DNA from: Pseudomonadota bacterium
GTDB lineage: Bacteria; Myxococcota; JACRCW01; JAFGSX01
Assembly: GCA_043821645.1 (NCBI GenBank)
Contig: JBDRCO010000087.1
Span: forward strand, 192,001 to 256,000
Length of the DNA: 64,000 nucleotides
Reading direction: 5' to 3'
A model generated the notes under the pieces. That model was given only the letters and a program-made list of their open reading frames with translations. It was not told the origin of the DNA and did not search any database. Positions within the stretch are counted from its first letter, which is position 1. Each line of letters begins with the position of its first letter. Below, piece after piece: positions 1 through 64,000 of this stretch. The translations under genes and the position numbers were made by a program.

Positions 1-44
1 ACGCTCACCGTGACGTATTGCCAGTAGGCACGCCGGGCCGGCGG

Positions 45-2369
45 TCAGCTCGTCTGGGGCAGAGCGTCGAGCGCCGCGAGTACGGCCTCGGGCGTGAAGG
101 GGGTCTTGCGCAGGCGGATGCCGCAGGCGTCGAAGATGGCGTTGCTGATGGCCGGGCAGGCGCCGTTGATGTTGATCTCGCTGACGCTCTTGGCGCCGTA
201 GGGGCCCGTGGGCTCGACCGTGGGCACCAGGATGGTGACCAGCTCGGGCATGTCGTTGGCGGCCATGATGCGGTAGCCATCGAAGGTGCCGTTGAGCACC
301 TTGCCCTTGTCGTTGAAGATGAAGCGCTCGGTCAGGGCATAGCTGATGCCGTTGGCGACGGAGCCCTCGATCTGGCCCTCGGCCAGCTGCGGGTGCAGCG
401 CGCGGCCGCAGTCACAGGCCGCCACGTACTTCTTCACCCGCACCACGCCGGTTTCGGTATCCACATCGACTTCGGCGAAGTGGGCGGCAAAGGGCGGCGG
501 CGACTGGTGCGAGATGGCGCTCTCGGTGGCCGCGATCTGAAACTGGTCCGCCTCGTACAGGGTGCGGCTGCCGATGTCGCGCAGGCTGACCTGCTTGCCG
601 TCGGGACCGTGGCAGGCGCTGTCGGCCAGGGTGATCTGGCCCGGCTTGCAGCCCAGCACCTGGGCTGCCACCTGCTTGATCTGGGTCGCCACCTTGAGCG
701 CGGCGCGGCGCGCGGCCTCACCGGACAGGTAGGTGGTCGACGAGGCATAGGCGCCCACGTCGAAGGGCGTGACGTCGGTGTCGCTGGATAGCACGACGAA
801 GTGGCCGACGTCGGTGCCCAGAACCTCGGCGGCGATCTGCGCCAGCACCGTGTCCGAGCCTGTGCCCAGGTCGGTGGCGCCGGCCAGCAGGTTAAAGGAT
901 CCGTCCTCGTTCATCTTCAGTGAGACCGAGGCCATGTCGATCTCGGGGATGGACGAGCCCTGCATCAGTGCCGCCATGCCGATGCCGCGTTTGATGGGCC
1001 CCTTGCCTGGCTTTCCGCGCTTCTTCCAACCAATGGCCTTGGCGCCGAGCCTGATGCATTTGGTGAGCCCGCAGGAGCGGATGATCTGCTCGACGCCGGC
1101 CTTGCCCTCGCCCAGCATGGCGAACACCGGCGAGCCCTCGCCCTTATTGATGTGGTGCTTCAGGCGCCACTCGAGAGGATCGATGCCGAGGTGCTGGCAG
1201 ATCTCGTCAACCTGAACCTCCTGGGCAAAAGAGGCCTGGGTGCCGCCGTAGCCGCGGTAGGCACCGCCCACGGGAAGGTTGGTGTAGACGGTGGTTCCGC
1301 GAAAAGCCACGGTGTCGCGGTGGTACAGGGGCAAGGTCTTGGAGCCGCAGTTGGTCAGCACCGTGAGCCCGTGCGAGCCGTAGGCGCCGGTGTTGGACAG
1401 CACGGTCATGCGGGTGGCGACGAGCCGGCCATCATCCATGTAACCCTGCTCCAGGCGCACCGCCTGGGGATGACGCGTGCGTGAGCACACGGTCTCCTCG
1501 TAGCGGTTGAGCTCCAGCAGCACAGGGCGCCGGGCGGCCAGGGCCAGGGCCGCGACCATGGGCTCGAGCAGCACCTCCTGCTTGGCGCCGAAGCCGCCGC
1601 CGATGCGCGGCTTGATCACGCGAATTTGCCGCACGTCCAGGTTCAGCGCGCGCGCCGTGATGCGGCGGGCGTGAAAGGGCACCTGGGTCGAGGTGCGGAT
1701 GATGATGCGCCCCATGGGATCGACCCAGGCTGCGCACACGTGCGGCTCCAGCGGCGCGTGCTGGCCGTAGTGCACCTCGTACTCGTGATCGATGCGCTGA
1801 TCGGCCCGGGCCAGGGCCGCGTCCACGTCTCCGGCGCTGACGTCGACGTGGGCGCACAGGTTGTGCTCGGGGTCGTATTCCACCGGGATGGGGATGGTGG
1901 CCTCGGGCTCGTCGTGGATGACGGGCGCGCCGGCGGCCTGGGCCTGGCGCATGTCGAGCACCGCAGGCAGGATCTCGTAGTCGACCTCGATCAGAGACAG
2001 TGCCCTGTCCGCGATGGCTGCAGTCTCCGCCGCCACCAGGGCCACGTGGTCACCCACGAAGCGAACCTTGCTGTCGAGGATGAAGGTGTCGTAGGGCGAG
2101 GGCTCGGGCGCGCCCTGGCCCGCGGTGGTGAAGGGGATGCGCGGGACGTCGTGATGGGTGAGCACGGCGTGCACGCCAGCCAGGGCCCGTGCCTTGGTGG
2201 CGTCGATGCGTCGGATGCGCGCGTGGGCGTGGGGGGAGCGCAGCACCTTGCCGATCAGGGTGCCCGCGGGCAGCTCGTCGGCGACGAACATGGGCGCGCC
2301 GCAGGCCAGGGCCATGGCGTCGAGCTTGGTGACCGAATGACCGATGACCTTGAGGGTGTTCGTGCTCAT
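45..2369 (-). CDS. Xanthine dehydrogenase family molybdopterin-binding large subunit (XdhD-like)
   Basis: Starts MSTNTLKVIGHSV at ATG 2369, overlapping the stop of the Fe-S subunit. Motifs STQVPF, GGGFGAK, GGAYRGYG, GAYASSTT, EGQIEG, GPYGAKSVSE. The ORF-track extension to 2882 is a shadow of the upstream gene. Confidence 0.92.
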   Translation of the reverse strand: MSTNTLKVIGHSVTKLDAMALACGAPMFVADELPAGTLIGKVLRSPHAHARIRRIDATKARALAGVHAVLTHHDVPRIPFTTAGQGAPEPSPYDTFILDSKVRFVGDHVALVAAETAAIADRALSLIEVDYEILPAVLDMRQAQAAGAPVIHDEPEATIPIPVEYDPEHNLCAHVDVSAGDVDAALARADQRIDHEYEVHYGQHAPLEPHVCAAWVDPMGRIIIRTSTQVPFHARRITARALNLDVRQIRVIKPRIGGGFGAKQEVLLEPMVAALALAARRPVLLELNRYEETVCSRTRHPQAVRLEQGYMDDGRLVATRMTVLSNTGAYGSHGLTVLTNCGSKTLPLYHRDTVAFRGTTVYTNLPVGGAYRGYGGTQASFAQEVQVDEICQHLGIDPLEWRLKHHINKGEGSPVFAMLGEGKAGVEQIIRSCGLTKCIRLGAKAIGWKKRGKPGKGPIKRGIGMAALMQGSSIPEIDMASVSLKMNEDGSFNLLAGATDLGTGSDTVLAQIAAEVLGTDVGHFVVLSSDTDVTPFDVGAYASSTTYLSGEAARRAALKVATQIKQVAAQVLGCKPGQITLADSACHGPDGKQVSLRDIGSRTLYEADQFQIAATESAISHQSPPPFAAHFAEVDVDTETGVVRVKKYVAACDCGRALHPQLAEGQIEGSVANGISYALTERFIFNDKGKVLNGTFDGYRIMAANDMPELVTILVPTVEPTGPYGAKSVSEININGACPAISNAIFDACGIRLRKTPFTPEAVLAALDALPQTS

Positions 2370-2830
2370 CGGGAACCTCCGCCGGTCACGACCTTCTCGA
2401 CCGCCTCGAACATCTTCACGTAGCCCGTGCAGCGGCACAGGTTGCCGTCCATGGCCTGGGCGATGTCGCCCCGCGTGGGCTTGTGGCTGCGGTCGAGCAG
2501 GGCCTTGGCCGACAGGATCGCCCCGGGTGTGCAGAAGCCACACTGTACGGCGCCGGCGTCGACGAAGGCTTGCTGCAGCGGGTGCGGCCTGTCCAGCGAC
2601 CCCAGACCCTCGATGGTGGTGATGTGACGTCCCTGCACCTGACCGGCCATGGTCATGCAGGCGTACACGGCCTGGCCGTCGACGAGCACGGTGCAGGCAC
2701 CGCACACACCCTCGTGGCAACCGGCCTTGACGCCCTGGTAGCCCTGGGCGCGCAGCACGTCGAGCAGGCAGGCATCCGCCGCGCAGTCCAGGCTGTGCGC
2801 CTGGCCGTTGATGGTGACATCGAGGATCAC
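2366..2830 (-). CDS. (2Fe-2S)-binding small subunit of xanthine dehydrogenase family
   Basis: GTG start (VILDVTINGQ). Motifs GCHEGVCGACTV, QCGFCTPG, GNLCRCTGY. 4-nt overlaps with both neighbours. Confidence 0.93.
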   Translation of the reverse strand: MILDVTINGQAHSLDCAADACLLDVLRAQGYQGVKAGCHEGVCGACTVLVDGQAVYACMTMAGQVQGRHITTIEGLGSLDRPHPLQQAFVDAGAVQCGFCTPGAILSAKALLDRSHKPTRGDIAQAMDGNLCRCTGYVKMFEAVEKVVTGGGSR

Positions 2831-3693
2831 TGGGCACCTCCGGCGGCAAGGCGGGCTCTGGCCACGGCGTCTTCGAGGGCACGCCGGATCTCGACCTGCA
2901 TCAGGCGCGCGCGCAGCGCGGGCGCCATTCGGATGTCGGGTGTGACGTGGACACCGGCCGCGGCGAGGGCGGCAGCCTCCTGGAGCAACGTGGGGGTCGG
3001 CTTGTGACCCTCGACGGTCTGCTCGGCGGCGGTCAACCGAAGCGGCCGCGGGCACACCGCACCGACGGCGATGCGTGCGCGCTTGCAGCGGTCGCCCTCG
3101 AGCTCGACGCAGGCTGCCACCGCGACCAGCGCATAGTCGACCTGGCTCTCGCGCAGGCGTCGGTACACGCCCCCGCACTGGCCGCCGTTGTAGGGCACGC
3201 TGACCCCGGTGATCAGGGCGCCCTGGGGCAGCACGCGCGTCGGATGCTCCTCGACCAGCGCGCGCATGGGCAGATCGCGCGGACCCGAGGGCGTCTCGAC
3301 GTGCACCAGGGCGTCGAGGGCGAGCAAGGCCACGGGCAGGTCGGCCCAGGACACGAGCTGCACCAGGTTGCCCCCCACGGTGATGGCGTTGCGCAGGGGT
3401 TCGGTGGCGATGCCGGCCGCGGCCTCAGAGAGCAGTCTGCCCTCGGCACCGGGCAGGTTGGCGCGGGCCAGCTCGGCCACGCGCGCTGCAGCGCCGATCA
3501 CGATGCGGTCCTCGCTGGCGCCGATCTGGCTCATGCCGCAGCGGGTCACATCGACCAGCAGGGTCGCTCCCCGGCGATTGCCGCGGATCAGTGCGGTGCC
3601 GCCACCGACGGGAATGGCCGGTCGCGACGGATCGCCAAGCAAGCCCACGGCTTCCTTGACGCTGCTGGGGTAGGCAAAGGACGCGATGGACAT
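2827..3693 (-). CDS. FAD-binding medium subunit of xanthine dehydrogenase family (YgfM/CoxM-like)
   Basis: Starts MSIASFAYPSSVKEA. Motifs GGGT, LRNAITVGGNL, ADLPVALLAL, ARIAVGAV. Confidence 0.9.
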   Translation of the reverse strand: MSIASFAYPSSVKEAVGLLGDPSRPAIPVGGGTALIRGNRRGATLLVDVTRCGMSQIGASEDRIVIGAAARVAELARANLPGAEGRLLSEAAAGIATEPLRNAITVGGNLVQLVSWADLPVALLALDALVHVETPSGPRDLPMRALVEEHPTRVLPQGALITGVSVPYNGGQCGGVYRRLRESQVDYALVAVAACVELEGDRCKRARIAVGAVCPRPLRLTAAEQTVEGHKPTPTLLQEAAALAAAGVHVTPDIRMAPALRARLMQVEIRRALEDAVARARLAAGGAQ

Positions 3694-3863
3694 GTCGTTC
3701 ACCTCGCAGGAACAAACGCCTTGCAGGATGCAGTGGCACACAGTTTTTCGAGGAGGAACGCGTCCTTGTCAACTGTCGGGGCACAGGAGCGATTCAGCCA
3801 GGCGAAGCCGGGCTCTCCACGACGCCCCGCGCGAGCTCGTGGGGTGCTGAGGTCGGCGCCCAG

Positions 3864-5252
3864 CTACGGCAGAGTGCGCACCGGACGGAACCCGAGATCG
3901 CTGAAGTGGTTCCCGGGCGCGCGGTGATTGCGGAACGCTGCGCGCGCGTACTGCGCCGCCTGAAGGGCCGAGCCGCCGCGGGTCAAACGCCCGGTGCCCG
4001 TACCGTCGGTGGGCGGTCCCCAGGGATCGAGGGATATTTGAGGGTCGATGGCTCCCCACCAGTCCTGACACCACTCGAACACACTGCCCAGCATGTCGTG
4101 CAGACCGAAGCCATTGGGTAGAAGCTGCCCCGCCGGGTGCAGGCTCAAGCCGCTGTTGCCGCAGACCCAGGCCACGGGATCGAGCACGGGGTTCGGAAAC
4201 TCACAGTCCAGCAGCGTGGCGTCGAGGTCACCATTGTAAGTGGCGGTGGTGGTTCCGGCCCGTGCGGCGTACTCCCACTCGGCCTCGGTGGGCAATCTGT
4301 AGCCCGTGCAGACGTAGGGGCTCGACCACATCGGATCGAGGTCGCACACCACGGTGGCCCCGGTACTGCCGCAGGCGTAGCACGGCGCCCTTTCCTGGGA
4401 CGTGGACAGGGCGTTGCAGTAGGCCGCGGCTTGGTGCCAGGTGACGTGGTTGACCGGGCAGCTTGCGCAGCTGGTGATGCCTGCAGGGCTGTAGTGCATC
4501 AGGCCCTCGAACTCGCCCCGGGTCAGCTCGGTGCTGCGCATCACGAAGCTGTGGCTCAAGGTCACGCTGTGCAGGACCTCGCCACCGGGTGCCCAGCGCC
4601 CCGCCTCGGAATCATCGGATCCCATCGTGAACTGGCCAGCAGGCACGGTGACCCAAGTGGGTCGCGCGGCGTCCTCTGCCGTTGCAGCGTCGAGAACCGG
4701 GCCGGAATCGATCGGTGGACCGGTGTCGGGTGCGGGGGCTGAATCGATCGCCAGACCCGCATCGAGAATCAGCGCCGCGTCCTCCACGGCCACAGCGTCC
4801 GCACGTACGTTGCCATCCTGGGCCTCCAGCACATCCCACGCTCCGTTGGCGGCATCGGTCAGGTCCCGGCCATCTTCATCGGAAATCCATCCATCCCGAA
4901 GGGTGCTGTCCGGTGTCTCGACGTCGTGGCGCAGACCCGCGTCCTCGGGCGGCAGGGCCACGTCCACCACCGTCAGATCTCCGGGACCGGCATCGGACGC
5001 AGCATCGGTGCTCGTGCCATCGAGGCTTCCACCCTCGACCGCGCCAGGCCAGGTGCAGTAGCCATGGGGTTGTGCACAGAACAGGCCCTCGGGACAGTCC
5101 GCCTGGCGACCACAAGGAGTCACGGTGAGGGGAGGACGGCAGGACGTCGCCGCGATGGTCAGAACGACCAGGTGCAGGCAGGCGCGTGCCCGCACCGTGG
5201 ACGGCCCGCCAAGCACCCCAGGCTGGATGCGCCGGTTCAACATGGACGCCAC
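3864..5252 (-). CDS. Lipoprotein with Asp/Ala-rich linker and C-terminal formylglycine-generating-enzyme (SUMF1) domain
   Basis: Lipobox-like AATSC. FGE motifs FTMGS, PVNHVTWHQAAAYC, RLPTEAEWEYAARAG, NGFGLHDMLG, GFRPVR. Start may be 5243. Confidence 0.85.
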   Translation of the reverse strand: MASMLNRRIQPGVLGGPSTVRARACLHLVVLTIAATSCRPPLTVTPCGRQADCPEGLFCAQPHGYCTWPGAVEGGSLDGTSTDAASDAGPGDLTVVDVALPPEDAGLRHDVETPDSTLRDGWISDEDGRDLTDAANGAWDVLEAQDGNVRADAVAVEDAALILDAGLAIDSAPAPDTGPPIDSGPVLDAATAEDAARPTWVTVPAGQFTMGSDDSEAGRWAPGGEVLHSVTLSHSFVMRSTELTRGEFEGLMHYSPAGITSCASCPVNHVTWHQAAAYCNALSTSQERAPCYACGSTGATVVCDLDPMWSSPYVCTGYRLPTEAEWEYAARAGTTTATYNGDLDATLLDCEFPNPVLDPVAWVCGNSGLSLHPAGQLLPNGFGLHDMLGSVFEWCQDWWGAIDPQISLDPWGPPTDGTGTGRLTRGGSALQAAQYARAAFRNHRAPGNHFSDLGFRPVRTLP

Positions 5253-5318
5253 GAGTGTAGCAGACTTCGCGCTGGAGAGCGGGCCGGGGTCTCGCTGCGG
5301 CGAGGGGCGGACAGGCTG

Positions 5319-6500
5319 CTAGAACCGATACGCCAGTCCCGCGTAAAAAGCCGAGGCCTTGACCAGATCGGCTATGGCGACCTTCTCGTTGGGGGCGTGC
5401 GCCAGCACCTCGTTGCCCGGGCCGAAGCCGATGCAGGGGATGTCGTACACGCCGCGAATGGTCACGCCGTTGGTCGAGAAGGTCCACTTGTCGACGACAG
5501 GCGGCTCTCCGAACAGCTCGAGGTAGGCACCGACGGCAGCCTGCACCGCCGGGTGGTCTTGTTCGAGTTTCCAGGTCGGGTAGTACTTCTCCATGCCGTA
5601 GCGGCGGCCGGTGTAGGCGGTCTCCTCGTACTGCAGCACCTCGACGGTGGCGGGCAGGTCCTTCACGATGGCCTGGATCTCGGCCACGGCGCTGTCCTTG
5701 GTCTCGCCCCAGGTGAGGCGGCGGTCCAGGTGGATGCGCGCGCTGTCGGCGACGGCACACAGCGACGGCGAGCCCGACACGATCTCGCTCACGGTGACGC
5801 TGCCCTTGCCCAGGAAGTCGTCATGCGCCAGGCGCTCGTTGAGCTTCTCGATCTCGAGGCACGCCCGGGAGGCCATGTAGATGGCGTTCTTGCCGCGCTC
5901 CGGAGCGCTGCCGTGCGACGACACGCCCGAGAAGTGGACCCGGATCTCCATGCGCCCGCGGTGGCCGCGGTAGATCTGGCAGCGCGTGGGCTCGGTGCTG
6001 ACCACGAGGTCGGGCTTCAGGCCTTCTTCCTCGACGATGTACTTCCAGCACAGACCGTCGCAGTCCTCCTCCATCACGCTGCCCACGAAGTAGACGCTGA
6101 GGTCGCGGTCCAGACCCAGCTCCTTGAGTACCCGCCCCGTCGTCACGAAGGCTGCCGGGCCGCCCTCCTGGTCCACCGTGCCTCGGCCGTGCACCCAGCC
6201 GTCCTCGATGGCTCCCGAGAAGGGGTCGCGCTCCCAGTTGGCGCGGTTGCCCACGTCCACGGTGTCCATGTGCCCGTCGAAGGCGAGGATGCGCTTGCCC
6301 TGGCCGACGCGGCCGATGACGTTGCCGAGGCCGTCGATGCGCACCTCGTCAAAGCCCACGTCGCGCATCTGCCTGGCCAGCTCGGCCTGCACATCTTTTT
6401 CCTGGCACGACAGGGACTTGATCTGCACCAGCTTCGACAGCTGGCGGGCGGTGTCGTCACGGTACTTCTCGCACAGTTCCAGGATGCGCTTGGGGTCCAT
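5319..6500 (-). CDS. ygeY: YgeY-family M20 metallohydrolase (selenium/purine-metabolism associated)
   Basis: Motifs DGLGNVIG, FDGHMDTV, GRGTVDQEGG, MEEDCDGLCW, YRGHRGRMEI, KWTFSTNG, AHAPNE, all typical of the YgeY subfamily. Confidence 0.88.
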   Translation of the reverse strand: MDPKRILELCEKYRDDTARQLSKLVQIKSLSCQEKDVQAELARQMRDVGFDEVRIDGLGNVIGRVGQGKRILAFDGHMDTVDVGNRANWERDPFSGAIEDGWVHGRGTVDQEGGPAAFVTTGRVLKELGLDRDLSVYFVGSVMEEDCDGLCWKYIVEEEGLKPDLVVSTEPTRCQIYRGHRGRMEIRVHFSGVSSHGSAPERGKNAIYMASRACLEIEKLNERLAHDDFLGKGSVTVSEIVSGSPSLCAVADSARIHLDRRLTWGETKDSAVAEIQAIVKDLPATVEVLQYEETAYTGRRYGMEKYYPTWKLEQDHPAVQAAVGAYLELFGEPPVVDKWTFSTNGVTIRGVYDIPCIGFGPGNEVLAHAPNEKVAIADLVKASAFYAGLAYRF

Positions 6501-6518
6501 GCTGTCCTCGTTCGTTGC

Positions 6519-7757
6519 TCAGTCGTTGCGAAACAGGTCCTCGACCCGTGCCGGGTCCGGTGACACCGCGCGCAGCTCGTCCATGCGGCCGAGCACGGCG
6601 TTCACGTCCTTGAGCCCGCTGCCCGTGACCAGCACCACCACCTCGCTGTCGGGCGAGATCAGACCCTCGGCCACTGCTTTCTTGAGCCCGGCCCAAGGTG
6701 TCGCGCCCGCGGGCTCGGCGAACACTCCGGAGCCCCGGGCCAGCTCGGGGATGGCGTCCAGGATGGCCTCGTCGTCGACGGTGATGGCCAGGCCCTGACT
6801 GTCGCGGATCGCCTGCACCGCGGCCTCGCCGTCGCGCGGCAGGCTGACCGAGATGGAGTCGGCCACGGTCTGTCCCGACACCGGCTGCAGGGGCTGCCCG
6901 GAGCGAAAGCTGTCGACGATGGCGGCGCTGCCCGTGGCCTGCACCGCGAGCAGCCGCGGCACGCGCTCGATGAGACCGAGCTGCCGCAGGTCGTCAAAGC
7001 CCTTGGCCACGCCGGACAGGATGTTGCCATCGCCCACGGCCACGGCCACCACGTCGGGGACGCTCCAGCCACGCTGCTCGGCGATCTCGTAGCTCACGGT
7101 CTTCTTGCCCTCGCGGGTGAAGGGGTTGAAGCCGGTGTTGCGGTTGTACCAGCCAAAGCGATCGCAGGCTGCCAGGCACAGGTCAAAGGCCTGGTCGTAG
7201 GTGCCGTCGACGGCGATGACCTCGGCGCCAAAGGCCACCAGCTGGGCGATCTTCGCCCGCGGAGCCGCCGCCGGGATGAAGATGCGTGCGCGCAGGCCGT
7301 TGACCGCGGCCAGGGTGGCGGTCGACGAGGCCGCGTTGCCAGTGGAGGCGCCGACGACGAGATCGTGACCCGTTTCCCGCGCCCGCTGCAGAGCCACGGC
7401 GCTGGCGCGATCCTTGAGCGAGGCCGAGGGGTTCTTGCCGTCGTCCTTGATCTGCACCCGGCGCAGGCTCAGCTCCGAGGCCAGGCGCGGCGCCTCGACC
7501 AGGGGCGTCCAGCCCACGGGTGGGCCCTGCAATCTGTCCTGCAGCGGCAACATGGCCGCGTAGCGCCAGATGCTGCGCTCGGGGTTGCGGGCCAGGGTCT
7601 CTCGCGTCAGCACGCGCGCGGCGCGGGCGTGGTCATAGCGCAGCTGCAGGTTGCCCCCGCAGGCTGCGCACACGGGCACGTCGCGGCGCAGCTCGCAGTG
7701 CTCGCCGCAGCGCACGCAGCTCAGATCCACGACGTGGTCGAGGCCGCTCACCGTCAC
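6519..7757 (-). CDS. Threonine-synthase-like PLP-dependent enzyme (fold type II) with N-terminal zinc ribbon
   Basis: CxxC...CxxC N-terminus, GWTPL, NPSASLKDR (PLP Lys), ASTGNA, EGKKT, VGDGN, FAEPAGA, TGSGLKD. GTGA overlap with carbamate kinase. Confidence 0.85.
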   Translation of the reverse strand: MTVSGLDHVVDLSCVRCGEHCELRRDVPVCAACGGNLQLRYDHARAARVLTRETLARNPERSIWRYAAMLPLQDRLQGPPVGWTPLVEAPRLASELSLRRVQIKDDGKNPSASLKDRASAVALQRARETGHDLVVGASTGNAASSTATLAAVNGLRARIFIPAAAPRAKIAQLVAFGAEVIAVDGTYDQAFDLCLAACDRFGWYNRNTGFNPFTREGKKTVSYEIAEQRGWSVPDVVAVAVGDGNILSGVAKGFDDLRQLGLIERVPRLLAVQATGSAAIVDSFRSGQPLQPVSGQTVADSISVSLPRDGEAAVQAIRDSQGLAITVDDEAILDAIPELARGSGVFAEPAGATPWAGLKKAVAEGLISPDSEVVVLVTGSGLKDVNAVLGRMDELRAVSPDPARVEDLFRND

Positions 7758-8704
7758 GGCACGATCCAGGTGCCGGTCTCGCCGGCCATGGCGCGCTCGA
7801 GGTTGGGGGGATCGGTGAGCAGGGCCTGCTTGCCGCTGGCCTCGACGAACTCGATCATGGCCTGGATCTTGGGCAGCATGCTACCGGGCTTGAAATGGCC
7901 CTCGGTGATGTATTGCCTCGCCTCGGCCAGGGTCATGCGGTCCACGGCGCGTTGCTGTGGCGTTCCAAAGTTCACGAAGACCTGCTCGACGGCGGTGGAG
8001 ATGACCAGCAGGTCCGCACCGAGCTGCTGCGCCAGCAGGCCGGTCGCAAAATCCTTGTCGATGACGGCGTCGACTCCGTGCAGGTGTGATTGCCTGTCCA
8101 GGGTCACGGGAATGCCGCCACCCCCCACCGCCACCACCACGAAGCCCGCCTCGATGAGCGTGCGGATGGCGTCGAGTTCCATGATCTCGACAGGCCGCGG
8201 CGAGGCCACCACGCGGCGGTAACCGCGGCCCGCGTCCTCGACCACGTTCCAGCCTTCTTGCGTGCGACGCTTCTCCGCGGTGGCCGCGTCCATGAAGGTG
8301 CCAATGGGCTTGCTGGGCTTGGCAAAGGCCGGGTCTGCGCTGTCGACGCGCACCTGGGTGACCACCGTGACGACGCGAGGTGGCACGGGCCAGCCGTGAC
8401 ACTCGTTGTGAAAGGCCTGCTGGATCTGGTAGCCGATGGCGCCCTGGGTATCGGCGCCGCAGGAATCCAGGGGTACCAGGTGCAGCTCGTGGGCGGCCAG
8501 CTCGCTGCGCCGAAGGATGAAGCCGACCTGGGGACCGTTGCCGTGGGTGATGACCACGCGGTGGCCCTCGCGGATCAGGGGCGCGATGTGCTCGCAGGTC
8601 TCGTGCACGGCCTGGTACTGGTCGGGCACCGTGCGATGTGCCTCGTCCTTGATCAGGGAATTGCCGCCAATGGCCAGGATGATGAGCTTCTTGTCAGCCG
8701 GCAC
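7754..8704 (-). CDS. arcC: Carbamate kinase
   Basis: GTG start (MPADKKLIILAIGGNSL). Motifs THGNGPQVG, PSKPIG, GYRRVVASP, GGGGIPV, AVIDKD, GSMLPK. Confidence 0.95.
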   Translation of the reverse strand: MPADKKLIILAIGGNSLIKDEAHRTVPDQYQAVHETCEHIAPLIREGHRVVITHGNGPQVGFILRRSELAAHELHLVPLDSCGADTQGAIGYQIQQAFHNECHGWPVPPRVVTVVTQVRVDSADPAFAKPSKPIGTFMDAATAEKRRTQEGWNVVEDAGRGYRRVVASPRPVEIMELDAIRTLIEAGFVVVAVGGGGIPVTLDRQSHLHGVDAVIDKDFATGLLAQQLGADLLVISTAVEQVFVNFGTPQQRAVDRMTLAEARQYITEGHFKPGSMLPKIQAMIEFVEASGKQALLTDPPNLERAMAGETGTWIVP

Positions 8705-8838
8705 GCGTCCTCCTCGCCCCCCGCACCTGGCAGCGTCGCACGTCCGGGGCCACCCGCCGCGCACCGGGGTGGGGGAGGGTGCGGTGCGACGTCACCGCGC
8801 CGCGCAGCCTAGCAGAAACAGGTTGACGACAGGAACTA

Positions 8839-9672
8839 TCAGCGCAGCAGGAAGCCACGCATGGCGCTGCCGAAGAGGCCGCCGTGGGTTGGCGTCTGCA
8901 TGCGCTGGCCGGTGGCTCCAGCTTCGGCCATGCGCGTCGCTCGCAGCTCGGCCTGGATGCGTTCTTTTTCCCGCGCCATGACGTCGTCGTGGCGGGCGCC
9001 ACCCTTGGTGAAGAACTCCAGGATTTTGTTCAGCTCGTCGGCGTCGAACCACACCCCGTGCTGGCGGCAGATGTCGACGATCACGCCGCTCTTGCGGGCG
9101 TAGTTGACGGGATTCATCATCGTCCCGCAGCTCGGGCAGGGGATGTAGGCGGCGGCGTTCTGGCCCAGGCGCTCGCGCATCTCCTCGGGCTTGGCCACCT
9201 GCACGTCGCGGGTGAGGGCGGGTTCCAGCCGGCGCGGCACGTCGTGGTAGATCTGCTCCAGCACGTCGTGAACGATCCACATGCCCAGGCACTCGGCGCA
9301 GACCTCCACCGGGTACTGGGCGCAGGTCTGGGCGAACAGGGGTACCTTGCAGCGCGGGCAGTCATGGGCCGTGGCGCTGGCCATCTCGGTGCTCATGGGC
9401 CGCAGCGTCTCGCCGCACTGGTCGCAGAACTTGGCCTCCTCGCGCACCGCAGCGGCGCAGCGTGGGCACGCCCGGCGCGACAGCATGGTGTGGCAAAAGT
9501 TGCAGCGTCCGAGGCGTGGATCCGCGGTGCCGCCACAGGACGGGCAGCGCACGGCCTCGATCACGTGGGCCGGCACGGTCAGCAGGTTGTGGCAGCGGCA
9601 CTGCACGCGGGTTCCCTCGGGGTAGGAGCGCACGTCGTACTGCAGCTTGCACTTCTCACAGGCGATGATCAT
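8839..9672 (-). CDS. Multi-zinc-ribbon protein (double zinc ribbon plus two zf-TFIIB-like fingers)
   Basis: About ten Cys/His knuckles. CPRC..CAECLGMW and CPSC..CRQHGVWFDADEL match TFIIB-type fingers. GAGG RBS before ATG 9672. Confidence 0.75.
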   Translation of the reverse strand: MIIACEKCKLQYDVRSYPEGTRVQCRCHNLLTVPAHVIEAVRCPSCGGTADPRLGRCNFCHTMLSRRACPRCAAAVREEAKFCDQCGETLRPMSTEMASATAHDCPRCKVPLFAQTCAQYPVEVCAECLGMWIVHDVLEQIYHDVPRRLEPALTRDVQVAKPEEMRERLGQNAAAYIPCPSCGTMMNPVNYARKSGVIVDICRQHGVWFDADELNKILEFFTKGGARHDDVMAREKERIQAELRATRMAEAGATGQRMQTPTHGGLFGSAMRGFLLR

Positions 9673-9891
9673 GGCCGACCTCGTGAAGCAGTCCGAGGTC
9701 ATGGTACCCGGTCCACGCTCTCACCTTCAATGCATTGGCCGTGAAAGCCCTATCCCCCGGCCTATCGAGGCGGCAAGGTTCCTGGTTCACGGACAGCGCT
9801 CTTTCATTGACAGGTGAGGTGCCGCCGCGTAGGAAGGGCGCTTCGTTTTCATCCCGGATGCAGATCCGCGATGTGCAAGGAGGGTCTGATC

Positions 9892-10104
9892 TTGACCAAG
9901 GTGACGGTTCGCGAAGGCGAGTCCGTGGAGCGCGCCATCAAGCGCTTCAAGCGGAAGGTGGAGCAGGCGGGAATCCTGAAGGAGGTCCGCAAGCGTGAGC
10001 ACTACCTCAAGCCGTCGGTGAAGTCGAAGCTGAAGCAGCGGGCTGCCGAGGCGCGCGCGCGCAAGCGCGAGAAGCGTCTGGCTCAGGCCACGGGACGCCT
10101 GTAG
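9892..10104 (+). CDS. rpsU: 30S ribosomal protein S21
   Basis: TTG start after AAGGAGG. Sequence [41 protein letters not shown]. Confidence 0.96.
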
Positions 10105-10210
10105 TGCGTCCGCGCCACTGCTGATCCAGCATCGCTCTCCACGGTCTCGTTATCGCAGCATGCGACGTGCGTCGGTTGTGACGCGATCTGTGAGCCTGGT
10201 GGCGCCGGGA

Positions 10211-11908
10211 ATGCGTCGCCATGCATGGCTGTGCGTCCTCCCGCTGCTGTGTGTCATCCCCCTGCCAGTCCACGCCCAGGACGACGACATCATCCAGATC
10301 CTGGACGAGGATGAGCCCCTGCCCGGGGCCTCCAGCGGCGAGGACCTGATCATCATCGAGGACGACGGGGACGGGCTTGCAGCCGCGAGCGCGACCTCGC
10401 AGCACATGCCTGCCCTTGCGATGCGCGGGATATTGCCCCTGGCCGCGGAGTACATCGCCGTGTCTGGCCTGGTGGTGGGACGTGGCGCCGCCCAGCTCAC
10501 CCTGAGCAGCGCTGGCGATCCCTGGCGTGGACTGGCCGAGGGGCGCTTTGGCGTGGACCTCAAGCCACGCAATCCGTGGCGCGCCCACGTCGATGCCTGG
10601 CTGCGCGGACAAGGCCGTGCCGCCCTGCCTGCTCGCGATGCCCTCGATGGAGTGACCCCTCGATTCGACGACCAGACCTTTGGCAGTGCCGCCCGGGCTG
10701 AGCTGGGCGAGGCCTACCTGGGCCTGCGCGTACCCAAGGGTTCGCTCACCGTGGGACGGCAGGTCTTCGCCTGGAGCCGCAGCGAGCTGGCTCGCCTGGG
10801 GGACGTGTTCAATCCACCGGATCAGCGGGCCGGACTGCTGTTCCCTGCGGCGGACGACGGTCGGTTGCCGGTGATGGCCGTCAGCGGCCGGGTGATCATC
10901 GACCGCATTGCTCTTAGCGCGGCCCTGGCGCCCTGGCTCGAGCTGCCGAGAGTGCCGTTTTTTGCCAGTGATGTCGCTGCCTTGCTTCCAACTCAGGGGG
11001 GCCTGGCCCTGGCCCCGGCGCCCGAGCTGCTGGGCTTGCCCCAGCTGGGGCGGGTGTACATGGATCAGCGCGAGGCCGTGATCGGACCGCGCCGCGACCT
11101 GTCGACGGCAGAGCTGGCCCTGCGCGTCACCGGATCCGCAGGTGGCGTGGATCTCGGGGCCCAGATCTTCGTGGGCTACGACCGCATGCCCGTGCTGCTT
11201 CTCGATCCGGGCATGGCGCGGGCCCTGGGTGTGGCCAATGACGGCGTGATCAACCAGGGGTTGCGGACCGCGCTTGGCGAGCTGTGTGCCCAGCCAAACC
11301 GGGCCGGTGGCTGCCTGGGGCTGGGGAGCCTGCTGGCTCTGGAGTACCAGCGCACGGTCGTGGGACAGATCGACGGCGCCACCACGGTGGGACCTGCGGT
11401 GCTCAAGATCGAGCTGGCCGCCGCTCCGCAGGGCGATCCCCTGCCGGGATCGGTGGTCCACGTGATCGACGAGCGCACCCGTGCCCTGTCGAGCACGCGT
11501 CTGACCCGCCTCGCCCTCGCCGTGGCCCTCGAGTCTGGCTATGGCGAGTGGGTGCAGGGTGGGCTCGAGCTCGTCGACACGGCCTATCTCAACGTGCCAC
11601 CGCAGGTGCGCGTGGCGCGGGTCGAGCCGGTGGACACCTCGGTGGACTACGAGCGCACCGTGCATCGCCTGGCCCTGGGGCTGGCCGTGCACGGCGCCCT
11701 GTTCGACCGCGATCTCCTGTGGCGGCTCAGCGCCCTCGCCTCACCCCTGCAGCGCGATTTCGCGGTGGCGCCGCGGGTGAGCTACAGCTGGCTGCTGGGC
11801 CAGCAACTGGCCCTGGGGGCCGAGCTGCTGGGGGGGCCGCCTGGAAGTCTCGGGGGTTTCTCTCATCGAGCCAGCCGGCTGTACGCGGAGTGGCGGCTGG
11901 AGTTCTAG
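10211..11908 (+). CDS. Putative outer-membrane beta-barrel protein (DUF1302-like)
   Basis: Signal peptide ending VHA-Q, ELGEAYL/VGRQVFAW strand motifs, C-terminal EWRLEF BAM-type signal. Start uncertain (10160 or 10211). Confidence 0.55.
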   Translation: MRRHAWLCVLPLLCVIPLPVHAQDDDIIQILDEDEPLPGASSGEDLIIIEDDGDGLAAASATSQHMPALAMRGILPLAAEYIAVSGLVVGRGAAQLTLSSAGDPWRGLAEGRFGVDLKPRNPWRAHVDAWLRGQGRAALPARDALDGVTPRFDDQTFGSAARAELGEAYLGLRVPKGSLTVGRQVFAWSRSELARLGDVFNPPDQRAGLLFPAADDGRLPVMAVSGRVIIDRIALSAALAPWLELPRVPFFASDVAALLPTQGGLALAPAPELLGLPQLGRVYMDQREAVIGPRRDLSTAELALRVTGSAGGVDLGAQIFVGYDRMPVLLLDPGMARALGVANDGVINQGLRTALGELCAQPNRAGGCLGLGSLLALEYQRTVVGQIDGATTVGPAVLKIELAAAPQGDPLPGSVVHVIDERTRALSSTRLTRLALAVALESGYGEWVQGGLELVDTAYLNVPPQVRVARVEPVDTSVDYERTVHRLALGLAVHGALFDRDLLWRLSALASPLQRDFAVAPRVSYSWLLGQQLALGAELLGGPPGSLGGFSHRASRLYAEWRLEF

Positions 11909-12958
11909 CTACTGAACCACCAGCCGACCTGCGGGATCGGCGACCACCTCACCGACCACGGCGGCGACAGTCACGCCCGCGGCGTGCAAGGCGTCGAGGG
12001 CGCGCGGTGCGTCGGAGGCAGACACAGCGGCGAGAAGGCCGCCCGAGGTCTGCGGGTCGTACAGCAGCGTCAGCCGGTGCGGGTCCACGCCATCGCGAAC
12101 GTCGACCATGCTCTCGCGATGGCGCCGGTTGCGGCCGAGACCGCCCGGCACCACCCCGGCGCGCGCACAGTCCAGGGCTCCGGGCAACAGCGGGATCGCG
12201 CCGCTGTCGAGGACAAAGCCCATGCTCTGCCCCTCGATCATCTCCGCCGCGTGACCGAGCAAGCCGAAGCCGGTGATGTCGGTCATGGCGTGCACGGCGT
12301 GGGTCGCCAGGACCTCGGCCGCGCTACGGTTGAGGGTGGCCATGGAGGCGACCGCCGCCGCGATGACCTCGGCACTGGTGGTCTGGCGTTTGAGGCCGGT
12401 GGTCACGACGCCAGTCCCCAGCGCCTTGGTCAGGAGCAGCAGGTCGCCCGGTCGCGCACCCTCCTTGCGCAGGATGTGCTGCGGGTGCACCCGCCCCGTC
12501 ACCGACAGGCCGAACTTGAGTTCCTTGTCGTTGACACTGTGGCCGCCGATCACCGCCACACCGGCTTCGACACAGACCTCGCCAGCACCGTGAAGGATCT
12601 CGCGCAGCACCTCCATGGGCAGGTCGTCGCGAGGGAAGCACACGATGTTGAGGGCGCACAGGGGCACTCCCCCCATGGCGTAGACGTCCGACAGGGCGTT
12701 GACCGCGGCGATGCGCCCGAACAAGGCGGGGTCGTCGACGATGGGCGTGAAGAAATCCAGGGTCTGCACCAGGGCCAGATCGTCGCTCAGACGATACACG
12801 CCCGCATCGTCGGCCCGGTTGAGGCCAACCAGCACGTCGGGGTGCGCGAGCGGCGAGAGGCCGCTCAGGGCCTGGGCCAGGTCCCCTGGCCCGAGCTTGG
12901 ACGCTCAACCCGCTCCGCAGACGGTCTCGGTCAAACGCTTTATGTGCTTCTCGGTCAT
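11909..12958 (-). CDS. selD: Selenide, water dikinase (selenophosphate synthetase), selenocysteine-containing
   Basis: ATG 12958 after AGGAG RBS reads MTEKHIKRLTETVCGAG-(TGA at 12907..12905)-ASKLGPGDL and continues in frame into DDAGVY, QTLDFFTPIVDD, NALSDVYAMGG, GGHS, TDITGFGLLGH, DPQTSGGLL. The TGA sits at the catalytic Cys/Sec of the G-U-x-x-K motif. Confidence 0.95.
12874..12892 (-). promoter_or_regulatory. Candidate bacterial SECIS hairpin
   Basis: mRNA GGGCCAGG-GGA-CCUGGCCC: a perfect 8-bp stem with a G-initiated apical loop, starting 12 nt after the in-frame UGA of selD. Confidence 0.75.
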
Positions 12959-13084
12959 CACGACTCCTGAGCGAGCTTTACCCCCCTCGTCGTCGCGGCG
13001 CAAGAGACCCGCACGGTGCGTTCGGCGGGGGGCAGGTCACGGAGCATGGTCAAGCAGCCGAGGTCCAGCTTATGATGGCTGCGC

Positions 13085-14857
13085 ATGTCCTCGCCGCCTG
13101 CGCCAGAACGCTTCGGGCGCTTCCACCTGCTGCATCGCATCGCGGTGGGTGGCATGGCCGAGGTCCACCTCGCGCACGATACTGCCGATCTCGATCCGCA
13201 CAGTCTGGTCGTGATCAAGAGACTGCGCAGCGAGCTGGAGAAGGACGAGGACTTCGTCCGCATGTTCCTCGACGAGAGCAGCGTGATCAGCCGCCTCGAT
13301 CATGTCGGCATCATCCAGGTGCTCGAGTACGGTGCCGTCGACGGTCACCACTTCATCGCCTTGGAGCATGTCTGGGGCGAGTCCCTGGCCACGCTCACCA
13401 CGTTGTGCACTCGCCAGCGTATCCGCTTCCCGCTGGGGGCGGCGCTGTACATCGGCGCCGAGACCGCCGAGGCCCTGCATCACGCTCACAACCTGTGTGA
13501 CGAGTTTGGCCTGTCGTCGCCGGTCATTCATCGCGACGTGACCCTGGGAAACGTCATGGTGGCCTACGACGGCACGGTCAAGGTGCTGGATTTTGGCATC
13601 GCCAAGGCCGACGAGCGGCTGGCACACACGCGGGTCGGGCAGATCAAGGGAACCCTGGTGTACCTGGCCCCGGAGCAGGTGCGTGGCGCGCCGGTGTCGC
13701 CTGCCACCGACGTGTACCAGCTGGGTGTGCTGCTGTACAAAACACTGGTCGGGTGTGAGCCCTTCACGGGGCGTAGTGAGATCGAGGTGATGGAGGCCAT
13801 CATCGCCGGCCATGTGCTGCGCCCCACGCAGGTGATCAAGGGCTTCCCGCCAGCCATCGAGGCCCTCGTGCTCAAGGCCATGGCGCGTCGGGAGAGCCAG
13901 CGCTTTGGTTCCATGGCTCAGCTCTCGCAGATCCTGCGCTCGCTGCTGGGCTCCGCCTTCGAGGATGGGAGCCAGCGCCTGTCGCGCATCGTCGCGCGCA
14001 TCACCGGCGATCGGGCCGAGCGCCAGCTCGGATATATCCGGGGGCGTCTCGATGGCCTCGACGTGGACCACCTCGACGGCGAGATGATTCGCTGGGGAAA
14101 TATCGACGAGGAGCCGCGGACCCTGGCCGTGGAACTCTCTGCCATCCTCGAGGTCGGCGACGCGTCGGAGCCGGGAGACGGCGACACCCAGGTCACGGAG
14201 CGCGACAGCCTGGGGCTGGACGCGGTCGACGACGACGAAGAGCGGGACGGTCGGACCCTGGCCGAGGCCCTGCGCACCGAGGTGGTGCAGCGCGCGGACG
14301 TGCTGGACGTGCTCGCGTCAGGCCCTTCCACCCTGGCCACCGTTCTTCCCCGGGACGAGGGACAGTCGGCGCTGGCTGACGACGTGTTCGTAAGAGCCCT
14401 GGACCGCGAGGCACCGTCGCTGAGTGACGTGTTTCGCTCGGATGCGCTGCTGGTGCACGTGACCCGGCCCGATCTTCCGGACTTCTTTCGTCTCCTCGAG
14501 GCCGAGGGCCAGATGGCCGATGCCGGGCTGTTCGAGGACGAGCCTCCACCGACCGTGCCGCTGAGTGACCTGCTGCCCGGCGCGTTGCCGACCGCCAGTG
14601 TCGGGACGACCCGTGCGGACAAGCCCGTTGCCCTGGACCAGGATGCCGTACCGGCGGGCAACCCAAGCCTCGGCGGGATCTCTCACGAGACCGAGCGGGA
14701 GACCCGGGTTGACCTTGCCACGCCCAGACCGCAGGCCACACCTCTGGTCGCGCAGGCCGCGCCCTTGGCTGCGCCGGCCGCAGCGGATGAGGATGACGTG
14801 TTCCAGCCCACGGATGATCTCGACTTCGACATCGACGTCGCCGACGACGAGGACTGA
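13085..14857 (+). CDS. Eukaryotic-like Ser/Thr protein kinase with acidic low-complexity C-terminus
   Basis: GGMAEV, VVIKR, HRDVTLGN, DFGIAK, YLAPE, DVYQLG. No obvious transmembrane helix. Confidence 0.92.
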   Translation: MSSPPAPERFGRFHLLHRIAVGGMAEVHLAHDTADLDPHSLVVIKRLRSELEKDEDFVRMFLDESSVISRLDHVGIIQVLEYGAVDGHHFIALEHVWGESLATLTTLCTRQRIRFPLGAALYIGAETAEALHHAHNLCDEFGLSSPVIHRDVTLGNVMVAYDGTVKVLDFGIAKADERLAHTRVGQIKGTLVYLAPEQVRGAPVSPATDVYQLGVLLYKTLVGCEPFTGRSEIEVMEAIIAGHVLRPTQVIKGFPPAIEALVLKAMARRESQRFGSMAQLSQILRSLLGSAFEDGSQRLSRIVARITGDRAERQLGYIRGRLDGLDVDHLDGEMIRWGNIDEEPRTLAVELSAILEVGDASEPGDGDTQVTERDSLGLDAVDDDEERDGRTLAEALRTEVVQRADVLDVLASGPSTLATVLPRDEGQSALADDVFVRALDREAPSLSDVFRSDALLVHVTRPDLPDFFRLLEAEGQMADAGLFEDEPPPTVPLSDLLPGALPTASVGTTRADKPVALDQDAVPAGNPSLGGISHETERETRVDLATPRPQATPLVAQAAPLAAPAAADEDDVFQPTDDLDFDIDVADDED

Positions 14858-14946
14858 GGAGGCCGGGCGCTCGCACGCAGGCCTTTTCAGCAGCGGGGCG
14901 GCCGTGTAGGCTGGGCCACCATCGAAGCAGACACAGGGGAGGAACC

Positions 14947-15339
14947 GTGGCGACGAGCGATACGATCGAAGGCTTTCTCGCGGACCTGGGTCTGACCTAC
15001 AAGCGGATCCAGCCCAACATGTGGATGGTCGAGGACGCGTCCCGCAGCGTCCGCAACATCGTGGTGCACCTCGATGATCCCGTGGTGGTGTTCCGGGTCA
15101 AGCTGCTGGACCTGCCCCCCCAGGGCCGTCACGAGAGCTTGTTTCGCGAGCTGCTGCAGCTCAATGCCACCGAGATGGTCCAGGGTGCCTACGGCCTCGA
15201 AGGAACGTCGGTGGTGGTGGTCGACTCGCTGCAGGCCGAGAATCTGGACCAGAACGAGCTGCAGGGCTCGATCGACGCGCTGGCGCTGGCAGTGACCACG
15301 CACCTGCCGCGCCTGGCTCGCCACCTCGAATCCCACTAG
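14947..15339 (+). CDS. CesT/YbjN-like type III chaperone-fold protein
   Basis: 130 aa, acidic, with LFRELLQLNATEMVQGAYGL motif. Lies directly upstream of pspA. Confidence 0.7.
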   Translation: MATSDTIEGFLADLGLTYKRIQPNMWMVEDASRSVRNIVVHLDDPVVVFRVKLLDLPPQGRHESLFRELLQLNATEMVQGAYGLEGTSVVVVDSLQAENLDQNELQGSIDALALAVTTHLPRLARHLESH

Positions 15340-15360
15340 GATCGTCGCCGGAGGCCCCGC

Positions 15361-16143
15361 ATGACCATCTTCAACCGCATCGGCACCGTCGTGAAGTCCA
15401 ACGTCAACTCCATGATCACGGATCTGGAGGAACCCGAGAAGATGCTCACCCAGGCGCTGCTCGACATGCAGCAGCAACTGGTCGAGTCCAAGAAGCAGGT
15501 GGCCCTGGCCATCGCTGACGAGAAGAGGCTGGCGAAGCAGCTCGAGAACGAGAGGGCACAGTCGGCCGAGTGGGAGCGCAAGGCCATGCTGGCGGTCAAG
15601 GCGGGCAACGACGAGCTGGCCAAGGAAGCGCTCATGCGCAAGCAGGAGCACGACAAGCTGACCGCCGGCTTCCAGGAGCAGTGGACGGGCCAGAAGGCCG
15701 CGGTGGATCAGCTCAAGAGCTCGCTGACCCAGCTCAACAACAAGATCGAGGACGCCAAGCGCAAGAAGAACCTGCTCATCGCCCGCGCCAAGCGTGCCGA
15801 GGCCCAGAAGACCATCGCCAACACCATGTCGGGCATGCAGGAGAACTCGGCCTTCGACAACATGCAGCGGATGGAGGAGAAGATCGACAAGCTCGAGGCC
15901 GAGGCCAAGGCCACCTTCGAGCTGGCCAGCGATTTCTCCGGCGACACCCTCGACAAGAAATTTGCTGCCCTCGAGACGGTGGAGGCCGACGATGCCCTTG
16001 CCGCCCTCAAGGCCAAGATGGGCATGCAGACCGCAGCCGCCATTCCCGAGGCCACGGCCCAGGCCAGCCAGAGCACGGTCCAGTCCGAGGTGCAGTCCGA
16101 GGTCGAGGCCACGGTGGGCAGCAAGGGCAGCGCCGAGGGCTGA
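15361..16143 (+). CDS. pspA: PspA/IM30 (phage shock protein A) family protein
   Basis: MTIFNRIGTVVKSNVNSMITDLEEPEKMLTQ, long coiled coil, AFDNMQRMEEKIDKLEAEA, ALAALKAKM. Confidence 0.92.
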   Translation: MTIFNRIGTVVKSNVNSMITDLEEPEKMLTQALLDMQQQLVESKKQVALAIADEKRLAKQLENERAQSAEWERKAMLAVKAGNDELAKEALMRKQEHDKLTAGFQEQWTGQKAAVDQLKSSLTQLNNKIEDAKRKKNLLIARAKRAEAQKTIANTMSGMQENSAFDNMQRMEEKIDKLEAEAKATFELASDFSGDTLDKKFAALETVEADDALAALKAKMGMQTAAAIPEATAQASQSTVQSEVQSEVEATVGSKGSAEG

Positions 16144-16167
16144 ATCCGCCTGATGCCCCAGGGGCTT

Positions 16168-16476
16168 TCAATTCAGCGAGACCGGTGGATCCCCGCTGCC
16201 GGCCGCCACCTCGATCGCGCCGAACCTCGCCTCGTACTTCTCGACGTTGTCCTTGAGCGCCATGAGCAGGCGCTTGGTGTGGCGCGGGCTGGTGATGAGG
16301 CGCGTCCGCACCTTGGCGCGCGGTTGTTGCGGCTGCACGTAGATGAAGTCGAGCACGAACTCGGTCTCGGTGTGGTTGACCATGGCCAGGTTGGTGTAGA
16401 TGCCCTGGGCCACATCGTCGTCGAGCTGGATGTGCAGCTGGTTGTCTGGCTTGCGCTTGGGATCGGGGTCGGCCAT
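16168..16476 (-). CDS. DUF3467 domain protein
   Basis: LDDDVAQGIYTNLAMVNHTETEFVLDFIYVQP...RLITSPRHTKRLLMALKDNVEKYEARFG. Confidence 0.8.
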   Translation of the reverse strand: MADPDPKRKPDNQLHIQLDDDVAQGIYTNLAMVNHTETEFVLDFIYVQPQQPRAKVRTRLITSPRHTKRLLMALKDNVEKYEARFGAIEVAAGSGDPPVSLN

Positions 16477-16593
16477 GCGAATCTCCTCCGTCAGGAATGC
16501 CTGGGACCGGTTGCGCACACCATAGCAAGTCCCTGGCCGGGAGGCAGCCGCGCGTATTGACGACGGTTTTGCGGCTCTGTAGGGTCCGCGTCC

Positions 16594-17172
16594 GTGCGTG
16601 GAACTGGACCCAATGCCGAGCGCTCATCGCGAGGACGCGCGCTGTTGCTGCTCGATCTCACCTGCGACCGCCTGCATACCGACGGCGCGTGGCCCGTGCC
16701 ATCGGCGGTGGCCATGCGTCGATATGTCCTGGGCGAGCTGGGCTATTTCCGACAACGGGGACGTCCGGTCTTTCATGTCCTCACCCGTGGCGCGGCCGGC
16801 GAGGGTGGCGTGAACGCCGAGGTGCCGCCGCACCACCTCGCGGGGACCCCGGGCGCAGAGTTCGACGAGGCCTTCGCGCCCCGGGCCGGAGAGCAGGTCA
16901 TCGAGAAGCAGCTCGACAGCGCCTTCGCCGGGACCGATCTCGCCGCCCAGCTCGCGGCCCTGGACGTGGCACAACTGACCCTGGTCGGCGTCGAGACTCA
17001 CGCTGGCATCCTGGCCACCTTCGTCGATGCCGCGGGCCAAGGCTTTCACGTCATCGTGCCCGATACCTGCGTGGCCTCGTCGCAGCCGGCCCTGCACGAA
17101 TCTGCGCTGCGCCTCATCCGGGAGACGCGCTGGCTGCGTGGCCGCAGCGAGCCTCCCGGTACCGGACACTGA
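16594..17172 (+). CDS. Isochorismatase/cysteine hydrolase family protein (Gly at usual Cys nucleophile)
   Basis: ALLLLDL, PPHHLAGTPGAEF, VIEKQLDSAFAGTDL, VGVETHAGILAT. Start uncertain. Confidence 0.75.
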   Translation: MRGTGPNAERSSRGRALLLLDLTCDRLHTDGAWPVPSAVAMRRYVLGELGYFRQRGRPVFHVLTRGAAGEGGVNAEVPPHHLAGTPGAEFDEAFAPRAGEQVIEKQLDSAFAGTDLAAQLAALDVAQLTLVGVETHAGILATFVDAAGQGFHVIVPDTCVASSQPALHESALRLIRETRWLRGRSEPPGTGH

Positions 17173-17306
17173 CCCGAGCACGGACGCCAGGTCTTCACCC
17201 GGGGGCGTTTCGCCGGTGACACGTCCCGGGTGCGACGGTATATAGGCGCCGCAGTGTGCCGCCGAGCCTGCAAAGGGTGCGCGGCGCGAGAGCAGCGAGG
17301 CGATTC

Positions 17307-17846
17307 ATGAGCCAGCAGCAGGATCCTTCCAGCGGCGTCCTCCCTGCCGCCTACCAGCATGATCCCGGCGACAATGCGGGCATCCTGTTGACGCGGGTCG
17401 AGGATTTCATCAACTGGACGCGCAAGAACTCGATCTGGTACCTGCTCTTCGCCACGGCCTGCTGTGGCATCGAGCTGATGCAGACTGGCGGACCCCGCGC
17501 CGATGTGGATCGCTTCGGAATGATCCCGCGCTCGACGCCACGCCAGGCTGACCTGATGATCGTGGCGGGAACCATCACCTACAAGATGGCAGAGCGGACA
17601 CGCCTGCTGTACGACCAGATGCCCGAGCCCAAGTACGTCGTCAGCATGGGCTCCTGTGCCAACTGCGGCGGCCTGTTCGCCCATGGCTACTCGGTGCTCA
17701 AGGGCATCGACCAGGTCCTTCCCGTCGACGTTTACATCCCTGGTTGTCCCCCGCGCCCCGAAGCCCTGACCGAGGGCATGATGCAGATCCAGCGCAAGAT
17801 GGAGCGCGAGCGCTGGTTTGGTGGTCGCCTGCAGCACGCGGACTGA
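17307..17846 (+). CDS. nuoB: NADH-quinone oxidoreductase subunit B
   Basis: ACCGIE, PRQADLMIVAGT, QMPEPKYVVSMGSCA, PVDVYIPGCPPRPEAL. Confidence 0.95.
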   Translation: MSQQQDPSSGVLPAAYQHDPGDNAGILLTRVEDFINWTRKNSIWYLLFATACCGIELMQTGGPRADVDRFGMIPRSTPRQADLMIVAGTITYKMAERTRLLYDQMPEPKYVVSMGSCANCGGLFAHGYSVLKGIDQVLPVDVYIPGCPPRPEALTEGMMQIQRKMERERWFGGRLQHAD

Positions 17847-17850
17847 GGGT

Positions 17851-19092
17851 GTGACCGGCACCCCGCCGCTCGGCCTCTACGTCCACGTCCCGTATTGCCG
17901 CAGCCTGTGTCCCTACTGCGATTTCTACTCGCTGGCGCGAGATCCCGACGCGGGCTTCGCGGAAGCTCTGACCGTGGAACTCTCGGCGCGCCTTGACGAG
18001 GTGCAGGGCCTGCGCCCGGCCGCAACCGTCTACCACGGCGGCGGCACACCCAGCCTGCTGGCTCCCCGGGAGCTTGGCCGCTGGCTCGAATCTGTGGCGC
18101 GTCACCCTGGCCTGGTTGGCGATGCCGAGATCACCCTCGAGGCCAACCCCGGCGACCTCGACGAGGCGACAGCACGTGCTCTGGTGTCGGCGGGCATCAA
18201 CCGGCTCTCCCTCGGCGTACAGTCCCTGGACGATCGCTGGCTGCGTGTCCTGGGCCGGCGACACGATGCGGCCACGGTGCAGCAGGCGGTGCTGGCGGCG
18301 CGCAGGGCTGGAATCAGCAACCTGGGTGTCGACGTCATCCTCGCCGTGCCAGGTCAGCAGATCGACGACAGCGCCCGCGACGTCGAGGCGGTGATCGGAC
18401 TCGGTGCCGAGCACGTGTCTGCCTACCTGTTGACCATCGAGCCAGAGACGCCGTTGGGGCAGCAGGTGGCCCAGGGCACGACGCAGCCCGTCGACGAGGA
18501 TCTGGCAGCGGATATGCTCGAGCTGGCCTGCGCCAGGCTGCAGGCCGCGGGCTACCAGCGCTACGAGATCTCAAACCACGCGCGTTCGGGGCGCGCCTCG
18601 CGACACAACCGGCTGTACTGGTCCGGAGGCGAGATCCTGGGCTTGGGACCCGGAGCGCACAGCTACCTGTGGCCTGGCCCCGGCGCACGGCGTCGCAGCA
18701 ACCCCGATGCCCTGGAAGCCTGGCTGCGGCGCTGGCGAGACGGCGATCCAGCCGCGTTATCGGGCCTCGCGTGCGTGGACGAGGTGCTGGGGCCTGCCGA
18801 GGGCCTGCTCGAACGCCTGTTCCTGGGACTGCGCGACCTCGAGCGCGGTGTGGACCTGGAGGCCTTGCAGCGCGTGTACGGGATCCTGTCCTGGCCCACG
18901 CTGCACGCGACCTTAGAACACTTGCGCGAGGACACCCTGCTGCTTTGCGACCGCACCGGCCGCTGGATTCTGAGTGCGCGCGGGCAGGCTCTCGCCGACG
19001 CTGTGGCGCGATCCGTCCTCGCCATCGAGACAGGCGACAGCGTCTTGTCAGGTGTGCGGAGCTGTGAAATGGTCAGCCCTGGCGACGAGTGA
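17851..19092 (+). CDS. hemW: Radical SAM heme chaperone HemW (HemN-like)
   Basis: YVHVPYCRSLCPYCDF, GGGTPS, EITLEANP, RLSLGVQS, YEISN, HNRLYW, GLGPGAHS. Lies upstream of grpE-dnaK. Confidence 0.9.
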   Translation: MTGTPPLGLYVHVPYCRSLCPYCDFYSLARDPDAGFAEALTVELSARLDEVQGLRPAATVYHGGGTPSLLAPRELGRWLESVARHPGLVGDAEITLEANPGDLDEATARALVSAGINRLSLGVQSLDDRWLRVLGRRHDAATVQQAVLAARRAGISNLGVDVILAVPGQQIDDSARDVEAVIGLGAEHVSAYLLTIEPETPLGQQVAQGTTQPVDEDLAADMLELACARLQAAGYQRYEISNHARSGRASRHNRLYWSGGEILGLGPGAHSYLWPGPGARRRSNPDALEAWLRRWRDGDPAALSGLACVDEVLGPAEGLLERLFLGLRDLERGVDLEALQRVYGILSWPTLHATLEHLREDTLLLCDRTGRWILSARGQALADAVARSVLAIETGDSVLSGVRSCEMVSPGDE

Positions 19093-19196
19093 CAAGACAC
19101 ACGTGCCTGGGTGAGACCCTGTCTGGGGCGTGTCCCTGGCTCCGTGAGACATGATCGTGGCGATGAGTAGCCGCAACCAGGAGGGCAGCGCACGCT

Positions 19197-20027
19197 ATGA
19201 CGCCGGATGACAAGAGCCTCGAGGCCCTGTTCAACGCCGCCGTGGCAGGCCAGGAGCGCCTGGAGAGCCCGGACAACGAAGACGCCGGCGCCGCCGAGAT
19301 TGCCTTCGACTCCGACGCGGAGGGCCCCGATGGCGTCGAGGAGATTGTGGTGCCTGCGGCCGACCAGGACCTCGGCGCTGGAGCTGCCGAGGACGGGCCG
19401 CCGGCGGCCGCGGAGACCTCTTCGAAGAAAAGCGCTGCGGACGCCATCACCGAGGCACTGATCAAGGCCAAGCAGGAGGCGGTGGAGGCTCTGCTGCAGA
19501 CCCAGGCCGAGGCCAAGAGTCTGCGCGACAGGTTGCTGCGCGTTTCTGCTGACTTCGAGAACTTCCGCAAGCGGACCCGCAAGCAACAGGACGAGATGCG
19601 CCAGTTTGCCGTCGAGGGCATGCTGCGCGAGCTGTTGCCCGTCCTCGATAACTTCGAGCGCGCGATCGAGCATGTACCCGCCGACAGTGAGGATCCTGTG
19701 GTGCAGGGCGTACGCATGGTCCAGCAGCAGCTGGTCGCCGTGATCGCCAAGGCCGGTGCCACGGGCTTCTCCGCACTCCAGCAAGGCTTCGATCCGGCAC
19801 GGCACGAGGCCGTGGAGCAGCTCGTCACCGACGAGCATCCTGCGGGCATGGTGGTGCGCGAGTATCAGAAGGGATACATGCTCCACGATCGCCTGTTGCG
19901 CCCTGCCATGGTCGTCGTGGCCATGCCTGCGACCCTGGCTCCGGCACCCGTGGCGAGCGCGGGCGATGCGGGCGACCCTGACGCAGATGGAGGCAATGGT
20001 TCCCGTGGCCCGGAGGGCGACGGTTGA
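19197..20027 (+). CDS. grpE: Nucleotide exchange factor GrpE
   Basis: LRVSADFENFRKR, LLPVLDNFERA, FDPARHEA, QKGYMLHDRLLRPAMVVV. Confidence 0.95.
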   Translation: MTPDDKSLEALFNAAVAGQERLESPDNEDAGAAEIAFDSDAEGPDGVEEIVVPAADQDLGAGAAEDGPPAAAETSSKKSAADAITEALIKAKQEAVEALLQTQAEAKSLRDRLLRVSADFENFRKRTRKQQDEMRQFAVEGMLRELLPVLDNFERAIEHVPADSEDPVVQGVRMVQQQLVAVIAKAGATGFSALQQGFDPARHEAVEQLVTDEHPAGMVVREYQKGYMLHDRLLRPAMVVVAMPATLAPAPVASAGDAGDPDADGGNGSRGPEGDG

Positions 20028-20068
20028 GCGCGCGCCCGTGATACGAGCGCCGCGACGAGGTTGAATTC

Positions 20069-21901
20069 ATGGGGCGGATCATCGGGATCGATCTGGGAAC
20101 GACCAACTCCTGCGTCGCCATCCTCGAGGGTGGTGAGCCGGTCGTGATCCCCAACGCCGAGGGCGCGCGCACCACGCCGTCCATTGTCGCCATCACCGAC
20201 AGCGGCGAGCGCCTGGTCGGGCAGATCGCCAAGCGCCAGGCCATCACCAACCCCGACAACACCATCTACGCGGTCAAGCGCCTGATGGGCCGCAAGTTCG
20301 ACAGCAAGGAAGTCGACAAGTTCCGCAAGACGGCGCCCTACAAGATCATCGGCGCGGACAACGGCGACGCCTGGGTCGAGCTGCACGGCAAGAAGATGAG
20401 CCCGCCCGAGGTCAGCGCGATGATCCTGGGCAAGATGAAGCAGACCGCCGAGGACTACCTGGGAGAGGACATCACCCAGGCCGTGGTCACGGTGCCCGCC
20501 TACTTCAATGACAGCCAGCGCCAGGCGACCAAGGACGCGAGCAAGATCGCTGGCCTCGACGTGCAGCGCATCATCAACGAGCCCACCGCAGCCGCGCTGG
20601 CCTACGGTCTGGACGAGAAAGAGGCGCGCGTCGTCGCGGTCTACGACCTGGGCGGCGGCACCTTCGATATCTCCATCCTCGAGCTCAGCGAGGGCGTGTT
20701 CGAGGTCAAGGCCACCAATGGCGACACCTTCCTCGGTGGCGAGGATTTCGACCAGGCCATCATCAATCACCTGGCCGACGAGTTCCTGAGCACCCAGAAC
20801 ATCGACCTGCGGCGGGACAAGATGGAGCTACAGCGCCTCAAGGAAGCCGCCGAGAAGGCCAAGCACGAGCTGAGTTCGTCGCTGGAGACCGACATCAACC
20901 TGCCCTTCATCTGCGCCGATCAGACTGGCCCCAAGCACCTGACCCAAACCCTGACCCGCGCCAAGCTCGAGGAGCTCACGGAGCCACTCATCGAGCGCAC
21001 CATCGGCCCCTGCGAGATCGCCATCAAGGACGGCGGCGTCAAGCTCGGCGACATCGGTGAGGTCATCCTCGTGGGCGGCATGACGCGAATGCCGAGGGTG
21101 CAGGAACGGGTCAAGGAGTTCTTTGGCCGCGAGTCCCACAAGGGCGTCAACCCCGATGAGGTGGTGGCGGTGGGCGCCGCGGTGCAGGGAGCCGTGCTCA
21201 CCGGCGCCGTCAAGAATGTGCTCCTGCTGGACGTCACGCCGCTGAGCCTGGGTGTCGAGACCATGGGCGGCGTGATGACCAAGATCATCGAGAAAAACAC
21301 CACCATTCCTGGCAAGAAATCGATGGTGTTCTCCACTGCCGCGGACAACCAGCCGGCGGTGAGCGTGCACGTGCTGCAAGGTGAGCGCGAGATGGCTGCT
21401 GACAACAAAACCTTGGGCCGCTTCGAGCTGGTCGGCATCCCGCCGGCACCGCGCGGAGTGCCGCAGATCGAGGTCAGCTTCGACATCGACGCCAACGGTA
21501 TCGTGCACGTGTCCGCCAAGGACCTGGGCACCGGAAAGCAGCAGTCCATACGTATCGTGTCGTCGTCAGGTCTGAGCAAGGACGAGATCGATCGCATGAT
21601 CCGCGAGGCCGACAGCGCCAAGGACGTCGACAAGAAGAAGCGCCAGCTCGCGGATATCAAGAACAACGCCGAAGGTCTGATCTACACCACCGAGCGCAGC
21701 CTCGACGAGTACTCTCACGTGCTCACCGAGGACGACATCACCGAGATCCGCGAGGACCTGGAAAAGCTCAAGGCTGTGGTCGAGGGGCCTGACGGCGAGG
21801 CCATCAAGTCGGGGATCCTTCGACTCGAGCAAAGCTCGCACAAGATCGCCGAGGCCATGTACGCCGAGGCCGCGTCCGCACTCGACGAAGAGGATCTGTA
21901 A
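20069..21901 (+). CDS. dnaK: Molecular chaperone DnaK (Hsp70)
   Basis: [45 protein letters not shown]. Confidence 0.98.
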
Positions 21902-21904
21902 GCC

Positions 21905-22603
21905 GTGCTCGGCCTGCCACTTCTCCTCGTCGCCGGCCAGCTGCTGGTGCCTCCCTCGGACCCACCGAGTAGCATGCCTGCGCCGCAGAGCGTCGGCAGT
22001 GCCCAGCCCGAGGAGGGTGCGCGTCCTGCCGCCGTAGAACAGCCTGCCGCGGCGGACTCCGTCGAGGAGAACGGTCCCACGTCGCTGCAAGCGGATCCTG
22101 CTGTGGCGTCTGAGCCGGAGACTCCTGATGCGGAAAACTCGCCATCCGTTTCCGGAATGGAAGAGGAGACCGGCATCGACCCCTTGACGGAGCCTCCCGC
22201 GGCGAGCAGCGGAGATCCGGCAGGGACCGACCCGTCCCCGGCCCTGGTTCTCCGCAGCCCCTGCGAAGCCACCGAGACTGCCCGGGCGCTGCGCTATGGA
22301 GGGCTGGGTGTCGGTGCCGTCAGCCTGCTCGGAGCCGTCGCCTTTGCCGGGATCTCGCTGTACGAGCGGTTCCAGGCCCAGGAACTGCTCGATCATTCCC
22401 CTGCCTTTGGCAAGATTGGCGACCGCTATGTGCAGCGGGATCCCGCTCATCCGGACGTGGCGGCCTACGACGGCCACAGGGCAACGTCGAGCATCCTGTC
22501 GCAACTGTCCTGGTTTGCCCTGGGTTTGAGCCTGGCCGGCGCCGGGGTCACGGGGGCCGCGTTTCTTCTGGGTGAACAGGCCGACGCCTGCCACGCGAGC
22601 TGA
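21905..22603 (+). CDS. Hypothetical membrane protein (acidic Pro-rich linker, two C-terminal hydrophobic segments)
   Basis: Fills the dnaK-dnaJ gap 3 nt after the dnaK stop. Hydrophobic N-terminus and two TM-like segments. Confidence 0.55.
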   Translation: MLGLPLLLVAGQLLVPPSDPPSSMPAPQSVGSAQPEEGARPAAVEQPAAADSVEENGPTSLQADPAVASEPETPDAENSPSVSGMEEETGIDPLTEPPAASSGDPAGTDPSPALVLRSPCEATETARALRYGGLGVGAVSLLGAVAFAGISLYERFQAQELLDHSPAFGKIGDRYVQRDPAHPDVAAYDGHRATSSILSQLSWFALGLSLAGAGVTGAAFLLGEQADACHAS

Positions 22604-22740
22604 GCCGGATGACGCGCCGTCACCGGTTTGAGCGACCTGGGCTTGTCGGCAGCGACCTGCGTGGCTACCTTGAGCGCGCGGCGCGAGCGGTGTGCTGTGC
22701 CCGCCCACTCATCGCCTGAGCGCACATCGAGTCTGCTGAC

Positions 22741-23871
22741 ATGAGCCAAGACAAGCGTGACTACTACGAGGTTCTCGGTGTCGATCGCGGCGCCGACGAC
22801 AAGACGATCAAGAGTGCCTACCGCAAGCTGGCGCTGCAGCATCACCCGGACAAGAATCCTGGTGACAAGGACGCCGAGGAGAAGTTCAAGGAGGCCAGCG
22901 AGGCCTACGCCGTGCTCTCCGACGCCGAAAAGCGCGCGACCTTCGACCGCTTTGGCCACCAGGGCCTGGGGGGGCAGGGTTTTGACCCCTTCGCCGGCTT
23001 CGGTTTCGGCGCCGGGGGGATAGGTGATCTGTTCAGCGAGGTGTTTGGCGAGTTTCTTGGCGGCGGACGTGGCCGGGGGCGGCGCGGGCGAGGGTCCCGC
23101 GGTTCTGACCTGCGCTACAACCTGAGCTTGAGCTTCGAGGAGGCGGCCTTTGGCGTCACCAAGGAGATCCGCTATCCACGCCAGGAGCCCTGCGAGACCT
23201 GCGCCGGCAGTGGTGCGAAGCCCGGGACCGGTCCCACCACATGCCGCTCCTGCGGCGGTGCGGGCGAGGTCAGGCTGACCCAGGGATTCTTCACGGTGGC
23301 GAGACCGTGCACGAGTTGCAGTGGCAGAGGTCAGGTCATCCAGGATCCCTGCACGAGCTGCGCGGGCCGCGGTCTGGTCGACCACGAACACGAGGTCTCC
23401 ATCGAGGTTCCCGCCGGGGTCGACGAGGGAAACCGTATCCGCCACCCCGGCGAGGGCGAGCCGGGCATGCACGGCGGTCCTCCGGGAGACCTCTACGTCG
23501 TCCTGCACATCGAGGCCCATCCTCTGTTTGTGCGTGACGAGGTGGATGTCATCTGCGAGCTGCCCCTGAGCATCACCCAGGCCGCCCTGGGCGCCAGGCT
23601 CCAGGTGCCTACCCTCGATGGCAAGGTCGAGCTCAAGATCCCCGAGGGGACACAGACGGGCAAGGTGTTCCGGCTCCGCGGCAAGGGCATTCCGGTGCTG
23701 CAGCGCCAGGGCCGTGGGGACCAGCTGGTGCGCGTGGTGGTGGAGACCCCCACCAACCTCAGCGACGAGCAGCGCGAGTTGCTCGGGCGCTTCGCGGAGC
23801 TCGCAGGCGAGAACAGCGCGCCCCGCAGCAAGGGCTTCTTCGACAAGGTGCGCGAACTGTTTGACGCGTAG
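22741..23871 (+). CDS. dnaJ: Molecular chaperone DnaJ
   Basis: J-domain with HPD, G/F region, four CxxCxGxG repeats, C-terminal substrate-binding domain. Confidence 0.98.
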
Positions 23872-23992
23872 AGCGGTACTCCGGACCGAGCCGAGGTCGC
23901 CCCTTCCAGCGCCGAGCGCTGCTTCGCCTGACCGCGGCCACGTTGCATAGATCTCGCAGGGTCCCTTAAGATGCGCCCATTCGTCGACGACG

Positions 23993-24433
23993 ATGTCGCA
24001 GGAGGACTTCGTGAACGCGCGCGAATTTGAGTCTGCCTACAAGGACCTGCTCCGCGATTACGAGCACGCCGGCGAGAACCCCATGAGTTACGGGGTCACC
24101 GACTGCAAGCACTGCGCATCCTGTCACTTTTGCCGCGACTGTGAGGCCTGCTACCGGTGCACCCACTGTGTGAGCCTGCTCGGCTGCTCCCACTGCACGC
24201 GGTGCCAGGGGTGTCAGAACTGCCACGGCAGCGCCTACTGCATCGACTCCACCAACTGCAGTGGATCGAAATATCTGATTCGCTGCGAGGCCTGCTCGGA
24301 CTGCACCTATTGCTTCGGCAGCGTCGGGTTGACCAAGAAGGACTTTCACATCCTCAACCAGCCCTACGCCCGCTCGGCCTACTTCGAACTCACTGGTGCG
24401 CTGCAGAAGGCCCTGGGAATCAAGGCTCTGTAG
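23993..24433 (+). CDS. Cys-x-x periodic repeat protein of unknown function
   Basis: 19 Cys at strict 3-residue periodicity, ending CTYCFGSVGLTKKDFHILNQPY. Confidence 0.8.
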   Translation: MSQEDFVNAREFESAYKDLLRDYEHAGENPMSYGVTDCKHCASCHFCRDCEACYRCTHCVSLLGCSHCTRCQGCQNCHGSAYCIDSTNCSGSKYLIRCEACSDCTYCFGSVGLTKKDFHILNQPYARSAYFELTGALQKALGIKAL

Positions 24434-24503
24434 TCCACAAGCGGCGGTCCTGTCCCGCTGTGCTAGGATCCCTCGCATGTCATGCATGCACGAGGAGATG
24501 ACC

Positions 24504-25130
24504 ATGAGAATCATGACCGCGCTGTTGATGGGCTGCCTGTCCCTTGGCCTGCTCGCGTGCCCGGTGGGGCCCACCGGACCTGGCGATGCCAGCACCCTCG
24601 ATGGCGGTAGCCCGCGCGATGGCTCCAGCGCCGATTCTACCGGCCGCGACACCACGGCCCGGGACAGCTCGGTCCGGGATTCCAACAGTACCGATGGTCG
24701 CCTGAACTTCGATGCCAGCGGCTTCGACCTGGCCGCTTTTGACATCGTGGACTACGACGTGGGCTTGATGGAGTACGACGGCATCGAGGAGCCCGGCGTG
24801 ATGTGCGCGTCCGCGGCCTGTGCCGTGGGAGTCAACTGCTGTGCAGGGCTGGGCACGACCTGCGATCCAGGGACCGGTTGCGGCATGCTGACCATCCCCG
24901 TGCCCTGCGATGGACCGGAGGATTGCGATGCCAACCAGGTGTGCTGCGTCAACGGCACGAGCATGTCGGACTACAGCATCACCTGCGTCGCCGAAGGGGC
25001 CTGTGGCGGGACGCGGGTGTGCACCACTTCCGCCGAGTGCGGCGCCGGCAGCCTGTGCTGCAGCGCGCAACTGCTGATCACGCTCGGGCTCGACCTGGGC
25101 TGGTGCGAGGCGGATCACTGCGGCAACTGA
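24504..25130 (+). CDS. Cys-rich lipoprotein with Asp/Ser linker
   Basis: GAGGAG RBS, lipobox LLAC, RDSS/RDSN linker, repeated CDGPEDC..CC modules. Confidence 0.7.
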   Translation: MRIMTALLMGCLSLGLLACPVGPTGPGDASTLDGGSPRDGSSADSTGRDTTARDSSVRDSNSTDGRLNFDASGFDLAAFDIVDYDVGLMEYDGIEEPGVMCASAACAVGVNCCAGLGTTCDPGTGCGMLTIPVPCDGPEDCDANQVCCVNGTSMSDYSITCVAEGACGGTRVCTTSAECGAGSLCCSAQLLITLGLDLGWCEADHCGN

Positions 25131-25161
25131 CGGCCGTCGCAGCCCTGCCGGGCCTGCGCGC

Positions 25162-25395
25162 TCAAGGCTCCTTGCGAACCGGCGGCAGTGGCACCGGGTC
25201 AAAACCCCCTTCGTGAAACGGATGGCAGCGCAGCAGGCGCTTCAGGGCAAGCCAGCCGCCACGTACAGGTCCGTGTCTCTGCAGGGCTTCGATGGCGTAG
25301 GCGCTGCAGGTCGGTGTGTAGCGGCACGAGGGCGGCAGCCAGGGTGAGATCGCCACCTGGTACAGACGCACCAGCCCGATGAGAAGTGTGCGCAC
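25162..25395 (-). CDS. yidD: Membrane protein insertion efficiency factor YidD
   Basis: [31 protein letters not shown]...[17 protein letters not shown]. Confidence 0.92.
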
Positions 25396-25556
25396 AGCTC
25401 TCCTGTAGCGCGGGGATGCGCACCTGTGCAACGGACGGCCGTTTTTTTGCCATGTCCCTTCGCACACCTTAAGGTGGGAGCGGGTGCTCGCATCACGCAG
25501 GCCGGCCACGGCTGGCGGCAATCTGCAGCGAAGTGCGACACCGTGCGAGGCTCGGT

Positions 25557-25898
25557 ATGAAGTGGCTGCTCATGGGCATCGTCGCCGCGGGGGTGGTGGT
25601 GGGTGCGGGCCTGGCCGGGGGCCTGGATGGAGTCGCCGATCGCGCGGGCGATCGCGCCGTGGAGCTGTATCGCAGGCTGGCCGCGAGCTCGCTGCTGGCA
25701 CCCTCGCCCCCGGAGCGCACTCCGCCTCCCGCACGCCCTGTGCCTGCACGCGCCGTGGTTTCAGCGGCCGAGACAGCCCCGCAGGCGACCCCGACCCCGC
25801 GGATCGCCCGCCGTCCCGACGGTGCACCCGGCGAGACCCTCACCGAGGCAGACCGCGACCGCCTCAACCAGATCATCGAGGCCCGGCTCAAGCGCTGA
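25557..25898 (+). CDS. Hypothetical protein with N-terminal signal/TM anchor
   Basis: [15 protein letters not shown], Pro-rich linker, C-terminal [15 protein letters not shown]. Confidence 0.55.
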
Positions 25899-25957
25899 CC
25901 TGGCCACCTCGCGGGGTCGTGGTTTGCGGCCGCGCCCAAAACGAATAACATCGCCGC

Positions 25958-26611
25958 ATGCCGTCTCGTTTCGTGCCCCCGCAATCGCTTCGCTTCGTGG
26001 CCGAGGAGGTCCCCTCCTTCATCAAGGCCCGCACGCATCATCGCAAGGCCGACGACCTGGGTGCGCCCCACGAGGTCTTTCTCGAGCGCTGGAAGGGTTT
26101 CGAATTTCTGTACAGCGACGTCGCACCCATGACTCGGAAGCACGATGCCGCCGTGTTCGCGCGCGACGCCGGTGCGGTCGAGGTGATGACAGCGTGCCTG
26201 GCTCAACTCTCGAGACCGCGTCTCGACCAGATCTTGTCGTCGGCAGACATCCCCGAGCTCAACGTGGTGCTGTCGCGCAAGAACAAGAACGCGCTCATCG
26301 GCCAGAACGGTCTGCTCAAGGAGCTGGGTGTCGACCTGCCACACTGGCTCACGGCGCAGAAGGACCTGCGCTTCGCCCTCAAGGCCAATACCCAGAAGGG
26401 GCTGCATGCGATCTGCACGCTGCTGCTGGTCGTGCGCGCCGCCTGTGACCCCAAGGTGCCCAAGACCGACAACCTGGTCAAGGACGCCGCGGCCCTGGCA
26501 CCGGCCAATCGTCTGCTCAAGGACTGCGTGGTGCACCTCGTCGAACACTTTCAAAAAGAAGCTGATCGCTTTCACGAGCCCGCCTTTCGCGGACCCCCCC
26601 GCAAGGTCTGA
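25958..26611 (+). CDS. Hypothetical protein (weak resemblance to Apea-like HEPN fold)
   Basis: Normal codon bias. FLERWKGFEFLY and LLLVVRAACDP segments. Confidence 0.6.
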   Translation: MPSRFVPPQSLRFVAEEVPSFIKARTHHRKADDLGAPHEVFLERWKGFEFLYSDVAPMTRKHDAAVFARDAGAVEVMTACLAQLSRPRLDQILSSADIPELNVVLSRKNKNALIGQNGLLKELGVDLPHWLTAQKDLRFALKANTQKGLHAICTLLLVVRAACDPKVPKTDNLVKDAAALAPANRLLKDCVVHLVEHFQKEADRFHEPAFRGPPRKV

Positions 26612-26637
26612 GCGACGGTCAGCTTCGAGGACCTGCC

Positions 26638-27138
26638 ATGACAATGGACAAAGCCTTGCACAGTGCGGCCACCAGCCTGGCGGACCAGATGGCCGAGATC
26701 ATCGATGCGCACACCTTCGAGCCCGAGCTGGGCCGCGTGTGGGCGGTGCTGCTGCTGACGGAGAAGGGGCAGACCGCCGACGAGGTGGCGACCATCCTCG
26801 GCGAGGACCCGGACACCGTGGACCAGGCCATGGAGCAGCTCGTCGAGCTGGGTGCGGCTCGCGGCAAGGGCGAGCGCTACAGTGCGGTGATCGATCCGCT
26901 GCAGGTGGCCGCCAGCTTCGTCAAGGCCAAGGAGTTGCCCCTGATCGGGCAGGTCGAGGACGCCTTGCTCTTTGCGCGCGATCGCCTGGCCAAGAGTTCC
27001 GACGCGCAGGCGGCGCTGGCCCGGACACGGGTCGAGGATCTGGCGCGCCAGGTGACCCTGATCAAGCGGCTCCTGCAGGCTGTGGCGTCGAGCGGTAGCC
27101 TCGAGCTGGACAAGCTGCTGCGGGCCCTGGGCAGCTGA
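26638..27138 (+). CDS. GbsR/MarR-like winged-HTH transcriptional regulator
   Basis: GRVWAVLLL...TADEVATILG...VDQAMEQLVELG...GERYSA. Confidence 0.65.
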   Translation: MTMDKALHSAATSLADQMAEIIDAHTFEPELGRVWAVLLLTEKGQTADEVATILGEDPDTVDQAMEQLVELGAARGKGERYSAVIDPLQVAASFVKAKELPLIGQVEDALLFARDRLAKSSDAQAALARTRVEDLARQVTLIKRLLQAVASSGSLELDKLLRALGS

Positions 27139-27197
27139 CACGGACCTCCCCGGGGTCCGGGGCGGCACCTCGAATCGCGACCGGCGAGCGGGTGTGT

Positions 27198-27977
27198 TCA
27201 GGACGCCTCAGGGCTGGCGTGGCGACGAAGGAAGTCGAGCACCTGCGCCACGGCCAGGTCGCGCTCCACATCGAGCAAGATCAGGTGGCGGCTACGTGGC
27301 AACAGGTAGCGCTCGACCACGCGTGCACCCAGCGCCGAGGCCACGCGCGCGCCGACCCGGGCCGGGATCGTGCGGTCACGGGCTCCGTGCATGACCAGCG
27401 TCGGCATGCGCACCCTGCCTTGTGCTCGACGGAAGCGTCGGGCCAGCTGGTCCAGGGCGAGCAGTCCGCGCGTCGGGTGCACGCCGTAGCACGGATTGCG
27501 GCGGCGTCCCTCGGGATCTCCGCAGTCACCGCCCTTTGCCACCTTCGGCAGCATGGGCAGGGCGCGCCACAGCCCTGCGCGCACCGCCACAAGACCGGCC
27601 TCGCCCCAGGGAGCCAGGCGTGCTGCGGGCGAGAGCAAGACCAGGGCCCGCACGCGCACAGCCTGCTCCTCGGCAAGCAGGCCTGCGACCAGCGAACCCA
27701 TGGAGAAACCGACCAGCACCAGGGGCCCCGTGATGGTGTCCAGGACGCGGCGGGCGCCGTCGAGCACCTGGTCGGCACTGGCTGCCGCCAGATCCTCGGG
27801 TCGAGCCCCGTGGCCTGCGAGCACAGGCCCGATGGCACGCCAACCGCCAGCGGCCAGCGCCAGGCCCAGGGGGCGGACCTCGTAGGGGGAACCCGTGAAG
27901 CCGTGAAAGAGCACCACGGTGGGAGAGCCCGTGCCCAGGTCAAAGGGCGCCGGCGTGCTGGGGGGGAGGGGCATCAT
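27198..27977 (-). CDS. Alpha/beta hydrolase (carboxylesterase / monoacylglycerol lipase-like)
   Basis: HGFTGSP, GFSMG nucleophile elbow, HGARDRT, SRHLI. Confidence 0.88.
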   Translation of the reverse strand: MMPLPPSTPAPFDLGTGSPTVVLFHGFTGSPYEVRPLGLALAAGGWRAIGPVLAGHGARPEDLAAASADQVLDGARRVLDTITGPLVLVGFSMGSLVAGLLAEEQAVRVRALVLLSPAARLAPWGEAGLVAVRAGLWRALPMLPKVAKGGDCGDPEGRRRNPCYGVHPTRGLLALDQLARRFRRAQGRVRMPTLVMHGARDRTIPARVGARVASALGARVVERYLLPRSRHLILLDVERDLAVAQVLDFLRRHASPEAS

Positions 27978-28100
27978 GGTTGCAGCATAGCGCCGGTGTC
28001 GTCCGGGACAAGTCACGGCGCGTCGGGTTGCACCGTCGGTGGGTCTTGCCGGAGGGCGCGGCAGGGGGTAGCTTTCGCAGGTGAAACGGGAGCACGCGCC

Positions 28101-28718
28101 ATGAGCCATGCATCGACTTCTCTCCACTCTACCGCTTACGTCTCGCCCCTGCCCGTGCACGGAGCACGCAGTGTCAAGCAGCTCCATCACGATATGACGC
28201 CCGCAGACAGGGCGTACCTGCTCGAGGCTCTGCGCGGCCTGGGGATCACCTTCAAGCACTTCTTCGTGAATCTTGGCCGCCTGCTGGCGCGTCAGCCCAT
28301 CGAGACCGTGTCCTATCCCGACGTCAAGCGAGCCTATCCCGAGCGCTTCCGTGGCCAGCACCGCTTGCTCAAGCGCGAGGATGGATCGCCGCGCTGCGTG
28401 GCCTGCTTCATGTGTGCTACGGCCTGCCCGGCCTATGCCATCCGCATCGTCGCCACCGAGCGCGAGGGCTCGACCGAGAAGATGCCCGACGTGTTCGAGA
28501 TCGACGAGCTGCGCTGTGTCGACTGTGGCCTCTGCGTCGACGCGTGCCCCTGTGACGCCATCCGCATGGACACCGGCATACACCCGGCGCCCTCCCTCTC
28601 GCGCGAGGCCACCCTGATCACCAAGACGGATCTGCTGAAGTACCGCGGTCTCGACGACGGCACGCTACCCAGGACCGCGCGCACGGGCGAGCGGACCGCC
28701 GCGGGGCATCACGCATGA
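28101..28718 (+). CDS. nuoI: NADH-quinone oxidoreductase subunit I
   Basis: TVSYPD..ERFRGQH, CVACFMCATACP, FEIDELRCVDCGLCVDACPCDAI. Confidence 0.92.
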   Translation: MSHASTSLHSTAYVSPLPVHGARSVKQLHHDMTPADRAYLLEALRGLGITFKHFFVNLGRLLARQPIETVSYPDVKRAYPERFRGQHRLLKREDGSPRCVACFMCATACPAYAIRIVATEREGSTEKMPDVFEIDELRCVDCGLCVDACPCDAIRMDTGIHPAPSLSREATLITKTDLLKYRGLDDGTLPRTARTGERTAAGHHA

Positions 28719-29344
28719 ACGCGCGACAGCTCGTCACGCTTGTAGGTCTGCTGGCGCTTGGGTCCTGTCAGTGCGCCAAGAAGGACGCGGCCCCAGAGCC
28801 TGCGACCGCGTCAGCGCCGTCGGTGGACCCGCGTGAACGCGCGCGCCGCGATGCGCCCGTCGACGCTCCCGGCATCAAGCTGGCCCCTATCCCTGACGCT
28901 CCCTTGACCGCGGAGGATACCGCCACGTGCCTGGTGGACCCGGATCCCATGGCCCAGGCCTCCTGCCTGGGAGCGCTGGCCCAGCGCCATCGCGATCCGC
29001 GCTACTGTGGTGCCATCGTCGAGCTGACCCGGAAGACGGGGGAGAGTGCCCCCCCCCTGCTCAAGAGCGGCGCCGCAGGCAACGCCTGTCGCCGCACCAT
29101 CGCCTTCATGCGCGATGACGCGGCGCTCTGCGCCAGCATCGAACAGGCGGCGATGGCGGGGAGCTGCCTGTCCTACTTTGCGATGAAGCGCCGGGATCCG
29201 GCGGTATGCGATCTGGGCCCGGGCGAGGCGGGCATGACCTGCTACCTCAACGAGGCGGCCCGCACCCGCGACGCGGCGCTGTGCGACAAGACCGGCCAGT
29301 TCAAGGAGGACTGCCACAAGCGCCTGGGGCCGGCCACGCCCTGA
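28715..29344 (+). CDS. Lipoprotein with ~26-aa disulfide helical repeats
   Basis: Lipobox LGSC. Repeats of the form C-x4-A-x4-D-x3-C. ATGA overlap with nuoI. Confidence 0.7.
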   Translation: MNARQLVTLVGLLALGSCQCAKKDAAPEPATASAPSVDPRERARRDAPVDAPGIKLAPIPDAPLTAEDTATCLVDPDPMAQASCLGALAQRHRDPRYCGAIVELTRKTGESAPPLLKSGAAGNACRRTIAFMRDDAALCASIEQAAMAGSCLSYFAMKRRDPAVCDLGPGEAGMTCYLNEAARTRDAALCDKTGQFKEDCHKRLGPATP

Positions 29345-29447
29345 GCGCGCGCGTCGTCGAACTAAAGATCGTGCGTCGACGGCACCACAAGCGTTTTCTC
29401 GTTGACGCCGCAGTGCGGCTTTGACACAAGGCGGGGTCCACGGACTA

Positions 29448-29522
29448 CGGGGTGTAGCTCAGTCTGGTTAGAGCGCATGGTTCGGGACCATGAGGCCGGA
29501 GGTTCGAATCCTCTCACCCCGA
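29448..29522 (+). tRNA. tRNA-Pro (anticodon CGG), 3' CCA not encoded
   Basis: CGGGGTG acceptor stem with CACCCCG, D-arm AGCTCAGTCTGGTTAGAGC, anticodon arm CATGG-TTCGGGA-CCATG, T-loop GGTTCGAATCC. Confidence 0.97.
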
Positions 29523-29538
29523 TCGTTTTTTATCTGAG

Positions 29539-29717
29539 GGGGCGTCGGGCGCCCCCTCCCCGTCGAGAGTGAATCTCGACGGGACCCCACCCTGCCAGCA
29601 CCGTCACGTCATCTCGCTCCTTGCGTCGCTCGATGCTGTTGGTTTTTTTGTCAGGGGCGTCGGGCGCCCCCTCCCCGTCGAGAGTGAATCTCGACGGGAC
29701 CCCACCCTGCCAGCACC
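29539..29717. repeat. Two identical 64-bp double-hairpin (REP/MITE-like) units, 115-bp period
   Basis: GGGGCGTCGGGCGCCCCCTCCCCGTCGAGAGTGAATCTCGACGGGACCCCACCCTGCCAGCACC at 29539-29602 and 29654-29717. Confidence 0.9.
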
Positions 29718-29850
29718 ATCCCGGTCATCTCGCTCCGACCTTGCACGGTTCTCGCCGAGGCCACGAGCTTGTCTTGGATCTTGGCCCCCCCCGCACAGAG
29801 GGAGGGTCGACGCGCTGGCAGCGTTGCGCCGCTTCGGCGATACTGCGCAC

Positions 29851-31635
29851 GTGAGCGCGACCCACATCGGCCCCTACCAGATCGTGCGTCCGCTGGCTCG
29901 TGGCGGCATGGGCGAGACCCTGATTGCCCGGGCGCCGGACGGCACCTTGGTGGTGCTCAAGCGTCTGCTCGAGCACCTGGCAGAGGATCTCGAGGCCGTG
30001 CGCTGCTTCCGCGAGGAGATCCGCATCGCGGGCCGTCTCGCGCACACCAACATCGTGCGCTTCATCGAGGTCATCGAGGACGCCGGGCAGCTGGTGCTGG
30101 TGCTCGAGTACGTCGACGGATGCTCGGCGCGGGACCTGGTGCTGGACGGACGCCGTCGCGGCGAGCCCATCCGTGTGGCCGAAGCCTGTGCCATCGTCGA
30201 AGGCGCGGCGCGCGGGCTGCACTTCGCGCATAGCCTGACCGACGACGCTGCCAATCCCATGGGTATGATCCATCGCGATGTCAGCCTGGCCAACCTCCTG
30301 ATCAGTCGCAGTGGCGAGGTCAAGGTCATCGACTTCGGCGTGGCCAAGGCCTGGGATGCCGAGGGGCGCACCGCCACCGGTATCGTCAAGGGCAAGGTCG
30401 GCTACATGTCGCCCGAGCACACGCGCTGCGAGCCTCTCGACGCACGCTCCGACGTGTTCTCGCTCGGTATCGTGCTGTGGGAACTGCTGGTCTGCGATCG
30501 CCTGTTCGTGGCCGATGGCCCGGTGGCGACGGCCTACCTGGTGCTCGAGTCCTCCATCGCCAAGCCTTCGGGGCGGCGGCCGGAGATCCCGGCGCGCATC
30601 GATGCGATCTGCATGCACGCCCTCGAGCGCGACCTCGAGAAACGCACCGGCAGCGCCCAGGAGCTGGCGCGCTCGCTGGCTCGGTGGCGCGAGGAGACCG
30701 ACGCCGAACTCGATCTCGGTGCGCTGGTCAGGCAGCGGTTTCCTGTGGGTCTTCCCGAGGCCAACGACGGTGCACCGACCCAGGTTGCGCGCGGGCGCGC
30801 CATCACCCACAGCAGCACCGATCTGGTCGGTTCCCGCGCGGTGGCGATGCCGCCGCCGCCGCCGGTTCCGGCCATGAGCCTGCCCATTGCGAACGAGCTG
30901 GACAACCCGGACCTGTCCCGCACCTTCTTCGATCAGCGAATCTCCTCGAGCATGCGCGGCGTGCGGCAGCGCAGCGCCGTGTGGCGGGTGATTCTGGCCG
31001 TGCTGGCCGTGGCCGTGATCGGGGCTGCCGTGTACGTGCAGTGGCTGGCGCCGCCACGGCGCGCTGGCCACGACGCCGCGGTGGCGGTGTTTTACTCGTA
31101 CCAGGACAGCACCGGAACCCAGGTCATCGTCGGCTCCCTGGCGCAGGTGCCACCCGAGCGTCGACCCTTTGCGCAACGCCTCGACCTCGGAGATGCGGCC
31201 TTGCACATCGAGCCTGGCGCCGGGCGAGACCCCGCAGAGATCAGGCGGGAACTCTCGAGGCTGTCCCGGAAACTCGGTGCCGGCTCGAGCTCGACCGCGG
31301 GCAGTGCGCGCGAGGTCCTGCTCGGTCTGGCGATACCGGTGGGTCTCATGCTGCTCCTGGCCGCCGTGCTGTTCGGGCTGGCATCGCGAGTCCGCGACGG
31401 CTTCGTGCGCTGGACCCTGCGGCTGCTGGTGTTGTTCGTGCTCGTGGTGGGGATGATAAGAAGCTTCAGCGACGGGATCCTGGGGCGTCCGGGTTTTCGT
31501 GCACTGCAGCGCGAGACCGCGTCCTTGCCCGTGGACAGGCTCGCCCCGGCCTTGCGTGAGGTGATACGACAGATGACGACCCGGCCGCCACCGGGTACGC
31601 TGGGTACGGTTCCGCCTGGTGTGGACCTTGACTAG
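29851..31635 (+). CDS. Membrane-anchored Ser/Thr protein kinase
   Basis: GTG start. ARGGMGE, VVLKR, HRDVSLAN, DFGVAK, YMSPE. Three TM-like segments in the C-terminal half. Confidence 0.9.
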   Translation: MSATHIGPYQIVRPLARGGMGETLIARAPDGTLVVLKRLLEHLAEDLEAVRCFREEIRIAGRLAHTNIVRFIEVIEDAGQLVLVLEYVDGCSARDLVLDGRRRGEPIRVAEACAIVEGAARGLHFAHSLTDDAANPMGMIHRDVSLANLLISRSGEVKVIDFGVAKAWDAEGRTATGIVKGKVGYMSPEHTRCEPLDARSDVFSLGIVLWELLVCDRLFVADGPVATAYLVLESSIAKPSGRRPEIPARIDAICMHALERDLEKRTGSAQELARSLARWREETDAELDLGALVRQRFPVGLPEANDGAPTQVARGRAITHSSTDLVGSRAVAMPPPPPVPAMSLPIANELDNPDLSRTFFDQRISSSMRGVRQRSAVWRVILAVLAVAVIGAAVYVQWLAPPRRAGHDAAVAVFYSYQDSTGTQVIVGSLAQVPPERRPFAQRLDLGDAALHIEPGAGRDPAEIRRELSRLSRKLGAGSSSTAGSAREVLLGLAIPVGLMLLLAAVLFGLASRVRDGFVRWTLRLLVLFVLVVGMIRSFSDGILGRPGFRALQRETASLPVDRLAPALREVIRQMTTRPPPGTLGTVPPGVDLD

Positions 31636-31737
31636 GTACGGTTGCGAGGTCCGGCGAAAGAGGGCGGGGGAACCGGCGGCTGCACGGGTGCGAGTGCGGC
31701 GCAACAGCCGCTCACCGTCGAGGATCGGAGGCCTGGC

Positions 31738-31989
31738 ATGCGTGTCCTGATGTGTTCGGTGGTGCTCGGGGTGGTACTGGCGACAGGTTGCAGCTTCCAG
31801 GCGCAGCAGTGCTGTGACTGCATGGCGACCAAGAGCACGGTGTTCGGCGAATGCATGAAGGACACCATGGACAGCTGCGTCGACGAGCTCTCCAAGTCGC
31901 CGCCCAACGTCGATGCCATCTCGCCCCTGTGCCGGGACGAGGAGAACTTCTGCCCGGATTCCTGTGCTGACGTGCTGTACAAGAAATGA
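31738..31989 (+). CDS. Small Cys-rich lipoprotein
   Basis: GGAGG RBS, MRVLMCSVVLGVVLATGC lipobox, CCDC...C...C...C..C...C. Confidence 0.65.
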   Translation: MRVLMCSVVLGVVLATGCSFQAQQCCDCMATKSTVFGECMKDTMDSCVDELSKSPPNVDAISPLCRDEENFCPDSCADVLYKK

Positions 31990-32034
31990 CCGCGTGGCCG
32001 CGGCCCGGCGCTCGGCCCGCCCAGGGAGCATGAC

Positions 32035-32316
32035 GTGGCAACCATCATCACCGAGGAATGCATCAACTGCGGCGCCTGCGAGACGGAGTGTCCAACCCAG
32101 GCCATCGCCGAGAGCACCGAGATCTACCTGGTGGACTCGGCACTGTGTTGCGAGTGCGTCGGCTACTTCGACGAGCTGGCCTGCGCTGCGGTGTGCCCCG
32201 TGGACTGCTGCGTGGTGGACACCAAGCACCCGGAGTCCAAGGAGCAGCTGCTGGCCAAGGCCCGTCAGGCGAGTCCAGAGCGCGAGTTTGGCCCGGACGC
32301 TCCGTCGCACATCTGA
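32035..32316 (+). CDS. YfhL-family 2x[4Fe-4S] ferredoxin
   Basis: CINCGACETECP and CCECVGYFDELACAAVCPVDC. Confidence 0.92.
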   Translation: MATIITEECINCGACETECPTQAIAESTEIYLVDSALCCECVGYFDELACAAVCPVDCCVVDTKHPESKEQLLAKARQASPEREFGPDAPSHI

Positions 32317-32610
32317 GCTCGCTGCCGCCGCCAGGTCTTTCTCATCTCGCTGCCAGATTTGCTGTCAACATGGTGCCACTCCAAGCAAGCGACCCGAGGG
32401 GCTGCTGCTGAGGGAAAACCGAGCTGATCGACAGGACAAAGAGACCACAGCGCGTGGCTAATTTGCCATAATCCTAATTATTTAATATAATTAGGTTAAT
32501 TTTCTAGCGACAGATAGATATGGTTACTTTGCCCCGGCGGCCGCAAATCCGCAAAGATCCTGCAGAAGAATATATAATGATTTCAATTCTATCGGCTCTA
32601 TTACCAATTC

Positions 32611-32626
32611 TGGCACGTACCCTGCT
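32611..32626 (+). promoter_or_regulatory. Sigma54 (-24/-12) promoter
   Basis: TGGCACG-TACC-CTGCT against consensus TGGCACG-N4-TTGCW. Preceded by a strongly AT-rich tract. Confidence 0.8.
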
Positions 32627-32636
32627 TAAGAAAGAC

Positions 32637-32789
32637 CCGTACACGGAAGCGCGGTTCAAACTGGACTACCCCCCCCGGTCCTACCGAACAAGCGACCCGT
32701 GACAGGGTGCAAGTCACCTTGGAAGGCGTCGTCGCCAGTTTCCGGTGCTCCCCCCCCACCGGCCTGACGCGACGCCTTCCGCTTTTTTT
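32637..32789 (+). ncRNA. Candidate ~150-nt small RNA with two C8 loops (Pxr-like architecture)
   Basis: Lies between the sigma54 promoter and an intrinsic terminator with no credible ORF. Hairpins GGAC-TACCCCCCCCG-GTCC, GTGAC..GTCAC and CCGGTG-CTCCCCCCC-CACCGG. Confidence 0.65.
32721..32789 (+). terminator. Intrinsic terminator-like long hairpin plus U7
   Basis: GGAAGGCGTCG (32721-32731) pairs with CGACGCCTTCC (32770-32780), followed by T7 (32783-32789). Confidence 0.75.
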
Positions 32790-32818
32790 GGGCTCAGTTT
32801 CCTAGCAGCTTGGTTTTC

Positions 32819-33424
32819 TTATCCCGCATCGCCCGGACGCGGGCAGCGATGAGTCTGCAGATTGCAGGTTCGTCCCTCGCAGTGCGAGCTATCGAAGCAC
32901 TCGACGCAGAGCAGCTGAGGTGAGCAGTAGGGCTGCGCCTCGGGGCAGTGGCCGCACAGCCCTGCATCCTCCGCCGCGCGATCGTCGCCGACGCTGCGAT
33001 CGGGCGGTACCGCCGCATCCATGTCCCTGTCCCCGGCCTCGTCGCAGGTCGGCAGGTCTGCCACCACGTGATCTGCACGCTGCGCGTCGCTCTGTGTCGC
33101 AGCGTCGGTAAGCTGGGTGTCCGGCGAAGAGCGGTCAGGTGACGAGCTGTCCACCCCGCTCGCGTGGTCCGTGCCTCCGTTGACATCGGGTCGCGCGGTA
33201 TCGGGGCGGGGCCCGTCCACGGTGCTGCTGTCCGGGAGCGAGACATCGGCCGCACGGGCGTCGCGGGTCAGACATAGACCCGTGGCGAGGTCGCAGCTGG
33301 AGTAGCCGGGGCAGTCCAGGTCGCTGCCACAGGCGTTGGCCGCCGGTGTTGCCGGACATCCGAGTTGGATCATGATGCCCCACGCGGCGAAGGGGAGGAT
33401 CCGACGAAGGTGCCATGGTGCCAC
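32819..33424 (-). CDS. Cys-rich lipoprotein with Asp/Ser-rich linker
   Basis: Lipobox-like QLGC, CGSDLDC..C..GLC, D-rich spacer, C-terminal CVECFDSSHC. Start uncertain. Confidence 0.55.
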   Translation of the reverse strand: MAPWHLRRILPFAAWGIMIQLGCPATPAANACGSDLDCPGYSSCDLATGLCLTRDARAADVSLPDSSTVDGPRPDTARPDVNGGTDHASGVDSSSPDRSSPDTQLTDAATQSDAQRADHVVADLPTCDEAGDRDMDAAVPPDRSVGDDRAAEDAGLCGHCPEAQPYCSPQLLCVECFDSSHCEGRTCNLQTHRCPRPGDAG

Positions 33425-33558
33425 GGTGCGCTCCTGACAAAAAAGCAGCCACGCAGGAAGTCTACCAGCCGCGCGCCAGCTGCACAGGTCTCGCCATTGC
33501 CGCATGGCGTGAATCGCGATAGGTCAGGATTCTCACGCCCTGAGCCGCGAGGTCTGAC

Positions 33559-34497
33559 ATGAAGGCGCACATCCTGCTGATCGAGGACAGCGCAAGCCAG
33601 GCCGAGCACACGCTCAAGTTGCTGGCGGACATCGGCTATGACACGACCTGGGCTCGGGGTGGGCTCGAGGGCCTGAAGATGGCCCAGACCGAGAGGCCCG
33701 ATCTGATCTTGCTCGATGTGGTGATGGAGGACATGGACGGCTACGCCGTGTGCCGCTGGCTCAAGATGCAAGAAGCGACCCGTGATACCCCGGTCATCAT
33801 GCTGACTGTTCGGGATGAGGTGGCGTCTCGTGTCGAGGGCCTGAATGTCGGCGCCGACGACTACCTGCCCAAGCCCTTCGATGCGCGCGAGCTCGAGGCG
33901 CGCATCTTTGCCGCGCTGCGTGCCAAGGGCCATCTCGACGAGCTCAAGCGGCGTGCCGACGATCTCGAGGGTTTGCTTCACCGGGTCGAGTCCATGGCCA
34001 TCACGGATGCCCTCACCGGTCTGTACAACAGGCGCCGCTTCAGTGATGTGCTGCGGCGAGAGGTGGCCACCGCCCGGCGCTACAAGAACCCCCTGAGCTG
34101 CATGCTCATCGACATCGATCACTTCAAGCGGGTCAACGACGCCCATGGCCACGACGCCGGAGACAAGGTCCTCAAGGGCTTCTCGACCCTGCTGCTATCC
34201 AACGTGCGCGAGGTCGATGTGCCCGTGCGTTACGGTGGCGAGGAGTTTGCCGTCCTGATGCCGCAGACCAGCAAGAGCGGTGCCCTGATCGTGGCGGAGC
34301 GCATCCGCAATCGTACGCGCGAACACAGCTTCGACGCAGGTGTGGCCCAGGTCTCCTTCTCGCTGAGCATAGGCATCGCGGATGTCGACGACATGCGCAG
34401 TGACAACGAGGAGGAGCTGGTGCTGGCCTCGGACTCTGCGCTGTACCAGGCCAAGATCCAGGGACGAGACCGCGTGCACTTGTATGTCGCCGGCTGA
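33559..34497 (+). CDS. Response-regulator diguanylate cyclase (REC-GGDEF)
   Basis: IED/LLD(P)/KP receiver motifs, DALTGLYNRR, DIDHFKRVND, RxxD I-site (REVD), GGEEF. Confidence 0.95.
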   Translation: MKAHILLIEDSASQAEHTLKLLADIGYDTTWARGGLEGLKMAQTERPDLILLDVVMEDMDGYAVCRWLKMQEATRDTPVIMLTVRDEVASRVEGLNVGADDYLPKPFDARELEARIFAALRAKGHLDELKRRADDLEGLLHRVESMAITDALTGLYNRRRFSDVLRREVATARRYKNPLSCMLIDIDHFKRVNDAHGHDAGDKVLKGFSTLLLSNVREVDVPVRYGGEEFAVLMPQTSKSGALIVAERIRNRTREHSFDAGVAQVSFSLSIGIADVDDMRSDNEEELVLASDSALYQAKIQGRDRVHLYVAG

Positions 34498-34505
34498 GTC
34501 CGCTG

Positions 34506-36575
34506 TCAGGACGCTCCCTCTCGCCCCGGTGTGCTGCGTTCGCTTGCGACGATCCACCCCAGGGCCAGGGCCGCGAGCGCGAGCAGCACGGCGCCGGTCC
34601 AGGTCGTGCCCAGGATCAGCTCACCCAGCCCGAACAGCGCACCGAACACCGCGACTGCGCCTGCCACGAAGCGCCAGGCCATGGGTCTGAGCGGATCGCT
34701 CGGGGCCTCGCGCAAGCCTGCCCAGCCAGGTCCGGGTGGACGCACCCGGCGTGCAAAGCCCCGCAGCACGGCGTCGTCATTGCGCGGTCCCCACAGTGAC
34801 ACCGGGATCCACGCGGCCAGGCTGGCGCCGGCGACCAGCAGCAGCTGCAGCCAGCCCGAGACCTCGACCAGGAACAGTGGATTGTGCCCGCCGAAGAGCG
34901 TCGGTGTGCAAAAGAGTTGCAGTCCCAGGGCGAGCACCGTGGTGACGATCAGGGCCGCGAACTCGGCGTGGGGCGTGACGCGGCTCCAGTACCAGCGCAC
35001 GGCACTCACCGAGCCCAGGCCGGCTCCGATCATGATCAGGAAGGTCCACACCGCTGCGATGCTCTCGATGACCAGCGCGGCCCCACCTGCCACCGCAGCC
35101 ATACCGACGATGCAGAGGCGGCTGACCAGGACCGCGCGTTGCTCGTCGACACCGGGGTGGATGAAGCGCTGGTACACGTCGCGCACGAGGTAGCTGGCGC
35201 CCCAGTTGGTATGGGTGTCGATGGTACTCATGAAGGCGGCGAGCAGGCTGGCGATGACCAGTCCAAGCAAGCCGACGGGCAAGAAACGTCCCATGATCAA
35301 GGGGTACGCCAGCTCGCGATCTGCCAGCTGGACAGCCAGTCCCTCCCCCTGCCAGCGCTGGCCGCTCGCGGTATCCTCGACCACCACCGTGCTGATGGCA
35401 CTCGTCGAGAAACCGCCAAAAAGCGCGACCTGGTGACCGCTGGCGTCCTCGCGCAGAGGGTGCTGCTGGTCGAGCACGCGGATCAGACTGCCCGGGGGAG
35501 CACCCTCCACCACGAGCTCGCCACCGCGGATGAGGTCGAGGCTGCCCGGGCGGACCGTGACCTGTGTGCCCGGGCCCTCGAGGATCAGCGCGGCCGGGGG
35601 TGTCAGCGAGAGCTGCGGATAGATCACCAGTGCAGCGAGCCCGACCAGGATCCACGGCCAGGGGCGCAGCGCGTTGTGGGCGATCGAGAACCACAGGGCC
35701 GCTCCCTGGGCGTGGCCCTCGTTCTTGCACGCGGCGAGGCGCTGCACGATGTAGCCATTGCCCTCGGCGTAGCGCCACCAGCCCACGAAGAGCAAGACCA
35801 CGAACAGCACGAAGGGCGTGGTCGGGTGGTCCAGTCCCGGAGCGAAGGCCAGCACGTCCTGCAGCTCCTGCCCTCCGGCGCGAAGGCTACGGTCAAGGGC
35901 GGGGAGCAAACCCGAGCCCGAACCTCCCGCGGGATTGCCCAAACCGCCCATGTCGTCGACGACCAGCACGGCGAGGACAATGGCGCCGGCCATGCCCAGG
36001 GCAAACTGGACCAGGTCCGACGCCACCACCGAGTGAAAGCCGCCCAGCACCGTATAGGCCACGGCGACGGTCACACACAGCACGATCACGAGAAGTGCCG
36101 GTACGTCGAAGAAGGCCTGGCTGATCTTCACCATGGCCTTGATGACCCAGGCCATGGTCAGGCAGTTGATGAACAGTCCGAAGTACAGAGCCTTGACCGC
36201 GCGCAACACCGCCGCGGGTCGTCCGCCATAGCGCAACTCGGTGATCTCGGCGTCGGTGATCACGCCCGAGCGCCGCCACAGGCGTGCAAAGAAGAAGGTC
36301 GAGGTCAGGTGCGCGATGGCCCAGCTCCACCACAGCCAGTTGCCTGCGATGCCGCCCGTCGCCACGATGCCCGTGACTGCCAGTGGCGTGTCTGCTGCAA
36401 AGGTGGTGGCGACGATGGAGGTGCCGGCGAGCCACCAGGGAAGGTCCCGCTGGCCCACGAAGAAGGTGTCCACGCCCTGGCCGGCGCGGCGCGCGTACCA
36501 GGCGCCGAGCACCAGCACGAAGACCACGTACGCGCCGATGATGAGCCAGTCGAGCAGGTGCAGGGTCGCGGTCAT
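34506..36575 (-). CDS. Sodium:solute symporter (SSS) family protein with inserted soluble domain
   Basis: LPWWLAGTSIVATTFAADTPL, GNWLWW, ELRYGG, AAFMST, NWGASYLVRD, RWYW. Confidence 0.9.
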   Translation of the reverse strand: MTATLHLLDWLIIGAYVVFVLVLGAWYARRAGQGVDTFFVGQRDLPWWLAGTSIVATTFAADTPLAVTGIVATGGIAGNWLWWSWAIAHLTSTFFFARLWRRSGVITDAEITELRYGGRPAAVLRAVKALYFGLFINCLTMAWVIKAMVKISQAFFDVPALLVIVLCVTVAVAYTVLGGFHSVVASDLVQFALGMAGAIVLAVLVVDDMGGLGNPAGGSGSGLLPALDRSLRAGGQELQDVLAFAPGLDHPTTPFVLFVVLLFVGWWRYAEGNGYIVQRLAACKNEGHAQGAALWFSIAHNALRPWPWILVGLAALVIYPQLSLTPPAALILEGPGTQVTVRPGSLDLIRGGELVVEGAPPGSLIRVLDQQHPLREDASGHQVALFGGFSTSAISTVVVEDTASGQRWQGEGLAVQLADRELAYPLIMGRFLPVGLLGLVIASLLAAFMSTIDTHTNWGASYLVRDVYQRFIHPGVDEQRAVLVSRLCIVGMAAVAGGAALVIESIAAVWTFLIMIGAGLGSVSAVRWYWSRVTPHAEFAALIVTTVLALGLQLFCTPTLFGGHNPLFLVEVSGWLQLLLVAGASLAAWIPVSLWGPRNDDAVLRGFARRVRPPGPGWAGLREAPSDPLRPMAWRFVAGAVAVFGALFGLGELILGTTWTGAVLLALAALALGWIVASERSTPGREGAS

Positions 36576-36650
36576 GGCGAGAGGTTGTAGCGGGCTGGGG
36601 AGGGTCGGGGCAACCCCTGCCTGGTCCGCCGACGGGCCCGGGTGCGGACC

Positions 36651-37289
36651 TCAACGATAGATGGCGTCGCCGATCTGGATCTCGTCGACCCACACGATCT
36701 CGCACGCACCGTTGCCCGAGTCGTCGCGGCTGGTGGACGAGGTGGCCAGGCTTCTCCCGTCGCTATCCTGGATGGTCACCAGGTAGCCGTCGATGCGGAC
36801 GCGGTCGCCCTTGCTCACCCACTTCAGTGCCCGGTCCAGGTTGGGATTGCGGTCGCCGGGGATCAGGTGATTGTTGCCGATGCTGCGGGTGATGGCCTGG
36901 ACCTCGTCGGCAGGCGGCATGGTCGGGCTGCGCCAGAACAGGTAGCGGCCGTTCTGACTGAACTTGTACTTCCCCAGAAACTCATCGATGCGTGGGCCCC
37001 AGATCAGACCGAGGTCCACGTCGTAGAAGTCCGTGGCGAAGGCGATGTTGTAGGTCGCCGCACTGAGCACCTGGCCCTGGACCTGGTAGCGGTGGTGTTT
37101 CTCGATGACGAAGTCGCGGCCGTCACGGCGCACGGTGACGCGCTCGGGAACGGTCAGCTTCTCCTGCCGGGGTTCGGCCGTGACGTCGATGGCAGGACCG
37201 GCGCCGCTCGACGAGGGGCGCATGTACACCCAGCGATACAGGCCGTAGCCCGCAAGCAGCACACAGAGAAAGACCACTGCTCGACTCAT
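36651..37289 (-). CDS. Conserved hypothetical protein, N-terminal TM anchor
   Basis: VDLGLIWG, SQNGRY, NNHLIP, GYLV, SSTSRDDSGNGACE. Starts 10 nt after the gspN stop. Confidence 0.7.
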   Translation of the reverse strand: MSRAVVFLCVLLAGYGLYRWVYMRPSSSGAGPAIDVTAEPRQEKLTVPERVTVRRDGRDFVIEKHHRYQVQGQVLSAATYNIAFATDFYDVDLGLIWGPRIDEFLGKYKFSQNGRYLFWRSPTMPPADEVQAITRSIGNNHLIPGDRNPNLDRALKWVSKGDRVRIDGYLVTIQDSDGRSLATSSTSRDDSGNGACEIVWVDEIQIGDAIYR

Positions 37290-37299
37290 CGCGGGCGCC

Positions 37300-38277
37300 T
37301 CAGTTGACCTTGGCCTTGGGATCGGGCACCGGGCGCAGGCTGGCGAGGGAGCCCGCGAGCTTGAAGTGGTAGCTACCGTCCTTGTCCTTGGCGCGCTTGA
37401 GCTGCGGTGTGAAGTCGAGGATGGGCTGGAACTTCTCGTTGGCCTTGAGGAAGGCCTCGGCCAGCCTGAACTCGAGGGCGCCGGCCGCGGTCGAGCGACC
37501 GAGGGGGCTGCGCAGGGTCAGGGTCAGGTCGCTGGCGACTTCCACATCCTTGCCCTTGAGGCCCGCAGGTTTGACCCGGGCCTTGCCGTCAGCGACCTCC
37601 ACCTGCACGTCGAGCACGCCGAGGTCGATGGCCGGGACCGTGAGGCCGCCGGTGAGGCCGGGAATCTTGAACTCGCCGGGTCCGAGCACGTGCCCCTGGC
37701 CCTGGAGCACGATGGTGCCCTTGGCCTCCTTGGGGTCCTTGCCCAGCTTGAGGTCCACCGTGCCGCCGATCAGGCCCTCGAGGGGCACTCCCAGGGCAGC
37801 CAGGACCACCGGGACCTTTCCCACGGCCACGCCTTCGAGCTCCGCATCCAGCTCGGCCAGGTTCTGGTCGACGACGAGCGCGCTGCCACTCAGGTTGCCG
37901 TCGTAGAGATCGACATCGAAGCCGACGCGCTGGTGTCCGAGGATCAGGGGCAGCAGCTGCAAGCGGGCCCGGGCGCGGTCGAACTCCCAGGTCGGGCCAG
38001 GGTCTGGTTCGGTGGTGGCGAGGCGCACCGACAGGCGCGTCAGCTCGAGGCCGGTCAGCCTGTAGATGTCGACACGCTCGATCTGCACTTCGGCCTGGGT
38101 GCCGTAACGTCCAGGCTGGGGGCCTGCCTGCTGCACGGCCTTTTGCAGCATATCGACGACGCGAGGCTTGATGGCCGACATGGGAAAGGTCAGGTACAGC
38201 GAGATCACGAAGCACAGGCCAAAGAACCCGGCATAGCCGAGCATCCGGAGCCAGCGAGGGGAAGTCCGGTCGGTCAT
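37300..38277 (-). CDS. gspN: Type II secretion system protein GspN
   Basis: N-terminal TM with YLTFP, beta-rich body, last position in the gsp operon. Confidence 0.8.
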   Translation of the reverse strand: MTDRTSPRWLRMLGYAGFFGLCFVISLYLTFPMSAIKPRVVDMLQKAVQQAGPQPGRYGTQAEVQIERVDIYRLTGLELTRLSVRLATTEPDPGPTWEFDRARARLQLLPLILGHQRVGFDVDLYDGNLSGSALVVDQNLAELDAELEGVAVGKVPVVLAALGVPLEGLIGGTVDLKLGKDPKEAKGTIVLQGQGHVLGPGEFKIPGLTGGLTVPAIDLGVLDVQVEVADGKARVKPAGLKGKDVEVASDLTLTLRSPLGRSTAAGALEFRLAEAFLKANEKFQPILDFTPQLKRAKDKDGSYHFKLAGSLASLRPVPDPKAKVN

Positions 38278-38286
38278 GACAGCTCC

Positions 38287-38856
38287 TCAGCTCGCCGTCG
38301 CGGGCTTGTAGGTCGCAACCTTCATGTTGACGTCGAGAAGCTCGGCATTGTCGAAGCGTGTCTTGACCTTGATCTTGAGCACCTTGACCATGCCCGCCGG
38401 ACCGCCCTGCTCGACCCGCTCCAAAAAACCGTCGAGCTTGTCCAGGGACATCTGCTTCAGGTTGACGTCGACACTGATCTCATCGATGCCGCTGTCCTTG
38501 AGGGGCGTGCGGCGCTCGTTGAGGTCGTTGAGGGTCAGGCCGAACTCGCCGGCGACCTTGGGCAGCAGCGAGAAGAGCTGCACGTTGTTGCGTGCAAGCT
38601 GCTGCTTGGTGGTCTCGCGCTCGCGCTGGGCGTCGCGGTACTGGCCCTCGAGGCCCAGAATCTGCGTCAGTTGGGTCCTGCGCTCGGAGAGACGGCGCTG
38701 GGCCTTGGTCAGGTGGGCATCGACCAGCAGCGTGCTGCCCACGAAGGCAAACAGCAGCACGGCGACGACGGTGACACCGACGAGGAGCCGCTCTCGCCCC
38801 GAAAGGCGACTGAACGCGGCAACGGCCTGGTTGATGAAAGCGCTCCGACTGGCCAT
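38287..38856 (-). CDS. gspM: Type II secretion system protein GspM
   Basis: LSGRERLL followed by TM, coiled coil and ferredoxin-like C-terminus. Confidence 0.8.
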   Translation of the reverse strand: MASRSAFINQAVAAFSRLSGRERLLVGVTVVAVLLFAFVGSTLLVDAHLTKAQRRLSERRTQLTQILGLEGQYRDAQRERETTKQQLARNNVQLFSLLPKVAGEFGLTLNDLNERRTPLKDSGIDEISVDVNLKQMSLDKLDGFLERVEQGGPAGMVKVLKIKVKTRFDNAELLDVNMKVATYKPATAS

Positions 38857-38858
38857 GG

Positions 38859-40607
38859 TCAGCCCTCCTTGTCCGGGACCTCGGTGTCGACGGGCGGAGC
38901 ATCGGGACCGGGCAGGGCCTCGACCGCTGCCGGCTTGAGGCTGCAGTCGACGTCCAGGGTGACGCTGTAGCCCACCTTGTCACCGGTCTGCCGCGCGGGT
39001 CCCCGCTGCACGTTGTGAAAGCAATGGCCCTTTTGCATGCTGGTGACGATCTTGTCGACGGATTCGAAGCTGTCCGTGGTGCCCTTGATGCGTACGCGAT
39101 CGATCCCGATCTCCAGCTCGTCGACCTTCACCGACACCCCCTCCGGAGTGGATCTGGCGACCTCGAGGTAGGGATCGATGGCGGAGATCGTGGGGACGCC
39201 GGCTCCCTCGCCCGAGGGTCGGATCTGCTCGTTCATCATGGCCAGGCAGCGCTCGGCGCTCTTGACCTCCTGTCCCAGGATGCTCTTGCAGGTCTCTTGC
39301 TGGCGCGCCACCACCTGCGACTCCTGACGCGTGATGTCGAAGTAGCGTGCGTAGCCATTGAAACCGAGCAGCAGCGAGACGACCAGCAGACCTGCCACCA
39401 GCTGCGGGGCGCGTCCTTCGAGAAATTCGAAGTCGCCACGGTAGGCAAACTCACCCTGCCTGAAGTCGAGGCGCTCGCTCTTTCCCGCAGCGAATCCGCT
39501 CAGGGCATAGGCCAGGGCCTTGGCCGCGTGGGTCATGTCGGTACCCTCGGCCCACTGGTCGACGGGAAGCACCGGTGCCAGTGCCTCGCTGACCATCGTC
39601 GCGCGCTTGACCTCAACGTTGAGTTCGGCCGCCAGGTAGCGGTCGAGGTTGTGAACGCGTGCCCCACCACCGCACAGGTAGATTCGGCGCACCCTCGCCC
39701 GGCGCAGCGCGACCACGGACTGAAAGCTCTGGCGCAGCTCGCGCACGACAGGCTGTAGCGCGCTCTTGAGAGCTTGCGAGATGCGTTCTTGCTCGGGGTA
39801 GGGAGCCTTCTCGCCGGACACCTCGAGGTAAGCCTCGCGCAGTTTGCCTTGCTCGGCCTGGTCAAGGGGCAGGTGGAAGGCCTTGGCCAGGCTGCGCGTG
39901 AGGTCGCTACCACCACGAATCAGCGTGCGAGCGGTCACCACCTGGTCGTCGGCCATGATGCAAATTGCCGTGCGTCGGTGCCCGATGTCGACGATGGCGG
40001 TGGCGGGAGTGTAGGCGTCGGGTCCCATGGCGATGGCGGTGCCCCCAGGGGTCACGGCCGGAGCGACGATCTCGTCGGCGGGAGCCAGCAGGTGCCGGTA
40101 CAGGTCGTCGAGGGCCAGAGCATCGAGCTCGACATGGCGCGGGTCCACACCCACGGACTTGAGGGTGTTCAGAAAGGTTGCGACATCGGTCTTCTTGGCC
40201 AGGCCCACCAGGACGTCTGTTTTCTTGTCGACCTGGCCGCTGAGCACGCTGTTGGTCATCACCATGTCGTCGAGATCGTAGGGGACCTGGGCCTCGACCT
40301 CGTAGCGCAGCGTCGCGTCAATGCGGCGAGTGTCGCTGAAGGGGAGGCGCACCAGGCGCGTGGTGGCGACGTCACCGGGCAGCCCAGTGATGAACATATC
40401 GCCGGTCAGCGCACCGCGTGTTTTGAGCGCGCGCAGGGCATCACCGACGCGATCGAAGTAGGCGCGAGGCTCGGAATCCGCGGTCTCCTCCTCCTGCACC
40501 GGCTCTTCGTAGTAGGCGGTCACGTTGAAGGTCCGCATGCTCACGGCCAGATGCACCACCTTGATGCTGTGGGTGCCGACGTCGAGGCCGACTACGCGCT
40601 GTGCCAT
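38859..40607 (-). CDS. gspL: Type II secretion system protein GspL (PilM/FtsA-like cytoplasmic domain)
   Basis: GLDVGTHSIKVV, VDIGHRRT, LCGGGA, TM, PilN-like C-terminus. Confidence 0.85.
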   Translation of the reverse strand: MAQRVVGLDVGTHSIKVVHLAVSMRTFNVTAYYEEPVQEEETADSEPRAYFDRVGDALRALKTRGALTGDMFITGLPGDVATTRLVRLPFSDTRRIDATLRYEVEAQVPYDLDDMVMTNSVLSGQVDKKTDVLVGLAKKTDVATFLNTLKSVGVDPRHVELDALALDDLYRHLLAPADEIVAPAVTPGGTAIAMGPDAYTPATAIVDIGHRRTAICIMADDQVVTARTLIRGGSDLTRSLAKAFHLPLDQAEQGKLREAYLEVSGEKAPYPEQERISQALKSALQPVVRELRQSFQSVVALRRARVRRIYLCGGGARVHNLDRYLAAELNVEVKRATMVSEALAPVLPVDQWAEGTDMTHAAKALAYALSGFAAGKSERLDFRQGEFAYRGDFEFLEGRAPQLVAGLLVVSLLLGFNGYARYFDITRQESQVVARQQETCKSILGQEVKSAERCLAMMNEQIRPSGEGAGVPTISAIDPYLEVARSTPEGVSVKVDELEIGIDRVRIKGTTDSFESVDKIVTSMQKGHCFHNVQRGPARQTGDKVGYSVTLDVDCSLKPAAVEALPGPDAPPVDTEVPDKEG

Positions 40608-40687
40608 TGGGCCACCTCATCTCGATCACAACGTTCACGTTCCATCGCTTGCGTCCCGGATCTGGAGCAGGCTTCCTGGGCTTTCCC

Positions 40688-42037
40688 CTACTCCTCGCGC
40701 CAGTAGTACATCTCTTCGTTGGAGCGAAACACGCGAACCACCGTCGTGATGGAGCGCTCCACATCACCCACCTGGGCTGTCGCCTTGATGGTGAAGAACA
40801 TGCTCTGCTCGGAGATCAGAGATTCGCAACGCGCGGTATCCACCGTCAGACCTTGCGATTGCAGGAAGCCCATCCAGCCCTGGCCACTGACCGCACCGTA
40901 ACCGCCGAGCATGCCCAGCTGCCTGTACTCCTGCCAGCGCAGCAGCGTCTGGATCAGCCACGCCGGGTCACTGAGCACGAAGTCCTGGGGATTCTGGGCA
41001 CAGGCGACGATGAGCCCGATGAGGACCGTCGGGTTGGTCGCGCTCTTGATGTTGACCTTGCCGTCGCTGTAGATGGTCAGGGCCGGGGCGAAGGTGTCGA
41101 ACATCTCGTCGTCGAAGCCACGCACCAGATGCAGCTCGTCGTGCGAATCGAAATAGGCGTTCTTGGCCTTGTAGGGCGGGTCCAGCTGATCGTAGCTCGA
41201 GTCTTCGCTGCCGCCGACGTCGCGCGCAAAGCGCTCGGGGGGTGCCTTGGCATCCGTCATGTTCTGATCGCGGTCGATCCAGTCGCGCAGTGCCGCGATC
41301 ACGTCCCAGCGATCCGATCGCTGGCCGTGGCTGTCTTCTTCCTCGAACAGGAAATCGTAGCGGGCGGGCAAGAACAGCGCGTACAGCAGGTCCCGCCGGG
41401 CCGCGGCCGCGGGGCCGAACTCGGTCTCCCAGCGGCGCAGCGAGAGCTTGCTGTCTTCGTCGGTGATCTCGACCTTGAACGTGCCGCCCATGTCGCAAAA
41501 GGCGGACTTGTCGTCGAAAAGCGAGAACTTCTTGGGGTCGATCTCGTCGTCGAGGGACATCTTCTCGCGGGCCATCTCGCGACGCTGGCCCAGGGATTCA
41601 CGTGCCGACTCCATGTCAAAGCCCAGCGCCTCGCCGATCTGGCCCCCGGTGACACCGCACAGCAGCTCGCTGTCGAGGGGGATGAGCTTCCACACCACGA
41701 ACTCGCCAAAGGGAAGCATTCCGGTCTGTTGCGCCATGTCGAGGGCGGGCTGGATCTGATCCTGGAAGAACAACAGCAGGCGAGCCAGCTCGACGCCCGA
41801 GCGCGCCAAATAGTGTGCCTTGAGGGCGTCGCGCTCGCGGGCAGAGACCATGAACTTGACGTGCTGGTTGTAAGCAAAGTCGCCGACCACGGCGGACAGC
41901 AAGGCCAGGGCCATGAGCACCATGAGCAGGGCCACACCGCGCTGGCGCCTCCGCCGAGAACGCGATCGATCCCCGGGCCGGGTTGTTCGCAGGTGCTGCG
42001 CCATGGCACGCGGGGCCTGTTGTGATCGGTTTCGCAT
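40688..42037 (-). CDS. gspK: Type II secretion minor pseudopilin GspK
   Basis: RQRG|VALLMVL prepilin site lacking E5. DWIDRD, KNAYFDSHDELHLVRG, KVNI. Start may be 42004. Confidence 0.88.
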   Translation of the reverse strand: MRNRSQQAPRAMAQHLRTTRPGDRSRSRRRRQRGVALLMVLMALALLSAVVGDFAYNQHVKFMVSARERDALKAHYLARSGVELARLLLFFQDQIQPALDMAQQTGMLPFGEFVVWKLIPLDSELLCGVTGGQIGEALGFDMESARESLGQRREMAREKMSLDDEIDPKKFSLFDDKSAFCDMGGTFKVEITDEDSKLSLRRWETEFGPAAAARRDLLYALFLPARYDFLFEEEDSHGQRSDRWDVIAALRDWIDRDQNMTDAKAPPERFARDVGGSEDSSYDQLDPPYKAKNAYFDSHDELHLVRGFDDEMFDTFAPALTIYSDGKVNIKSATNPTVLIGLIVACAQNPQDFVLSDPAWLIQTLLRWQEYRQLGMLGGYGAVSGQGWMGFLQSQGLTVDTARCESLISEQSMFFTIKATAQVGDVERSITTVVRVFRSNEEMYYWREE

Positions 42038-42039
42038 GC

Positions 42040-42738
42040 TCAGTTCGCACTCAACTTGATCGGGACCCGCAGCTGGATCTCGGCCTGGGTCTCGAACACC
42101 TGCTCGCGCGTCTCGTCGAGCTGGACGCGCATGCGAATGCGGACCCGGGGAGGCAGCTTGCCGTTGGCCTCGAGGGATTCGCTGTCCCAGTCCTCGATCC
42201 ACTCCTTGTCGTTCTCGTTCCAGTAGTCAAAGGTCAGGTCCTTGACGCCCGTGCACAGCACGTCGGTGTGGGCATCGGCCTCACTCATCACATCCTCGCC
42301 CGTGTTCTCGTCGATGCGTGTCTTCTCCTTGCGCAACAGGGCCGTGTGGCGGCCGTCTTCGGGATCGCTGTCGACCCAGTAGGTCAGCACGTTCTGGTCG
42401 CTCTCCTTGGCGTCGCGCACCCGCCGCACGTGGCTGAAGGAGGTGAACACCAGGCGATCGCCCTCACCGTCCCGGTCTTCCTTGAACAGGGTCTTGGAAC
42501 GCCGCTCCTCGCGGTTGTAGTGGTCGCTCAGGTAAGCCATGGACAGCTCGGTGGCCATTCGATTCAAGGAGATGCGGATCTCGTCGGAACGATCGCTGAG
42601 GACCTCGATCTGCTCCTTGGCGTCGATGGCGGATGTCAGGCCCTCGTACAGCACCGCGCCAATGATGGAGAGCAGGGTGATGGCGATCATCACCTCCATC
42701 ATGGTGAATCCGCGATCGCGCTGCGGCGTCCGCCTCAC
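42040..42738 (-). CDS. gspJ: Type II secretion minor pseudopilin GspJ
   Basis: RG|FTMMEVMIAI, WDS, LPPRVRI. GTGA overlap with gspI. Confidence 0.87.
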   Translation of the reverse strand: MRRTPQRDRGFTMMEVMIAITLLSIIGAVLYEGLTSAIDAKEQIEVLSDRSDEIRISLNRMATELSMAYLSDHYNREERRSKTLFKEDRDGEGDRLVFTSFSHVRRVRDAKESDQNVLTYWVDSDPEDGRHTALLRKEKTRIDENTGEDVMSEADAHTDVLCTGVKDLTFDYWNENDKEWIEDWDSESLEANGKLPPRVRIRMRVQLDETREQVFETQAEIQLRVPIKLSAN

Positions 42739-43415
42739 TTGGTCACCGCGCCTGGCACACCGGGTGTGGGTGCTGTGATGCCGGTGGGGCGGTTGAACGA
42801 ACCCGGGGGAGACATGGCCTGCCTGCCCAGGGGAGGGGTCCCGGGCGGAAGGTTCATGCCCGGGGGCAAGCCGGTGCCTCCACCCAGTCCAGACATCCCC
42901 GAGTTCATGAGCCCGGTGGCCAGGCTCTCGCGACTGACGATGTGGGTGACGACGGAGATGTGACGATCGTACTCGCCGTCCTTCCACAGCACGCGAACCT
43001 CGATTTCGCGCACGGCGTTCTCCAGCACCGATCCCAGGTTCTGGACCATGGGGGCGAGGGCCGCCATGGACATGCCGCCGGATCCCTCGACCGGCTCGTT
43101 GCCACCGGCTCCCAGCGAGGTCGGCGTGGGGACCTCGACCTTGCGCACGCGGGCGATCCAGGTGAACTCCGGAAAACCCTCTTCCTCAAATTTGCCGTCG
43201 AGGATCTTCATGAAATCGCCAAAGCCTTCCTCGCGCAGGGTTTGCTGCACATCGAGGATCTTGCCGCGGGCGAGCAGGGTGGCGACGGTGTAGTTGCGGG
43301 TGTCGACGGTCTTGTCGATGGCGTTGGTCTCGATCTCGATGACCACACCCATGGCCAGGGCCACGATCGCCACCGCGATCATCACCTCGAGCAATGTGAA
43401 GCCCTGCCGCCTCAT
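42735..43415 (-). CDS. gspI: Type II secretion minor pseudopilin GspI
   Basis: MRRQG|FTLLEVMIAVAI, VREIEVRVLW. Confidence 0.85.
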   Translation of the reverse strand: MRRQGFTLLEVMIAVAIVALAMGVVIEIETNAIDKTVDTRNYTVATLLARGKILDVQQTLREEGFGDFMKILDGKFEEEGFPEFTWIARVRKVEVPTPTSLGAGGNEPVEGSGGMSMAALAPMVQNLGSVLENAVREIEVRVLWKDGEYDRHISVVTHIVSRESLATGLMNSGMSGLGGGTGLPPGMNLPPGTPPLGRQAMSPPGSFNRPTGITAPTPGVPGAVTK

Positions 43416-44209
43416 GACCTGGGGATCTCCACGGCCTCGGCGGTGATGGCGGTGCGTGCCGTGAGCGGGTTGACCGTGATGGTCAGGGTGCGCTCGCCGT
43501 ACTCGTCATCGGAGAGGGCGATGATCGCGCGCTCGGTGTAACCGGTCGGGAAAAAATACAGCTCGGCCGATCCCTTGAGAAAACCTTCCTTCTGGTGCTC
43601 TATCCACACGCGGTGAAAGCGGACGTCGCCCTCGAGTTTCTGGGGTTTGCCGGTGTCGTCGTCCACGGGTGAGAAGCTGATCTGGCGCCTCAGCTGCTTC
43701 TTGAGCGAGGCTTCGAGGTCATCGTCAGCGGACAGGCCGAAACCTGACGAGGGCATACCCAGCATCCCCGAGGAGGCACCGGCCATGGCTTCGAGTCCTC
43801 CCGAGGCGGCTCCGAGCATCGCCAGCATGGCGGCGCTCCCCGAGGCGCCCGCACCGGGGCTGGCTACCGCATCCTCGCGTGCGGCCTTGCGCTCTTCGAG
43901 GGTCTGGCCTCCGCGCCCCTCGGCGTCGGCCTTCTGCTTGCTGCTGGACAGCACGTAGTGCTCCTCGGTGCGCTCGAGCCAGAAGGCCCCCTGATCCAGA
44001 TCGAAGACCACACGATGGGTCTTGCCGGTGATGGCGGCACGGGCATAGGCCTCGCGAATCATGCCCGCAAGCATCGACGATGAGGTGCGCAGACCCGCGG
44101 CGCTCAGGGCATTGAAGCTCGGGATGGCGATGGCCGTGGTCAGGGCGATCAGGGCGATCACGATGCCAAGCTCGATGAGGGTGAATCCCTGGCGCACGCG
44201 GCGGGTCAT
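43412..44209 (-). CDS. gspH: Type II secretion minor pseudopilin GspH
   Basis: MTRRVRQG|FTLIELG, LYFFPTG, VNPLTAR. Confidence 0.85.
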   Translation of the reverse strand: MTRRVRQGFTLIELGIVIALIALTTAIAIPSFNALSAAGLRTSSSMLAGMIREAYARAAITGKTHRVVFDLDQGAFWLERTEEHYVLSSSKQKADAEGRGGQTLEERKAAREDAVASPGAGASGSAAMLAMLGAASGGLEAMAGASSGMLGMPSSGFGLSADDDLEASLKKQLRRQISFSPVDDDTGKPQKLEGDVRFHRVWIEHQKEGFLKGSAELYFFPTGYTERAIIALSDDEYGERTLTITVNPLTARTAITAEAVEIPRS

Positions 44210-44216
44210 GACGAAC

Positions 44217-44645
44217 TCAGTTCTCCTCGGCAGGCCAGTTGCCGATGTCGTCACCACCGCCCTCTTGACCGTCGGGGCCGAAGCTCTTGACGTCGAACTT
44301 GCTCGCGTTGTGGGTGCCCGGGAACAGGTACTGGTATTCGTTGTTCCAGGGATCCTTGGGCATGCGCTCCATGATGGGCTTGCCGTTGCTGGGGGGACTG
44401 ACCAAGGCGCCAAGACCCTCGGAGGTCGAAGGATAGCGACCGTAGAGTACGCGGTAGCTGTCCAGGCTCTTGGCGATCTCGTGCGCCTGGGTGCGCGCAC
44501 TGTCGATCTGCCCGCGCTCGAGCATGTTGACAGCCGCCACACCCACGGCGGCGGCGATGATGCCGAGCAAGGTGATCACCACCATGATCTCGATCAGGGT
44601 CATGCCGCGGCTGGAGCGGCGTCGGCGATTGTCGTTCTTCTTCAT
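44217..44645 (-). CDS. gspG: Type II secretion major pseudopilin GspG
   Basis: RG|MTLIEIMVV, GRYPSTSEGLGAL, PKDPWNNEYQY, SFGPDGQEGGGDDIGNW. Confidence 0.95.
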   Translation of the reverse strand: MKKNDNRRRRSSRGMTLIEIMVVITLLGIIAAAVGVAAVNMLERGQIDSARTQAHEIAKSLDSYRVLYGRYPSTSEGLGALVSPPSNGKPIMERMPKDPWNNEYQYLFPGTHNASKFDVKSFGPDGQEGGGDDIGNWPAEEN

Positions 44646-44684
44646 CAAATTCTCCTGTCCTCGCGCACGACGGCGCGAACGAGG

Positions 44685-45915
44685 TCAATGCACGAACTGG
44701 TTGAGCTGCAAGATGGGCATCAGGATCGAGAACACGATAAAGGCGACCACGCCGCCCATCAGCAGGATCATCAGCGGCTCGAGCAGCGTGGTCAACATGC
44801 CCACGCGCCTCGACCTGTTGCTCGTAGCTGTCCGCGACCTTGAACAGCATGTTCTCGAGGGCGCCTGAGCGCTCACCGATGGCCACCATGTGCACGACGA
44901 TGGGCGGGAACTGCTTCGAGCGACGCAGGGGGTCGGCGATGCTGGCGCCCTCGCGCACCGCCTCGCGCACATCCTCGATGGCGCCCGTGAGCACCGTATT
45001 GGTGACGACGTTCTTGACGATGTCCAGCGCCGTGAGCAGGGGCACGCCCGAGGACAGCAAGGTGCCCAGGGTGCGTGAGAAGCGCGCCACAGCCAGCATG
45101 CGCACGATGGTGCCAAAGACCGGCACCACCAGTGACACGCGATCGATCACCGCGCGCCCTCGCGTGCTGCGCGACCAGCGCCGCAGCACCACGGCCGCGA
45201 TCAGCAGCACCAGCAACACCATCCACCAGTAGTCGCGGGTGATCTCCGAGGACCCAATGAGCAGGCGGGTGGGCAGCGGGAGCTGCGCGTTGGCGTTCTT
45301 GAAGATCAACGTGATGCGCGGGATGACGACGGTGAACAGGATGCCCAGGATGCCGATGCCCACGAAGACCATGATGATGGGATACATCATCGTCCCCAGG
45401 ATCTTGGAGCGCAGGCGGCTCTGGCCTTCGGTGAAGTCGGCCAGCCGGAACAGCACCACGTCGAGGGCACCCGAGGACTCGCCGGCGCGGATCATGTTGA
45501 CGTAGAGGCCGCTGAAGGCCTTGGGGTGCTCCTTGAGCGCGTCGGCCAGCGACGTGCCCTCGTTGACCTTCTGCTTCACCGTCGAGAACACGCGCTTGAG
45601 TGCCTTGCTCTCGACCTGATCCACCAAGGCGGTGAGTGCCTCGACCAGGGGGATACCGGCATTGAGCAGGGTCGCGAGCTGCCGTGTCGACACTGCCACG
45701 TCCTGCACCGAGATGCGCTGGGGTAGGTAGCGCGACAGGTCGACGTCGCGCGACAGCTTGCCCTTGAGGCCCTTCTCACTCTCCGCGAAGAACTCGGTGA
45801 GGAAGATGCCATCCTTGCGCAGCACCGTGCGCAGGACCTTGGGGCTGTCGGCCTCGCGCAGACCGCGGACGGCGCTGCCCTGGGTATCGAGGCCCTTGTA
45901 CTCGAACACCGGCAT
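44685..45915 (-). pseudogene. gspF: Type II secretion inner-membrane platform GspF, frameshifted near 44805 (real lesion or sequence error)
   Basis: Frame 1 reads MPVFEYKG...GERSGALENMLFKVADSYEQQVEAR. The conserved end VGMLTTLLEPLMILLMGGVVAFIVFSILMPILQLNQFVH is in another frame. Confidence 0.85.
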
Positions 45916-45916
45916 C

Positions 45917-47769
<1,853 letters not shown>

Positions 47770-47770
<1 letters not shown>

Positions 47771-50436
47771 CACTCGCCCTCGCTCTCGGCGGGCGCAGGC
47801 CGGGAGGGGATCATGGCATCAGGCCTTCGCAGCGCTGGTGCATTGCGCATCCCCTCCTCGCCGATGGGTGTGGGTGCTGCCTCGCCGTCGCCGGTGCTTG
47901 CGGCGTCGCCGCCCTGTGGCGCGATGTCGATGGTGTTCTCCTTGGGTGGGGACACCAAGATCTCGTCGCCAAAGCCCGGGCCGCCGTTCTCGACCTTGCG
48001 CATCTCGCGGGAGATGCTGTGGTGCATGGCGCCGTAGGCGCCGGTCTTCTTGGCGTACTCGACCGGCGCATTGAAGGCATCCTCGCCGCCGTAGAACAGA
48101 TCGAGGAACTCCTGACGCTCGCGCAGCTTGCGCTCGTAGATGCGCCGGAAGTCCTCGTCGCCCTCGATGATGTAAGGCGTCAGCACCAGCAACAGGTTGG
48201 TCTTGCGCTGGTTGTCGCCGTGAGTCTTGAAGGCCCATCCGATCAGGGGCAGGTCTCCCAGGATGGGGATCTTGGTCTCGGACTTGTCCTTGCGCGAGCT
48301 GATCAGGCCACCCAGGATGATCGTTTGCTGGTCGCGCACCACCACCGTGGTCTTGGCGTTCTTCTTCGTCGTCACCGGCTGCTTCTGGCCAAAGCCCACG
48401 TCGATGTATTCGCCCAGGTCCGAGATCTCTTGCTCGATCTCCAGCCTCACCTGGTTGTCCTCGGAGATGTGTGGGGTCACCGCGAACTTCAGGGCCACGT
48501 CCTGGCGCTGCACGCTGACCATCGGGAAGTAGCCGCCATAACCGCCCGTGGTGCCGCCGCCACCGGAGATGGAGCCGGCAAAGGGCACGTTCTGGCCAAC
48601 CAGGATCTCGGCCTTCTCGTTGTCGGTGGTCAAAATATGCGGCGTGCTCAGTACGTCGACGTCGGCGTCCTTCTGCACCGCCTGCATGACCGCGCCGAAG
48701 GACGGCAGCCCACCGGGGAGCACGTTCTCGCTGCCCGGCACGATGGGACCGCGGAAGGCGAGGAAACCCAAGAACGCAGCCAGGTTGGTGGCGCTGACCG
48801 CGCTCGAGCTGCCGCCGGTGATGGAGCTGACTGCGGCCGAGGTTCCGGTCGACGAGATCAGCCCCTGGCCGCCCGGATTGGTTGCCAGACCATAGCCCTC
48901 ACCCAGGCCCGGTATCTCTGCCTTGTAGCCGGTGAAGAGATTGAGCCCGAGGTCGACCTGCTTGCTCAGGCTGACCTCCATGATCACGGCCTCGACGAAG
49001 ACCTGGGGCCGTCGCACGTCGAGGCGCTCGACGACCTTGATCAGGCGCTTGTAGTCGCGGCCGGTGGCGACGATGACCAGGGCGTTGGTGGCCTTGTCCG
49101 CGGTGACCTTGACCTGGCCCTCGAACAGCTCCGCTGCACTGACCTGGCCCGCCGGTTTCTTGCCCTTGGCGGCAGCGGCTCCAGCACCCTGGGCCAGGGT
49201 GCTCACGGTGCGCGAGATCTCCTCGGCCACGGCATTGTTCAGGTAGTACACGTGCACCTGCTGCGTGCCTTCCTCGACGGGAACGTCGAGGATCTCGATG
49301 ATCTCCTTGATGCGATCGAAGCTGCGCTTGGAGCAGATCAGGATCAGCTTGTTGGTGCGGTCGTCGGCGATGGACTTGACCAGCACCACGCTCTCTTCCT
49401 CGGGCTCACCCTTGGTCGCGTCGGGGCTGTGCGCGCCACTGGCCGGGCGGGCCACGATGGGGGTCTTGGCTCCTTTGCCCTTGGGAGCCTCGAACAGCTG
49501 GGTCAGCTTCTGCGCGATGTCGCTGGCCGCGGCGTACTGGATGTCGACGATGTGGATCTGGTTGGTCGAGCCCTCGATGTCGAGCTTGGCCAGGATGCGC
49601 TTGATGCGCAGGATGTTGGCGCCCGAGTCGGCCAGGATCATCAGGTTGCTGGCCAGGGTCTGCAGGGTGCCATCCTTGCTCATCAGGTTCTGCACGACCT
49701 TCTGCACGCTGTCGACCTCGACGTGCTCGAACTCCAGCACCGCGGTCACCATGGCGTCGTCATTGGGAATGGCGTCGTCGTCCATCAACGTGGGAATGGG
49801 CTGCCGCACCGAATCCTTGCGCTGCTCGATCTTGTAAAACTTGCCCGAGGGCACCAGGTTGAGGCTGTTGATCTCGAGCGCGGTCAGGAAGGCCCGGTAG
49901 GCATCCTCCGTCGTCACCGGCTTCTCGCAGATGATGGTGATCTTCTGGGTCTTGAGGCGCTCGGGGATGATGAAGTTCATCCGCGTGAGCTTGGCGATCT
50001 GCTTGACCACGTCGAGCAGGTCGGCCTTGTCGAAGTTGAAGTAGCCCTTGCCCTTCTTGAATCGCGCCTCGCCGTCGATCTCGCTGGCGACAACGGTCTC
50101 GATCTTGTCCTCGCCGGCCGGGCCCGGCGCTGCGGCCTTGGCTGCGGCCTTGGCTGGGGCCCTGGCTGGGGCCTTGGCCGGGGCAGACGCATCCTTGCCC
50201 GTCTCGGCCTCGACCCGCTGCAGGCCACCGCGCTTGCCCGGAGGTGCGATGGGGCCACGGCCCTCGCCCTCGGTGGCGGCCCCCACACGCTGGCGCTTGA
50301 GGGGGTCCACCGGGCGGGGTGCCCGGTTGCGCAGCACGGGCAGCTTGGCGGGCGCGGGCAGTTCGGGCGCTTCGTCCTGGGCCAGGAGCGGAGTCGCGAG
50401 GGCGAGGATCAACAGAGCAGGGAGCGAGTGGCGCAT
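47770..50436 (-). CDS. gspD: Type II secretion secretin GspD
   Basis: Signal peptide MRHSLPALLILALATPLLA, N0-N3 domains, LDVRRPQVFVEAVIMEV, LSTPHILTTDN, KIPILGDLPLIGWAF. Confidence 0.95.
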
Positions 50437-50456
50437 GGATTCCTCGTCGTACCCGG

Positions 50457-51527
50457 TCAGGGGACGATGCCGTACTCGAGTGACTGCGGCTTGCCGCGGC
50501 GCAGCAGATCGACGGTGACGTTCTTCGAGTCCTTGAGCTTGGTGTAGATCTCCAGCGCCTTGTCCGGGCTCGAGATCTCGTAGCCGTTGATGCGCTGGAT
50601 GACGTCGCCGTTCTTGATGCCGATCTTGGCGTACAGGCTGCCCGGGCGTATCGAGAACAGCTTGAAGCCGTTGGCCTTGCCGTCCTGGAAGCTGGGCACG
50701 ATGCGCGCCTGGGTGGCGATGGTGTTGAGATTGGACAGGGTGGCGTCGACCTCGCTCTGGGCGATCTCGTAGGAATTCTCGCTCAGCTGCTTGATGCCCT
50801 CGCCGGTGGGCCCGCCGGCGGCGGGCTTGGCGCTGGACTTGATGGCAGCCACCGGCACGCCTTTGGCAGGCTCGGCGCCCATCGCGATGTACTCCCGGCG
50901 CCCGGTCGACTCGTTGATGAAGGTCACGCGCGTGACCTCGATGTCGGTGATGGTCGCAGTGTCGAGCAGACGGTTGCAGGGCGTGGGCAGCTTGACGCTG
51001 CGCACCACCACCGCCGCGAGCTCGTCGGCCTTGCCGTCGTCGCTGCCACCCTCGGTGGTGACGGTGTTCGTTGCGGCCAGGGCCGCGGCGGCCTCCTTGA
51101 GTTCGGTGCCGTCGCAGGCATTGACCGAGTACTGGGCCGTGGACTTGGCGCTCAGATCCTCGATGGTGGCCAGCGACCACTCGGCGACATCAAACACGAA
51201 GGTGTTGACGAGCTTGATGTTGAGTGCGGTGGGCACGGCCTCGGCCTGCAGGTCAACACGGGGGGTGTCGTCGATCTCCTCCTCGGCGGCCTCGACCAGC
51301 TCCTCGCGCTTGGCGCCGAAGATGTTGCGATCCGTGGCCGTCGCGAAGCTGCGCTCGACCTTCGGCTTGGCGTTGGGTTTCGCCTTGGCCGTGGTGGACA
51401 CCTCGGGCAGGGCCGGGGTCAGGAAGTGGCCCAGGAAGATATTTCCCGCCCGCGCCAGCAAGAAGGCCGCGAGCCCGATGAAGAGCAGGTTGACGACGAA
51501 GAAGTATTTTTTTATGAGGGCTTGCAC
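50457..51527 (-). CDS. gspC: Type II secretion system protein GspC (HR plus PDZ)
   Basis: TM, RNIFG, QARIVPSF..GFKLFSIRPGSLYAKIGIKNGDVIQRING PDZ. The GTG start at 51527 fits the upstream promoter. Confidence 0.9.
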   Translation of the reverse strand: MQALIKKYFFVVNLLFIGLAAFLLARAGNIFLGHFLTPALPEVSTTAKAKPNAKPKVERSFATATDRNIFGAKREELVEAAEEEIDDTPRVDLQAEAVPTALNIKLVNTFVFDVAEWSLATIEDLSAKSTAQYSVNACDGTELKEAAAALAATNTVTTEGGSDDGKADELAAVVVRSVKLPTPCNRLLDTATITDIEVTRVTFINESTGRREYIAMGAEPAKGVPVAAIKSSAKPAAGGPTGEGIKQLSENSYEIAQSEVDATLSNLNTIATQARIVPSFQDGKANGFKLFSIRPGSLYAKIGIKNGDVIQRINGYEISSPDKALEIYTKLKDSKNVTVDLLRRGKPQSLEYGIVP

Positions 51528-51558
51528 GGCGCCATCCTGGTTATCAGAGCCTCGCCTG

Positions 51559-51574
51559 TGCAAGCATCAAGCCA
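51559..51574 (-). promoter_or_regulatory. Sigma54 (-24/-12) promoter of gsp operon
   Basis: Minus strand TGGCTTG-ATGC-TTGCA with correct GG-N10-GC spacing, about 30 nt upstream of the gspC start. Confidence 0.72.
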
Positions 51575-51623
51575 TATATTGGTCCAGTTATTTCAGATAC
51601 TTAGGATCTGTTTGCCGTGATGT

Positions 51624-51684
51624 TTCGGGTCAACTTGGCACTCCATCCTTCATGTGGGAGGGGGGACTGCCAATTTGACACGAA
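51624..51684. promoter_or_regulatory. Inverted repeat, candidate enhancer-binding-protein UAS
   Basis: TTCGGGTCAACTTGGCA-N27-TGCCAATTTGACACGAA (15/17 inverted match). Each arm contains a TGYCAA-N-TTGRCA-like box. Confidence 0.55.
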
Positions 51685-51872
51685 CGGGAAAGGACGTCCC
51701 ACGGAGCGCCGTCCTGTCAGCCCGGCCGTGCTGCGGCCCGGGGGGACACATCAGGCAGGCGAGATCTGGGCTGGAGGGATGCCATGCAGGCCCCACCGAT
51801 ACTCGGTGGACAGCTCAGCACGACCAAGGGAGCGGCGCTCGGGGGAGATGGCGGGAGGTCCGCGATGGGGCC

Positions 51873-52097
51873 CTACGCCTGCTCCTCGTTCGATGCGTCC
51901 TCGCGGTCGTCGTTGTAGTCGTCGACCACGTCGTTCATCGACGGGAAGCGCGTGATCTCCGGGCGCGCGATGCGCCAGGCCTGTTGCACGATCCAGGACA
52001 GCGAACGGTCCTGGCGGTTGGCTTCGTTTTGAATCTCTTTGAGCATCTCCACCGGGAAGTAGAGGCTCTGCTTGCGCTTGTCCGAAGGCTTGGCCAT
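51873..52097 (-). CDS. cdbA: CdbA-like c-di-GMP/DNA-binding ribbon-helix-helix protein (TIGR04563 family)
   Basis: DKRKQSLYFP.EML.EIQ.EA.RQDRSLSW.VQQAW.IAR, the signature of Myxococcus CdbA. Confidence 0.85.
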   Translation of the reverse strand: MAKPSDKRKQSLYFPVEMLKEIQNEANRQDRSLSWIVQQAWRIARPEITRFPSMNDVVDDYNDDREDASNEEQA

Positions 52098-52146
52098 GTC
52101 GTACCCTCACCCTGAGCACGTCGTACCCTCGACGACGGTGCAGGGC

Positions 52147-52175
52147 ATGGTACGACAAGCACCCCCCTGTGTCAA
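52147..52175 (-). promoter_or_regulatory. Sigma70-type promoter for cdbA
   Basis: Minus strand TTGACA-N17-TACCAT. Confidence 0.7.
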
Positions 52176-52228
52176 AGCACCGATAATGGTGCAGGTTTCA
52201 ACTTGTACTGGCGGGACCTGGAGCGGGC

Positions 52229-53902
52229 ATGCGGGTCGAGAGATGGCAGAAGAGAGCGCTGTGCACGGCGGCACTGCTGGGCCTGGCAACGGCCCTGTCC
52301 TGTGCCGGCTGCGACGACGATGAGCTGGACCGCCTGCGGCCCATCCTCGAATTTGAACCGGCCCGGGTCGACTTCGGGCCAAGGGCCCTGGGCCAGGGGC
52401 ACGTCGAGACCGTGATCGCCCACTCCAAGGGCAGCCTCGATCTGGCCATCGAGGACGTGCGCATCGAACCGGCGGACGCACCTTTTCTCGTCGTCAATTA
52501 CCCGGACTTCTTGCCCATCGCCGGAAGTGGCGAGGTCACCGTGACCTTCACCCCGGGTGAGCGCGGCGATGATGGCGCCACGGCCGTGTTCACCATCAAC
52601 GTTGACGTCGACAACGAGGTGCGCCTGCCCCTGACGGGCTCGGTGGGGCCGCCGCGCATCGAGGTGACGCCCGCAGCTCTCGACTTCGGCACGGTCAACC
52701 AGGACCAGGGCTCGACCCTGGCGCTGCGTGCCTCGAACGTGGGGGGCGACTGGCTCGAGATCTCGTCCATCTCCTTCGTCGACGCCACCACCGAGTTTTC
52801 CGTCCTCAATGTGGTGTCGGCCACCAGCCAGCACCTGGCTCCGGGCGACTATCAATTGCTCCACGTGCGTTACGTGCCCGATGACATGGGCGCCGACAGC
52901 AACACCCTGCGCATCACCTCCAACGCCGAGAACGGTCCCGATACCGACGTGCCAGTGACCGCGGTGGGCAACCTGTCGCCGGTGGTGCTGGCCTTCGAGA
53001 AGCTGTCCGGACTCAGCGAGGTCACCATCGACCCCGAGCTGCTGCTGACCCTGAGCTCCGAGGGCACCTACGACCCCGAGGGCCAGGCCCTGACGCGCTA
53101 CTGGCAGATCATCACCAAGCCTGTGGGCTCCACCGCGACCTTACCCTCGGCCGAGCGCGACACCGTCGACACCCACATCGAGCCGGGCCTGGTGGGCGAC
53201 TACGTGGTGCGGCTGCTGGCCACCGACCCCCAGGGCGCCCAGGGTACGGCCGACGTGACCATTCACGCCATTCGCGACTTGGTGCTGGTGCTGCGCTGGG
53301 AGACCGCGGCCGACGCGCTGTGCCGGGCCCGCTCCGAGTCCGAGTGCGCGGCCATGTCGCCCCAGGATCGCCAGACCTACTGCTGTGGCCAGACCGACAT
53401 CGACCTGCACCTGGTGGCGCCGGGCGGTGTGGTGGGCGACTACCTGGGCACCTGTCCCTCCGAGGTGGGTTGCAACGCCACCACCTGCGGTTGCGTCGAC
53501 ACCAGCATCCCGGCCTGCCTGACCTGTCGCAGCAAGGGCCTGGACTGCGCCTATGCCAACCGCCGGCCCGACTGGGGCAACCTCGGCGATCCCCTCGACG
53601 ATCCTTCCCTCGACGTGGACGATGTGCGGGGCCGCGGTCCCGAGGTCATCAGCCTCAACGGACCGGTCGATGGCGACTACCTGGTGTACGCCCACTTCTG
53701 CAACGACCGCATCGTCGAGCCCACCGAGGCCACCATCGACGTGTTCATCAAGGGCGCGCTGCTGTTCTCGCTGGGGCCGGTGCGCCTGGCGAGCCAGGGC
53801 AAGCTGTGGCTGGGCGCGATCCTGACCAAGAGCGGCGAGACCTGGAGCGGGTTGACCCCGGCCTCGGTCACCGACGCGGACGCGGATCTCTGTACCAAGT
53901 AA
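52229..53902 (+). CDS. Lipoprotein with two choice-of-anchor-D/ASH Ig domains, PKD-like domain and YfaP-like C-terminus
   Basis: Lipobox CAGC, two xDFG Ig repeats, GTYDPEG, DIDLHL, LDVDD..GRGPE. Confidence 0.75.
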   Translation: MRVERWQKRALCTAALLGLATALSCAGCDDDELDRLRPILEFEPARVDFGPRALGQGHVETVIAHSKGSLDLAIEDVRIEPADAPFLVVNYPDFLPIAGSGEVTVTFTPGERGDDGATAVFTINVDVDNEVRLPLTGSVGPPRIEVTPAALDFGTVNQDQGSTLALRASNVGGDWLEISSISFVDATTEFSVLNVVSATSQHLAPGDYQLLHVRYVPDDMGADSNTLRITSNAENGPDTDVPVTAVGNLSPVVLAFEKLSGLSEVTIDPELLLTLSSEGTYDPEGQALTRYWQIITKPVGSTATLPSAERDTVDTHIEPGLVGDYVVRLLATDPQGAQGTADVTIHAIRDLVLVLRWETAADALCRARSESECAAMSPQDRQTYCCGQTDIDLHLVAPGGVVGDYLGTCPSEVGCNATTCGCVDTSIPACLTCRSKGLDCAYANRRPDWGNLGDPLDDPSLDVDDVRGRGPEVISLNGPVDGDYLVYAHFCNDRIVEPTEATIDVFIKGALLFSLGPVRLASQGKLWLGAILTKSGETWSGLTPASVTDADADLCTK

Positions 53903-54194
53903 GCGTGGGCGTGCTGGCGATCTGTCGTCGAGGCTCGTGTGGTCGCGCCGTGGTCGGGCGCTGCTGCTCGCCGCTCGCTGCCCGCTGCTGCCGGAGCAGC
54001 ACCAAGATCTGCTGCAGCTCCCGGGTGGCGCCCGCGGTGGGCTCCGGCGCCACCGCCTCGACCAGCCGGGTCTCGCGCTGGAGCGCCGCGTCGAAGTCCG
54101 ACACCACGAGCAGCAGGGGCTGCTCGGCCCCGAGGGCGGGCGCGGCGGCGAACAGGCCAAGCACGAGAGCGAACAGCGTGATCATCTTCTTCAT
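53868..54194 (-). CDS. Small secreted hypothetical protein
   Basis: GAGG RBS, MKKMITLFALVLGLFAAAPALG signal peptide. The 3' end overlaps the convergent gene. Confidence 0.45.
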   Translation of the reverse strand: MKKMITLFALVLGLFAAAPALGAEQPLLLVVSDFDAALQRETRLVEAVAPEPTAGATRELQQILVLLRQQRAASGEQQRPTTARPHEPRRQIASTPTLTWYRDPRPRR

Positions 54195-54226
54195 GGCAGC
54201 ACCTCGACGCGATACGGACAGCGTGG

Positions 54227-54409
54227 TTACTTGTTGCCGGGGTATTCGTTGACGCCCGGGAAGGACGTGATCTGGTCCCGGGCCAGCTTCCATGCTTGCT
54301 GCATGAGCCAGGACAAGGGGCGTTCCTGGCGGTTGGACTCGCGGTTCATCTCGTCCAACATGTCGACCGGGAAATACAGACTCTGCTTGCGCTTTTCGGT
54401 GTCCTTCAC
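54227..54409 (-). CDS. Second CdbA/CdbB-family ribbon-helix-helix protein (TIGR04563 family)
   Basis: GGAGG RBS, GTG start, EKRKQSLYFPVDMLDEMNRESNRQERPLSWLMQQAWKLAR. Confidence 0.85.
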   Translation of the reverse strand: MKDTEKRKQSLYFPVDMLDEMNRESNRQERPLSWLMQQAWKLARDQITSFPGVNEYPGNK

Positions 54410-54475
54410 GGGTTCCTCCTGCTCTCAGGGGCGCTAGATGGCGCCCTCTGTGGGTCGATGTGCGATACAGGAGTC

Positions 54476-54504
54476 AGTCTGAGGCCAATGCGTACCCGGG
54501 TCAA
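54476..54504 (-). promoter_or_regulatory. Sigma70-type promoter for second cdb paralog
   Basis: Minus strand TTGACC-N17-CAGACT with an AT-rich UP region. Confidence 0.55.
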
Positions 54505-54740
54505 AAATTCAGCTAACTTTTGTTTAATTGATGTAAAATTAAGACGCTAAATACTCGTAAAATAACATTATTAAAAAACAGATACAAAGCCGTGGTGGCC
54601 GCGTTTTTTTCTGGATCCAGGGACGCGTACGTCTTTGCCCGCGTCCAGGTGCGGACGGGCGGCGATGCCTGGAACGTAAAATGGTCGTAAAAATTATAAA
54701 TATTACAGTAATTTACAAGAAAAGTGCACGCCCTCGACGG

Positions 54741-56477
54741 CTACAGCCACTGCTTGACCTGCTCCTGGGGCTGCTCCCCAAGAACCTCGGCGCTCATGGC
54801 CTGGCGCTGATCGCTCAGGGCGCTGACCAGCTCGAGGATCTGGGGGTGGGTCATGATGACCTCGCGGAAGGTCGGGCGAGGGAGCTTGAGCACGGTGCAC
54901 TTGCGCAGGGCCTTGACCGTCGCCATGGCCGGCTGGCCAGTGAGCAGCGACACCTCGCCGAAGATGTCGCCCTCGCCGAGTTCTGCCAGCACGATGCGCA
55001 GGCCGGACTCCTCGCGGCTGACCTCGCAGCGGCCGCTCACCAGCACGTACAGCCCGTCGCCCTTCTTGCCCTCCTCGAGGATGGCCTGGCCGCGGGTCAC
55101 GGTGAGCTGCTTGAAGCGGCTGAACAGCTGCTTGCGGGTGGGCGGGTCAAAGGGCAAGAACAGCGATGAGGTCTTGAACAGCTGGCCTAACAGGTGTGCC
55201 TTGTAAAAACGCGCCAGCACGCTGCGCACGCTGGGGAACTTCTTGGCGATCTGAGTCAGGGTGCGCTTGTCGATCTCGAGCAGCTCGCCATCGCTCTCGG
55301 CGATGACGTCGGCGGTGCGGATGCCGTCGCCGAGCAGTGCCATCTCGCCAAAGAACTCGCCCTCACGCAGACGGGCCAGGGGGATGCTGCTGCCGTCGGG
55401 GCGGGGCTTCTCGACCCGCACCGTGCCCGAGGCGATGATGGCCAGGGTGTCGCCGCGCTCGCCGGCGCGCACCAGGATCTCGCCCTGCACGACGTCGCGA
55501 AGTTTCAGCTTCTGCAACAGGTCGATGAAGGCGTTCTTGGGCAGATCCTCGAACAGGGGAATGCCGGGAAGCTTGGCCGGGTCGAGTCCCAGGGCCGACG
55601 GTCCCGGCTCATCGGGGAGCACCTCGATGACGGGTTCGAGGGCCACGCTGTCGTCGAGTACCACCACGGCCTGGGAACTGGCCGGGGCCAAAAACGCCTC
55701 GTCGAACTCGATGGCTTCTTCGTCGGCCAGCACGTCGTCGATCTCGAACTCGGCGTCGGCCTCGGCACGCTTTGCTGGCGGAGCGTCCATCACCGGCGTG
55801 GGCTCTGCTGCAGCCCGGGTGGTCGCCGGGGTCGGCAAGGTCTCCTCGATGATGTCCATCTCCGACACGGCGTCCTCGACGCGGGACGAGGGCCGAGGGG
55901 CGGGCGCCTCTTCCACCAGATCGAGGTCCAGATCGATCTCGATCGAGCCCGACGCTGTGCGTCCCTTACCCGGAAGGGACACCGCCGGGCTCGCCGCGGG
56001 GGCCGGTGCCGCAGCGGTCTGGATGGAGATGCGCGCCACGGGCAGGTTGATCTTGCTAGCGCGGCGGCCGCGGATCATGGCCGCGGGGACCTTGTCGACC
56101 GAAGGTTGCAGCGACTGGGCCATGGTGGCCGGGAGCGGGGTGGGCAAGGGCGCGCCGGACTTGCGCCCGTACAGCTCGGCCAGGGTGCGCTGGGTCTCAT
56201 CGTGCCTGGGGTCGATCTGCAGGATGATCGTGCACAGGGCGATGGCCTTGGCCAGGCGGCCCTCGGCAGCGTAACCACCCACCACAGCCTGGTAGGCGGC
56301 CACGGCGTCCTGATCGCGGCCGAGCTTGCGGTACAGGTCTCCCAGACGCTGTCGCGAGCCGTGATCCCCGCGATCCTCGCGCAGCACCGCAAGCAGCAGC
56401 TCGAGGGCGCGTTCATATTCGCCCTCGGCCACGGCATGGGCGGCCTGGTCCTTGAGCTTTCGCAGGTTGACGGCCAC
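54741..56477 (-). CDS. TPR-repeat protein with two cyclic-nucleotide-binding domains
   Basis: N-terminal TPR-like helices, acidic linker, GEFFGEMALL..RTADV and GDIFGEVSLL..AMATV. Confidence 0.85.
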   Translation of the reverse strand: MAVNLRKLKDQAAHAVAEGEYERALELLLAVLREDRGDHGSRQRLGDLYRKLGRDQDAVAAYQAVVGGYAAEGRLAKAIALCTIILQIDPRHDETQRTLAELYGRKSGAPLPTPLPATMAQSLQPSVDKVPAAMIRGRRASKINLPVARISIQTAAAPAPAASPAVSLPGKGRTASGSIEIDLDLDLVEEAPAPRPSSRVEDAVSEMDIIEETLPTPATTRAAAEPTPVMDAPPAKRAEADAEFEIDDVLADEEAIEFDEAFLAPASSQAVVVLDDSVALEPVIEVLPDEPGPSALGLDPAKLPGIPLFEDLPKNAFIDLLQKLKLRDVVQGEILVRAGERGDTLAIIASGTVRVEKPRPDGSSIPLARLREGEFFGEMALLGDGIRTADVIAESDGELLEIDKRTLTQIAKKFPSVRSVLARFYKAHLLGQLFKTSSLFLPFDPPTRKQLFSRFKQLTVTRGQAILEEGKKGDGLYVLVSGRCEVSREESGLRIVLAELGEGDIFGEVSLLTGQPAMATVKALRKCTVLKLPRPTFREVIMTHPQILELVSALSDQRQAMSAEVLGEQPQEQVKQWL

Positions 56478-56548
56478 GCCTTCTCCCCGTCGCCAGATCG
56501 GATCCAGCGTCAAACCATACACCAGGCCGAGCCTGAGGGAACCGGGGA

Positions 56549-57481
56549 TCAGCCACTGTTTGGCCGCAGGTTCGGCGCCCCCACATCCACGCGACGACGC
56601 CCGTCCCGGCCTGCTGCGTCGCTGCGGGTGGCATAGCAGTACACGCAACCCAGACTACAGGTGTCGTAGGCACCGATGTCGACGGAGGCCTGGCACAGGC
56701 AGCCGGGACGCGTGGGCCTGGAAGGAGGGTCCGGGGTGGTGTCCCCACGCAGAGCACGCAGCCAGGCCATCTCCACGCATCCCGCCGCGCGCACACCCGT
56801 GGGCTCCTCCCCGTCGAGGTCGAGCTGAGGCGGATCGCAGAGGTCCTGGGCGCAGCATGCGAGGACCTCGATACCCTCCTCGCGCCCGAGGGCGGCGAGC
56901 TGACGGACCAGCGAGCGGCGTTGTGCTCGGTCGGTCTCCTGGGTCTGTACCCCGGTCGCAGCGAGGGCGGTGAGGCGGCGCTGGGTCTTGCGGTAGTGCA
57001 GGTCCACGAAGCTGACGTGGCAGTGTCGAGTGGCGCCGCGCAGCGCTCGCGCGAGCTGGCCAAAGTTGTCCACGTGAAAGGCCGGCGGCGTCCTGGACGA
57101 CACCACGATGGGATCGTAACGCCAGTGCACAGCCTCGCAGCCGTCCCGGATCGCCAGGCGCTGCATCTGCTCGACGACACGGGGGGCAGGTGGGGAGCGA
57201 GGCTCGAGAACGCGCGGGTAGTTGTTGAGGGTGATCAGCCACAGCGGCGGACCTAGCCGATCGCAGATCTCGCTGTGCCACGACCACAGCGGCGCGGGCC
57301 AGCGCGTCCACAGCACCAGGCCGGCGACGTCGTCACGTTGCAGCGAGACGCGGCGTACCTGCCGCGCGTTCATGGGGTTGGTCACGTCGACCCAGCCGGC
57401 CCGAACGCGGCGCATCAACCAGCGCGCGTGCAGGGCAGGGACGTCGCTGCGGCGGCTGCAGCTGACGATGGCAGGAGGCAT
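56549..57481 (-). CDS. DUF1848 family protein (radical-SAM-related, C-terminal CxxxCxYC)
   Basis: IVSCSRRSDVPA, NPMN, WRYDPI, RPGCLCQASVDIGAYDTCSLGCVYCYA. Confidence 0.85.
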   Translation of the reverse strand: MPPAIVSCSRRSDVPALHARWLMRRVRAGWVDVTNPMNARQVRRVSLQRDDVAGLVLWTRWPAPLWSWHSEICDRLGPPLWLITLNNYPRVLEPRSPPAPRVVEQMQRLAIRDGCEAVHWRYDPIVVSSRTPPAFHVDNFGQLARALRGATRHCHVSFVDLHYRKTQRRLTALAATGVQTQETDRAQRRSLVRQLAALGREEGIEVLACCAQDLCDPPQLDLDGEEPTGVRAAGCVEMAWLRALRGDTTPDPPSRPTRPGCLCQASVDIGAYDTCSLGCVYCYATRSDAAGRDGRRRVDVGAPNLRPNSG

Positions 57482-57496
57482 GCGGGGGCGTTCGCC

Positions 57497-57952
57497 TCAG
57501 TTCGAGCGGGTCGCGAAGCGTCGCACCACCTCGACGGGCAAGACGCTGCCATTGCGCGCGCTCAGACCCTGCTCGATGCGGATACGGAAGTGCGCGCCGT
57601 CTGGCAAGGTACCGTCGGTCGAGGGTGTGCCGATGGTGAGCGAGAGCGTCCTGCGTGCTTCGTCGAAGCCTGCGGGCCCCTTGTCCTCATCGGCGACCAG
57701 GGCAAAGGCGGTGTCCACCTCGTCGCTGTCGTTGACCGACGCGAGCTTGATGGCGGACAGCGCCGCGGTACCGTCGAGGATCTCGGAGAACACGAGGTCG
57801 ATGTGCGTCACCTCGCTTCCGGGGAGGGTGGCGCCGTTGGACGGGAAGCTGTCGACCACGACCAGGGGTGGGCTGACCTCGAGCAGTGTGCTCGGACCGC
57901 AGCCCACACAGGCGGTGAGCGCGCAGCAGGCGAGGAGAGGTGACCGCAACAT
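57497..57952 (-). CDS. Lipoprotein with Ig-like (Big_5-type) domain
   Basis: Lipobox CVGC, VVDSFPSNGAT, LVFSE, C-terminal RFAT. Confidence 0.7.
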   Translation of the reverse strand: MLRSPLLACCALTACVGCGPSTLLEVSPPLVVVDSFPSNGATLPGSEVTHIDLVFSEILDGTAALSAIKLASVNDSDEVDTAFALVADEDKGPAGFDEARRTLSLTIGTPSTDGTLPDGAHFRIRIEQGLSARNGSVLPVEVVRRFATRSN

Positions 57953-57954
57953 GT

Positions 57955-59196
57955 TCAGAACCACATGCGGGCGCCGATCAGGGCCGAGCCGCCCAGGTAA
58001 TTGAAACGGACCATGAGGTCGTTGGACGCGGAGATGGCGTCGAGCTGGAGCCTGGCGCAGGCCGCCGCAGGTCCGAGTGGAATCGCGACCTCGGCGAACA
58101 AGGCGGCCGCCCCGCCAAAGCCCGCGGCACTGCGATCGCGACCCTGGTAGCGCGTCGTGGCCGCGCTGAGCGCGAGCCCGAGGCCAGCGCCGAGCTCGAG
58201 CTCGAGCCAGTCCAGCGGCAGCTTCGGTGCAAAGGCCGCCACGGCAAGCAGCGGGAATACCCAGTTGGCAGCGTCGAGAACGGGTGGCTCGCTGCCGCTC
58301 GAGCGCAGGGCATAGCGGGTCATGGCCAGGTCTGCCCCGAGGCGCAGCTGCCCGTCGAGCCAGGGCGGGATGTAGCGTCCACCGAGGTGCAGGGCGAGCG
58401 AGGGTCCTCCCAGGTTGATGAAGGTCGTGCTCAGCCCCAGGCCCAGATCCGCAGTGGCGACGCGCCGGGTCGGGTGAGGGGTGACCCTGGCGTCCGCGGT
58501 GCTGGGTGGGGCGGAGAGCCCGGGGGACGATCCTGGCAGGGGATCGTATGCAGGAGGCTCCAGTGTCGCCGGCGGCTCCAGGTCGGGAGCTGGCACGGGG
58601 GCCGCGGCTGGTTCCACCTCCGGAGCAGGTGTCGGCACCGACGGCGGGGGATCGACAGCAGAGTCCGTGACCGGGATATCCTCGAGGGGAGGCAGGGCTT
58701 CCTTGCTCCCAAGGCTGTCCGGTGCCAGTGCCGAGGCCACGCGGAGCCTCATGCTCACCGCCACCGCCACGGTTCCTCCTCCCACCGACAGCTCCAGCAC
58801 GTGGGCACCGGCGGGGACGGCGATCTTGGCGTCGCGCGGGGCCGAGGGGGAAAAACGGGGTTCGTCGACGAAGATCAGCTTCTCTTCGCGGGCGCGGCGG
58901 AAGGTGATCGGCGGCTGCATGACCCGGTCGAGGAAGACCCTCACGCTGGTGGGCTGTACCGGCGGATCGCCGGTGAAGATCACCCGGCGCAGGGTCAGCT
59001 CGATGAGTCCCGGCCCCTCGACCTCGGCGCTCAGAGGCTTGTCCTCCTCGATGAGGTAGAGGCTGTCGGGCTGGCCAGAGACGGTCAGTACCCGATGCGG
59101 ACTGTTGGGAAGGAAGGGCTCGGCGGGCGCCTGGGCGCGCACACTGTTGACCAGGAGCATTCCAAGCACGGCAACAAAGGCTCGATGGTGGCTCAC
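57955..59196 (-). CDS. Secreted protein with Pro-rich linker and C-terminal small beta-barrel-like domain
   Basis: Signal peptide ending VRA-Q, PEVEP/PAP linker, alternating beta strands ending GARMWF. Confidence 0.55.
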   Translation of the reverse strand: MSHHRAFVAVLGMLLVNSVRAQAPAEPFLPNSPHRVLTVSGQPDSLYLIEEDKPLSAEVEGPGLIELTLRRVIFTGDPPVQPTSVRVFLDRVMQPPITFRRAREEKLIFVDEPRFSPSAPRDAKIAVPAGAHVLELSVGGGTVAVAVSMRLRVASALAPDSLGSKEALPPLEDIPVTDSAVDPPPSVPTPAPEVEPAAAPVPAPDLEPPATLEPPAYDPLPGSSPGLSAPPSTADARVTPHPTRRVATADLGLGLSTTFINLGGPSLALHLGGRYIPPWLDGQLRLGADLAMTRYALRSSGSEPPVLDAANWVFPLLAVAAFAPKLPLDWLELELGAGLGLALSAATTRYQGRDRSAAGFGGAAALFAEVAIPLGPAAACARLQLDAISASNDLMVRFNYLGGSALIGARMWF

Positions 59197-60308
59197 GGTG
59201 CGTACCCCTCGACCAGGATTTGCAGACGATCGGCCAGCCCCAGGCAGCAGGAGGCTGTCAGTGCAACTCGACCAGCGTGGCGATCACAGCACAGCGAGGC
59301 TGGGCACACAGGTGCCGCACCCTCGGGACAGATGAGCAGCTGCCAGGTGCCCACACAGTGGGTCTCGCTGCGCAGGTGCGCGATGGTCAGCGGTGGGACC
59401 TGTTCAATGGAGGTCCCGGTGACAATTCTGTCACCGGGTGCAGGGCAGTCCTCGCCTGCGGGCGCTGCCAGCACCCACCACTCGACCGTGCTGGTGCTGG
59501 TCGACGACGCGTACAGCCGTGCCTCGACGTTGATGGATGCAGATCCTCCCGAGCCCATGGACACCCGTGTGGCGGGCTGAGCCTCGGCGCGCACGGCCTG
59601 GCTCCAGTGTCCGACGCCGACGGTGACGAAGTCAGGGTCGCTCTCGCCGGCACCGGCCTGCACGCGCAGCGAGATGACGAAGGCTCCCGTGCGCGCGGTG
59701 GTGAGGTGGGTGAAGATCGCGAGCTGGGGTTGCTCCTCCGGGGTGACCAGGGCGAAGTCGCGATCGCGCAGCGAGCCGTCAGGCCAGTCCACCACATCCC
59801 AGATGTAGCGCAGGGCGATTCCCGGCGGTCCCGAGGACCCCGAGCCGTCAAAGGTGATGCTGCCGCCGGCGGGGATGGCATTGCTGGTGCCGGCCCGGGC
59901 ATGAAGCTCGGCCTGGGGTGCCAGGCTGCGCACATGCACGGTCACCAGGTCGGGCGCCGAGCGCAGTGCACCATCGTCCACCTGGAGAAAGAACACGAAC
60001 ACACCCTCGACGGTGGGGGTGTAGCGAGCAACCCGCTCGTTGCCCAGGTCGCTGCGGAGTCCATCGGGGGACTGCAGGGTCCACAGAAAGCTCAGCCCGT
60101 TGCCCTCGGGATCGCTGCTCAGGCTGCCGTCCAGGATGATGGGCTGTCCCAGCACGGCATCCCGGTCGTAGCCCGCAAAGGCCACGGGTGCGCGATTGAC
60201 TGACAGCGGCTCGTCGCAGCTCCCGACGAGGAGAGGAAGCAGGAGCATGGCCCCGCAGCGGGCCCCCCAGGGTCCAACCGAAAACGTTGCAGGACACCGA
60301 GCGCTCAT
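59193..60308 (-). CDS. PKD-domain lipoprotein
   Basis: Lipobox LVGSC, NRAPVAFAG, LDGSLSSDPEG, LQVDDG..SAPD, second FDGSGS repeat. Start uncertain. Confidence 0.7.
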   Translation of the reverse strand: MSARCPATFSVGPWGARCGAMLLLPLLVGSCDEPLSVNRAPVAFAGYDRDAVLGQPIILDGSLSSDPEGNGLSFLWTLQSPDGLRSDLGNERVARYTPTVEGVFVFFLQVDDGALRSAPDLVTVHVRSLAPQAELHARAGTSNAIPAGGSITFDGSGSSGPPGIALRYIWDVVDWPDGSLRDRDFALVTPEEQPQLAIFTHLTTARTGAFVISLRVQAGAGESDPDFVTVGVGHWSQAVRAEAQPATRVSMGSGGSASINVEARLYASSTSTSTVEWWVLAAPAGEDCPAPGDRIVTGTSIEQVPPLTIAHLRSETHCVGTWQLLICPEGAAPVCPASLCCDRHAGRVALTASCCLGLADRLQILVEGYAP

Positions 60309-60401
60309 GCTGACCTTTGCCTCCACCCGGGCATTGTCGGGATCCCCCGTCCAGCGGTCAAGAACGGCCCATCGCGTCACCGGTCGCGTCTCCTCGTCTC
60401 T

Positions 60402-61355
60402 TCACTCGCTGGCGAGGCCCAGTACCAGGGCACTGCCCAGCGCCAGGGCCAGGCTGGATCCCAGGGCAATCTCTGCGCCGAGGACCTCGGTCTCGATCTC
60501 GCGCTGGATGTCCTTGGCCTCGCTGCGCTCGATCTGACGCACGGTGATGCCGTCCACCACCCGCTCGGCCTCGTAGCGGCTCTTGGCCAGCATGGCCAGT
60601 CCGCCCAGGACACCACCCGCGACCGCGCTCAGGGCCGAGGCCCCGACCAGGGTCCAGCCCACGATGCTCGCCGCACCACCCCCCGACGAGGGCTCCGCGC
60701 CATCCAGCCTGACGTCGACGCGGACGTCCTCGCCACGACGCACCTGCACTGTTTGCTCCAGGCTCATCCCTCCGGGAAGCCGCAAGCCCACGCTGTGCGC
60801 GCCTTCGCCGAGAGTTCCGGCCGTCAGCACCGGGGTCTCGCCCATGACCTGGCCGTCGACGCGCACCGTGGCCCCTGGTGGCGTCGAGTTCACCGACAGC
60901 GTGCCGGGGGTCCCGAGATCGCGGCCTATCGCCGCTGCGGCTTGCTGCGCCCCGACCATGTCGAAGCGCGACACGCCCAGGGCACTGGCGCCCACACGCT
61001 GGGTGCTGGCCACGTCAATCAGACTCCAGATCACCAATGGGCATGGACGCTGGCTCAACTGCACCACCACGACGGTAGTGACGCCCAGGCTCTTGCCCAC
61101 GGAGGCGGCACAGGTGGAATCCAGGTCGGTGCATCCCAGGGTGAAGATGATCTCGCTCAGGGGTTGGTCCGGCGTCGGTATGTAGCCCAGTCCGGCGTTG
61201 TTGAGCGCTGCGCCGGTGGCTCGGACCAGCTGATCCGCAAAGGCCTTGTCCGAGGGCTTCTCGATCAACACCAGCAGGGTCGAGGTGGTGGCGGGGGGTG
61301 GCGCGCTCGCGGTCTGCGCCGCCAGCCCGAGCAGCAGGGATAGGGCGCCGAGCAT
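60402..61355 (-). CDS. PEGA domain protein
   Basis: GTLSVNSTPPGATVRVDG...GETP...GAHSV, followed by two hydrophobic helices. TGATG overlap with the upstream gene. Confidence 0.8.
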   Translation of the reverse strand: MLGALSLLLGLAAQTASAPPPATTSTLLVLIEKPSDKAFADQLVRATGAALNNAGLGYIPTPDQPLSEIIFTLGCTDLDSTCAASVGKSLGVTTVVVVQLSQRPCPLVIWSLIDVASTQRVGASALGVSRFDMVGAQQAAAAIGRDLGTPGTLSVNSTPPGATVRVDGQVMGETPVLTAGTLGEGAHSVGLRLPGGMSLEQTVQVRRGEDVRVDVRLDGAEPSSGGGAASIVGWTLVGASALSAVAGGVLGGLAMLAKSRYEAERVVDGITVRQIERSEAKDIQREIETEVLGAEIALGSSLALALGSALVLGLASE

Positions 61356-63085
61356 CAGTCCTCCCACACCAGCCTGGCGACTTGCAACGCCGAGGTCGAC
61401 ATCGTGTTGCTGCTGCGCGTCAGGACCCTGGACCAGGCCATGTGCAGCAGACCATCGTCACTCACCACGGCGTCGGGCCAGTGCCCGTTGTCGTCGGGAC
61501 CGTCGGCGTTGCCCACGATCTGCGGGACGTGGTCGTGAACGCGCGCGTGGCGCAACTTCTTGCGCGCTGTCTGGGTGAAGAACACGTGGGGCACATCTAG
61601 GGCGTCGACCACGATGGTGCAGGCCGCGCCTGGCTCGTAGTAGCTGTCCCAGTCCGAGTCCGCTGCGACCTCGGCGCCGTGGAAGCCGTCGGCGGCCAGC
61701 CACAGGTACAGGAGCCTGTAGTCTGACGAGCCCGTCTTCATCTGCGTGCAGAAGTGCAGTGCCCCGTGGCTGTCAAAGGCCAGGTCCACAGGGCGATCGG
61801 CATTGCAGTAGCTGTTGGGGAGCCCCAGCCTCTGGCAGCCGGCGTTGGTGACCGGTGCCATGCTGACGCTGACCAGGCCGAGGTCGGGCAGGACCAGCCC
61901 CAGGAAGGGTCTGTCGCTGTTGACGAAGGTGGCGTAGGTGTCGCCGGTGGCTGCCTCGGCAAACAGTGCTGGCCAGCGCGCATTTTGGACGAAGCTCGGG
62001 AGGAGATCGAAGGAGGCACCCGGGATGGCGTCGGGCGCTGCCGGCCTGCGCATGCCCACGACCAGCCCGTCGCTAGCATCGCGGACCAGCACGGTCTGGT
62101 TCCCGTCCTGCGCGATCACCAGGCCCGCACGATCGGACTCGTTCTGGCCGCTGCCGACGATGTCGCTGGCCTGGTAACTGAACCCGTCGTAGTAGGCGAG
62201 CCGGATCTTGTCGTTGGCGTCCTTGCGGTAGGAGAACCAGGGTCGCCCGCCTGGGGCGAAGGCCAGCGCGGGGTCGGCTCCCACCTCGTCGACCGAGTCC
62301 ACCGTGGCCGGGCCCTGCCACTGGTTCCCGTCGTACTCGAAGTAGCCGAGCTTGCGCGAGGCCGCGGTCGGGCTATAGCCGTAGTAGGCGACAGCGGGGC
62401 GAACACCGTCGACCAGGGCCAGCGAGGGCATGCGCACCTGCTCCAGGTCGCTGGTCAGCTCCGTGACGTCGAGGTGGGCACAGCGCCCGCTGAAGCAGAA
62501 GCTGGTGGTGGTCGCTGTACAGGTGTTGTCCGCCAGACAGGGCCCCGCATCCACGCCCGCGTCGAGGCTTGCGTCACTGCCTGCGTCGACCACAGCGCTG
62601 TCCTCGGCCGGGGCGTCCTCCGCCGCCGAGTCAGGGAACCACAGATCGGCGGTCCCGGCGTCCACGGCGCCAGCGTCCGATTCCACGTCGGGAGAGGCAA
62701 GATCCGTGGCCGCTGTGTCCGGGGTGGCGGCCTCGCTCGCACCCGCATCGGAAAGGCTGTGGTCGACGGTGCGCAGGTCCGGGATCGCCAGGTCGGACGC
62801 TGCGGCATCCTGCCCCGCGTCGACCGCTGCGTCTGTCGCGCTGGCGTCCAGTCCGGCGTCGGCGCCCCCGTCCTGGTCCACATCACCCACCGCGGCGTCC
62901 TGCAGCCCCGCATCCGGGATGCGCAGATCGCGAGGGTCCCGGCACACCCCGGCCACGCACACAAAGCCGTCGCCGGCGCAGTCGTCGTCGACCGTGCAGG
63001 TGAAGCGGTCGCCGTCTATCCCTCCCACGAAGGGATAGCAGGCCGCACCTATCGCAGCGAAGAGGGCCAGCCATCGCACTCGCAT
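61355..63085 (-). CDS. Lipoprotein with Cys module, long Asp-Ala-Gly linker and beta-propeller-like C-terminus
   Basis: Lipobox GAAC, CTVDDDC..CV..VC, about 130-aa DAG/DAA linker, repeated 'LAFD..G..H' blades. Confidence 0.65.
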
Positions 63086-63171
63086 GGGCCGAGCCTAGCA
63101 CAGCACCAAGGGGGGGGCCCAGACTTGCCAGGGGCCGCGGCCGGGCGCTACATAGCGGCCGCGAGGGAGCC

Positions 63172-64000
63172 ATGAGAAGCAATGGACAGGGGCGCGACCG
63201 CGCCATCGTGGTGCGCGGTGCACGCGAGCACAACCTTCAGAACATCGACGTCGAGATCCCCCGCGATCGGCTGGTGGTGGTCACCGGTCTGTCCGGCAGC
63301 GGCAAGTCATCGCTGGTGTTCGACACCATCTACGCCGAGGGACAGCGGCGCTATGTCGAGTCGCTGTCCGCCTACGCCAGGCAGTTTCTGGCGCAGATGG
63401 AGAAGCCTGACGTCGACAGCATCGAGGGCCTGAGCCCAGCCATCAGCATCGAGCAGAAGACCACCAGCAAGAATCCCCGCTCCACCGTGGGCACGGTGAC
63501 CGAGGTCTACGACTACCTGCGCTTGCTCTTTGCCCGCTGTGGCGTCCCGCATTGCTTCGAGTGCGGCAAACCCATCGAGCAACAGACCTCGTCACAGATC
63601 GTGGATCACGTCCTCGAGTGGGGCGACGGCGCTCGCATCAACGTGCTGGCCCCCATCGCCCGGGGCAAGAAGGGCGAGTACAAAAAAGAACTCGACCGGC
63701 TGCGCAAGGATGGCTTCGTGCGCGTGGCCATCGACGGTGAGCTGCGCGAGCTCGGCGACGACATCGTACTGGACAAACGCAAGAAGCACGACATCGACGT
63801 GTACGTGGATCGTCTGGTGCTCAAGCCCGGCGTGCGGCCGCGCCTGGCCGATGCCGTGGAACTGGCGCTCAAGCTCGGCGAGGGCCTGTGCAAGATCCTG
63901 CCCCAGGACGGCGAGGCCGTGCTGATGAGCGAGAGCTTCGCCTGCGCCGACTGCGGCGTGTCCTATCCGGAGATCTCACCTCGCCTGTTCAGCTTCAACA
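63172..64000 (+). CDS. uvrA: Excinuclease ABC subunit A (5' part; runs off the window)
   Basis: GGGAG RBS, ATG 63172. [63 protein letters not shown]. Absent from the ORF track because it has no stop in the window. Confidence 0.97.

Follow-up and report, generated by a model that had tools for sequence, protein, structure and literature searches.

The space between a ferredoxin gene and a convergent gene on contig C87 of an uncultured member of the Myxococcota raises two questions. Does it encode a small RNA (sRNA), and is that RNA related to Pxr of Myxococcus xanthus? Pxr is a textbook example of an sRNA controlling a multicellular transition and is also known as a "recently evolved" bacterial sRNA. 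It controls fruiting-body development, which it blocks while nutrients are present. The mapping of its targets has only recently begun. The window analysed here is the whole 64,000-nucleotide stretch C87:192001-256000, and feature positions are counted from its first letter. The most probable reading of the locus, to which we give a probability of about 0.6, is a gene for a trans-acting Pxr-type sRNA. This sRNA would depend on sigma-54 and an activator, act independently of Hfq and pair with mRNAs through its C-rich loops.

Sequence features and predicted fold

The features of the locus are listed in Table 1. The original prediction had described a sigma-54 promoter, two runs of eight C, an 11-bp stem and a terminal T7. 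On re-reading of the sequence the promoter and the T7 were found exactly where they had been placed. The C8 runs lie at 32669-32676 and 32750-32757, and the stem is formed by GGAAGGCGTCG (32721-32731) with CGACGCCTTCC (32770-32780), also as claimed. A T is present at 32782 in one DNA run, giving T8 instead of T7 there.

Table 1. Coordinates of features at the predicted sRNA locus (positions within the window)
Feature	Position	Strand	Basis or remark
93-aa 4Fe-4S ferredoxin (Pfam Fer4)	32035-32316	+	upstream flank; same gene before the sRNA in G001
AT-rich upstream region	32440-32610		composition; presumed activator-binding/DNA-bending region
Inverted repeat TGGC-N6-GCCA	32455-32468		sequence, within AT-rich region
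Sigma-70-like promoter match TTGCCA-17-TATAAT, 11/12 positions	32463-32491	+	pattern match
Perfect 9-bp inverted repeat CCTAATTAT-N5-ATAATTAGG	32473-32495		sequence, within AT-rich region
Motif AATGATTTCAAT	32576-32587		sequence, within AT-rich region
Sigma-54 (-24/-12) promoter TGGCACG-TACC-CTGCT	32611-32626	+	sequence match, predicted
Predicted sRNA, ~153 nt	32637-32789	+	5' end presumed from promoter geometry, 3' end from terminator
Extended SL1	32642-32701	+	fold and conservation; apical stem GGACU/GGUCC, 32663-32667 with 32677-32681
SL1 5' block GGAAGCGCGG	32645-32654	+	resembles Pxr start (alignment)
SL1 9-nt loop ACCCCCCCC	32668-32676	+	fold
SL2 short hairpin AGGGUG-CAAGU-CACCUU	32704-32720	+	fold
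SL3 long terminator hairpin	32721-32780	+	fold; apex CCGGUG/CACCGG
SL3 second C-rich 9-nt loop CUCCCCCCC	32748-32756	+	fold
U7 tract of intrinsic terminator	32783-32789	+	sequence
Convergent 228-aa Cys-rich ORF, no Pfam family	32819-33505	-	stop 30 nt from U tract

The proposed three-hairpin fold was borne out for 32637-32792. Both C runs lie in 9-nt apical loops which are almost pure C. The free energy of the fold was -64.5 kcal/mol compared to -51.6 ± 3.8 kcal/mol for 200 shuffled sequences (z -3.4, 0/200 as good). SL3 alone was very stable (-37.5 kcal/mol, z -6.6, 0/200 shuffles as good). The apical part of SL1 alone was weak (-5.1 kcal/mol, z -0.4, 61/200 shuffles as good). The RNA had been called unannotated, and it is absent from Rfam 15 at gathering thresholds. 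It had also been said to hold no credible ORF. This holds for the 60-aa ORF at 32520-32702, which has no counterpart in the related genome G001 and in which the change from C8 to C9 is a frameshift.

The gene for sigma-54, rpoN, is present in the host genome. A degenerate sigma-54 pattern matched once in the window (0.23 matches expected), and at least one match was found in 19 of 100 shuffled sequences. C8 occurs six times in the window compared to 5.7 expected. Neither the promoter pattern nor the C8 runs are significant on their own in the window, whereas their combination is. The GC content of the 230 nt upstream together with the 16-nt promoter is 0.46, compared to 0.672 for the genome. 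Equivalent upstream stretches are also AT-rich, with GC contents of 0.39 for a second copy in the host, 0.45 for G001 and 0.39 for G061. This region may act as the activator-binding site of the sigma-54 promoter. The motif AATGATTTCAAT was found again at a similar distance in locus L061 and as its reverse complement in L105. The sigma-70-like match within the region is probably a by-product of the AT-rich composition. No such site was found in the equivalent region of G001.

The host genome has 45 matches to PF00158, the AAA+ domain of enhancer-binding proteins. None of them lies in the window, in agreement with the statement that it holds no activator, and the nearest on contig C87 is at 298643-299146. 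No homologue of PxrR, the activator of the pxr system, was found within 1.5 kb of the sRNA loci in the host genome (G000), G001 or G003. The host genome has no clear PxrR orthologue, as the best matches are all 41-48% identical. An activator gene is located 4 kb from the second copy on contig C31, with opposite-strand genes in between. In other carriers, at loci L047, L091, L092, L096 and L097, a divergently oriented activator gene adjoins the sRNA and is the obvious candidate for its activation.

Relatives, sibling copies and distribution

The host genome was compared to G001, which belongs to another genus of the same family, and to G003, which belongs to another family of the same class. 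G001 keeps the ferredoxin gene, the promoter, a C9 loop on SL1, a C8 loop on SL3 and the T7. In G003 the promoter and both loops are kept and the stems are of different sequence; its SL3 has another stem sequence with unchanged shape and loop. A similar promoter was found at the equivalent place in G001 (TGGCAT-N5-ATGCA), G003 (TGGCACG-TCGC-CTGCT), L049, G061 and the second copy. T7 or T8 is maintained in G001, L049, G003 and G061. The SL1 run of C8 in the window is replaced by C9 in G001, G003 and the second copy. The apical hairpin GGACU-(N)C8-GGUCC recurs unchanged in these three and also in four further G003 copies.

Compensatory changes between the window and G001 were found in 6 of 37 consensus pairs. 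Covariation was then assessed on a model-fitted alignment of 15 matches, again over 37 pairs. Paired cells made up 95.2% of this alignment, compared to 69.9% after shuffling (0/500 as high) and 33-49% when slid. Changes on both sides were present at 28 of the 37 pairs. Helix 5, in SL3, had both sides changed in 15 of its 17 pairs. Conservation was lowest in SL2, where 75% of cells were paired. An alignment of the four long forms with MAFFT and RNAalifold was set aside in favour of the model-based one, as it placed SL3 of G003 out of register and made many pairs look broken. Structural conservation in relatives had been named as a test of the prediction. The promoter, both C loops and the terminator are kept while the stems covary, and this pattern supports a conserved RNA gene.

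The second copy in the host lies on the minus strand at C31:56807-56687. It forms one hairpin, GGACU-C9-GGUCC, and carries its own sigma-54 promoter and its own terminator. Five copies were found in G003. Every one carries a promoter and U tract of its own, and three stand in tandem with a spacing of about 400 bp. An internal duplication as the origin of the window's two modules was not significant (z 1.6, 80/1000 shuffles as high).

The combination of a sigma-54 promoter and C7 within 25-55 nt was screened for in Myxococcota genomes, with the reversed pattern as control. It was present in 128 of 401 genomes, compared to one match for the control. The C run was within a hairpin loop in 28 of 30 fetched loci. 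Myxococcota-type or "Deltaproteobacteria" titles were carried by 29 of the 34 titled loci which passed the test. By their titles, the passing loci outside the phylum belong to Ectothiorhodospiraceae (L162, L168), Pseudomonadota (L137), Desulfovibrionaceae (L182) and Latescibacteria (L212). A pattern scan of metagenomes gave four loci, of which L049 was real and three were of low complexity. A 17-mer scan of genome contigs gave 41 loci, only one of which had the promoter and the second C run. Dozens of unannotated genes of like design were found overall, some of them in cultured Sorangium and Labilithrix. Among these carriers are Sorangium cellulosum So ce56, with a site in locus L186, Labilithrix luteola (L213) and other Sorangium strains. 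A literature search for such sRNAs outside Pxr found nothing in the openly readable literature. Most likely there is a large, mostly unannotated myxobacterial group of such RNAs, of which Pxr is the sole studied member.

No RNA run was listed as containing 31500-34000, and the contigs of two metatranscriptome runs, from the study which also gave the best DNA run, did not cover 32400-32800. A query of this length hides a small RNA, and these results are uninformative either way.

Relationship to Pxr

The Rfam model of Pxr (RF01812, cut-off 80 bits) gave no match on the window even at E ≤ 10. The window RNA is therefore not a member of Pxr as defined by Rfam. The model also gave no match at E ≤ 10 on 17 related loci including L001 and L002, and none in the host genome at E ≤ 0.01. 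The M. xanthus locus L072, used as positive control, scored 129.2 bits.

Two models containing no Pxr sequence were built. Model R1 was built from the window and G001 only, and the window sRNA matches it at 174 bits. In all 12 Pxr loci the best match of R1, at 19-24 bits, was pxr itself. Model R2 was built from 11 sequences of other families, referred to here as the third group. It matched pxr (24.2 bits) and the SL3 module of the window (23.3 bits). These cross-matches are weak, with E values of 1e-4 to 4e-3 in 29-40 kb, and may rest mostly on a C-loop hairpin and the terminator. In a collinear global alignment without the promoter, the window and M. xanthus Pxr gave a z of 3.56 (2/1000 shuffles as high). 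G001 against Pxr gave a z of 1.0 (166/1000 shuffles as high) and the window against the third-group member G120 a z of 0.65. As judged from these alignments, there is a modest similarity to Pxr which is confined to the window.

The M. xanthus pxr promoter is TGGCACG-GCGA-CTGCT, so that the core TGGCACG-N4-CTGCT is common to both genes. The distance from promoter to C run is 58 nt in the window and 59 nt in Pxr. The block GAAGCGnGG is also common to both, as is GUCACCUUG in SL2. Both RNAs have three stem-loops, of which SL1 bears a C-rich apical loop and SL3 is the terminator. Both belong to the same phylum, have multi-copy or tandem paralogues in some genomes and occur in Hfq-less hosts; the comparison of layout and paralogues draws on PMC5684412 and PMC5568312. 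PMC5568312 also describes Pxr homologues tested in M. xanthus deleted for pxr, with expression driven by the pxr promoter of that species. According to PMC5684412, pxr has a predicted sigma-54 promoter, myxobacteria are without hfq, the SL1 loop is essential, with a C-to-A change there inactivating Pxr, and a conserved 8-bp core of the SL3 stem is needed for Pxr accumulation.

There are also differences. The loop of Pxr is UUCCCCCCCA, with C7, while that of the window has C8. The window RNA is about 153 nt long and Pxr is 109 nt. The terminator hairpin of the window has a second C8 loop where Pxr has a short non-C loop, and its stem (GGAAGGCGUCG...) differs in sequence from SL3 of M. xanthus. 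pxr sits just downstream of the NtrC-like activator gene pxrR (nla19). The window RNA, unlike Pxr, adjoins neither a pxrR-type activator gene nor pxrA. The host of Pxr forms fruiting bodies, whereas the window host belongs to a different class of the phylum, is uncultured and has no known fruiting. PMC5568312, PMC11928866 and PMC8538405 place the origin of Pxr within the Cystobacterineae. The window RNA is outside this published range.

Taken as sequence comparison, these results support a window RNA which is Pxr-like in layout and detectably, though weakly, similar to Pxr. The original prediction had left the choice between a divergent relative of Pxr and a new anti-SD sRNA family, to be checked with the Rfam model. 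The model found nothing; the Pxr-like layout stood and a detectable similarity to Pxr was added to it, within what appears to be a conserved RNA gene.

Proposed action, rival explanations and known systems

In the preferred reading, sigma-54 RNA polymerase would start near 32637 when switched on by an enhancer-binding protein bound upstream. Transcription would end at the SL3 hairpin and the U7, giving the RNA of about 153 nt. The first C loop, on SL1, is where Pxr carries the C-rich loop essential to its function, and the second caps the terminator hairpin. By analogy with Pxr and with 6C RNA, the loops would serve as seeds which pair without Hfq, and the translation or stability of several mRNAs would change as a result. 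Their partners are probably G-rich sequences at ribosome-binding sites or close by. No Hfq was found in the host genome, which is 94.7% complete. The window RNA is one of two sibling copies in the host and would belong to a family spread over much of the phylum, of which only the Myxococcaceae branch, Pxr, has been described.

Possible target sites were counted in the host genome. Runs of at least seven G just before long ORFs were not enriched (56/487 compared to 57/487 for C runs). Among 2,400 ORFs with near-unambiguous starts, GGGGGG was present in the SD window of four, compared to five to six in control windows. GGGGG was present in 41, compared to 24-27 in control windows. Among the few genes which carry G6 or more ahead of a near-unambiguous start, one is SspB-like (C101:118716) and another is a 284-aa ORF (C51:179631). 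For one candidate target, a PAS histidine kinase at C53:18857, only paralogue-level matches of 28-35% identity were found in G001-G003, and this line was dropped.

Of the rival explanations, the one which denies an RNA gene altogether is very improbable. It takes the locus as a chance sigma-54-like match before the terminator of the ferredoxin gene, or as a small protein of 60 aa (32520-32702) or 35 aa (32745-32852). Both ORFs exist, and the promoter pattern and C8 runs are each at chance level, as noted above. In addition, no plus-strand terminator was found between the stop of the ferredoxin gene and SL3, which may therefore end the ferredoxin transcript too. Against this, the promoter is kept in five further loci and before every sibling copy, the combination screen gave 128 genomes to one control match, the stems covary, and the ORFs are not conserved, the C8 to C9 change shifting the frame. 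Somewhat better placed, yet still improbable, is a sigma-54-dependent 5' leader or attenuator of a small Cys-rich lipoprotein gene, or an RNA descended from one. SL3 and the U7 would then be a regulated terminator which also sequesters the start region, and the downstream gene would have been lost in the window, leaving a relic or a leader turned sRNA. A homologous lipoprotein ORF does cross the terminator U tract in G001, L049 and G003, running from inside or just after SL3 through a signal-peptide-like stretch into a Cys-rich domain. The peptide around the U tract is ..SSIFLVLALSAC in G001, with a good lipobox, ..SSIFFIFALTAC in L049, in the same frame and with conservative changes, and ..LRFFPLLIALLVTTPLAC in G003. 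The proteins of G001 and G003 share 48% identity over 48 aa (E 2e-13) and are homologous. No canonical start codon is present between the U tract and the lipobox, and G001, L049 and the window (32745) all have a GTG in the SL3 apical stem. This overlap fits a leader as well as it fits a free-standing sRNA. The plus strand of the window, however, has no following gene, as the GTG ORF is 35 aa long and ends in the 3' end of the convergent gene, and the promoter, loops and terminator are intact nonetheless. SL3 is not conserved as coding sequence, given that the C run falls in different frames in G001 and G003. The genes behind other members are unrelated: G179, G259 and G340 have a Cys/Met PLP enzyme there, the second copy a membrane protein and Myxococcus pxrA, while a tandem copy of G003 is followed by the promoter of the next sRNA. 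The idea that the convergent lipoprotein of the window is a flipped orthologue of the G001 lipoprotein was unsupported (E 0.38). The best tblastn match of the G001 lipoprotein in the host genome was weak and elsewhere (C139, E 3e-4).

The two remaining rivals accept an RNA gene. The poly-C loops could bind an RNA-binding protein, such as a KH-domain protein, so that the RNA would titrate or recruit this protein in place of pairing with mRNAs. The 9-nt near-pure-C loops keep the same size and composition even among distant members, whose stems vary freely, start sites are not enriched in G runs long enough to pair with C8, and two identical loops on one RNA, as well as multi-copy genes, would suit titration. 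On the other side, bioRxiv 10.1101/2025.09.11.675593 reports Pxr near the SD of several mRNAs by proximity ligation, and PMC6486639 reports pairing of 6C RNA through its C loops. We consider protein binding about as doubtful as the leader. An analogue of Pxr, a real sigma-54-dependent C-loop sRNA which arose independently through repeated invention of a simple design, is unlikely but the strongest of the rivals. The Rfam Pxr model finds nothing on the window, neither G001 against Pxr nor the window against the third-group member is significantly similar, the same design occurs outside the phylum in the five loci named above, and the window's own two modules are not significantly alike. The alignment of the window with Pxr, on the other hand, is collinear and its common blocks lie at equal distance from the promoter. 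Models from three separate groups find each other's genes at promoter-defined sites, and the design is concentrated in one phylum.

The Pxr-type sRNA remains our preferred reading. Beyond it we put forward, tentatively and at slightly less than even odds, that Pxr was not newly invented in the fruiting Myxococcaceae but is a branch of an old sigma-54-dependent, Hfq-independent "C-loop" family covering much of the phylum, whose ancestral job was not the gating of fruiting and whose seed loop is doubled here. Candidate members are present in uncultured groundwater lineages, Sorangium, Labilithrix and other Polyangiaceae. The terminator hairpin may in addition act as attenuator and start-site mask for the lipoprotein gene. 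A Pxr-like gene is seen here in a separate, uncultured class of Myxococcota. If this gene, the others of its design and Pxr are related, the published origin of Pxr would need revision, the conserved C loop would be a phylum-wide handle on targets and activator, and a family of considerable size could be added to Rfam and to genome annotation. If they are unrelated, the design would have been invented repeatedly, which would be informative on how sRNAs act in high-GC bacteria without Hfq.

Two other known systems were compared. The 6C RNA of Actinobacteria (Mycobacterium, Streptomyces, Corynebacterium) is alike in having two hairpins with loops of at least six C in a high-GC host. 6C is not known to depend on sigma-54. 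It has no sequence similarity to the window RNA and comes from a different phylum, making it an analogue in action and not a relative. Its Rfam model gave no match at E ≤ 10 on 32300-32900, where all 4,227 Rfam families were scanned. According to PMC6486639, 6C binds several mRNAs via its C-rich loops without chaperones. The second system is Qrr1-5 of Vibrio, which has no sequence or Rfam match at the window. GlmY, CrcZ and NrsZ are further sRNAs dependent on sigma-54 and an activator. Qrr uses Hfq and a single-stranded seed, whereas the seeds of the window RNA would lie in loops and no Hfq was found. The Qrr sRNAs are siblings which work with LuxO, as described in 10.1101/2021.07.01.450815. 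The likeness lies in the arrangement of several copies, each with its own sigma-54 promoter and all with a common seed, which here would be the C loop.

Promoter, hairpins and flanks of the element

The sigma-54 promoter, two C8 runs, 11-bp stem and T7 tract of the original prediction were all found in place (table). The fold of 32637-32792 had a free energy of -64.5 kcal/mol (z -3.4) and beat 200/200 dinucleotide shuffles. It yielded the predicted three hairpins (SL1 to SL3), with both C runs in 9-nt apical loops. SL3 was very stable on its own (-37.5 kcal/mol, z -6.6). Folded alone, the apical portion of SL1 had no excess stability (z -0.4, 61/200 shuffles as good). Taken alone, the promoter pattern and the C8 runs were at chance level in the window, with 1 match against 0.23 expected and 6 runs against 5.7 expected, respectively. 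At window position 32782 a contig of the best DNA run has T, not C, giving a U tract 8 long instead of 7.

An AT-rich island lies 5' of the promoter; 230 nt of it plus the promoter have a GC content of 0.46 compared to 0.672 for the genome. The sigma-70-like match in the island is absent from the equivalent region of the nearest relative, G001. In both the window and locus L061, the motif AATGATTTCAAT is located approximately 35-45 nt 5' of the promoter; locus L105 has it inverted. It may be a site for a bending protein. The upstream flanking gene encodes a 93-aa ferredoxin (Pfam Fer4). Downstream is a convergent ORF, rich in Cys and assigned to no Pfam family, and then a response-regulator/GGDEF gene.

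Features of the element, its sibling copies and the neighboring lipoprotein gene (window positions unless a contig or locus is named)
Feature	Location	Strand	Basis or remark
Inverted repeats TGGC-N6-GCCA and a perfect 9-bp repeat	within 32455-32495		AT-rich island
Sigma-70-like match TTGCCA-17-TATAAT	upstream of sigma-54 promoter		AT-rich island
Motif AATGATTTCAAT	32576-32587		AT-rich island; common to distant family members
Sigma-54 (-24/-12) promoter TGGCACG-TACC-CTGCT	32611-32626	+	sequence match
C8 runs, exactly eight C	32669-32676 and 32750-32757	+	sequence
G+C-rich stem, 11 bp	32721-32731 paired with 32770-32780	+	sequence
T7 tract	32783-32789	+	sequence
Second sRNA copy in the source genome	C31:56807-56687 (loci L048, L095)	-	R1 match
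Tandem trio in G003	L064:953-1850 = G003 C497:37763-38619		
Lipoprotein gene	L002:1527-1820		
Lipoprotein gene	L049, just after sRNA	-	
Lipoprotein gene	L046:1653-1973		

Conservation and copies in relatives

The source genome assembly (G000) is 7.07 Mb in 140 contigs and 94.7% complete. In a BLAST-level search, G000 and G001 were the only ones among 41 genomes to show the element; G001 is from the same family and a different genus. G001 has the same ferredoxin gene, an AT-rich spacer and the promoter TGGCAT-N5-ATGCA. Next come a GGACU-C9-GGUCC hairpin, another hairpin whose apex, GGUGCU-C8-ACC, is identical to that of the window, and T7. RNAalifold, applied to the window and G001 sequences, gave 37 pairs with compensatory changes in 6. 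A covariance model built from the window and G001 only (R1) was run over 151 Myxococcota genomes and matched in four: G000 (two sites), G001, G003 from the same class but a different family (E 5e-9) and G061 from a further family (E 0.005). G003 keeps a TGGCACG-TCGC-CTGCT promoter and both C loops; its SL3 stem is wholly different in sequence and the same in shape. G061, of lower GC, has one C7 and one C8 loop. Loop size was 9 nt in every member folded.

In a 15-match model-fitted alignment 95.2% of cells pair compared to 69.9% when shuffled (0/500 as high), and pairing falls to 33-49% when partners are slid; these figures lean in the alignment's favor, since its fitting used the structure and related sequences are among its members. 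G003 and G061, which were folded independently, escape this weakness. Both sides change in 28/37 pairs. BLAST and covariation across Myxococcota, proposed as a check, bore out a structure kept in relatives with covarying stems.

The second copy in G000 has its own promoter (TGGCATG-GATA-CTGCT) and an AT-rich upstream region, and its long stem carries the same GGACU-C9-GGUCC hairpin. It is a one-hairpin form with a separate small terminator. A membrane-protein gene begins approximately 60 nt past that terminator. G003 has five copies, one long two-loop form and four short one-hairpin forms in which the U tract directly follows the C-loop hairpin. Three of the short forms, each having a promoter and U tract of its own, are in tandem at intervals of approximately 400 bp. 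Loci L054, L061 and L064 coincide with the G003 sites and so are not independent evidence. Pxr-type copies in tandem, three or four to an array, were also seen in G211, G346 and G294, of the Pxr family (f11), and such arrays have been published for Cystobacter. In G001 and L049, a metagenome contig closely related to it, U6-7 also directly follows the first hairpin, so both a short and a long RNA may be made there.

In G001, L049 and G003 the gene after the long form encodes a small, Cys-rich lipoprotein. The genes are homologous (G001 and G003: 48% identity, E 2e-13). In all three the signal-peptide-like region overlaps the U tract of the terminator and the ORF has no canonical start codon 3' of that tract, and in G001 and L049 a GTG at the apex of SL3 opens the frame. 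That the element acts as a leader or attenuator in relatives is a live alternative, which this overlap would fit. In G003 the C run stands in another frame, so SL3 itself has not been kept as a coding sequence. The window keeps the RNA element intact though the lipoprotein gene is gone, which argues for function of the RNA on its own. The window GTG at 32745 opens 35 codons only, running into the convergent gene. Sequence comparison did not support the convergent gene as a flipped orthologue of the lipoprotein. Other family members have unrelated genes downstream. At L105, L109 and L098 (G179, G259 and G340, family f30) a gene lies approximately 40 nt past the sRNA terminator; its translation, judged by eye, resembles a PLP-dependent Cys/Met-metabolism enzyme.

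Spread of the design and candidate activators

The pattern TGGCAYR-N4-MTGCW-N25-55-C7 matched in 128/401 Myxococcota genomes, compared to one match for the backwards pattern. These tallies take in one unpublished f11 genome, G195, on which no result depends. Matches were found in f11 (94/172 genomes), f30 (12/17), f22 (6/7), f26 (4/9), f4 (2/18), f1 (1/1), f2 (1/2) and single genomes of f6, f14, f15, f18 and others. Outside f11 promoter plus C7 was found in 33/228 genomes, plus G000. The C run sits in a hairpin loop in 28/30 fetched loci.

A C8 pattern scan of all species genomes gave at least 120 loci; in 52 of the 120 listed, a hairpin loop holds the C run and a T run comes after it. Among the matches listed, 34 of 80 titled loci passed this hairpin-loop and T-run test, 29 of them with Myxococcota-type or 'Deltaproteobacteria' titles. 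Sorangium cellulosum So ce56 (L186), other Sorangium, Polyangiaceae, Labilithrix luteola and Byssovorax were among those passing. The other five of the 34 were titled Ectothiorhodospiraceae (two loci, L162 and L168), Pseudomonadota (L137), Desulfovibrionaceae (L182) and Latescibacteria (L212); all five have a sigma-54 promoter, poly-C loop and T run. Sphingomonas loci L157 and L207 have the poly-C hairpin loop without the T run. Outside Myxococcota, the design may have been invented independently.

G000 carries rpoN and 45 PF00158 matches. None of the 45 falls in the window, as had been noted for sigma-54 activators, and no PxrR orthologue stands out in the genome. In f11 the activator gene pxrR adjoins the sRNA gene, upstream and co-directional. 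An activator gene divergent from the sRNA was found in f4 (L047, L091, L092), f14 (L096) and f6 (L097). These genes are NtrC-type, 42-46% identical to a PxrR fragment, and are natural candidates for the cognate activator. No activator gene was found within 1.5 kb of the loci of f1, f2, f30 and f34.

Possible targets and comparison with Pxr

The hairpins and C loops, and their conservation, are established by the folds and comparisons. The two C loops would pair with G-rich sites. Runs of at least seven G before long ORFs were not in excess (56/487, compared to 57/487 for C runs). Among 2400 ORFs with near-unambiguous starts, GGAGG was enriched in the Shine-Dalgarno (SD) window (134 compared to 25-36 in control windows), GGGGG was in mild excess only (41 compared to 24-27) and GGGGGG was not enriched (4 compared to 5-6). 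These weak or null results imply a small regulon if the seed needs at least six G, or sites away from the SD. A rare run of at least six G lies just before the near-unambiguous start of an SspB-like gene (Pfam SspB) at C101:118716. Another precedes the start of a 284-aa ORF at C51:179631, which by eye looks like an anti-sigma factor. That these two are targets of the C loops is speculative. Hfq was not found in G000, and PMC5684412 describes hfq as missing from myxobacteria.

An Rfam 15 scan of the window at gathering thresholds matched a tRNA only. A tRNA gene lies at 29448-29522 (69.6 bits). Against 32300-32900 at E<=10 nothing credible was found, neither Pxr nor 6C; the suggested Pxr-model check was thus negative. 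The Rfam Pxr model (RF01812) gave 129 bits on the Myxococcus xanthus pxr locus as positive control. Over 151 genomes its matches were confined to f11 (20/21) and one f22 genome, and at E<=10 it matched no non-Myxococcaceae member tested.

A primer given in PMC5684412 (Table 1) was used to fetch the pxr loci. Although no Pxr sequence went into R1, its best match was exactly on pxr in 12/12 Pxr loci, at 19-24 bits (E 1e-4 to 2e-3 in 28.6 kb). A second model (R2), also without Pxr, drew on 11 sequences from still other families (alignment A5, 14/24 pairs covarying). It matched pxr at 19-24 bits, the SL3 module of the window at 23.3 bits, and G001, G003, G061 and others. Global alignment of the window with Pxr without the promoter gave z 3.56 (2/1000 shuffles as high). 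Alignments of G001 with Pxr (z 1.0) and of the window with a third-group member (z 0.65) were not significant. Weighing the alignment and model matches against the RF01812 and pairwise nulls, the element was classed as Pxr-like and not as Rfam Pxr. The proposed divergent Pxr relationship therefore stands as a probable distant one; the element is not a member of Pxr as defined by Rfam.

On sequence evidence the element is a real, conserved, unannotated RNA gene with a predicted transcript, and belongs to a large overlooked family. PMC5568312, PMC11928866 and PMC8538405 place the origin of pxr within Cystobacterineae. A literature search covering sources other than the primary pxr-origin paper (Chen et al. 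2014) found no such sRNAs reported elsewhere in Myxococcota. As judged from its sequence, the element is a variant of the Pxr kind that is new in its doubled C loop and lies outside the published taxonomic range of Pxr.

The M. xanthus pxr promoter is TGGCACG-GCGA-CTGCT, differing from that of the window in the central four bases. The C run begins 59 nt after the promoter start in pxr (C7), one nt further than in the window (58 nt). Both have a GAAGCGnGG block close to the 5' end and GUCACCUUG at SL2. The SL1 loop of Pxr is UUCCCCCCCA. Pxr requires this loop and is inactivated by one C-to-A substitution within it (PMC5684412). Proximity ligation has located Pxr close to the SD in several mRNAs (bioRxiv 10.1101/2025.09.11.675593).
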